A stretch of 63,837 bases of DNA, counting the filler, from Guillardia theta CCMP2712 (lineage: Eukaryota > Protista > Cryptophyta): assembly GCF_000315625.1 (NCBI RefSeq). It is 6 parts of 6 records of this genome, joined end to end, with 100 filler letters (N's around TTAATTAATTAA, not from the genome) between each part and the next. Parts side by side here need not be neighbours in the genome. Positions count along the whole stretch, not along the records: positions 1 to 21,335 come from NW_005434578.1; 5 more parts are not named here. One strand, 5' to 3'. Below are positions 1-63,837 of the stretch, one piece after another. Under the pieces are notes generated by a model. It was not told where the DNA came from, searched no databases, and worked only from the letters and a program-made list of their open reading frames with translations. Numbering within the stretch: the first letter of the stretch is position 1; each line of letters begins with the position of its first letter. The position numbers were made by a program, and so were the translations under genes.

Positions 1-168
1 AGAGTCAAACTGAAATGTTTTTCTTAAGGAACCGAAAGGAACCTCACAGAAGGAAAAAACTCTTTAATATAAGGAACCGCCTTTGAGGCTAAAAAGGGAG
101 ATGAAATGGTTTGGAGCATCAGTAAGGAAGACAGGAAAAGGAGGGAGGGAGGGAGGGAGGGAGAAGGG

Positions 169-321
169 GAGCTGAAGAGACAGTGAAGAACAAGGTCGAT
201 AATGCATGTGATGTATGGGGAGCTGAAGAGACAGTGAAGAACAAGGTCGATGATGCATGTGATGTATGGAGAGCTGAAGAGACAGTGAAGAACAAGGTCG
301 ATAATGCATGTGATGTATGGA
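169..321. repeat. 51-bp tandem repeat, 3 copies
   Basis: Unit GAGCTGAAGAGACAGTGAAGAACAAGGTCGATAATGCATGTGATGTATGGR starts at 169, 220 and 271. Confidence 0.95.
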
Positions 322-1363
322 GCATGCCAGTGAGGCTGAAAGGCAAGGTTAGTGGCAGTCAAGGTGAGGAAAAATGGAGTGGGCGATAGGGAGCTGAGCA
401 GAACGAAAGATGGAGGTAAGAAGAGAAGAAACGAAAGTCATCAGCCTTCAGACTGCTGCTGATAAACTGATTGATGCATGCATGCCTCTTTGTTTAAAGA
501 TTGTCAGAATCTCCTGACAATCTCGACTCTACCCGTTCTGTAGTTTGTTCCATTATCCTGACCTGTGACTCATTTCAGATGTTCGCATCGATCAGAGAAT
601 TTGTTTCTCTCCAGGAGTCCTTCGGTTCACATTCTTTCTCATGCACCATGCAGCTGATGATGTGAACTTGCAGGGCCCTCCTTCACTGCTCTCTCCTCTG
701 CTGACGACCTCTTCAAGACTGCGGCGACATTGAACGCAAAGGTTTCATGCCAGTCAGCACTGCGCCCGAGTCATTCTGCTACAGGCGAAGGATCTCTATC
801 AATCGGCTCAGGACACTTACTTCCAGGCAAACCAGCAGGTCGCCTTCGAGCAGTACAAGAGCGGAGTGCAAGTAGGTGAGGACGTGTACGAGTTGGCGTT
901 TGACTTTGATGCAAGGAGTGGGATCATTACTTTAACCGCCCGGATGAGTACTGATGACGTTTCTCCCTCTTTTCTCTTTCCATATGTTCTCTGCTGGATT
1001 GAGTGTTTTGTTTCGTGTTGGTTGAGAAGAGAATTGTTTGTCTGCTGGAAAATTTTGTAAGTTGAGAGTGAACGAGAATGAAAATCTGAGAGGTGTTATG
1101 AACCCTGAATATATAAGAGATCCAATGAAGGCTGAGGCAACGATTGTGCAGAATGCAAGTCAGTCAGATAGTATGGCCGTTGTCTGGTTCCATACTTTGG
1201 CTTGTGACAATTGTACGGGTAAACTTGCGAATGTTGAGCTTTGATTTGGTATATTTAATTCAAGTGGTCTAGGAAGTTTAGTCTAGTTAAGGGAGGAAAC
1301 GAAGAGATGACACTCGTACTTGTCAGCAACACATACAGCAGGTCCATCCGACCGTCAGCGAGC

Positions 1364-3876
1364 TTAAATCCCGTGCTGAAGTTTCACCACAAAAGTTTGC
1401 GGAGTGCTCATTTCGTCCCACATCTTCGCCACTGCCTGCCAGTCTCTCCCTGCAGACTCGCCGGCCGCGTGCAGCGACTGAGCGTTGGGCTTTCCGTCCA
1501 AGCAGGAAGGCGAAGGGCTGGAGCCCTTGACGTGGCTGCACTGCTTGACCTTGCGGGGGACTCCAAACTCTTGGAGGTAGAGCTTGAGGCGAAGATGATT
1601 AATCAGCTTCTGCTTCGCATTCAGCTGCCTCAGGCTCGGCTGTCCTCTTCTCGCCCTTGACAATCGATCGGCCAGCGACGTGGATGCAACGGCGAGCTTG
1701 AAGGCGCCGGGACGATGGCGAGAAGAGACGATGAGCATTTTCAAGGTGTCGCACATTGCCTTCTGATCATTCACAACTTGGGTTGCGTGGGCAGAGTCTA
1801 GCGACTTGCCCGCGATGCAAGACTTGAACGCGTCCCATCTGCGAACATAATTCCTGATCTTGACATAATGCTGCTTGTGCAGGGAGATGCTCGTCGAGTC
1901 CTTGTTGCTGTGCTCAGTTGCTCGCTCGGTCACCTTTGCGGGCATCTTCAAGTTCTTGGCTTGTGCAGCAGCAGAGGATGGCGCAGGAGCCTTGAAAGGA
2001 GCGACTGGCTGTTGCTGAGGAGACTTTGAGTTGGTCTGCTCCTCCTTGAGGTCTCGAAAGACTTTCAACTTGGAGTCTAAAGTCTTAGCGAGAGACTTGG
2101 CAGCTTTCTCGTCTGGGATGTAGTTGGTGATGAACTTCTGCAGCTGCTTCTGCTCCTCTTGAGCGACATGAGGGCTCTTGCTGACTTTCTTCTCAGCGGA
2201 AGCTGGAGGTTTGAGGTGCGAGATAGACTTCAATGTAGCGCAATCTTCATCACTGGTACACATCCGACCAGCTCGAGATCGCAGCTTCCTGATGCGCCGG
2301 TCGAGGTCCTCGCCTGCAGCACGATCAACAAAACGCAACAACAAAAGCAACACTCACTTGTTTGTGCCATGCCCATGCCTGGGAAGCGCGATGGTGGCCG
2401 AGAAGTGAAAGTCTTCCAATAGCTCTGAAGCATTCCGAACGAAGGCGAATAATCTGAGGGCAGGTACAAAGACTGTATCCTTCCCTGGAGCGACGCGTGC
2501 ACAAAATTCTTTATGAGCTTTGCTCGCTGAGCATCAACCAGCTGCTGCTCGTGGTCGAGTTGCATCTCTCGCAACAAAAACTTCTCCCACCGATCGGTCA
2601 GTGAGGTCCATTCTACCTCTCGCTTGGAGCTCTCATGGGCCTCCTCCACCTGAGGGGCGGGGGGCTTGGTTGCAGCTGCCTTGGCAGGGGAAGCCGTCGT
2701 GGGCTTCACCTTGACATCAGTCTTGGCGGGAGCCAAGGAAGTCTGGTGAGGCTTGGAGAAAGCGGATGATCCTTTGGAGAGAGCGAAGTCCTTCTCTGCG
2801 CTGAGAACTAACCCTCGCATGATCATCTCCCGAGGTGAAGCCGCTGAGGGCGAAAGTCAATTCCGAACTTGGCGAGAGAAACCTCACCATGATGCATCTT
2901 CATTGCTGCACGGTAGGACTTGAGAAAGCTCTTTCCGTCATCAAGATCGTTCGCAAAGTTAGCAACAGGCGAATCCTCTTGCCTCAGCTTGGATCCAGGT
3001 TGCTGAACCTTGACCTTGACATCTTCCTCCCACAAGCTCTCAGCAGCTTTCCATCCCCTTAGGCTCCCATGGAGCTGCACAAAGTTAATCATAGCGTGGA
3101 GATATTTTTGTCGAGCCCGATCGAATAGATCCTTTGATGTCTCTGCACTTCTGCCTGTGATCAAGTACGTCATTGAGCAATCGCAAAATTTCTTCGCTTT
3201 CATTCGTACCTTGCAATTGCAGCAGTTTGGCTTTGTTCGCGAACTGCGAGTCCCACGTTCTCGTAAGCTGCTTCCAGTTCTTCATCGTGGGCTTGTTTGC
3301 TCGATCAAAGTAGGTGAATGCAGCTGCCAGAAGGTACGTCTTGGCCAGGTTTGTTCCATCCGCCTGCAGACTAGACCCCCCGTGGGAAGGAGCTTTGTCC
3401 GCAATGCTGGGCCGATTGTACCAGTACTCCCATTCCTGCTGTCCTCTCTTCCAATCTTCATATGAAGCCTGCGAATTCGCCTGCCAGTACGCCTCTTGAG
3501 CTTTGTGGTAGTACTCCCTGGCTTCATTCTCATACTCCTCGGCCTGTTTGTACATGTCTTGCGCTTCCTGGCTGTAGAGAGTTTGGTGTGCGAGTTGCCT
3601 ATTCGATTGCCTTTCAAGCAGCAGCTTTTTCTTGAGGTCTTCTTCCTGCACTTGCAACCTCAACAGCCTCACCCTTTCTTTCACCACCTGCTCCTGCGAC
3701 TTGAGGGTCTGGACAACCTTCCCTTCATCCCCGTGAGAGAGACGGCGAGCATTCTGATATGGCTCGAGGAGAGAAATTTTGTCTCTCCTCCAACGAGCCA
3801 TGCTGACGAGAATGGCAGCGGCTAACCCTGCCATCGCCGCCAACCCTGTTCCCCGCCATCCTGTCCGCCGCACCAT
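1364..3876 (-). CDS. Multi-exon hypothetical protein with an N-terminal TM/signal anchor and coiled coil
   Basis: Chain of overlapping long minus-strand ORFs (3085-3876, 2823-3203, 2230-2826, 1364-2353). Hydrophobic N-terminus LAAMAGLAAAILVSM. Exon borders not resolved. Confidence 0.6.
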
Positions 3877-4515
3877 GAAGAGTCGGACGTTACCTAAACC
3901 GCTGGTTTACCACTGAGTTTAGAGTAGTGCTTAGCTAAACCGTTGAACCGCTTGGCACTACAGTACGCCGGCGGCCCCGGCGTCCGAGTCCATCCGTCAC
4001 CGGGCCGCGGGCGGATTTTACTCAAAGCGGATCGTCTCGCCGGGCCGGGAGTCGCGAGTACTGATTTTTAATTGAGTACTGATTTTTAACTTAACTTTGA
4101 GTAAAGAAGTTGAGTAAACGTCGAGTGGTGTACCGGTAGTCCTCGTACAGAGGAATAATGTTTAGTCAACCTAAAATGACCCTTCAAAGCTGACCCTTCA
4201 ATCTACTATCCCCAATGATACCACCCACCCCTTTGTAGACCCCCACCCCGTTGATGACACCACCCTCCCCTTGCTAAAAAATAGGTCGTTGCTTCGGAAG
4301 GAATTGCAGGGTAGAAAAATTGCTGGTTGCATAAAAAGAGGGGGTAGGGTAGTCTCAGATGGAGGGTGAATTGGCATGGGGTGATGCCAAGCGGTGCCAG
4401 AAATGTAGTAAAAGAAAACTTAAGGGGTGGAGGGGGTCAGGCCTAATGTGATGAGGGGGTGGATCTGGGCTATGGCAGGGGTGGGTCATCCGGATTTGGA
4501 ACAGCGACGCTGGTG

Positions 4516-7500
4516 ATGGCGGCGGTTCAAGTGGCAGGAATGGCGCTGATGCCGCGACAGGTACGTCAGCTCTCATGCTAACGCCTTCTCTATATAGATT
4601 GCACTGCAATATCTGATGCCATCAAAGCTAAATCTATATGTTGTCATGGTAGTGAATGCTGCAAACTTTGGGATAGTTTCCTTTGCGACCTCAACTATGA
4701 GCTCGTGATTGCATATGCATTTCATGGCTCTTTGGTGAAACACCTCAATGACAGAGTTAAATCCCACCTGTTCAATTTGATTTGAAGTGGTTGAACTGTT
4801 TTGGCTGATTTCTAGCCCTGACTCTTGTGATTTCTATAGCGGGTCGGATTGTCCAAGCAAGCAGCCGTGTTGCTTGGTCTTATCGCTTGTACCTTCTTTG
4901 TGGCTACAGTCTATGATCATGTATCCACGCGCGGCTCTACAGTTGAGTTGTTGACAGCCAAGGCTGGGTCGAAGGCTCGTGTTGCTGCCACCGTGCACAA
5001 GAAACTTGGAGCTGCCTCCCACCCTGTTTTGTCTGCAGGGACCAAGCCAGTCGCTAAAGCATCCCAGTTGGCAGAAGGGGAGGAAGCTGCAGAGGCTGCT
5101 CCTGCTCAAGGAGCGGAGACTGAGCCCAAGGGAAATGAGTACGTTGTGGAGAACAACGAGGGCGCCGTTGCTGGAGCTTCCGCAATCATTTTCGTTTGCG
5201 GCGCTATTGGTATCGCTTTTGCCGTTTTTCTCTTCTACACAGTCTCCCAGATCAGCCTTGACTCATCAGGAGCTGGAGAGACTGAACAGCTGGTTGCGGC
5301 ATCTAAGGCGAGTGATGAGGAGCTCAAGACTATCTATGAAACCATCCAAGAGGGTGCTAAATCTTTCCTTTGGGCGGAGTATCGAATCTGCTTTGTTTTC
5401 ATTGTTTGCTTCTCTATCCTTATCTTCATCCTTGTATCGCACACGACTGAGGGCAACGAAGCTGTCTGGCGGTGGAACATTGGAGGCCTTACTGCTCTTT
5501 CCTTTGTCGTTGGTGGTCTCACCTCGATCCTCTCGGGTTACATTGGAATGATGGTTGCGGTGTTCGCAAATGCTCGTACCACTGTGTCTGCCAAGAAACA
5601 GGGCGAGGCTGGCTGGACTTCTGCCTTTAACACTGCGTTTCGTGCCGGAGGTGTCATGGGTTACTCATTGGTTGCGATTTCAATGATGGTGTTGTACATC
5701 TTGGCTTTGATCTATCGCGAGATCTTCTCCAAATGGGAGGGCGGAAAGAGATCTGTCGACTACAAGAATCTGTTCGAATGCATTGCTGGCTATGGTCTTG
5801 GTGGATCTGCGATTGCGATGTTTGGGCGTGTTGGAGGTGGAATCTTTACCAAGGCTGCGGATGTCGGTGCGGATCTTTCAGGAAAGGTATCGCGATCTGA
5901 GATTTACATTGATTCGTATGTGTAATTCTTTGCTACCAGGTCATTGGAGTTGGTGATGGAAAGAAGTTGGATGAAGACTCGCCCTACAACCCCGGTGTGA
6001 TCGCCGACAACGTTGGAGACAATGTCGGTGACGTTGCGGGTATGTCTTTCTTGTTGTGTAGGCTGGGTCGCTGAGATGTTTTCCGAAAGGAATGGGTTCT
6101 GACCTTTTTGGCTCCTTTGGCGAGGCTTCTTGCGCCGCCATGCTCATTGGAGCATCATCTGTAGCGGTGAAAACATGAGCATTTGCTCCTTGACTCCTGA
6201 AACTCTTGCAGATCGAGGAGGCTGGCTGGTCTGCCTTGGTTTTCCCTCTCTACATCGCGGCATGCGGCATTGTCGTCTGCTTGTTGACATCATTCGTCGC
6301 CACGGATCTGTGAGTCATTCCTTGATGTCAGACTTTTCCATAACTGGCGTACGCAGGATGCCGGTGAAGAAGGAGGAAGACATCGAAGTCGCCCTGAAAG
6401 TTCAGCTGTTCCTGACTTCCCTTCTTATGACCTTTGCTCTGTCAGTGTGGATGATGCATGGCATGGCGACTGACCTAATTGTTCAGGTTTCCCATCACCA
6501 CCATTTTCCTTCCATCAGAGATCCAGATCATGGGAGTTCCTGAGCCTGTACGCCCCTCGCCTTCTACTGATTCGTTGTCACTAATTTACATTAGGCCTCT
6601 TCGTTTGTGTGCTATATCTGCATCGTTGCTGGGCTTTGGGGTGGATGCGCGATCGGCTTCATCACCGAGTACTACACGTCTCACTCGTACCAACCTGTCC
6701 GCGACGTTGCACGAGCATCCGAGACAGGAGCTGCTACCAATATCATCTACGGCTTGGCACTTGGCTATCAGTCTGCCATCATTCCGGTGGTGATCATTTC
6801 TTTCATCATCTTCACCTCCTTCAAGTTTGCTGGAATGTATGGTGTTGCTCTGGCTGCGTTGGGAATGCTTTCTACTCTCGCTACCTGCTTGGCCATCGAT
6901 GTGTACGGACCGATCTCCGACAACGCCGGTGGTATCGCGGAAATGTGTGAGCTTCCCTCTGAGGTTCGCGACAAGACGGATGCCCTCGATGCTGCTGGAA
7001 ACACCACTGCCGCTATCGGAAAAGGTTTCGCAATCGGCTCAGCTGCTTTGGTTTCCCTTGCGCTTTTCGGAGCCTTTGTGACCAGGTGCTCTGCTTCGAT
7101 GGATGCTCAGAATGCCCTTACAGTCAAGGGAGTCAACCTGCTGTCCCCTGTTGTCTTCGCCTTCATCCTCTTCGGAGCCATGATCCCCTACTGGTTCTCA
7201 GCGCTCACGATGAGGTCTGTTGGTGAGGCTGCCAACGCCATGGTTAAGGAGATCGCCCGCCAGTGGGCCGAGATCCCTGGGCTGTCAGACATTGCTGGAT
7301 TGGACTTCCATGAGCGACAGGTAGAGTGAGCTTTCATAATGCATCATTGATGAATTTGTGTTTCAGGAATTCAAGGCCAAGCACAAGGAGGTGGTCGTTC
7401 CGGAATACGACAAGTGCATTAGCATTGCCACCAACTCGTCGCTGAAGGAGATGATTGCTCCTGGACTCCTCGTCATCCTCAGCCCCATCCTTGTTGGATC

Positions 7501-8071
7501 TTTCTGCGGTGTGGAGGCTGTTGCTGGTCTGCTCACAGGTGCCATCGTCTCGTCTGTTCAGTTGGCCATCTCCATGTCGAACACGGGAGGTGCTTGGGAC
7601 AACGCCAAGAAGTACACGGAGAAGGGAGAACTCAACGGCTGGTTTCCCTTCCGTGACGGCAGCTCAATCGATGATGAGAAGTTCAAAGCTGCTGCTGAGG
7701 CGAACAGTGGAGACAAGGCTGTGCGTCAGCCGAAGGGAGGGTATGGCTCTACTGAGGAGCACGTGTCAGTCAAGACGTGGCTCGCTGAGCTGGAGAAGTC
7801 TGATCCCTCCAGGTATCAGAAGATTATGTCCGGAGATGAGCCTGTGGTCACGACTGATGGACGCAAGTGCATCTATGCCGGCAAGAAGTCCAACGTGCAT
7901 GCGGCAGCAGTTGTTGGCGACACTGTCGGCGACCCTTTGAAGGACACCTCAGGACCTGCTCTTAACATCGTGATGAAGTTGATGGCCATCATCTCTGTTG
8001 TCTTTGCTGACTTCTTTATGTCCATTAACCATGGTAACGGAGTTTTCTGGACTGGAGACTTGTCGGCTTAA
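4516..8071 (+). CDS. Membrane H+-translocating inorganic pyrophosphatase (V-PPase, K+-dependent type I), multi-exon
   Basis: Motifs [56 protein letters not shown] (Ala of the K+-dependent type), [10 protein letters not shown] and [14 protein letters not shown]. Probable first exon 4516-4560 splices in phase 0 to 4840. Confidence 0.96.
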
Positions 8072-8784
8072 GTATTAGCGTAGTTGAGATCCTCGAGACC
8101 GCGGAGTCAAAGTAGATTATTGATTGAAATCCCGTTTATCTCATTTCCTTTTCTCCCTTCACCTTCTTTGCGTGTGACACCCTAGCGATCTCGCGTGACA
8201 CGCATAAGATACAAGCAAGTCTTGATGTATTTGCACAGACATGAATAGCTACTCTACACGATTTACAGGGCTGCTCCTGCATCAGGCAGAAGCAGGAAGG
8301 AGTCTTTCTCCTGGGTCACTCAGAAGCCCCATCCTGATCCTTGACCTGCAAGGAGGTGAGCAAGGAGGGACGTACAAGGCAGGAACATTTCATCGTCAAC
8401 TTCACGGTATCAACAGTGTAACTCAACACTCAGACAAATGCCTTCAAAATAATCACGAGTAGGAGGGACCCAATCCGGCGGGAATTGGAGTACACACTCC
8501 CTCATTCTCGTCATCTTGGTCTTCATCGTGATGAGTTACGTCTGCAACAAGCACAAGCACAACCGTACAAGACAAAAGACTGTAGAGCTCAAGACTTGCG
8601 GGTCAGACAATGGATATCTTTTAACGTCATCACCGTTTATCAGTCTGACGTGCAAATCAAAAGTTTTCGTCCTCATCCCCGATCAAATAGAACGAACATG
8701 AACGATGGTTACCTTGCTGCAGGATCCTTGAAAGCGACTTCTGTCTCTGGAGGAGAAAGGGACAGAGAAAGGGAATGGCAGGGG

Positions 8785-8876
8785 GGAGGGAGGGAGGGAG
8801 GGAGGGAGGGAGGGAGGGAGGGAGGGAAGGAGGGAGGGAGAGAGGGAGGGAGGGAGTGAGAGAGGGAGGGAGGGAA
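8785..8876. repeat. (GGGA)n microsatellite
   Basis: Seen directly. Confidence 0.9.
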
Positions 8877-9913
8877 GGAGAGAAGGGGGGTGGCGGAAGG
8901 GAGGGAGACTGCAGGGGGGAAAGAGATGCTGCCTGAAGAAGAGGATTTTCTCCGCTCGTGCACGTGCGACAAAGGGGATATGAGGGGGATGATCACACTC
9001 AATACCGTACGCGGCACTGGCGGCACTCAGGTCAGTGACCGGCGGGCCGGGCCGGGCCGGGCGCCGCCGGTCACCGGGTGGCACCCGGTCACGGCACCGC
9101 GGGCCGTCAGGCTGTCACCTGACGGTCGGACCGGGTGACGGTGACCGCCCGGCCGGCCGCCGGGACTGGCAAGTGAACATTACTCAAACGGGAACTGTGA
9201 GAGTCAGTCGACGGTGGCAGTACGGTACTCTGTAACAGTGTTGACAGTGAACCCGGGCCGTTCGGCGGCCTTCCGATCACAGGCGCGGCCCGGGGCTGGT
9301 GACACTGCCACGGTGAGGCTTCAACTAGTGTATACAATGTTGTCAAATAAACCTACTATGAGCTGTGTGTCGTTGAGAATAGACTGTTGAGGTGCGGAGC
9401 TGCCCTGGCCCGTTGAGACTACCCAGTGAATGGGAAGGGAAGGAACCTCAAGAACATCCGTCACTGAGGTAGATTCGCAAAAGATTGACAGGAGGATACC
9501 TTGTCTTGCTCTTGAATCGACGTGTGTTCCTGAGCCTTTTCTGCGTACTGATGGAGCAACGAGACATATTCCGAATACTCCATAATGCCTGGCAATTGGG
9601 CTCCTTTTGATTGCTCGTCATGCAAGCATGCTGTTGTTAGAGCATGTATTCTCTGAACAAACAGTGGATCCCGCAATGGCTTCAATGACCCAGACGAGCT
9701 CCTATAAAGAAGAAATATATTCAGAATATTCGATGCTTTCCTTGAACAAAGGAGTATTAAATTACCTCGACAAGCAATTTTTTAGAAGCGATGTCCACAA
9801 GTTGAAGGTTCTTGCAGAAATATCAGGTCCCTGTTCCGCAATCAAATGCAAGATATTTTCTCCTTCAACAGCAGAAATTTCAAATCTCCTGGATATCCTT
9901 TCGACAATGCATA

Positions 9914-10663
9914 TCAAGCATTCAAAATTTCATTGGGAACAAAACCATGGTTCCTCCGAAAACATTCGAATAGGTTAAAGCCATGTCTGAGGTACACAAT
10001 GGCTTGGTTTTTGTTCGATGCGTAGTTTACAGCATGCTCCAGGATATCGAAGATCAGCACGTAGTTGTCCGATGCACTAGCGCCGTCTCCATACTTGGTA
10101 ATGCAGCTCAACACTTGACGACAAGACAACAAACAGGAATCCACAAAACCGAGCAGAACAGCACTACCCGTCGAGGAGTGCTCCGTACAAGTGATAAGAT
10201 GCGGCAGATTCTCATACTGCAGCTTTGCTGCATTTCGAACTGAAGTTTCGATCGAATCCAAATAATGGCTAACGATTGCTCGATCAATTTCTCTTCCGCA
10301 GATCTTAGCTAGAAACAAAAGTTTCACAGCCATCTGCACTATGCCTTGAAGGCAGGTAGAACGTATTGACTCCGACTGATATAGCACATCTCCTTTTCTT
10401 TCCTGATAGATTCGTGGGAAATTACCGTAAAGCTTTACCAGTGTGTAGTAAAACTTGTTCGCGGACAACCCGAGTGGGCTTGTACCTTGATTTTTTGGAA
10501 TAGCTGTAATATGAAACGGCTTAATGTCTGAAGCCTTTGAGTTTATAAGATGAATGTCCCTCGCGAACATCCGTTTGTGAAATTTGAGCAACATCAATTC
10601 TTGACTCACAAATCGTTCGAGGGATTCCTCAGCGCTGTTTCCCTCCCAGAGGACAGTGTTCAT
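9914..10663 (-). CDS. Probable exon of a hypothetical protein; the gene likely extends on both sides
   Basis: 249-aa ORF of ordinary composition with no recognised motif. Confidence 0.4.
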   Translation of the reverse strand: MNTVLWEGNSAEESLERFVSQELMLLKFHKRMFARDIHLINSKASDIKPFHITAIPKNQGTSPLGLSANKFYYTLVKLYGNFPRIYQERKGDVLYQSESIRSTCLQGIVQMAVKLLFLAKICGREIDRAIVSHYLDSIETSVRNAAKLQYENLPHLITCTEHSSTGSAVLLGFVDSCLLSCRQVLSCITKYGDGASASDNYVLIFDILEHAVNYASNKNQAIVYLRHGFNLFECFRRNHGFVPNEILNA

Positions 10664-11854
10664 GAAAAGATCCGCGTTCCTGTCGCCATGTCACGCGCTC
10701 TGACTAAAGACGAATCACAGTGATTCATGGTCGGCACACCTACTGCTGTGAGCACATGCTTCATTCAACATCTGCAGATTATCCACCTTGGGTTCACGAG
10801 CTCGATCATCGAAGATGGCTGTTGCAAGGGATAGTTAGCGTCGCATCAATCAACTTCCGAGGCATCACATGCGTCGTCTGCCATCCTCCTTCTCTTTGCG
10901 CCCTGTTGGTCCACGACATGGCCAGCAACATGGTTGGATGTTGTCTTGAAAGAAGGATGGAAGGAGTTTTCATCTGTATACCACCGCAACACAAGGATGA
11001 CGAGTTACGACCAGGCTGACCTCGAAGATGTAAACACGCTCACCATAACCAAACACCGAAGCTTGCATTCCAAGGAGAAGGAACAACGCGCAGCACGGAT
11101 ACGAAGTCATCTATCCTGGTAACTTCCGTTGTGCATGGCCGTAGCAGAACACGCCTTTACCTCTCCGTTCACCTCCCCTACCTGGCATCCGCATCGTTGG
11201 GAGTTCCGGAAAATTTAGTAAAAATATTTGTACTAGTAGTGGTGGAATCGGGGAGGAAACAACTGTGGCAGAAGGAAATGGAGATGGAGGGAGCGAAAGA
11301 CGCGGACGGAGATCAAGAAAGTCAAGAAGACAATGACAGAGACAGTGATAAGATATTGAGAATAGTTTTAGACTGTGATGAGAGATTGAGAATGTTTTTG
11401 ATAGTGAGAGATGGAGATGGAGTTGTGTGTGAGAAAAACACAAACGCGAGAAGAAGCACCCGTCGATTCAACGAGAAGCGAAAAGAAACAGTAGTGGATA
11501 TATTATTCTCAAGCTCTAGATAAACTTCCAAGTCGGCAAGAAATCTTATCCCGAAACTTTATTGGCTGCTACAACGAAATACTTTTGCTCGCTTGCTCAA
11601 GGCCATTCACGAAGAAGCCAAGAGACTCGTACGGAGTTTGTACGAGCCGTCTTATGGCCCTGGATGATTCACATGCGATAAACAGACAATAACAAAACCA
11701 TCGTATATCTTCGTCTGCAAGAGGCTGCTAAAACAGCAAGCAGCAACACATGAAGGATAATGGCAAGGAGTGATTTGATGAACAAAAAGACCTTGTTGTA
11801 ATTATCAGTTGCCCTCCACTTCTGCATCTTGACTCTCGTCGGAGAAAGTCTGAG

Positions 11855-12370
11855 CTCTCAAGATCTCTCTTCTCTTCTCTCAAGATCTCTCTTCTCTTCT
11901 CTCAAGATCTCTCTTCTCTTCTCTCAAGATCTCTCTTCTCTTCTCTCAAGATCTCTCTTCTCTTCTCTCAAGATCTCTCTTCTCTTCTCTCAAGATCTCT
12001 CTTCTCTTCTCTCAAGATCTCTCTTCTCTTCTCTCAAGATCTCTCTTCTCTTCTCTCAAGATCTCTCTTCTCTTCTCTCAAGATCTCTCTTCTCTTCTCG
12101 CAAGATCTCTCTTCTCTTCTCGCAAGATCTCTCTTCTCTCAAGATCTCTCTTCTCTTCTCTCAAGATCTCGCTTCTCTTCTCTCAAGATCTCTCTTCTCT
12201 TCTCTCAAGATCTCTCTTCTCTTCTCTCAAGATCTCTCTTCTCTTCTCGCAAGATCTCTCTTCTCTTCTCGCAAGATCTCTCTTCTCTTCTCGCAAGATC
12301 TCTCTTCTCTTCTCTCAAGATCTCTCCTCTCTTCTCTCAAGATCTCTCTTCTCGCAAGATCTCTCTTCTC
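11855..12370. repeat. 22-bp minisatellite (CAAGATCTCTCTTCTCTTCTCT)n, roughly 23 copies
   Basis: Seen directly. Pyrimidine-rich unit with an AGATCT palindromic core. Confidence 0.95.
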
Positions 12371-13291
12371 TGAAGCCTGGAAAAAGCTTCACCTTCCAAA
12401 GACGAGTGACATCCAGCACAATTCCTAGCCCATTTCTGACTTTTCTTTTCGGGCTTTCAACAACCTGTTTCTCATGTTGAGCCACGACAACTTCTGGCAT
12501 CAATCTATACACACACTTATGTTCTCATGTGCAAACTCATGTCCTCTTGTACTCATTCAACCTCGGGTGCGTAACTGCTTCACTGTATCGCATCGCACAA
12601 CCTGTCAGCGTCGCATTTCTTCGTTCCTTCGATTCTTGTATTGACTCTGGTTCCTCGTTCTTTCTACCACCCTACCCCCTGTATTGTGGTTCTGATCGGT
12701 TAAACTGGACCACATGTACTCCCACTACCCCCTTTTGTACGAAAGTGTTTGGGAGGACCACCCCAAATTCTGAAATGACATACCCCACCCTGCCAAATTG
12801 ATCTCCCAGCCCTACCCACCCTGATGATTGGCAGAGGCCCGTGGAAGCCGCGCGTTAGCGTTGGATCCATGGAATGAGAGGCGGCGCTGCAGCAGAGGGG
12901 GGGGGAAGAAATGAGAGGGAAGCGCCTCCATGGGGGAATGACGGAGATCCATCATTGCTGTGTGAGGAGAGATCTTACTTCCGAACCTGCAGCAGCGGCA
13001 GCAGCAGCGGCAGCAGAAGCCGCTGAGCAGCAGCAGCCGCTGAGCAGCAGCAGCGGCAGCAGCGGCAGCAGCGGGAGCAGAGGGAACAGCGTCACTCATT
13101 GAAGTAGCAAGAAATTTAGGCGTGCAAGGAAGGACCACGGAGGAAAGTTCTCCTCCAAGAAAGTTGTGATATCTTTTTCATACAAGAAGAGGGAGATACT
13201 GTTTGTTAAAAACAAAGGGAAGCATTATAGGAATCACCAGTTTTCATAGGTCACTGACTGTAACGGCTGACTGATAACTTGTGAAAATTAG

Positions 13292-15441
<2,150 letters not shown>

Positions 15442-15522
15442 TCTGGGATCCTCAAGCAACAATAAACAAATAATTTCCTATTGTCATTCCATCTGGAGTG
15501 TTAAGGGGATCTCCTGATACTT

Positions 15523-16813
15523 TTACATCCTGAATTTGTTCTTAATCCATCGGATCTCATTCGAGTAAGTATCAGAGTGCATACCTCTGTGTAATTCGAT
15601 CATATCTTCATCATCATCAGGATCGATCATGTCATCAAAATCTCTTTTGATGTTCATGGCGTAGTTCGCCATTTGATCAGCTTCTTTGTTGTGTTCTCGT
15701 AGGACATGGCACAAATCAATCGCTTCAAACTGATAGAAATCAGACGCAACTAAGCAATCAAGTGTGCACCTGCTCCATCAACGACATCGCCTCTTTGCAC
15801 AACTCTTGGAGGTGCGTTTTATCACATCTCCATTGCTTGTTTACCTACTGCATGTGAGCTTTGTAGAGGCGATGGATATAATCAGCCTGGTTGATGACAA
15901 GCTTACTGTCGCCGTTCACCTTAAGCCTTGTGATCTTCAGTTCACGCGCCTTTCGCAGGCCTGGCTAGGTTAGTTTAGAGCACGATCCGGCAGGTCTTAC
16001 CCAGGATCAGGCCTTTGTACTCAGCCTCGTTGTTGGTGGCAGCACCCAAAAAGAGCCCTCCTCTCCATATCATCTGATGCTTATGGTATAGAACAGCTCC
16101 TGACCCAGCTGTTGTTGTGCTCTGACCATTCCCTCGCGATCCTCCATCGAAAGAGAGAAAGTAGTGAAATGAAGCAGTATCTAAAGACTTGATCTTCTTG
16201 TTGCTGGCATGGAGCTGATTGCATGTTTTGCTTTCATATTGAATGTCTGTCGGATCGACAACTTGTGCCTTCCTCTGCCTCTTTCCGACTCATAAATAGT
16301 AAGGCAAATGAATGTAAGTGTTAAAGATACCTTGAGGAAGGTCTAATGAAGCAGAGGGTTGTTCTGCCTCATGCAACCACTAGCAAATAAATTTTAATCG
16401 GCCAGATTTCGCTCTCACAGAGCAAAGGAGAGGAAATCTCTGACCTGTTCTGCTTCTTGTATGGACTTAAACTTCCTGAGCATGCGCAGTGAGTCCACAA
16501 AAGAAGCTTCCGTGAGAGAGCACAAGGGGTCGCGCCTTGATACAGGGACTCACCTCAGGTTTTGCATTCCATGAGGAAATCCAGTGACTTGCTCGAACGC
16601 ATCTTCCCCTGCCTCTTCTCATCAGGTCGGCAGACGATCAGTACAAGACACTTCAAAGAACAGGCAGGAAAAGACAGCAATCATCTTCGGATGGATATTT
16701 TGATGGATAGAGATGGAATGGAGAAAAAGTAAGAAGAAGACCGCACATGAAAAAAAGACTCCTGTCTTCCTGCCCACCCGCACGGCCCAGCAAACTTCCT
16801 TCTTCTTCTCCAT
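15523..16813 (-). CDS. Ribonuclease H1 (N-terminal hybrid-binding/viroplasmin-like domain plus RNase HI domain), multi-exon
   Basis: N-terminal WAVRVGRKTGVF. Catalytic motifs read on the minus strand: FDGGSRGN, ATNNEAEYKGL, VNGDSKLVINQ, HVLREHNKEADQMAN. Confidence 0.88.
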
Positions 16814-16965
16814 TGCAGGTTGCCCCCACTCTGTACCTGTGTTGACCAACTTGAATGAAAGACTTTAACTTAACGTTGAGTAAAGCCGACCGTGCCAGCC
16901 TGCCTTCACTCTACTGTCTGACCCTCTCAGTAGAGTCAAAGTGAGGCCCCGGGCCCTGCCTTCAA

Positions 16966-17074
16966 GTTTTACTGAGGGTTGGGGGTTTACTGAGTTAGCC
17001 TAGTAGGGTTGAGGGTTGAGCCTGGCACGGTTTAGCCCGGGTTTAGGGTTGAGGGTTGAGGGTTGAGGGTTTGG
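16966..17074 (+). repeat. Degenerate telomere-like repeats (TTGAGGG/TTTAGGG variants)
   Basis: GTTTAGGGTTGAGGGTTGAGGGTTGAGGGTTTGGG plus interrupted variants upstream. Confidence 0.8.
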
Positions 17075-17272
17075 GCGATGGAGGGAGTGACATCTGCCAG
17101 GCCGGACTGAGTCAGCGAGAACTTGAAGATCAGGGAGGCGCTCGCAGTCGAGCTGACACTCAGCGGCAGGCGACGGCCGCAATTCAGCCGTGTCACCGCC
17201 GCCGCAAAACAAGCTGAAAAAGGCAACAAGGATCGGATGTAGAAGAACCGGGCAGCGGGCAGCAGCAGGGAC
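17075..17272 (+). pseudogene. Decayed internal fragment of the telomere-associated element (copy 0)
   Basis: Aligns by eye with 21036-21182, e.g. GAAGATCAGRGAGGCGCTCGCAGTCGAGYTGACA, with many small insertions. Confidence 0.8.
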
Positions 17273-17319
17273 TTAGGGTTTAGGGTTTAGGGTTTAGGGT
17301 TTAGGGTTTAGGGTTTAGG
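17273..17319 (+). repeat. Telomeric repeat tract (TTTAGGG), about 6-7 units
   Basis: Seen directly. Confidence 0.97.
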
Positions 17320-17428
17320 AGCCGGCCCTTAGTAAGAGCATGCTGCCCTGCGGCGCGTAGGGAGAGCGCAAGGGGACCGGTGGAAGCTGCGAGCAAGAGG
17401 TTCGTATAGTTCAAACAGCTTTCTAAGC

Positions 17429-19263
17429 ATGGTACTACAGTATGATGAAAGCGTTCGCAACCTGCTGTATCGGAGATCATGCCAATACACGCAGGGTGAG
17501 CGCTCTGGAGGCCACGTCGAGGAGGCCGCCGACCTCGTCGAGAAGGTGAAGAACTTCACCAAGCGTTATCCGAATAGTCGGACAGCTTATGCTTGCAGAG
17601 CTGAGGGGGGATGCACTCCCGACGCTATCGCTGAAGCCATCCGCTCGACATGTCGGCAGGCGAGACGCGACCTGTTTGAAGACTCTCTGAGCGAATGGAG
17701 CTCAGAGTCGAGAGCATGGTTTATTCAACAGATGGAGGAGGCCAAGAAGCAGAATGTCGAGACATACATCGGCACCGAAGGCACCGAGGGGACCTCCTTC
17801 ATCTCCATGACTCTCCTAGGGATTTCCTCGATGTATGTTCGACAAGAAGAAAAGTTGAAAACGAAGCTTATGGAGCTAGGTCTCATGGTAGACTCAGTCG
17901 ATGGAGTCGACAAGGCCATCATGTGGAAGCACCTTACAGACCTGAGATAGCACGAGCAGACGACATCTCAGTCACCGTCTCCTTCCTTCGGAATGAAGCA
18001 GCCATGGAGCTATGGGAAGGCAGGACAGAATACGCCATCGAAGGGAGAGTCTTTCGAGCCACAGAGGTGAGCATTGCACATGACCGGTCGTTCAAGCTTC
18101 GAGCCAAGCGAGGACCTTGGGGCAAGGGAGGGAGCCTTGCCGAGCTATCGCAGCTCTTAGCTCTTGGAGGAATGTCGACGGCTGAGATCGCTCAGATCTA
18201 TCGATTTCAGCTGCTCTCGCAATCTCTTGCAGCCGCAGAGGTACAACCACTTGCGGGCATGCTCGTGCAGGGTCCTGGGCAGAGAGGTCGCAAGGGGCCG
18301 AGCCCGAAGACGTATGTCGCTGTTGGGGCAAGTACGGGCACTCTCCAGCAAAAAGAGCTGGAGTGGGTGCTGAGCTCGCCTTCGACGGCAAGCTGCGAGC
18401 AGACCTTGGCCTCGTTCAGAGAGAGCGAGGCGATGGAGGGGGTGCATCTCACTCTCATCAGCGACGACGTCAAGCTCAGAGAGACGTTTGCCGCAGTCGA
18501 GCTCACAGCCGACACCTTCGTGCCGAGGGGAAAGATTGCCAAGCAAAGGAGGGCACTTCGCGAGAGAGATCATGCGGGGCGCAGCAGCTTTAGAGTACAG
18601 ATCAAGTCGAGGTCAAGCATGAGCACAGGCCGCTTCTCGAGGAAGGAGATGGAAGCGCTGTGCGGAGAGGGCAGGGAAGAAAGCTGGGTGCATATCCAGC
18701 TAGCCTGCAAAGAATTTGAGCTCATGATCGCTTTGGCACACAACAGAGTAATGGAGACAATCAAGGGATGCCTGACAGAAAGCTGGAAGAAGAAAAGTGT
18801 TGAACAGGAGAGTTGGTGGCAAACGCCAATCAACTCTATGACAGGGCTAGGACTGACTGCACCAGAGCACGGCAATCTTATACCAGATGGGCTCTGCTAC
18901 TTCAGAGGGAGCAATCGCATTGTGCTGGTGGAGATAGCAAGAACTTCAGAGTTCACGGGCGAGGGAAGCAGTCTGGCAAACCTGAAAGCAAAGTTTCAGG
19001 AGAAAGAACAGAAATATGCAGCACTGCGGGCAGAGATGACAAGTAGGAGCGACAACACAGAGGTCATACAAGCCACGTTCATTGCAGGAGTGAGAGGCAG
19101 TATTATGGAGCGGGAATGGACCACAAATTTCCGGAACTTGCTCATGGACGAGGATATGATTGACAGAGCCATGACCAAGATAGTCATCCAGCTGCTCGAA
19201 GTGCAACACATGCTGTGGACCTCAAGGAGACGAGGAGACACGACCAACAGAGAACAAGCATGA
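17429..19263 (+). CDS. Element ORF (frameshifted near 17930-17950): RRM-like/ORF1-like region fused to a Zn-knuckle remnant and an RLE PD-(D/E)xK endonuclease
   Basis: ORFs 17429-17950 and 17695-19263. LCGEGREESWVHIQLAC..AHNRV; IPDGLCY..IVLVEIART..KFQEKEQKYAAL..FIAGVRGSI matches the RLE pattern of R2/CRE/NeSL-type retrotransposons. No YxDD RT motif. Confidence 0.78.
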
Positions 19264-19570
19264 AGGATATAAGATGGTTGGAAGATGAAGGGGTAAATAT
19301 CAACGAGGACAGATCACAAGGGAAGCCTCAAAAGCTAGCAACCAGGATCAGCATGGCTGGGAAGGGGCAAGGACACAGAAGACAGATGGGAGACGAAAGG
19401 GCAACGGTCAACGGACAGACCGAAGGTGAAGCCTCATAGGCGAAAAACAACCAACATGGCAAGGAAGGGGCAAGGACACAGGAGACAGATGGATGACGAC
19501 AGGGGAAAGGTCAACAAGGACAGACTGACGGGGAAGCTTCACAGGCGGCAGGCGGGGAAGGGACATGGAC
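19255..19570 (+). repeat. Imperfect ~105-bp direct repeats in the element 3' UTR
   Basis: GGAAGGGGCAAGGACACAG..GACAGATGG..GGTCAAC..GGACAGAC..GAAGC recurs near 19355 and 19460, with a more diverged copy upstream. Confidence 0.75.
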
Positions 19571-19832
19571 TTAGCGCAAAAACTGGACAGGTGGACGGTT
19601 ACACTGAAACCGTCAACCCGGGCCCGGAGGAGACATGGCCGCACCGGCGGCTCGGAACTGAGGACTATGGAAACAACAGAAACAGCGAAACAACGATAGA
19701 ACCCTGGATGCCACAACGGGCCATCCAAGAAGGGCCGCTCTGCCAAGCGTGAGAACCCATTTAGACTAGACTAGACCGGGAAGGTACCCGATGCGACTAC
19801 TCTAGCATTCTAATAAAATCGACTACTACTAC

Positions 19833-19927
19833 TAGGGTTTAGGGTTTAGGGTTTAGGGTTTAGGGTTTAGGGTTTAGGGTTTAGGGTTTAGGGTTTAGGG
19901 TTTAGGGTTTAGGGTTTAGGGTTTAGG
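19833..19927 (+). repeat. Telomeric repeat tract (TTTAGGG)12 plus partial units
   Basis: Seen directly. Confidence 0.98.
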
Positions 19928-21335
19928 TAGGGCGCCGTTATTTTCGGCAGCATGGCTCCTCGTCAGGTGTAGGGGAAGCCGCCAGGGCGCCAAGGAAGCT
20001 GCAAGCAAGAGGTTTGTATACTTCAAATAGCTTTCTAAGTATGGTTCTTCAGTATGATGAAAATGTTCGCAACCTGCTGTATCGGAGATCATGCCAATAC
20101 ACGCAGAGCGGACTTGTGGATGCCTCTGTCCTCGAAGCTGATCTCGTCGAGAGGGTGAAGAGCTTCGCGAAGCGTTATCCGAACAGCAGGACAGCCCAGG
20201 CTTGCAAGGCTGTGGAGGGATGCACCCCCGACGCTATCGCAGAAGCCATCCGCTCGACATGTCAGCAGGCACGACGTGNNNNNNNNNNNNNNNNNNNNNN
20301 NNNNNNNNNNNNNNNNNNNNNNNNNNNNNNNNNNNNNNNNNNNNNNNNNNNNNNNNNNNNNNNNNNNNNNNNNNNNNNNNNNNNNNNNNNNNNNNNNNNN
20401 NNNNNNNNNNNNNNNNNNNNNNNNNNNNNNNNNNNNNNNNNNNNNNNNNNNNNNNNNNNNNNNNNNNNNNNNNNNNNNNNNNNNNNNNNNNNNNNNNNNN
20501 NNNNNNNNNNNNNNNNNNNNNNNNNNNNNNNNNNNNNNNNNNNNNNNNNNNNNNNNNNNNNNNTGAGGAGATCCCGGTGACTGTTTCCTTCCTCCGCAAT
20601 GCACAAGCGGAGAAGCTCTGGCAGGGAAGAGAGGACTTCGCGATCGATGGTCGCAAGTTCACAGCTGTACATGTGAGCATCGTGCACGATCGATCTTTCA
20701 AGATTCGAGCCAAGAGAGGACCCTGGGGCAAAGGGGGCAGCTTGGCAGAGCTGACTCACCTGCTAACCTTGGGCGGCATGACAACGGCTGAGATAGCTGC
20801 CGTCTATCGCTATCAGCTGCTGCGCCAGTCCCTTGCAGCGGTCCAACTCCAGCCGCTGGCAGGCATGCTGGTCGCTGGGGCGCCAGGACAGCAAGTCCAC
20901 AAAGGCTTAGGTCAGAAAGGCTTCATCGCTGTAGGGGCCAACGTCATCTGGAGACAGAGGGAGGTGGAGTGGATCGTCTCCTCGAGCTGCCCAGAGGCGA
21001 ATGATACAGCATTTCGAGCTTTCCGAGAGAGCGAAGCGATGGAGGGAGTACACCTGACTCTGTTCAGCGAGGACCCGAAGATCAGAGAGGCGCTCGCAGT
21101 CGAGTTGACAGCTGATCGCTTTGTGTCCAGAAATAAGTTGAAGAAGGCATCAAGGATGCAGAAGAAGGCAGGCGGCAAGGACGGCAAGGAGATCAAGATC
21201 ATCATCAAGTCGACGGCGGCATCTGGTCGCTTCACGAGGAAGGAGATGGAGGGGCTGTGCAACGGCGGCAACACGTCTATCGCAAGAGTCAAGAGAGTCT
21301 TGTTGGAGATCGCTACACAGGCTCGAGATCAACGT
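19928..21335 (+). mobile_element. Second, diverged copy of the telomere-associated element (5' part, interrupted by assembly gaps)
   Basis: Encodes MVLQYDENVRNLLYRRSCQYTQ, HDRSFKIRAKRGPWGKGGSLAEL and FRESEAMEGVHLTL, homologous to copy 1 with many synonymous differences. Confidence 0.88.
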
Positions 21336-21435
21336 NNNNNNNNNNNNNNNNNNNNNNNNNNNNNNNNNNNNNNNNNNNNTTAATTAATTAANNNNNNNNN
21401 NNNNNNNNNNNNNNNNNNNNNNNNNNNNNNNNNNN
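21336..21435. other. Assembly join (N-run with a TTAATTAATTAA spacer); the same occurs near 39258, 53796, 58836 and 61802
   Basis: The same artificial-looking linker is flanked by N-runs of similar length at five places. Confidence 0.9.
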
Positions 21436-24400
21436 ACTGACTGACTCTCCATATTCGTTGACTACTTTTTTTTTGAAGCTTGTCATTCTGACTTTCTGTC
21501 TTGGTTTTTCGTTCCCATCAATTCTCTTATCGTTTTTGATCCATTTTCATTGTTTTCTCGCTGTTCTCTTCCTTGTTGGTCTATCTTTGTTCCACACCCT
21601 CGTCTTCTTTATCTTCCTTTCAACTTTCTCTCTCTCATTTGTGTTTGTTCCGCTCTTGTCATGCTGTACTTATCGAGCTTCTCGCTACTTCTCTCATTCA
21701 TTTTCAACTCTCCTTCTCCCTCCTTCGCCTTCACAACAAGCTTCGGTAGTGACCGTGACAAGTAAAACTGAAGCTGCTTCCTATCCTAGAACTCAACAAG
21801 GAGAGTAAATTGCTGTTCCCCACTAAGATGTGAAACTCTTTCCCTGGAGTATTCGGTCTGTTGAACCCTGGTCAGGTGAACTACAAGACTTGACATCTTG
21901 TATTCGTCATTGACCTTGCTCACACCATTGAGATTGTCCCATGTGTTTGCTTCTTCCTCCGCATCCCTCTCGCGTCACTCTCAATCGCTATTCGACTGTG
22001 TTGGAACAGAGTGCGTTCCTGTTGAAGACCTAGCAAGAAGAAGAGCTGATTAGGTTGTATCAAGCTAAACATGTTCCTCGGTATCTGTCATGTCAGAACC
22101 TCTCATGATCAACTCACTCGAACGTAGATTCTCATCACGAGCTTTCATCATGCTCATCGTGTTCTCCTGCCCTGCCGTGTAACAGGCAGAGGGATCGGAA
22201 GTTCAGACGGCAGGTGACGGAGGCGGAACTACATTAAACCGCAGCTCTACGTCTTATCACCTGCGTGCCTCGCTCTGGTGACCGCTGGGGTGACTTCATA
22301 CAGCATGACACACGTGCAGGTCTTGGCAGATCTTCATGTTGCTGTGTTATAGTTCATCGTGTTTATCATTTCTAACGCAAAACGTTTAGTGAAAACAACT
22401 GACAAGGACAAGTCACATCAGCACAAGCAATCGTCGTCGTTTTCATCCTCTGCGCTCATCAAGACACGCTGGTATTTACAATTATTGACACATGTACATA
22501 TCTACATCACTTGGCCCGGGTCACTTTCACCATGGCTTGCGATTCATCGCCTCCTTCTGAGCAAGCAGCAGCCTCCCCGTCATCTCTTCTGCCTCCGATG
22601 CTCGCAGCATCTGAAAGCGCGCCGGCTTCACGGCTCCAAGAGCATGAGGAGGAGCTTTCTGCTGAGCGCCAGCCTTGCCGGAGTTGCTGCCGAGGAAGGT
22701 CTGTTTCGCCATCAGCTCCATGCTGGTGCTGGCGATTGCTGGCTGCATTCCAAAGGAGAATTGCGAGGGGATGTAAAGTTCGCTGAACATCACGAGGATG
22801 GGGAGAAGGAGGAGGAAGAGCTTGGAAGAGCTTGAGCTTGCTTGGGTTTGTCCTTGGACACTCGAGTTCGAATCACTGCGAGGTAACATGTCAAAACGAA
22901 GACTACTAGTTTCAGTACGTGGTGAATGAACAACCGATTGTAAGATACGAAAAATAAAAGCTATGGAGCACATACTGAGCGAACTCTGACATGCTCATGG
23001 GTGACTTTTGACTTCTGCTGTTGCAAAACAATGGTTCCCTCACTACCACACAACCATCCTCTGGTTGGCCCGTACAGTTTCTCAACTAGCATCCATCTAC
23101 ATTCCATTGGCATTCCATCATGTATTCTGTACAGTCTTTCAGAAACTTCAGTCCTCTGCTAATGAGACATCAAGCGACAATCTATGATGGTCTGAAAACG
23201 TTCTCCTCGACAACCTTCACTTTCTCATCCATCCCTCGAGATATCTTCTGAGCGCTTTCTTCTCTGCCTTGTCTCCTCTTCCTCCTCTTCTTCCCGACCT
23301 CCCGCCATGCCATGACTGTGCCAAGATGTGTGCCATGCGCGGCTGTGTGAAGTTTCCTCCATTACCACCCACCCCATTCCTCGGACCCTGTGTTATGTCT
23401 CAAAACATCCCTCTGATCACCCCTACAAACGGAACAGTTCTAGCTTGATTTACAGGGGTGGGTATATCCAGGACCCGTCTACAACAACGTCGATTTTAAT
23501 CCTCCAGAAAGTGAGAGGGGTGGGTGGGTTCCACACCACCCGTGCTGGACTCCGGTACTAGAGTTCAGAATCTGTCGAAGACTGTACTACCCTACCTACC
23601 TTCCGTAAGTACCCTACCATCCTCAAATCAAAATTACCCACCCCCTCTTTTAGTTTGTACGGCTAAAACTTGTCTAAGCACCCCCCACGTCATCTCCCAC
23701 CCCCTTGTTATCCGACCTACCGTTGGTAGAGGTTCCCAGGGGGAAGCTAAATATCACCCTACCCCCTCATTACATACGTGTAGCCCCACCCCCTGTACCC
23801 CTACCCCCCTGTCCCTCACACTTTTTTCACTTTGGTTTGTGGACCAAGAGAGGATACCCCACCCCTAGACTTCTCAACGAACCCCATTGACTACCCCTCA
23901 AATTCCTTGCTAGTACCCCTTAATTGGCATAACCCCCCCCATTGCTAATAATCTACGAACGACTCACAGGACTCACTATTGAGAGGCGACCGGGCCCGGC
24001 GCCCGGCTTGGCTGGGCCCGGGCCCGCCGGACTCCGGAGGCCCTCCGGGATAGGACCGTCAGACTCGCCGAGTCCGGGAACTCAAGGGCCGGGCACCGTA
24101 GCACAGCCATCTGCCAGTTCTCCTGATTGTCCTCGTACTGCCATGATTTTTAGCTTAACCACTCCGACACGGTGGCCGGCGCAGACGGTGCCACCCGGTC
24201 ACCGTCGGCTGAGTGCCTGACAGACGGTGACTCAGTGATGGGAGCCTGACAGTGAGGGCCTGGGAAATCATGATATGACCGGGACAATGAGGAAGCCTTG
24301 ATGAGGCCCCAGTTCCGCGCCGCCCTCGGACCGTCGGCGTACAGCGGCCCGGGCCCCCGGGCCCGGGGTTTGCCGCATCATTGAACTTTGTGAGCCACTG

Positions 24401-25152
24401 CGGCTGCCGGCGCCGCGGGCTGACGGTTCGACCGACCGTGTCCACGGGCCCGGCGGCCGCGGCCACGCCGCGCCGCGCCGGGCGGCGCGTGCGGTGGCAG
24501 CCTGTGGGCCGGGCCGCCCAGAGGTGGACCCGGCGGCGGCCCCCGTCCGACCGTCACGGTCCGAGGGTCGGACTTCCGCCGAAGTTGCTGTCGCAGTCAC
24601 GGTCGGACTCATCGCTGACTTGGAGGAATCGGACTGGCAGAGTCTCACTGAAATCGAAGTCCCTAACTTAAGGTTACTTGAGATAAACTACCTTGGTACG
24701 CACAAACACCGTCAGGCGCCGGGCTCAGCGGCGCAGGCCCAGGATACCTTGTCAGTGTAGCATCACAGTTGAGAGTCAGTCGGGGACCAATGCTCAGCGG
24801 CTACCGTACGCCTGACGGTACGGTCTGTCACAAGCCATGATACTTTGGTGGAGAGCTCTCGGTCTTCGCTGTCGGTTCTTGTAGGTAAGATCATCCGATC
24901 AATCTCTGAGACGGCTGAGTTGTTGGGCGCAACTGAGAGGCCGGCGATCCGAGCCAGGCCGGGACGACACTCATCGGACACAATCTTAGTGTCAGTAATG
25001 ACTCCTCACAGCGGCCTTATAGCGGACGGTTATGGTTGTTTCAGGGACATTGACAAGAGCTTGACTCTGTGAGGTGAATCTACTGTAGATGGTGACAGAA
25101 ATCGGTCCAGGGCAATCACTGAATCGCCGATGATCAGCTCGCCATGGGAACC

Positions 25153-25574
25153 TTATGGTAACTTGAACAAGCATATTTGCACAAATGTGGAGCCAGACAT
25201 TGCACTGCAAATGGCACCCAGTCGAACAAAGATAGAGCCGCATGAAGCAGCTGATTATAGTACAAATGTCGTGCTGTATGCTCAGGTACTCTCGGTCAAC
25301 GACGGACAAGTCACCCGCACTAGTGTCATCGACTACTAGACACTGTGATTCAGCAGTCTTGCCATGATAGTCACTGAAAGTTGGGAGGAGCTTGACGGCA
25401 GGGCCTGACGGGCCGCGCGAATAAGTTCAGGTCCAGACCGTATTGAACGTCAAACAAGCCTACGTCAACTTCGGCCTGAGGCGAAAGCAAACTAAGGCTC
25501 AGTACTTCGTCTGGGAGAGTCTTTCAACCGCCGTAATAGCATGACTGAGAGCGACGCTCTTCGTCTGGGAGTAT
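25153..25574 (+). repeat. Left arm of a ~420-bp inverted repeat
   Basis: Reverse complement of 27849-28270 (TTATGGTAACTTGAACAAGC... to ...GTCTGGGAGTAT). Confidence 0.92.
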
Positions 25575-25817
25575 CTTACGTACAAGACTGAGAGCGAGGC
25601 TCTTCGTCTGAGAGTATCTTACGTACAAGACTGAGAGCAAGGCTCTTCGTCTGGGAGTATCTTACGTACAAGACTGAGAGCAAGGCTCTTCGTCTGGGAG
25701 TATCTTACGTACAAGACTGAGAGCAAGGCTCTTCGTCTGGGAGTATCTTACGTACAAGACTGAGAGCAAGGCTCTTCGTCTGGGAGTATCTTACGTACAA
25801 GACTGAGAGCAAGGCTC
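25543..25817 (+). repeat. 43-bp tandem array, 6 full units plus a partial unit
   Basis: GACTGAGAGCAAGGCTCTTCGTCTGGGAGTATCTTACGTACAA at 25543, 25586, 25629, 25672, 25715, 25758 and 25801. Inverted partial copies at 26166-26195 and 27849-27880. Confidence 0.96.
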
Positions 25818-40858: not shown

Positions 40859-43800
40859 GTGCTTTCTTGTGCGGGAGCTTGTAGAGGTACACTCTTCCTG
40901 AGCTGTTGGTTGCCTCCTGACGGCCCTTCCTTCAAGACTGGGGGGAGGTATGGCATTGGCCTTAAGATAGAGACCGATCCCCCCCATAGGACACAGCGTG
41001 TGACTAACTTGTTCGATGCCAAGGGTCAACGAGTGGGACAGGTGAAGGTCGGAGACTTCCTGCGCATGATAGACGGACAGATAGTTGCGAGCGAGAACAT
41101 GGACAGCATCGAGAGGAAGATCCTGGGAGTGAAGAACACTACCGTTACGCTGTCGTTCCGCTGCCATGTCACCGACCAGGACTATGAAGTGACAGCTCTT
41201 CGGCATATCCCCTTTCAGACTTGGAGTGAGACGCGGAGGTGGCTGGAGATCCGAGACGATCTCTACGGCAAGGAGCTCAAGGTCGACCCTGAGGTGCTGC
41301 GGCAACTTGAGGCTATCCGAGCCCTGCTGTGCAACAAGTCTGGATATGCCAAAGACTTCTTGCTGAACGAGCTGGTTACTTTGGAATCGTTCGGGCTGGT
41401 GCTGGAGGCCCATGCCGACTCGAAGTCTCCTTCACATCGGATCTCAAAGATCCTTCCTGGCAGCCCAGCCTTCATGACCGGGAAGCTCATGGAGGGGGAC
41501 GAGGTTGTGGCGATCGACGGGGTTCAGATTGAGGACAGGAGCATCCAGCCGCTGCTGATGAACAAGGGGCTGATCGGTTCGAGCATCGTCCTGTCGGTCA
41601 AACGAGGTTCAAACCAGACCGTCAAGGTTGCTGTCTTCCCAGTATGGCAGAGAGGCCTCAAGTTCATCGAGACGTTCTTGGCGTCCATCGACTCCCTGCA
41701 GGAGCTGGTCAAGAGCAAGGCCACAGAGGACGTTCTTTGTAGCGCCATCGAAGCATTGATCTCTCAGGTGGTGCAGTTCAGCGGTGAGAACAGTAATCTA
41801 CAGCTGAAATTGTCAAAGCGCCTGTTTGAAATGCAGAGATCGGTGATAACATGCGTGAACAAGACTGAGTCGTTGATCCATCCCAGCCCTCTCTCTGATC
41901 TGAGGCAAAGAATCGACTCTCTACAGAATGACAACCAGAATTTGAGCTCCGAGTACGATAGAATGAAGAAAGAGTTTGACGAGCTCTCCTCGACCCATCG
42001 ACAATTGACCGGAGTTGTCAATAAGAAGGACACGCAGATTCAGAACTTGGAGCTTGAAAATCAACTGCTCAACACTAGGATACGGGAGTTGAATATTTCT
42101 TTTGAAGGGTTTGTCAGTCAAGATGAACATGTCAGGCTTGAGAAAGAGAAGAGACAGGCAGAAGCCACCATCGCAGACCTGCAGACGATCCTGCAGGAAC
42201 TCAACTCAAAACTTCGATCCCTCAGCTCTGAATCGCAAACTTTGGAGCAGTCAGCAACGTCGTCGCAGATATCCAAGGTGCACCTTGATGAAACAGTCAA
42301 ATCAGTCGAGCAATACGTAGAGAAGTGCAAGCAGAGCAACGCCGAGCTGCACGAGCTGCTGGATCGCGAGAAGGAAGCAAGGATGGGGTTGTTGAAAGAG
42401 CTGGAGAAGGCGGAGATAGGCTTGAATACCTCGAGAGAGAACATGAAAGAGATGCAGAAGAAGATGAAGTCGGAGGTAGAGAAGCACTCGGAGACCGTAG
42501 CCACCTGCCAGAAAGCAGAGGCCAGAAAGCGCTACCTCGAGATTCAGCTGGGAGTTGCCAGCGCCAGGTCGGAAGACCTGCTGTCTCAGCTGGTCGCCAT
42601 ACAGTCGCAGCTCTCACTGAGACGAGGAGAGTTGGAATCTAGTTTCGAGGCGTACCATGGCAACCTGGCAGAAGCGAGGCAGAGCATGTCAAGTCTGCAG
42701 CAGAGGAGCAAGGTGTCCAAAGAGGTGATCGAGAACCTCCGTCAGCAGATGCAGAACCTGGTCGCCAAGGAGCAGCTGGACAATGTCACTGCCGAGCTGA
42801 AGAGCACAAAAGAGAGGGAGAGCTTGAGGATGAAGGAGCTGACCGCTGCGCGAGAGGAGATCAGTCAGCTGAACGGCAGCCTCCTGCAGAGCAAGTCCGA
42901 GTCCAGGCTGGTGAAGACTGAGAGCGAGACGTACCAGCAGGAGATCGCTTCCCTCCGGAAGAGGCTAGAGGAGTCGACGAGGCAGATCGAGACCTTGCGG
43001 GAGGAGCTTGAAAGTGAGAAGAGCACGAGGATGGAGACTGTCCCCAAGGCAGAGCTGCATGCGGCTCAGGCTGAACTGAGGACGTTGAAGGAGAGGATCA
43101 AGGAGCAAGGTTCTTGTTTGTGCTTGTTGCCCGACTTCTCTGAGCCTTGCATGCAGAGAATGAGATGTCCTCCCTCAACAAGACCATCACCCAGCAGCAG
43201 GCTGCCTCTGACAGGAGCGCCAAGGAGTTTGAGGTGCACAGGAGCGCTCTGCAGGAGAAGCTGAACGCCATGGTCAACAAGAGTCTGACGCTGGTGGAGA
43301 GGTCCGAGGTCGAAGAGTTGTCGAGGCAGCTGACGGAAGTCCGCAAGACTTTGACGGTCAAGGTGAACCAGGTGGAAGTGAAGGAGGAGGAGATCGCGAC
43401 CCTGCAAGGATCTCTGGAGCAGACCAAGCAGAAGTTGAACAACTCAGTGGAGAGGATGTCTAGGATGATCGAGAGAGACGAGCACGAGAGCTTGCGGTCA
43501 GAGCATGAGAAGGCAACGGTCAAGTGCGACAAGCTCAGGGCGCAGTGCGAGGAGCTTGAAGCTGAGAAGAAGAAGCAGGTGGAGGAGCTTACAGCTGTCC
43601 GCAGAGAGCTCGAGGCGCTCAACGTGTCCGTCCTGGAGAAAGTGCCGAGACAAGATTGGCTGAGAGCCCAGGAGGAGTGTGAGCTGGCCAAGAACGAGCT
43701 GGGGACCGTGCGCAGGCAGACAGAGCTGCTTGAGAAGGAGGTGCTGTCGCTCAGGTCGACGTTGAAGCACTCGGTGTCAGAGGCCGAGCACAGGAGGGAG

Positions 43801-45105
43801 CAGGAGGAGGCGTCGGGCTTGAGGAACCAGCTGAATGCGCTGAAGAGAGACATGAGGAACGTTGGGCTGTCCGATCCTGTCTTCCTGGAGTTCCAGTCTC
43901 TGATCCGAGATCGAGCTCACGTCTCCGTCCCAGAGCTGATGAGGCTGGTAGAAGCTCTGCTGCGCGAACCCTCCTACTCCTTGGACGAGCTAGTGGAGCT
44001 TGTGTCCTTCGCCAAGACTCTCCCCGTCGTCAGGATCTGCGACCTACAGAAGTTCCTCGAGTTTGTCAAGGAGAGCGGGAGGGAATTAAAGGAAATCCGG
44101 GAGATGATTGAGATTGCTGGATCTCCCGATCGGTGGAGTGTCCAGGACATTTGTAGGATCCGGTCTGTGATGTTGTGCTCTAAGGAGTACACGTTCGAGG
44201 AGCTCGAGCAGCTGTTTGTGGAGTTCTCAAGGATGGAGGAAGTCAGGGCGTTGAAGCAAAGCAAGGAGGATGCGGTGCTGTCGCAACAGGACCTGACGGC
44301 GGAGCTCCAAGTCGCGAACGCGAGGGTCAGCCATTACGAGGAGATGGTGGGCAGCCAAGCTATGGAGATACAAGACCTGCAGCACAAGCTCGTTCCTCCG
44401 CCTCCCACCATCCTCATCTACGACGATACGTTCCCGCTCCAGGTCACGATCAAGACTGACTGCGCCTCTCACTCCATCTACTACACCACCGACAACAGCC
44501 TCCCCAGCAGCGCCAACTGCCATGGCAGCGGGGTCGGCCGGCTGCAGTTCAAGCTGGAGGGGAACGCGATTGTCCGAGCGGTGGCTAAGAATCGGTTCGG
44601 GTACGTGAGCCACGAGGAGGTTAGGGAGGTGGAGAAGGAGGCGAAGGGCATGGGAGGGGTCGGGATGCTCCTTGAGCACACGACCAGCACGCGGGACGTT
44701 CATGTCCGAGAGATCATCCCCGACAGCTCCGCCGATCGGTCAGGAGCGATCAGTGTGGGCGACGTTCTGCTCAGTGTCAACGGGTTGTCTGTGGGAGGCA
44801 AGCGGCTAGCAGAGATCTTCAGGATGATCCAGGGGCCTGAGGGAACTTCGGTGACCTTGAGCATGAGGAAGAGCAGCGGGAAGCAAGTGTACTCGGTGAA
44901 CCTTGCCCGGCAGGGCAGCGACGAGCTCTTCTTGTCGCAAGACTGCAGCAGCTCCAAGGTCTCGTCCCAGCGCAACCATGATGGAAGCTTTGTACAGTCC
45001 CCAGCTTCCTCCGGCCCAGAGATCGCAAGCCTCGGGTCCAAATCTGGCGCGATGAGTCGAAATATCAACTCAAGTTTGAGCTCGCTCTTGAAGGTGAGAG
45101 AATGA
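40859..45105 (+). CDS. PDZ-PDZ-long coiled coil-Fn3/CHB_HEX_C-like-PDZ protein
   Basis: PDZ motifs YGIGL..VKVGDFLRMIDG, FGLVL..ISKILPGSPA..EGDEVVAIDG and GGVGMLL..IIPDSSADRSGAISVGDVLLSVNG; IYYTTDNSLP..IVRAVA. In-phase intron 43110-43156. The true start is probably in an upstream exon. Confidence 0.85.
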
Positions 45106-45177
45106 GCGAAGAGGAGGAAAGGAGAGCAGGCAGGAGGGGGGGAAAGATGAGAGCGAAGAAAGAACACAAACGAATGA

Positions 45178-45289
45178 CAGGGCAGGGCAGGGCAGGGCAG
45201 GGCAGGGCAGGGCAGGGCAGGGCAGGGCAGGGCCAGGGCAGGGCAGGGCAGGGCAGGGCAGGGCAGGGCAGGGCAGGGCCAGGGCCAGG
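45178..45289. repeat. (CAGGG)n microsatellite
   Basis: Seen directly. Confidence 0.95.
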
Positions 45290-45523
45290 GAGGTAGCGGC
45301 AGCGCGTAGGACAGGAACGGGGTTTTCTGTTGCTGATTCATCTGACAGGGGAACGATGACGGGGCGAAGGCAAACGGCGCTAACGAGGAGCTGCTGGAGG
45401 GAGTGGATGGGCCAGGTATCTACGTCTGCTGTACACAGACAGGACAGGCAGAAGAATGTCTTGTTGCCATGTGAAGACACGAAATACCATCAGGAACGCG
45501 TGCCTGTCAACAAACTGATACAT

Positions 45524-47002
45524 TCAAGGCACCCCCGGCCCTCTTGCTCTCAGTCCACCATGCTGAACGTCACTCATACTGCTACATTCTTTCAAGTCTG
45601 CAGCGTCTTCACCCCGACACCCGTCGAACTCCAAATCTTCTGCAGCGAGCAAGTCAAGATTGGAGGGTGGGGGAAAAGGGAGGAAGCGGGAGCATCTCGT
45701 TACCTGGGTGATCTTCTGCTGTCGGAGAGACCTGCTTATGACCCCATCCTCTGAGAGGATGTTAACCTTGTCCATGCTCCCCTTGGCCGCAAGGATCTCA
45801 AGGCACTGCACTGAAGTCACTCGACCATGGCAGAGCCTCCGGCGCCCCTCCTACCTCCACCGGGCCCTCAAAGATCCCAGTCGACATCCCCGCGTCTACC
45901 CGCCAGATCTCCCTCCCCTCAGGCGTTACAAGGCAGTTGACTCCCTCGAACTGCAGCAGAGTAAGAAGGAAGAGCGAGCAAGGCCATTCAGCAACCTGCG
46001 GTGTGTGTCCTATCACCATTCTAGATACGTGAAGTAGTCTCATGGTACAGTCAGCAGCTGACAAGGTGAAGGGGTCGACAGTGTTGGCGGTAGCAAACGC
46101 CCGGTGCCATATCGGGGAGAACTGCGGGTTACATTCCAGCAGCCATGGCTTCATTGAATCCTCTCCTGCCAGCCAGTTCGACGTCTCGTCGTTCAGCCGC
46201 TGCAGGCCATACACCACGGCTTCCGGCATCAGTCCTCCTGGAGGGCAAGGTCAAGGCGGAGGGAGAGGAGGGAGAGGGAGGGTCGGCTACCGTGACAGAA
46301 GACGGTGTCTCCGATGACGACACACACGGGCCAGGTCGACAGGGTCTTGCTCAGCGTTCCGTGTCCTCTCCTGAGGGCGTTGACTCTGCCGTGCATGTAC
46401 TTGGGCAGAGCGTGGATCGCGACCTGCTCCGCCTCATACGCTGCGCTCCCCCTGCCGCCGTCCTCCAGCTCCCACCCCGCCCATGCAGCAGGGTCGACGT
46501 AACGGAAGTCCAGCTGCACGTTCATGACCTCGTGGTTCCCCAGCAGGCAGATCACGTCTCCTCCCGAGGCCCGAGCTTGCTCTTGCAGTTTGATCAGCAG
46601 CCGCATACACCAGTAGTCGTTGGGCCCCCTATCCAGCACATCTCCCAGCTGCACCAGGACCGAGTCTTTCCCTATCCAGTTCCCCCGATCATCGATGAGG
46701 TGGGACATGTGCAGGCTAGTCGCAAGCGCTCGAACGTCGCCATGGATGTCCCCTAGGGCAATGATCCGCTTTGGTCGGTCATAGTAAGTCTTGAGTAGGC
46801 CGGGATGGTGCGATTGCTGCGCTGCAGAGCAAACAATTCTCGCTAGACCTGCTACGAAAGCCTTCCTTTGTGAGCAAGAGTTGTCTGCCGGTGATGTTAT
46901 CAGCCTCGATGTTGAAACCTTCAGTTGTAGGGAATTGACATGAAACGACGATACACCGCCGAGTGTACAGAAGACTAGTACCCATAAAGTTGTACTGCGC
47001 AT
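45524..47002 (-). CDS. Shewanella-like protein phosphatase (SLP, PPP-family metallophosphoesterase), probably plastid-targeted
   Basis: GDIHGD, QLGDVLDRG, LLGNHE, FCHG, MVIGHTPQ, RVDAGMS. N-terminal signal peptide ending VSS|F followed by an S/T-rich transit-like region. Confidence 0.9.
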
Positions 47003-48254
47003 GTTGGTAGGAGAAACCTTCCTACCAAGAGTTATGAAATCCTGATCCTTGCAAAACTCCCGCGACGAATGTCCAAAATAAATGATTTTTGCTCAAAAAT
47101 TGCCCCGAGGAATACAATCTGTTAGAACAGAAGTTAAACCAAGAACGCCGATGCTATTTCTTCTGAATTTCATATGATAATCATGATCATTCATCATTAT
47201 TCTATGATCTGCGGACAACTTGCAACATCTGGCCATGTTTGAATGTTTGTTCTCGGAATATCGTTCAAACCATTGTTGTCATTTCTCTTGTCTCTCTGGC
47301 TACTCCCGCAAGTACCGATCACTCTCTTTCATGCATCTTCTTGTCCTGACCTATCCTGACATGAACTGCGCTGTATCATCATCCTTCCCTCCCTTCTCCC
47401 CCCTCCTCCCTTCCCCCCCCCCCCCCAGCCATCTCTTCCTTGCACTGTGAACGATCGCATCGCTCCCACCCCTACCCCCTGTGGCGTCGTACTATTCCCT
47501 TTCTCGATGATCTCATTACCCTACCCCCTATAGGCCAGATATTTGTACCTAATTTGATTATGAATCAGGGGGTATCTTCATCACCCTACCCCATGAAATC
47601 CACGGAAATAGTACCCTGACCCTGCATGCAGACGCAATGGACCGGTGCTGCCAAGCTACAGCCCGTGCACTTTTTAAAACAATTGTTTTACGTTTCAATG
47701 AAATGAAATAATTTGAATTTATTCCCTCTAGTTTTCTCTTACAAAGAACTTTTTGCGTGTCCATTCTTCAAATCTGAACTAGCACCATGGCCGGGTCGTG
47801 CTCAGTTTAAGTCCTTTCGGAGGATCCGATCGCGCCGCCCGGCGGCCCGGTGCACGACCCCGAGTCACTATCATGACTGATCCTGACATTGGACCTGACC
47901 GTGCAGTGGCGGCCGGCCGCCCGGCTGTACTACGGTACACCGGGTCCCTCATCCCGACAGCGGCGCCGCCGGGATGATTCTGCCGCCGCGCACCTCGCGG
48001 CCTCGGACGGTCAGCCTGATCGGACACTGAGCGCCGCAGCGGCCGCCCCGGTAACTTGCCCTGCTCGGCCAGGCACGCTGCGCCCGGCGGGCCGTACGGT
48101 CTCTGGCCTCCAGCCGCCGCCCGGGCGACCGCCGCATTGTTATGGCCAGTGATCGTTGTGATAAAAAGAAGACAGAAGTTTGAATTTGGTTTATAACTTA
48201 CTACAGTAGCATGAACGTGCACGCCGGTAAACTTTTCACACTACAAGGGTGAAC

Positions 48255-50162
48255 TTAATCCGAGGAGCTGGATTTCTTCTCTTTGTCTGAGGATTCAGCG
48301 TTCTCCTTAAAAATCGAGATGTCAGCTAGTTCAGAACGAATCGACAGAAGCATGATCAAAGCTCACAGATTTCTTCTCGGACGAACGCTCAGATTTCTGC
48401 TCGACAGAGCTGGAGGACGAGGAGGCTGATTCTGACTTGGATTTCTCGCCATCGGAGGTCTTGCGGGCGGCATCCTTCTCACCTGCCTTCTCCTCTCCCT
48501 TGACTTCAGCTTTCTCTCCAGACTTTGCCTCGGACTTCTCTCCGGACTTAGCTTCGGCCTTTTCTTCGGTCTTAGTTTCCGATTTTTCTCCGGACTTGGT
48601 TTCCGTTTTCTCTCCCTTTACTTCAGCTTTCTCTCCGGACTTTGCCTCAGACTTCTCTCCCGCCTGTGCACCCAGTAGCGGTCAGAACCGAGCCAAGGTG
48701 TGTTGCGAATTGAAAATGAAACTGAAATCAGGTCATGTAATCACTGTTACCTCCTTGGTTCCTTCCTTGGTAGCAGATGAGGACGAAGACGAGGAACTGC
48801 TCTGCTTGTTGTCGCTGTTGGAGGTAGTGTTGCGCACCTACAGGGAGACAGGATCACAACACAACTGATGGAAGCCCGAAATGACGTGCCTTCGAATCAG
48901 CAGACAAGGTCTGCGATGAAGTCAGAAATAATGGTCACGGACACGCTCTCAACTCTCTACCTCAGTCTTCTTCTCCGACTGCTCGACGGCCTTCATGCCC
49001 TGGAGGGATGTATTGGACTTGTTGCGCATGGGATGTAAAGACATACCTCCTTCAAGTTGGACTGGTTGCTCTGGGCAGAAAGAGCACCAGCCCTTGATGC
49101 ATTGCCTTCGCCTCCAGCACTCTGTCCCGCACCCTCAACGGCCTATCATCCGGTCACATGGCTTGGCCTGAGACACAGAGACGACGGCGGCACTTACTCT
49201 TGTTGCAGTCTCGTTGGATCCTACTGCAAGACGAGCAATGAGAGGAGCAATAAACAGAAAGGGGAGAGCTTCTTCACCTGTGACGTTGCTGCTGTTCCTC
49301 GAGCTCAGCCATGAGTACCCGCGGCGGAAGAGGCTGAGGCCACCGAACCTGGTGTGAGATCGTCCAGCCATGCCCTGCCAGGAGGAGAAAGGTCAGATGA
49401 CAAGCGAGCTGGTGCAGGACAAGACACGGACCCTGTACTGGTCGATCATCCTTTGCCTACGACCAAAGCTGCTCAGACGCTTGTTCACCTACAGAAACGG
49501 TCCTTGCTTCAGAACATGCATGACCAGGGCAGTGATTAACAATTTTTGTTGTCTACCTCATCATCAGACTCCTGTCCAACCCTGCGGCGAGTGTCGGTGG
49601 AGTTGCTTGAGGATTTCTTGTACTCGATGCTGGACTTGAGGCTGTCCAGTTGATCTACAGCCTTCATGATCTCTCCCCTCGCTTCCTCCTTCTGCTCCTC
49701 GCTCGGGATAGACTTCTGAAGTCCTTGCTGACGCTTAGCAATGCTCGTGATAGGTCCAGAGAATGCAGAGACGCCAGCAGCTCCGATCGCTGCTCCTGCG
49801 GCGGCGGCACCGGCAGTCATAAAAGCGCTTCCAGGCTGCATGTGCCCTTGCATGCCCCCATGCTGGCTGAACATTCCGGGGTTCATGCCATGGGAGTGCA
49901 TGCCTGAGCTCATTCCAGGATGCATGCCTCCTTGAGGACTGAAGCTCGAGCCTGGTCCCATCCTCCTAGGTCCAAAACCACCTGAACTTTCACCGAACCT
50001 AGACTGGAGGTTGCCCTGATACATCCTGGAGCTGTAGGGATAGGACTCCCTCCTTCTCCCGAAGACGGCTTCTCTGTTCACAGGAAGCCCTAGTCGGCCT
50101 CCTGCCGCCATCGCTGCCGTAGCAGCCAGCACCAGCGCTCTTGCCACGTGTCTCCCGCCCAT
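48255..50162 (-). CDS. Hypothetical secreted/membrane protein, multi-exon, with a G/M/H-rich N-terminal region and C-terminal EKSE-type repeats
   Basis: ORF 49536-50162 has a signal-like N-terminus. The minus strand of 48480-48660 encodes repeated GEKSEAKS-like units. 3' boundary approximate. Confidence 0.5.
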
Positions 50163-51296
50163 GGCCGGTCACCCGCGATGGAGGTACCCCCACCCAGACA
50201 GCCTTTTGTTTCCACACACCGGTGCGTGATGTACCCCTACCCTGCTTTTCCCTTCCAATCACTATGATAGTACCCTCACATTTCATGTGTATGTAGGGTG
50301 GGTAAGAAGATGTACCCACGTCATTCTCTCTAGGGGCACCCCAGCTAGCGCCAATACCTACCCTTTTGAGTATTGCTGGGATACAAGGGGTGGGGTACCC
50401 ATCACACCCCATCGTTTATCTTTTTGGTAGTGATAATCACGGGGTAGGGTAATGACCTCTCAGGAACCCCTGACCCCTACCTAGTCTACCCCTATCATCC
50501 GGTACCTCGTCAGTTGGGGTAGTCGTGTGGGTACGGTACACTACCCCCACCATACATTTACCACATTACTACCCCTCATATGAAGGCAAGATTTTGGGAT
50601 GGACCCCACCCTCAAGTCTTGGATGTTCACAGTAGCCAAACCGATCAGAATTTTACTACCAAGTATACGTAAAATAATTTATATTTCAGACCTTCAGTAT
50701 CAATTCTTGGGTTCAATTACAATATTAAAGTGAATATATCAAAATTTTTACACTAAATACTTTATTAAATCTCTTGGGGGTACTGTGCGATCCACATGTA
50801 ATTTGTACCTGAAGAAGTATTTTTACATTCAATTAATAAGATGCGGCACTGGCGACTCAGTGACTCAGTGGCGGTCGGATTGCGGCGGCCCGGCCCACCG
50901 CGCTGGCCGGGCGTCCGCCCCGTACTGATTTTTATCTTACTAAAAGTTAACTTTGAGTAGCGCTGTGGGGTTGGGTCGGGCCGGGGTGGGGGGGAGGGAA
51001 GTGCCGGGCCCATCGGGTAAACCTTCCGAAGCCTATGTTCAGTGCGCGAGCGGCGGCAAGTCGAATCATGGCACTGATAGCGGGCTAGCAACAGCCCAGT
51101 GTACGGATAAGTTCTGAGTCTCAGACTGTGAACTTGAACTCGAGCGTCGGAATCTCTCGGAGTCGGCAGTGGTTGATTTTTCAAAGAATAACAAACAATT
51201 TCCTCCCTCCCTCCCTCCCTCCAGAGGCTCGGTCCGTCCTTTCCCTAGACTAGGCTGCCGCCGCCCGATGCACTGCCCGGAGTCCCTCACCTACAG

Positions 51297-53795
51297 CTAG
51301 GCCGCATCGTTGAGTGCTAAGAGAAGTTGGCTGGAGAGCTTGAGGAGGGTCGCGACCATGGCTTCATCCTCCTCCGCAGCGACTTGAAGCTTCTTGACCT
51401 GAGTAAGAGGATGGAGGGCGTGTGAGAGAGAGGCAGTTGAAGGGAGCCAAGGGAGGGAGAGGCAGTTGAAGGGAGCCAAGGGAGGGAGAGGCAGTTGAAG
51501 GGAGCCAAGGGGGAGAGAGGCAGTTGAAGGGAGCCAAGGGGGAGAGAGGCAGTTGAAGGGAGCAGAGGCAGTTGAAGGGAGCCAAGGGAGGGAGAGGCAG
51601 TGGTAGGGAGTCGACCGGTGTACCTGCCATGACTGTTTGTCGACGGAGTCAAACTGCTGGGCTTTCCACTCCTTCTGGATGTTGTCCAGCTCCACCTGGG
51701 GGAGGGTGGGTGAACGAGCTGAGTCCAGCTGAAGGGGAGGAGAAGCTCAGCTGTAGGTTCACCTTGGCCTGCACGAGTTCCTCGTTGCTCTGCTGAAGTT
51801 TCTCCAAGTTCGACCGGTTCTCCTCCTCCAGCGCCTGCTCGCGACATGAGCAGCCGTCCTGGTCCTGCCCCACCTCCCTCTCGGGGGAGGGGGAGAGAGA
51901 CAGAAACGAGATGGGGATTTGGAGGGGCAGAGGTGGGATGGGGAAGAAGCGAGGAGAGAAGGGGGGGAGAGGGGGGGGTAGGGGGGAGGGGGAGGGGAGG
52001 TAGTCCNNNNNNNNNNNNNNNNNNNNNNNNNNNNNNNNNNNNNNNNNNNNNNNNNNNNNNNNNNNNNNNNNNNNNNNNNNNNNNNNNNNNNNNNNNNNNN
52101 NNNNNNTCCCCCCCCCCCCCCCTCCCCTCCCTCGCTCCCACCAGCGACTTCTCCTGCAGGATCTCTTCGATGCGGTTGTAGTCGGCGATGGCTCGGTCTC
52201 GCTCCTCCTGCTCCTGCTTTCAGCCCAGCAGGAGGAACATCTCAGCAGCACTGACCGTTAAGGTTTCAACACTTTGGTTCGAATTTGAAATCTGCAGATA
52301 AGTAAGTTTTGCCCTTTCCGTCCTCTCCCTCTCCCATTCTCGCTCCTTTCCTCCCTACCACTTCCTGCCCTCCCCTCCAACCATTCCTCCTCCTCTCGCT
52401 CCCCCTCCTCTCTCCCATCCTTGTCCTGCTTTTCTTCTCATCTAGTCCCAGATCAAGTTCCAGCAGCAGCAACCTGCTCCTGAAGCAACGAGATCTCTTG
52501 CGTGAAGCGAGTGCGGTCACCTGGACGACGTTGAAAGTGAGTGTAAGGGAGAGAAGGAGCGCGCCAGCGAGAGGAGGGAGGGGACAGAAGAGGAAGGAGA
52601 AAACAAGTTAGCTAACGTACTTTTGTGTTGCCTCTTATAGTCCTCCAGGTCCTACGTTCAAAGAGCTCAGAACCCCCCCCCCCCCCTAGCTCGACCCCAG
52701 CTGATGTTCACCTGCCGAGCCTTCTCCAGCAGCTCGCCCGAGTACGCGCTGTCAGCGATCTGAAAGCAGTAGTGTCAAGGACTTTGACCCAAGTCATCTT
52801 GCCGCCTCGTCGCCTCCCACCTGAGACCTCAGCCGGTCACGCTCTTCGATCGCCTCCTGCAGCTGGGAAGGCGTGTGAAGGCTGGGGAGGGAAAGGTCGC
52901 AGGGGTGTAGCTGGACCCACCTGACGGGCTTGTTCTCTCATCGCCGAGTCTCTCTCCTCCACCTGCTCGATCGCCAGTCATCTACTCAGCTCTCCCATTG
53001 ACCGCTCTCTGATCTCCTCCCCATTCCCATCCCCATCCCCATCATCTTCTTGCTTTCCCTTCCCCCTACCCGCCTCCCTCCCTGACTGCGGATGAACCTC
53101 ACCTTGCCCTGCTCCGATGTCATCGATTCTACTTCCTTCTGCTTCTGCTCTAGCTTCTCCTCGAGTTGTTTGATCTGACAAGAAGCACTCATGGGTCGTC
53201 TCACAGCCACATCGCACGTCAAGTTCACCTGACTCAAGGACTCGGCGTACTTCCCCTCTGCTTCTATTCTCCTGGCGACGATGACAAAGTGAGATGCGAG
53301 GTAAACTTCTCCTCCTCCTCCTACTCCTCCTCCTCCTCCTCCTCCTCCTCTTACTTCATCTCTGCTGCAGCAAGCTGCTGGCTAGCTTCAGCGTTACCTC
53401 CCCTCTCTTCCTCCATTTCCGCCAATCTTGACTCGAGTATCTCCTTTTCTTCGATGACGGCTTCAAGGCTGCGTCAAAGTCATTCACAGCCGATGCCTGC
53501 ATGTCACTCTACGTCTTCTTCAGCTCCGAGAATTTCGACATCAACTTCTCCTTCTGGTCAGACTCCGACCTCAGAGACGAGCACAAACTCTTCAGCTCCT
53601 CCAGCTCCTCCTCCTTCTCCTTCATCGCAGACTTGTAGCCTTCGATCAACTCGTTCGCTTCCCCCCTCGCCCTCTCCTCCTCCCCGAGCAAGGTCCTTGT
53701 CTTCACCAGCTCTTCTTCCATGTGCTTCATAGCTGCTCTGCTTGCTTCGTCGGCATGCTCGGCGTCTTCAACCCGGCTCCTCTCTAACACCTGCA
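51297..53795 (-). CDS. Coiled-coil protein, multi-exon, 5' part in gap
   Basis: Exon-like E/K/L heptad segments (AMKHMEEELVKTRTLL, EEENRSNLEKLQQSNEELVQAK) separated by purine-rich introns. Confidence 0.55.
51428..51600. repeat. ~29-bp intronic minisatellite GAGAGGCAGTTGAAGGGAGCCAAGGGRGR
   Basis: About 6 copies seen directly. Confidence 0.9.
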
Positions 53796-56580
53796 NNNNN
53801 NNNNNNNNNNNNNNNNNNNNNNNNNNNNNNNNNNNNNNNTTAATTAATTAANNNNNNNNNNNNNNNNNNNNNNNNNNNNNNNNNNNNNNNNNNNNAATTG
53901 TGTGTGAGTAAAAAATCGAAGGATTGGAAGGTTTGAAAATCCATTTCCAGCGCTGCACGTTCAACGGCAACTGGGGGTAATTGAGAGCTTAGATAAGTAA
54001 AAAGTTGTTCCTATTGCCTTTGCATAGGATCACTTAGGCCCTTGTATAGTGGAGTAATGATTTGTACCAGAACCTGATGGGTAGGCGTGGTAGTATTTCA
54101 AATGATTCGAACCCAACGGACGCGACAGGGGGGTGGGGGGTACAGGTCTTGGTCTGGTACTGTAATGGGTACCTTTTAAAATACATTTAGCAGAGGGGGT
54201 CTCCCTCCCCATCTCCCTGCCCTCCGCACTTGCGCATCCCTATCCTTCCCTGTCTATGAGTCTCAGACTCTCGTCAGACCTTCCCTGATGACCCTCAACT
54301 TTCTTTGACGCTTCTGTCTGCCTTGTCCTTCCTCAACTTGCTGGAAATTCAAACTCTGAAACCATGCCCATGAGTTGACAAGCACTGAGTTTCTCAGTTT
54401 GAATGCGGGAGGAAAGATGATTCATGGAATGAAACTCAGTGGTTCATATTTCAAGCTAATGGATACGAGTCGTATAGCACTGGCTTATGACTGTCATTTT
54501 ACTTCTCAATGATACAGCATCAAGAACTTGCTCTCGATCCATCAGTACTTGCAAAGGGTCATTTTTCAGACAGAACTTCGAGTTCATCTTTATTTTGCGT
54601 CGATCCACACGATGACATCTGTTTGATACACTATGTTTGATGAATAGCAAGAAAGAAAGGCTGCACTGTGCACCGCTTGACTGAATTTTCTACAATACTC
54701 TTCAATTGTGTAAGAGAGCATGTCACATGTAATCATACCAGGCAAACAAGTCACAGTATCGCTCCAAACCGCGTTGTGCTTGAAACTGAGACTCTACATG
54801 AAGATGTTATCGGACTAGTCGAATGATGTACAACTTTATGGTGATACGTGGTTTAGAACTGTTGCAAAGCGGACATGGGAATATGTAGCGGCCTAGGTGA
54901 TGTTTTCAACGTACTTCAATAAAACAAAGCCAAGTTGTTGCTAACAACATCATCATTTCTCCATGAGCCTGCATGACCTGATGTACATGTTAGAGAAGTC
55001 GATGCTCATTCATCAAAAGAGTGGTTAGACAAGAAATTGGTAGATACTTCTGCGCAGCATTCTTGTGTATGTGGAATCGTGCACACTCACCGTCGATACA
55101 TTGTCCTTATCATCTGGAATGGTTAACTTTCGCTGCAAGTAATATGAGCAGCGCAAAGTTGGCAAACTTATCCATATGGTTGGAATGCCGGCGATGCATT
55201 GCAGCCTGCATAGCACCTGAGCGCTTTGTTCCACTTATCGCTTGGTTCCTTCCAAACAATTGATGATATCGCAGCATGCAACTCGCATTGGCCCAAGGGT
55301 GTCAAGCGAGGAAAAGATCAGGATGATGGAAGGGCGAGAATGCAGCGAATAAGAGAAGCTGGTCAGGCTCAGTTTACTTTGTGTAAGAAAATGCCAATGC
55401 TTTGTACATGTTAGGTTACAAAGAAAGAGGCAAGAAAGCTCTGGTATGAGACTCGAGAAGAAAGATTTATTCAAAAGCGTATGTCCATTTTCGTCTGCAT
55501 GATTCAATCGGATCCAACATCAATTCATTGCTCCTGATACCATGTCAGTCTAGTCACAACAAAGATATCAGCACCTTGAAAATTTCTTGCTTCGACTCGA
55601 GGTGAAGGAAATGAAATATGATTTACAATGCTATAAGGGGTATCGTTTTGTCGCTCAAAGCGTCTTGATTGTAAGTCATGAAATAGAACACGACATGCAA
55701 TCAATTTGCAAGTCATGCCTTCATGTGGTACCTCATCACTGCCATTTGATGAATGCACTGGTATTCCTTGAAACTCTTTACATGCCTTGGCAATACTCTT
55801 GCATCTTGCTCAGACCGCCCTCAAGCCCGACTCTTTGCAGCAGATTCCTATGAAATAAGTATAGATCATGCTGTCTCCGTGACATGCTTCATGACTTCCT
55901 ACTTATTGCTCATGAGAGTCAATGTCATCCATCGTACAGCGCCACTAGCGGACGGTCCGTGCGGAGTACTCCTTATTCAAGCTGCTAAAATCTATGATGA
56001 TCAACCCTCTTTACATGTGTTTGCAATCACAGAGATGTTTTCAGACTGCTGCGCTCACACCAGATTCTGCAGGGATTGAATCTGCTTGTCCTGGTCTGAG
56101 CTCTCCTGCTGCAGATGAGTCACGTCTGCGTAACATTCACTTGCTAACCTTGGATATGCAACCAGGGAAGGGAAGGGGCAAGGCTTGAGAGCTCCCTCTG
56201 ATCTACAAGGGTGGTCTATGTTGGTCGGAGGCAGGGTAGGGTCCAAAACTTGACCCCATCGGAGAAGGGACTTTCACTGGGAAACAGGTGGGTCCAACGC
56301 ATCATAGTTTGAACAGGGGAGGTACCACATAAACTATTTTGGTACAAGTTTTCCTAACAGTACTCGAATATGTACCATAAAATTGGTACTGTTGGTACAA
56401 TTATTTGCTACCAGGAAGTACCCTACCCCCTTAAACAGGTCCCAACCAATTTGAATCAGCTCCAAGCCGTCTGACCCACCCCAGACCCCAACTGCCATTT
56501 GCTATTCACATGTGTGGAAGGATACCCCCACAGAAAACTATTGGAAACCAGAGGGGTCAGTTGAGAGCGACAACGCTATG

Positions 56581-58835
56581 CTCAGACCCCCTGGAGGCCC
56601 GCCAGGAGGCTGTGTCCGGAGATTGGCCGGGGGCCCGATCTCTCCGGGCGGCCGTGACCGGTCAGCGGACCGTGTCAGCAGGCCCGTGACATGTCAGCCG
56701 GCTGACAGGGGCCGTGACCCGGCTGACAGGCTCACCTGACCGGTCACGTGACACATCACGTGACCGAGACAAGACTTTTTTATATCGCAGATCCAAAAAC
56801 CCATAGGACATTTCTCCCAGGGGGAAGAAAACCTCCCTTGACCCCCCTGTTTCTCGACGGATCCTGCCGGCCGGGCCCGTCAGTAGACCGACTGCAGCCT
56901 TCAGCCCCGCCTCAGACCCCCTGGAGGCCCGCCAGGAGGCTAAGTGTCCGGAGATTGGCCGGGGGCCCGATCTCTCCGGGCGGCCGTGACCGGTCAGCGG
57001 ACCGTGTCAGCAGGCCCGTGACATGTCAGCCGGCTGACAGGGGCCGTGACCCGGCTGACAGGCTCACCTGACCGGTCACGTGACACATCACGTGACCGAG
57101 ACAAGACTTTTTTATATCGCAGATCCAAAAACCCATAGGACATTTCTCCCAGGGGGAAGAAAACCTCCCTTGACCCCCCTGTTTCTCGACGGATCCTGCC
57201 GGCCGGGCCCGTCAGTAGACCGACTGCAGCCTTCAGCCCCGCCTCAGACCCCCTGGAGGCCCGCCAGGAGGCTAAGTGTCCGGAGATTGGCCGGGGGCCC
57301 GATCTCTCCGGGCGGCCGTGACCGGTCAGCGGACCGTGTCAGCAGGCCCGTGACATGTCAGCCGGCTGACAGGGGCCGTGACCCGGCTGACAGGCTCACC
57401 TGACCGGTCACGTGACACATCACGTGACCGAGACAAGACTTTTTTATATCGCAGATCCAAAAACCCATAGGACATTTCTCCCAGGGGGAAGAAAACCTCC
57501 CTTGACCCCCCTGTTTCTCGACCGGATCCTGCCGGCCGGGCCCGTCAGTAGACCGACTGCAGCCTTCATCCCCGGCTCAGACCCCCTGGAGGCCCGCCAG
57601 GAGGCTAAGTGTCCGGAGATTGGCCGGGGGCCCGATCTCTCCGGGCGGCCGTGACCGGTCAGCGGACCGTGTCAGCAGGCCCGTGACATGTCAGCCGGCT
57701 GACAGGGGCCGTGACCCGGCTGACAGGCTCACCTGACCGGTCACGTGACACATCACGTGACCGAGACAAGACTTTTTTATATCGCAGATCCAAAAACCCA
57801 TAGGACATTTCTCGCAGGGGGAAGAAAACCTCCCTTGACCCCCCTGTTTCTCGACGGATCCTGCCGGCCGGGCCCGTCAGTAGACCGACTGCAGCCTTCA
57901 GCCCCGCCTCAGACCCCCTGGAGGCCCGCCAGGAGGCTAAGTGTCCGGAGATTGGCCGGGGGCCCGATCTCTCCGGGCGGCCGTGACCGGTCAGCGGACC
58001 GTGTCAGCAGGCCCGTGACATGTCAGCCGGCTGACAGGGGCCGTGACCCGGCTGACAGGCTCACCTGACCGGTCACGTGACACATCACGTGACCGAGACA
58101 AGACTTTTTTATATCGCAGATCCAAAAACCCATAGGACATTTCTCCCAGGGGGAAGAAAACCTCCCTTGACCCCCCTGTTTCTCGACGGATCCTGCCGGC
58201 CGGGCCCGTCAGTAGACCGACTGCAGCCTTCAGCCCCGCCTCAGACCCCCTGGAGGCCCGCCAGGAGGCTAAGTGTCCGGAGATTGGCCGGGGGCCCGAT
58301 CTCTCCGGGCGGCCGTGACCGGTCAGCGGACCGTGTCAGCAGGCCCGTGACATGTCAGCCGGCTGACAGGGTCCGTGACCCGGCTGACAGGCTCACCTGA
58401 CCGGTCACGTGACACATCACGTGACCGAGACAAGACTTTTTTATATCGCAGATCCAAAAACCCATAGGACATTTCTCCCAGGGGGAAGAAAACCTCCCTT
58501 GACCCCCCTGTTTCTCGACGGATCCTGCCGGCCGGGCCCGTCAGTAGACCGACTGCAGCCTTCAGCCCCGCCTCAGACCCCCTGGAGGCCCGCCAGGAGG
58601 CTAAGTGTCCGGAGATTGGCCGGGGGCCTGATCTCTCCGGGCGGCCGTGACCGGTCAGCGGACCGTGTCAGCAGGCCCGTGACATGTCAGCCGGCTGACA
58701 GGGGCCGTGACCCGGCTGACAGGCTCACCTGACCGGTCACGTGACACATCACGTGACCGAGACAAGACTTTTTTTATATCGCAGATCCAAAAAACCCATA
58801 GGACATTTCTCCCAGGGGGAAGAAAACCTCCCTTG
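56581..58835. repeat. 332-bp tandem satellite, about 6.8 near-identical copies running into a gap
   Basis: Identical ORF-track translations recur at 56748, 57080, 57412, 57745, 58077 and 58409 (period 332-333). Confidence 0.98.
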
Positions 58836-59362
58836 ANNNNNNNNNNNNNNNNNNNNNNNNNNNNNNNNNNNNNNNNNNNNTTAATTAATTAANNNNNNNN
58901 NNNNNNNNNNNNNNNNNNNNNNNNNNNNNNNNNNNNGAGGGCATGGAACGAGAGGGCAGAGGCTGAGGCTTAAGTTGATATCCAGAGAAGGGAGGAGGAA
59001 GAGGTTGAGGGAGGGAACCGCTGAGCCACAAGAGATGTGGAGATGTAACCGAGAGAGAGGGAGGGGCCGAGGGAATGCAGGGGAAGAGAAACAGAAGTGG
59101 AGGAGAAGAGGACAGAAGGGGACAGGGGATGTGAGGGGCAGGAGTGGTGCAGTGGAAGGACGATAAGGCTCGAGAATCGATGTAGCCGGCAAGGATCTGA
59201 ATACCATTGAAAGCCGCAGATGTTGCTGGTGACATAGAAAATATGTCACAGCGATCGTGGAGAGAGGAGGAAGAGGAGGAGGAGGATGCTCCCCTTGTTC
59301 GCATTCTGCAGGTAACTAAAGCTGGTCGACGATTCTTGTGCTGAGAACGCTCTCAGCCTGCT

Positions 59363-61801
59363 GTGAAAGCAAAACAAGAGGAGCGAGAAGCGCCGACTCC
59401 TATTCCCCGCCCACCTGATCTCAAGCAGCAGGACAAACAGGACAAGCAGCAGAAGTCGCAGGACTTGCTGCGACAACGAAAACCCAAGGGGGAGGTAGAC
59501 AACGTGAACAAGGAGAAGAAGGAGAAGAAGGAGAAGAAGGAGAAGGGGGGGGATAACTCTGGAGACAAGAGGAGTGGAAGGAGCTCTCCGAGCTCCAACC
59601 TCATCGCATTTCTTCTTCGTCACTCGAGGCTGCTAGCAGGAGGGGCTTGTCTCCTCCTCCTCGTCTACTTCCGCATCCTCTCCGAGGGCGTCAACTTCAC
59701 CAACGACTATCGGGATCGCGAGGATCCCTTCAAGACGCTGGGAGTCTCTTCCTCGGCCTCCGACGCCGAGATCAAGCGAGTCTACCGCAAGCTCTCGCTC
59801 GAGTTGCATCCGGACAAGAACCCCGACCAGTCCAAGGAAGACGTCGAGCGCTTCCAGCACATCACGCATGCGTACAAGATCCTGTCTGACCCCGAGAAGA
59901 AGCGCCGGTGGCTCAACAACGAGAACCCGGACTACCACGGGCTGCCCTCCGACACTGAGACCATCACCGACAAGACAGCCTCCTCCCTCCTCGACCCTGC
60001 TGGCCCCCCCTGGCTCCTCCTCGCGTATGCCGACTGGAGCGACGAGTGCTGGGAGCTAGCTGAGACATGGGAGAAGGTGGGGAAGGAGGCGAGTGCGTTC
60101 GTGCGAGTGGGGAGATTCAACTGGGAGAAGGAGAGAAACCTGGCGAAGAAGTTCAGCTGCTACTCAGTGCCGATGATCTACGCATATGTCAAAGGAGTTC
60201 GATCCACCTTCTACGGGAGCCCCACGCCTGCCAACATATCAGTCTTCCTCACAAGGGTACCTGTCTTCCTCCTCCTCCTCTCCTCCTCCTCCTCCTCCTC
60301 TCCTCCTCCTCATGCTCACTTGCTCTCAGGCCCTGGAGCCTGCGGTCTCCGTCATCTCTGATGTCAATGCCGGGGGTTTCTTAGAGGACAGGAACGACAA
60401 AGTTAAAGCGCTGCTCTTCGCGCCTGTCGGAATGATCAAGGTCTCTATCAAACCTCTCCCTTTCACTTCCTCCCTTTCTCTTCCTCCTTTTGTCTTCCTC
60501 CCTTTGTCTTCCTCCTTTTGTCTTCCTCCTTTTGTCTTCCTCCTTTTGTCTTCCTCCTTTTGTCTTCCTCCCTTTCTCTTCCTCCTTTTGTCTTCCTCCT
60601 TTTGTCTTCCTCCCTTTCTCTTCCTCCTTTTGTCTTCCTCCTTTTGTCTTCCTCCTTTTGTCTTCCTCCCTTTCTCTTCCTCCTTTTGTCTTCCTCCTTT
60701 TGTCTTCCTCCCTTTCTCTTCCTCCTTTTCTCTTCCTCTCCTCCGCCTTCTTCTGTTTCGTCCTCACTAGCTTCTCTCAGTTGCGGTTGGCCTTCCGCTC
60801 CTTCGCCTTTCGCTTCCAACACTCGATGGACTTCGCTGAAGTCGCTCCTCGTGGTTCAGAGAAGCTTCGTAAACTACTCGGTGAGACAGGAGGAGTAAGA
60901 GGAGGAGGCTCTTAGATATCAGCAGGTGTAGAGAACGGGACGACGATCGTGGTGATGAGGGAGGAAGGCTCGAGGCCGCTGGTGTACTCAAGGAGGATGA
61001 CTTACGAGAAGCTACAGCAGGTCCTGCTGTTCTCCCTTCTATTCTCCTCCTCTCCTCTCCTTCGTCCTCTCCTCTCCCATTCTCACGTTTCTTTCTTTCT
61101 CTTGATTTCTCCTCGCAGATCTTCTCGCACTTTCAGTATGCTGAAATTCCTCGCCTGACAAGTTTTAACCACCGCGATCTCTGTGGTGACGGTGAGGGCG
61201 AGGGGATGGGGATAGTGGAGGGAGAAGGTGATGGGACGAGGAGGTGGAGGGAGACGAGAGGGATGGATGTGTAGGAGTTGACAAGAGGGCAGGGGTTCGC
61301 GGGCATCAACCTTGTGTGGTCTACCTGCATGATTCCTCGCAGCAGTCGCTTCCTCCTCACATCATTCCGACTCTGCGTAACGCAAGTCAAGAGACCCTGG
61401 AAGTCGGTGAGGATGAAGACAAGAGGGAGGAGGGTGGCAAGAGAAGCTCACGTTGTCGCAGACCTCCACTCAGGCGTGTCCTCTCAACTCACAACCTTCG
61501 CCTGGGTAGACGTGAAGGAGCAGCCTGCTCTCAAGAGATTGATCGGAAATGAGAAGGGAAGGGTAAGTGACAGTCCTAACTCCTCCCCCTCTCCCTCTTC
61601 CTCCTCTACATTCTTTCTTTCTCATCGTGTCCTCCTCTCCCCTCCCCAGCCCTCCTTCTTCCTCCCCCCTTCCTCCCTGCTCATCCCCCCCCTCGTTCTC
61701 TTCTCTTCTTCCTTCCTCCCCTTTCTCTGCCTCACCTCACCTCAGGTTGTGGCCATGGACCTGTCGCAGTCACGGCTCCTCGCCTTCGACGAAGACTTTT
61801 C
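59363..61801 (+). CDS. TM-anchored DnaJ (J-domain) plus thioredoxin-like protein (DNAJC16/ERdj-like), multi-exon, 3' end in gap
   Basis: DPFKTLGV..EIKRVYRKLSLELHPDKN..FQHITHAYKILSDPEKKR; Trx-like PWLLLAYADWSDECWELAETW..VGRFN..SVPMIY; TM segment LLAGGACLLLLVYF. Confidence 0.88.
60462..60745. repeat. Intronic pyrimidine minisatellite (TTTTGTCTTCCTCC-like)n
   Basis: Seen directly. Confidence 0.9.
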
Positions 61802-62439
61802 NNNNNNNNNNNNNNNNNNNNNNNNNNNNNNNNNNNNNNNNNNNNTTAATTAATTAANNNNNNNNNNNNNNNNNNNNNNNNNNNNNNNNNNNNNNNNNNN
61901 NGGCGAGGGGGGGCGGGGGGCACAAGCAAAGCACACACACCCCCACAAAGGAGCAGCTGTAGGGAGGGTCGAGAAAACCCTCACAGCAGCATCATCATCA
62001 TCTTCATCAGCATCTATTGATGGTCCTTCGTTTTTGTTGTTTCTTAAATCAAAAATGAGGGCAGTGGGGGAGGAAGAGGAGGAGCAATAGTCATCCTCCG
62101 CAGAAGAGGAGGGAGGTGGAGGCAGACCTTGTTTTTTTTTGAGGATGAGGATGAGGATGAGGATGAGGATGAGGAGGCGGAGGCGGAGGCGGAGGCGGAG
62201 GCGGAGGAGGCGGAGGCGGAGGAGGAGGAGCAGGAGGAGGAGGAGGAGGAGGAGGAGGAGGAGGAGGAGGAGAATCTCAAGGCTCACGACTCATAGACCG
62301 TCGGGTTGCTGACTCGTGCGATAACATTGAGAATCTGAGCGCTCTTCAACCTTGCCTGCAAGCATGTGAGAGACGAAAAGAGCGCAGGGGTCGGAGAGGG
62401 GGGAGAGAGGAGGGAGCAGGAAGAAGGGAGGCGGGAGGA

Positions 62440-62560
62440 GGGCAGTAGAGGAAGGCAGTAGAGGAGGGCAGTAGAGGAAGGCAGTAGAGGAGGGCAGTAG
62501 AGGAAGGCAGTAGAGGAAGGCAGTAGAGGAAGGCAGTAGAGGAAGGCAGTAGAGGAAGGC
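62440..62560. repeat. 14-bp-type repeat (GGAAGGCAGTAGAG)n
   Basis: Seen directly. Confidence 0.88.
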
Positions 62561-63103
62561 TGACCTCCAACCACTCGACGCTTCTTGAATTCGCAGAGTA
62601 GAGCAGGTGGATCGAGACATTGCATGCGAGGTTGGCCAGCCTGAGCAAAGATCGCTGTACAAGGTTGCGTCAAAGGAGAAGGCAAGAGGAAGGCAGAGGC
62701 AGCATGGGAGGGGAAGGAAGGGCGAGGAAGGAGGGGAGAGGCAGGGGGTGCTTGAGCCTGGCGATCACCTCTGACAAACGAGGAAATCTGAAGTAGATGG
62801 GAGGAACGGCAGGCACGAGCGTTTCCTGACTTCCTCCCCAGATCTCTGCAGCCGAGAACCGCACAGAGCTTGACTCCTCCTCGCTCGCTCGTACTGGCTG
62901 CCTCGAACCCTGATCCCCTTCCCTCTCTGACTGCCTCCTCCCTGCATGTCCTCCTGCTGGAACAAAGTTTTGCTGTTTGGGCTGGTTTCGGTTTTTCCAC
63001 GAGGAGAAGTTATCTTTTACCCTCTCATCACTGAGCGATTCGAGTCAGCCCACTCAAATTGCTTCAAGGAAACTTTCACCGAGAATGATTGTAGTGACGA
63101 TCT

Positions 63104-63141
<38 letters not shown>

Positions 63142-63837
63142 CTGATAGCCGTTCTCTGCCCTATTCATCCCTTCCCCTGCATACCGCTGAGCCCCTCCTT
63201 CCCATCGGTTCGGAGCTGTGCTCCTGTACTCTTTTGTTTCCCTCGTCTGATACTGCTGCCTCCCCCCCCTCGGCTGCTCGTGTAGTTCCAGTGCTCATGG
63301 CTCTTCCGCACATGTCAGGAACAAAACAAGATCAGCAACATAATCCCAACCTCTCTCGAGCTCCACGAGTCCCTGCCAACCCACAAGTCACTCACTGACG
63401 CCCTGTGGAGGCACAGCAATCGAGTCACCGTGATCGATCGTCGTGTCTCGGACGAGAGTCCTGCTGGGGTCGCCAGTCCTCGCGAGGGAAGTTTCTGCGA
63501 GACATCTGATGTAACAAGTCATGAACCCACATGCTCCTCAACATCTACCAACTCGGCTTCTCCTCCGTTCGAGTCTCCTCGCTTCAGTCAAGTTTCTAAG
63601 AAACAATCTGAAGCCGACCTGCTCGCGATTGTGATCTGCCCTCACTTTCCACACATGTCTCGTTCACTTCCTCCCTTTCTGTCCCATCGATCATCTCTCA
63701 CCAGTGTATAGCCATGTTCAGATCCTCCTCTACCCTTCCTTTCATCCCTGTTCCTCTTTTCTGCCCTTCGCCTTCTCTTGGCTTCCCTTCCCCTCACCTA
63801 CCGTATCCTCCCCTCCCCTCCCCTCAATTCCTCTCCC

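What the first reader, a model, noticed from the sequence alone, without database searches (positions are those of the whole stretch)
18600..19263. RT-less derivative: ORF1-like region fused in frame to the endonuclease at a CTGTGC (Leu-Cys) junction
Seen: copies 1 and 2 are homologous up to GRF(S/T)RKEME(A/G)LC (CTGTGC at 18658-18663). Copy 2 then continues NGGNTSIARV..., whereas copy 1 jumps into GEGREESWVHIQLAC..AHNRV, a CCHC knuckle lacking its first Cys, followed by the nuclease. No RT motif lies between the two telomeric tracts. Inference: a microhomology-mediated internal deletion removed the RT and kept the frame, leaving a non-autonomous element or a stand-alone telomere endonuclease. 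Copy 2 may be the autonomous partner, with its RT hidden in the gap.
Basis: partly seen in the sequence, partly recalled or inferred. Interest (0 to 1): 0.82.

Follow-up and report, generated by a model that had tools for sequence, protein, structure and literature searches.

The report
Dead chimera of two telomeric retroelements
The "RT-less endonuclease fusion" is a single, recently formed and already frameshifted hybrid between two different retrotransposon families that both live inside this protist's telomere repeats; the hybrid is ordinary, but its parents (a dual-endonuclease LINE and abundant ORF1-only partner elements) form a notable telomere-specific community.

Summary
Copy 1 (window 17320-19834) lies between two (TTTAGGG)n tracts, has no RT, and switches at 18666/18667 from an ORF1-like frame into a CCHC remnant plus nuclease.

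It is not an internal deletion of one element.
- The 5' 1.35 kb is 90-99% identical to about 30 copies of a 2.3-kb family (A1). Their intact ORF (717 aa) is an ORF1 homologue, and they never carry an RT.
- The 3' 1.17 kb equals the end of a roughly 10.5-kb LINE (B1). B1 has a 703-aa ORF1 that is only 30% identical to A1's, and a 2500-aa ORF2 with weak C48 peptidase, APE, RT, CCHC and an R2-type RLE. That is the Dualen architecture.

The junction is unique in the assembly. Four public runs (contigs only) do not bridge it. A private 1-bp deletion at 17926 breaks the frame.

Four other 5'-truncated B1 copies exist, and three carry foreign or self-repeated 5' heads. RT template switching is therefore the likeliest origin.

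Copy 2 belongs to a second ORF1-only family (A2), not to an autonomous partner.

The wider picture is the interesting part. ORF1-only lineages are under purifying selection and outnumber the RT copies (at least 357 first-look ORF1 candidates against 47 RT matches). They share 3' tails with Dualen-like LINEs inside telomere arrays.

The parts
16970..17077 (+). Degenerate telomere-like repeats (GGGTTGA and similar) at the inner edge of the subtelomeric array
17075..17158 (+). Short fragment of an A2-like ORF1 gene (79% identity to A2 positions 1210-1284). The remnant runs on to about 17272 and is capped by telomere repeats.
17273..17319 (+). (TTTAGGG)6.7 tract, ending in TTTAGG at the 5' junction of copy 1
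17320..18666 (+). 5' part of copy 1, derived from ORF1-only family A1. It holds one 20-nt 5' repeat unit (17320-17339), the 5' UTR and ORF1 codons 1-412.
   Evidence: blastn against about 28 A1 copies at 90-99% identity, with homology ending at 18667-18670
17429..17950 (+). What is left of the A1-type ORF read from its real ATG: 173 codons, then a stop caused by the frameshift
17926..17927 (+). Private 1-bp deletion (one A missing from GGAAAG), which shifts the frame
   Evidence: Alignment A1. 25 of 25 other copies are intact. Most public contigs carry the extra A, and part of run X12 lacks it.
18664..18669 (+). Chimeric junction: A1 up to 18666/18667, B1 from 18667
   Evidence: Contigs of 4 runs diverge exactly here.
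18667..19263 (+). Last 198 codons plus stop of the B1 (Dualen-like) ORF2. It holds the CCHC remnant (His 18691-18693, Cys 18706-18708) and the RLE core (PD 18883-18888, E 18931-18933, R 18940-18942, K 19003-19005, Y 19015-19017).
   Evidence: 198/198 aa identical to L036 ORF2 residues 2303-2500. Invariant columns in alignment A3. Model and R2 fold matches.
19264..19834 (+). B1 3' UTR. It holds a 103-nt repeat x1.9 (19352-19547), a conserved terminal block, AATAAA (19813-19818) and a (CTA)4 tail (19823-19834).
19835..19927 (+). GGG plus (TTTAGGG)12 tract between copy 1 and copy 2
19928..21335 (+). Copy 2: the 5' 1.4 kb of an ORF1-only A2 element. There is an N gap at 20279-20564, and the piece is cut at its edge. 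It is 99.7% identical to the L033 copy.

Best explanation
Copy 1 is a one-off, young and non-functional hybrid of two different telomere-specific non-LTR retrotransposon families.

The two parts:
- Its 5' 1,347 nt come from A1. This is a 2.3-kb element that encodes only an ORF1-type protein.
- Its 3' 1,168 nt are the end of B1. This is a roughly 10.5-kb Dualen-like LINE with ORF1 and an ORF2 carrying APE, RT, CCHC and RLE.

Both families insert sense-strand-on-G-strand into (TTTAGGG)n. They share a 3' end: a conserved block, AATAAA and a (CTA)n tail.

Most likely mechanism (inferred):
1. A B1 reverse transcriptase primed on a nicked C-strand and copied the last 1.17 kb of a B1 RNA.
2. It then switched template onto an A1 RNA. 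A1 RNA was probably in the same particle, because A1 depends on B1's enzymes.
3. It copied that RNA to its 5' end.

The join happened to keep the frame. A later 1-bp deletion, or one inherited from the template, broke the A1 reading frame. No ORF1-RLE fusion protein is therefore expected from the natural start codon.

Shown: the two-family origin, the unique junction, the frameshift, the domain content of the parents and the R2-type fold of the nuclease.

Inferred: the template switch itself and the dependence of A1 on B1 in trans.
For: Two-family origin:
- blastn of copy 1 against 67 loci places about 28 A1 copies on copy positions 1-1351 and 14 B1 copies on positions 1348-2513. No other locus has both parts.
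- A 120-nt junction probe matches in full only at the window. About 30 places match its first half only and at least 9 its second half only.

The parents:
- The intact A1 ORF is 717 aa. It is collinear with the 703-aa B1 ORF1 at 30% identity, E 1e-75.
- B1 ORF2 is 2500 aa. Pfam finds APE (33-36 bits) and RVT_1 (122 bits) above their cut-offs, and zf-RVT (17-19.5 bits) and C48 below theirs.
- B1 ORF2 is collinear with a 2666-aa homologue that carries C48, RT and RNase H.
- The C-terminal domain has invariant C, C, H, C, PD, R, K and Y in 30 homologues. Its model has pLDDT 93.7. The best PDB folds are R2 proteins (E 4e-9, TMq 0.71).

State and age of copy 1:
- The frameshift is private to this copy.
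- The copy is young. It has 1 private substitution in 1344 nt of the A part and 2 in 1166 nt of the B part.

Support for template switching:
- Of the four other 5'-truncated B1 copies, L006 is fused to an A2 ORF1 with a 14-nt inverted duplication.
- L014 is fused to the 5' repeat units of another family.
- L013 has its own first 20 nt repeated 4-5 times.
- Only L009 is a plain truncation.
- The last 160 nt of A1 and B1 are 75-78% identical, and both end in (CTA)n.
- Template jumping by non-LTR RTs and chimeric retrocopies are documented (PMC8857657, PMC2104539).
Against: - No independent read support. In four public runs, available only as Logan contigs, the contigs stop at 18667/18670 and continue as the A or B parent. 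No listed contig bridges the join. Such contigs drop rare variants, so this neither confirms nor refutes.
- A deletion between a neighbouring A1 and B1 in a head-to-tail array would give the same structure. Such neighbours exist, for example on contig C39.
- Classical template jumping runs end to end. Here the acceptor point is internal to A1 (position 1347), which needs a broken acceptor or donor RNA.
Confidence: 0.75

Rival explanations
1. The chimera arose at the DNA level. An A1 element and a B1 element lay next to each other in the array. Illegitimate (end-joining or replication-slippage) deletion removed the 3' kilobase of A1, the telomere tract between them and about 9.4 kb of B1. A variant of this is a 5'-truncated B1 insertion with an accompanying upstream target deletion.
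For: - Elements lie head to tail, and A1-then-B1 neighbours exist. On C39, A1 is at 589105, the B1 RT at 591342 and the RLE at 594423.
- A short shared GTGCG / GAG lies at the join.
- Arrays show frequent erosion and healing, so breaks are common. About 28 of 51 telomere-tract starts follow something other than a canonical 3' tail, and several of those follow 3'-truncated elements.
Against: - It does not explain by itself the 20-nt self-repeats at the 5' end of the truncated B1 copy in L013.
- Both halves are equally young. That fits one event but does not decide between the models.
Confidence: 0.3
2. The junction is an artefact of cloning or assembly in a highly repetitive scaffold end. A chimeric clone, or collapsed A1 and B1 repeats, would have been joined by the assembler.
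For: - The junction is unique in the assembly.
- No listed contig from 4 public runs bridges it, and the contigs continue as the parents on either side.
- The scaffold has N gaps nearby.
Against: - The two parents share only a few nucleotides at the join, so an overlap assembler has no reason to join them there.
- Other independent A::B and head::B chimeras exist at other scaffold ends with different junctions.
- The copy has normal 5' and 3' telomere junctions and its own private changes.
- Part of the depth in run X12 lacks the extra A at 17926, as in this copy.
Confidence: 0.12
3. A microhomology-mediated internal deletion of an autonomous element produced a propagating non-autonomous element or a stand-alone ORF1-RLE telomere endonuclease, with copy 2 as the autonomous partner.
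For: - The join keeps the frame downstream of 17927.
- The RLE catalytic residues are all intact, 100% identical to the active-looking B1.
Against: - The 5' part is from another family, whose ORF1 is 30% identical to B1's.
- There is only a single copy.
- A private frameshift is present.
- The first zinc ligand is lost.
- The copy-2 family has no RT.
- A second A::B chimera (L006) has a stop codon right at its join, so keeping the frame here is what one chimera in three would do by chance.
Confidence: 0.04

Closest known systems
Dualen / RandI LINEs (Kojima & Fujiwara 2005). Cryptophyte Dualen elements such as Dualen-1_GCr are described in PMC5029228, and the clade is defined by APE plus RLE in PMC9977147.
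   Same: The donor of the 3' part (B1, and its 55-58% relative B2/P0001) has an APE N-terminal to the RT. It also has a C-terminal CCHC plus PD-(D/E)xK restriction-like endonuclease, and a weak C48 (Ulp1) peptidase signal at the N-terminus, as in cryptophyte Dualens.
   Different: - No RNase H is detectable between RT and CCHC.
- No SET domain was seen.
- A separate 700-aa ORF1 is present.
- Every 3' end examined lies in (TTTAGGG)n. I found no report of telomere-specific Dualens.
- The RT phylogeny was not done.
HeT-A / TART / TAHRE of Drosophila telomeres (own knowledge)
   Same: Gag/ORF1-only elements without an RT (A1, A2) coexist in head-to-tail telomeric arrays with RT-encoding relatives. 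The ORF1-only ORFs are under purifying selection (dN/dS 0.16-0.27). They outnumber the RT copies: at least 357 first-look ORF1 candidates (150 scored) against 47 RT matches.
   Different: - Here telomerase repeats persist between the elements.
- The elements point their 3' ends toward the chromosome end. That implies endonuclease nicking of the C-strand, not end-priming.
- The LINE clade is different.
TRAS1 / SART1 of Bombyx mori (PMC7265360)
   Same: These are sequence-specific LINE insertions into telomerase-made repeats at fixed positions. The 3' ends abut the repeat.
   Different: They belong to the R1 clade with an APE only, have poly(A) tails, and are not known for ORF1-only partner lineages.
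MoTeR1 / MoTeR2 of Magnaporthe oryzae (Starnes et al. 2012, cited in PMC4640811)
   Same: An RLE-type telomere-repeat-targeting LINE is paired with a shorter RT-less relative that shares its ends. The arrays are interspersed with telomere repeats.
   Different: They belong to the CRE-like clade without an APE. MoTeR2 is not an ORF1-only element.
Chimeric retrocopies made by LINE RT template jumps (U6-L1 type; Magnaporthe tripartite pseudogenes, PMC2104539; R2-type RT template jumping, PMC8857657)
   Same: A 3' piece of a LINE is joined directly to a 5' piece of another RNA. The product is flanked by normal target junctions and has little or no microhomology.
   Different: The acceptor here is another retroelement of the same telomeric guild, and the join lies inside both coding regions.

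Membership tests
Dualen/RandI LINE (applies to B1, donor of window 18667-19834) | APE-type endonuclease N-terminal to the RT in the same ORF | tested here: met
   PF03372 at ORF2 residues 447-630, 33.2-35.9 bits against a cut-off of 24.5. Collinear with the APE region of P0076.
Dualen/RandI LINE (B1) | Reverse transcriptase domain | tested here: met
   PF00078, 121.8 bits, residues 1165-1418
Dualen/RandI LINE (B1) | C-terminal CCHC zinc knuckle plus restriction-like (PD-(D/E)xK) endonuclease | tested here: met
   Invariant C69, C72, H81, C86, P145, D146, R164, K185 and Y189 in 30 homologues. AF2 model pLDDT 93.7. The top 7 PDB folds are the R2 C-terminal region, E 4e-9 to 2.5e-5.
Dualen/RandI LINE (B1) | RNase H between RT and CCHC (present in described Dualens and in homologues P0023, P0040, P0057 and P0076) | tested here: not met
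   No Pfam RNase_H hit at E up to 1 on ORF2 segments. No BLASTP similarity to the RNase H region of P0040. It is either lost or diverged beyond recognition.
Dualen/RandI LINE (B1) | RT falls inside the Dualen clade in a phylogeny with reference LINE clades | not tested
   No reference clade sequences were at hand. The only related evidence is 30% identity over 536 aa of RT and thumb to P0076, which carries C48, RT and RNase H and whose APE region aligns collinearly with B1.
Cryptophyte-type Dualen (PMC5029228) | C48 (Ulp1) peptidase domain upstream of the APE | tested here: inconclusive
   PF02902 scores 17.2 bits, below the 20.7 cut-off, at residues 145-256. It is precomputed as a weak hit on P0001. 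The region aligns with P0076, which passes at 29 bits.
Propagating non-autonomous derivative family (applies to copy 1 itself) | Several genomic copies share the same internal junction | tested here: not met
   Only the window holds the junction.
Functional R2-type RLE module (copy 1's C-terminal part) | Complete CCHC knuckle and an open frame from a start codon | tested here: not met
   The first Cys is deleted and the second is replaced one residue out of register. The frame is broken at 17926. The PD...E..R...K...Y core itself is intact.
ORF1-only telomeric partner element, HeT-A-like in function (A1 and A2; the 5' part of copy 1 and copy 2) | Encodes an ORF1/Gag homologue and no RT, lies in telomeric arrays, and has a conserved ORF | tested here: met
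   - ORFs of 715-717 aa are collinear with the ORF1 of B1 and B2.
- No Pfam RT is found.
- Telomere repeats lie at both ends.
- dN/dS is 0.16-0.27.
ORF1-only telomeric partner element | Mobilised in trans by the RT of the partner LINE | not testable with these tools
   The only indirect evidence is the shared 3' end. A1 and B1 are 75-78% identical over the last 160 nt and both end in (CTA)n. A2 and B2 both end in (ATA)n.

The most novel reading that the evidence does not exclude
Copy 1 may be a snapshot of how this telomeric guild evolves. In a cryptophyte-like genome that still uses telomerase, chromosome ends are built from Dualen-type dual-endonuclease LINEs and several long-lived ORF1-only lineages that depend on them. 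This would be a HeT-A/TART-like partnership that arose independently. Frequent RT template switching between co-packaged RNAs would create new RT-less lineages, swap 3' tails between partners, and generate the family-specific 20-nt 5' repeat heads.
Probability: 0.4. Interest if true: 0.7.

Novelty: new variant of a known kind. Interest (0 to 1): 0.45.

Why it matters
The hybrid copy has no likely function. Its value is that it led to its parents.

As far as the searchable literature shows, telomere-repeat-specific LINEs of the Dualen clade have not been described. Nor have ORF1-only partner lineages outside Drosophila-type telomeres. [quoted passage not shown] The size of that genome (87.2 Mb) matches this assembly (87.15 Mb).

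If the organism assignment holds, these elements were missed because they sit only at chromosome ends.

The system would allow tests of three questions:
- How a LINE with two endonucleases picks a telomeric target.
- How RT-less Gag-only lineages persist.
- How erosion, telomerase healing and retrotransposition together shape chromosome ends.

Tried and rejected
- Pfam on the fused ORF and on its C-terminal 200 aa gave nothing significant.
- A sequence search of PDB with the last 500 aa of ORF2 gave nothing.
- The protein atlas gave only unnamed eukaryotic clusters, one of them with zf-RVT.
- The word-index protein search found a single relative, P0001.
- An AF2 model of the 717-aa ORF1 protein from 6 sequences was poor (pLDDT 51.6, pTM 0.29). 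It was not used for fold search, so the ORF1 fold remains open.
- Reads were available only as Logan contigs. They break at the junction and cannot decide whether it is real.
- Exact-match scans of JGI metagenome contigs found nothing for the junction 34-mer or for the parental A1 32-mer. Since the parent is also absent, the blank is uninformative.
I could therefore not fetch a complete A2 copy with both ends, nor the contig lengths needed to prove that every copy is terminal.
- dN/dS on the RLE of copy 1 is meaningless. It differs from the nearest B1 copy by 1 nt in 594.
- I considered priming of B1 reverse transcription from an eroded A1 end and rejected it, because it would place B1 in the opposite orientation.
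Full report
**Setting.** The piece is the right end of scaffold C96 of an 87.15-Mb, 669-contig eukaryotic assembly.

From about 16970 onward it is a subtelomeric array:
- degenerate telomere-like repeats;
- an 84-nt+ fragment of an ORF1-type gene;
- (TTTAGGG)6.7 at 17273-17319;
- copy 1 at 17320-19834;
- GGG(TTTAGGG)12 at 19835-19927;
- copy 2 from 19928 to the edge of the piece.

The G-rich strand is the + strand, so the chromosome end lies to the right. Both copies point their 3' ends toward it.

Two corrections are needed. First, the 522-codon ORF 17695-19263 is not a gene model. Intact relatives start at the ATG that corresponds to 17429 and read in one frame for 717 codons. Copy 1 lacks one A at 17926, so that frame stops at 17950. 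The first ~77 codons of the 17695 ORF are out-of-frame text. The deletion is private, since 25 of 25 other copies carry the extra A.

Second, the breakpoint is at 18666/18667, not at CTGTGC itself.

**Two parents, not one.** I ran blastn of copy 1 against 67 loci fetched from the same genome.
- About 28 copies of one family (A1, 90-99% identity) cover positions 1-1351 of the copy.
- 14 copies of another family (B1) cover positions 1348-2513.
- No locus other than the window holds both parts.

A 120-nt probe centred on the join gives the same answer. It matches in full only at the window. About 30 places match its first 60 nt only, and at least 9 match its last 61 nt only.

**Family A1.** It is a 2.3-kb element made of one or more 20-nt 5' repeat units, a 717-aa ORF, a roughly 400-nt 3' UTR and a (CTA)n tail. 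It sits between telomere repeats. Pfam finds nothing in its protein.

**Family B1.** It is about 10.5 kb long.
- It starts with up to 15 copies of a different 20-nt 5' repeat.
- ORF1 is 703 aa.
- ORF2, nine nucleotides later, is 2500 aa.
- Its 3' UTR ends in the same kind of tail.

ORF2 holds the following domains:
- a weak C48 peptidase signal;
- an APE domain (33-36 bits, cut-off 24.5);
- RVT_1 (122 bits);
- a zf-RVT knuckle (17-19.5 bits, below its 27.5 cut-off);
- the C-terminal domain that copy 1 carries.

The last 198 residues of B1 ORF2 and of the copy-1 ORF are identical.

The A1 protein is collinear with B1 ORF1 from end to end, but only 30% identical (E 1e-75). Copy 1 therefore cannot have come from B1 by deleting its middle.

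**The nuclease.** An exhaustive HMMER search with the last 270 aa of B1 ORF2 found 106 proteins at E < 1e-3. In the long ones the domain is C-terminal and lies behind RT, RNase H and zf-RVT. Single hits also carry an APE-type or a C48 domain.

An alignment of 30 homologues has these invariant columns: C, C, H, C, then PD, R, K, Y. The AF2 model is confident (pLDDT 93.7). Its seven best PDB matches are the R2 retrotransposon proteins (E 3.9e-9 to 2.5e-5, TMq 0.58-0.71). PD-(D/E)xK cap-snatching nucleases follow.

APE and RLE in one ORF is the stated hallmark of Dualen/RandI (PMC9977147, PMC5029228). Cryptophyte Dualens are also described with a C48 peptidase (PMC5029228).

B1 departs from that description in having no detectable RNase H. 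The RT phylogeny was not done.

**The junction.**
- Family A reads ...GCGCTGTGCGGAG|GAGGTAAC.
- Family B reads ...CCATGGTGC|GAAGGCAGGG.
- Copy 1 reads ...GCGCTGTGCGGA-GAG-GGCAGGG.

The overlap is at most 1-2 nt, plus a nearby shared GTGCG. The B-type Glu codon differs by one synonymous base.

In B the knuckle is CPWC-x8-H-x4-C. In copy 1 the first Cys is lost and the second is supplied by the A-derived Cys, one residue out of register.

**Age.** Copy 1 has 1 private substitution in 1344 aligned A-part sites and 2 in 1166 B-part sites, plus the 1-bp deletion. Its RLE coding part differs from the C15 copy by 1 nt in 594. The event is recent, and dN/dS on this RLE carries no information.

**Independent support.** The 24 runs offered are all kept as Logan contigs, and I laid four of them on the stretch. 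At 18667 the contigs run on as family A (GAGGTAACACATCG...). At 18670 they arrive from family B (...CCATGGTGCGAA). No listed contig bridges the join.

Because such contigs drop rare variants, the single-copy join is neither confirmed nor refuted. At 17926 most contigs have the extra A. In run X12 about a third of the summed depth lacks it. Scans of JGI metagenome contigs found neither the junction nor the A1 parent.

**How the chimera probably arose.** Five B1 copies are 5'-truncated:
- L009 starts directly after telomere repeats, as a plain truncation.
- L013 starts with its own first 20 nt repeated 4-5 times.
- L014 is joined to four 5' repeat units of another family.
- L006 is joined to an A2 ORF1 shortly after the position homologous to the window's join. 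It has a 14-nt inverted duplication and a stop codon at the join.
- The window copy is joined to A1.

Foreign or reiterated 5' heads on truncated copies are what RT template switching produces (PMC2104539, PMC8857657).

A1 and B1 also share their last ~135-160 nt at 74-78% identity and both end in (CTA)n. A2 and B2 both end in (ATA)n. This fits A RNAs being used by B enzymes, and so lying next to B RNAs during reverse transcription.

I put the odds as follows:
- template switching, about 0.45;
- a DNA-level deletion between neighbouring A1 and B1 elements, about 0.3 (such neighbours exist on C39);
- an artefact, about 0.12;
- a functional fusion, about 0.04.

That the frame is kept is what one chimera in three would do by chance. 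L006 does not keep it.

**Copy 2 and the wider community.** Copy 2 is 99.7% identical to the A2 element in L033. That element's ORF (715 aa from the ATG) ends without an RT.

The ORF1-type query finds at least 357 candidates in the genome. All 150 scored hits have E < 1e-65, and most have open frames of about 750 aa. Neighbouring copies lie about 2.7 kb apart near contig ends.

By contrast there are 62 RLE and 47 RT matches. Thirteen B1 RT segments are identical in protein.

ORF1-only ORFs show dN/dS of 0.16-0.27, both within A1 (dS up to 0.30) and between A1 and A2. These RT-less lineages are therefore old and selected, not debris.

Of 51 distinct telomere-tract starts in the fetched loci, about 21 follow canonical (CTA)n or (ATA)n tails. 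About 28 follow other sequence. This includes many elements truncated at their 3' side and ending in G-rich letters. That pattern is expected from terminal erosion followed by telomerase healing.

A full B2 element lies on a 10.7-kb JGI contig. It has 5' repeats, a 712-aa ORF1, a 2573-aa ORF2 and an (ATA)n tail, and it runs into TTTAGGG.

**Organism.** This is an inference. The assembly size matches the 87.2 Mb given for the Guillardia theta nucleus (PMC4007541). The C48-APE-RT-CCHC-RLE layout is the one described for cryptophyte Dualens (PMC5029228). [quoted passage not shown] I could not verify the species directly.

**Verdict.** The interpretation as an internal-deletion derivative or a stand-alone endonuclease is not supported. 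Copy 1 is a dead, single-copy hybrid of an ORF1-only element and a Dualen-like LINE. The telomere-specific guild it belongs to is the finding worth following.

Noticed in passing
L031:1-300, L033:2380-2440 (minus strand), L068:1-40, window 17320-17339 and 19930-19951: Every family and subfamily starts with its own 20-21-nt unit, in 1 to 15 tandem copies, directly after TTTAGG. At least eight different units were seen. The copy number differs between copies of the same family.
   Followed up: partly
L013:1144-1270: A 5'-truncated B1 copy has the first 20-27 nt of its own remaining sequence (an internal ORF2 stretch) repeated 4-5 times at its 5' end. This suggests the 5' repeat heads are made de novo at or after insertion.
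   Followed up: partly
L006:1890-2080 (minus strand): This is a second, independent ORF1::B1 chimera. An A2 ORF1 is joined to B1 ORF2 about 1.57 kb from the B1 3' end. A 14-nt inverted duplication and a stop codon lie at the join.
   Followed up: partly
L062, L007, L032, L056, L057, L058, L054 (telomere-tract starts listed); window 17159-17272: Many elements are cut off at their 3' side and capped directly by (TTTAGGG)n at G-rich letters. This is expected if chromosome ends erode into the terminal element and are healed by telomerase before the next insertion.
   Followed up: partly
L013:780-838, L042, L029, L030, L068:10680-10731 versus window 19800-19837, L043:3100-3152: Two tail types exist. 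A1 and B1 end in (CTA)n, and A2 and B2 end in (ATA)n. Both follow a shared TCTAATAAA motif, which hints at partner-specific 3' end recognition.
   Followed up: partly
L068 (JGI sample 3300016466, contig Ga0186760_100687, 10731 nt): A complete B2 element sits on a separate public contig. The contig begins at the 5' repeats and ends two telomere units into the next element. Whether the contig is DNA or a read-through transcript is unknown.
   Followed up: no
L013:858-1126: A short mosaic: one partial A2-type 5' repeat unit is joined to an RT-domain fragment of a B-type ORF2 and then to other sequence, and the whole is capped by telomere repeats.
   Followed up: no
window 21300-21335: Copy 2 has one extra base (GCTACACAGG against GCTAACAGG in L033) just before the edge of the piece. 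It shifts the frame and is possibly low-quality sequence at a gap edge.
   Followed up: no
window 11855-12353, 8780-8907, 166-320: Unrelated tandem repeats lie in the unique part of the window: a 22-nt unit x23, (AGGG)n x32 and a 51-nt unit x3.
   Followed up: no
window 19352-19547: The B1 3' UTR contains a 103-nt unit repeated 1.9 times. Most nucleotide differences between B1 copies lie in this part of the UTR.
   Followed up: no
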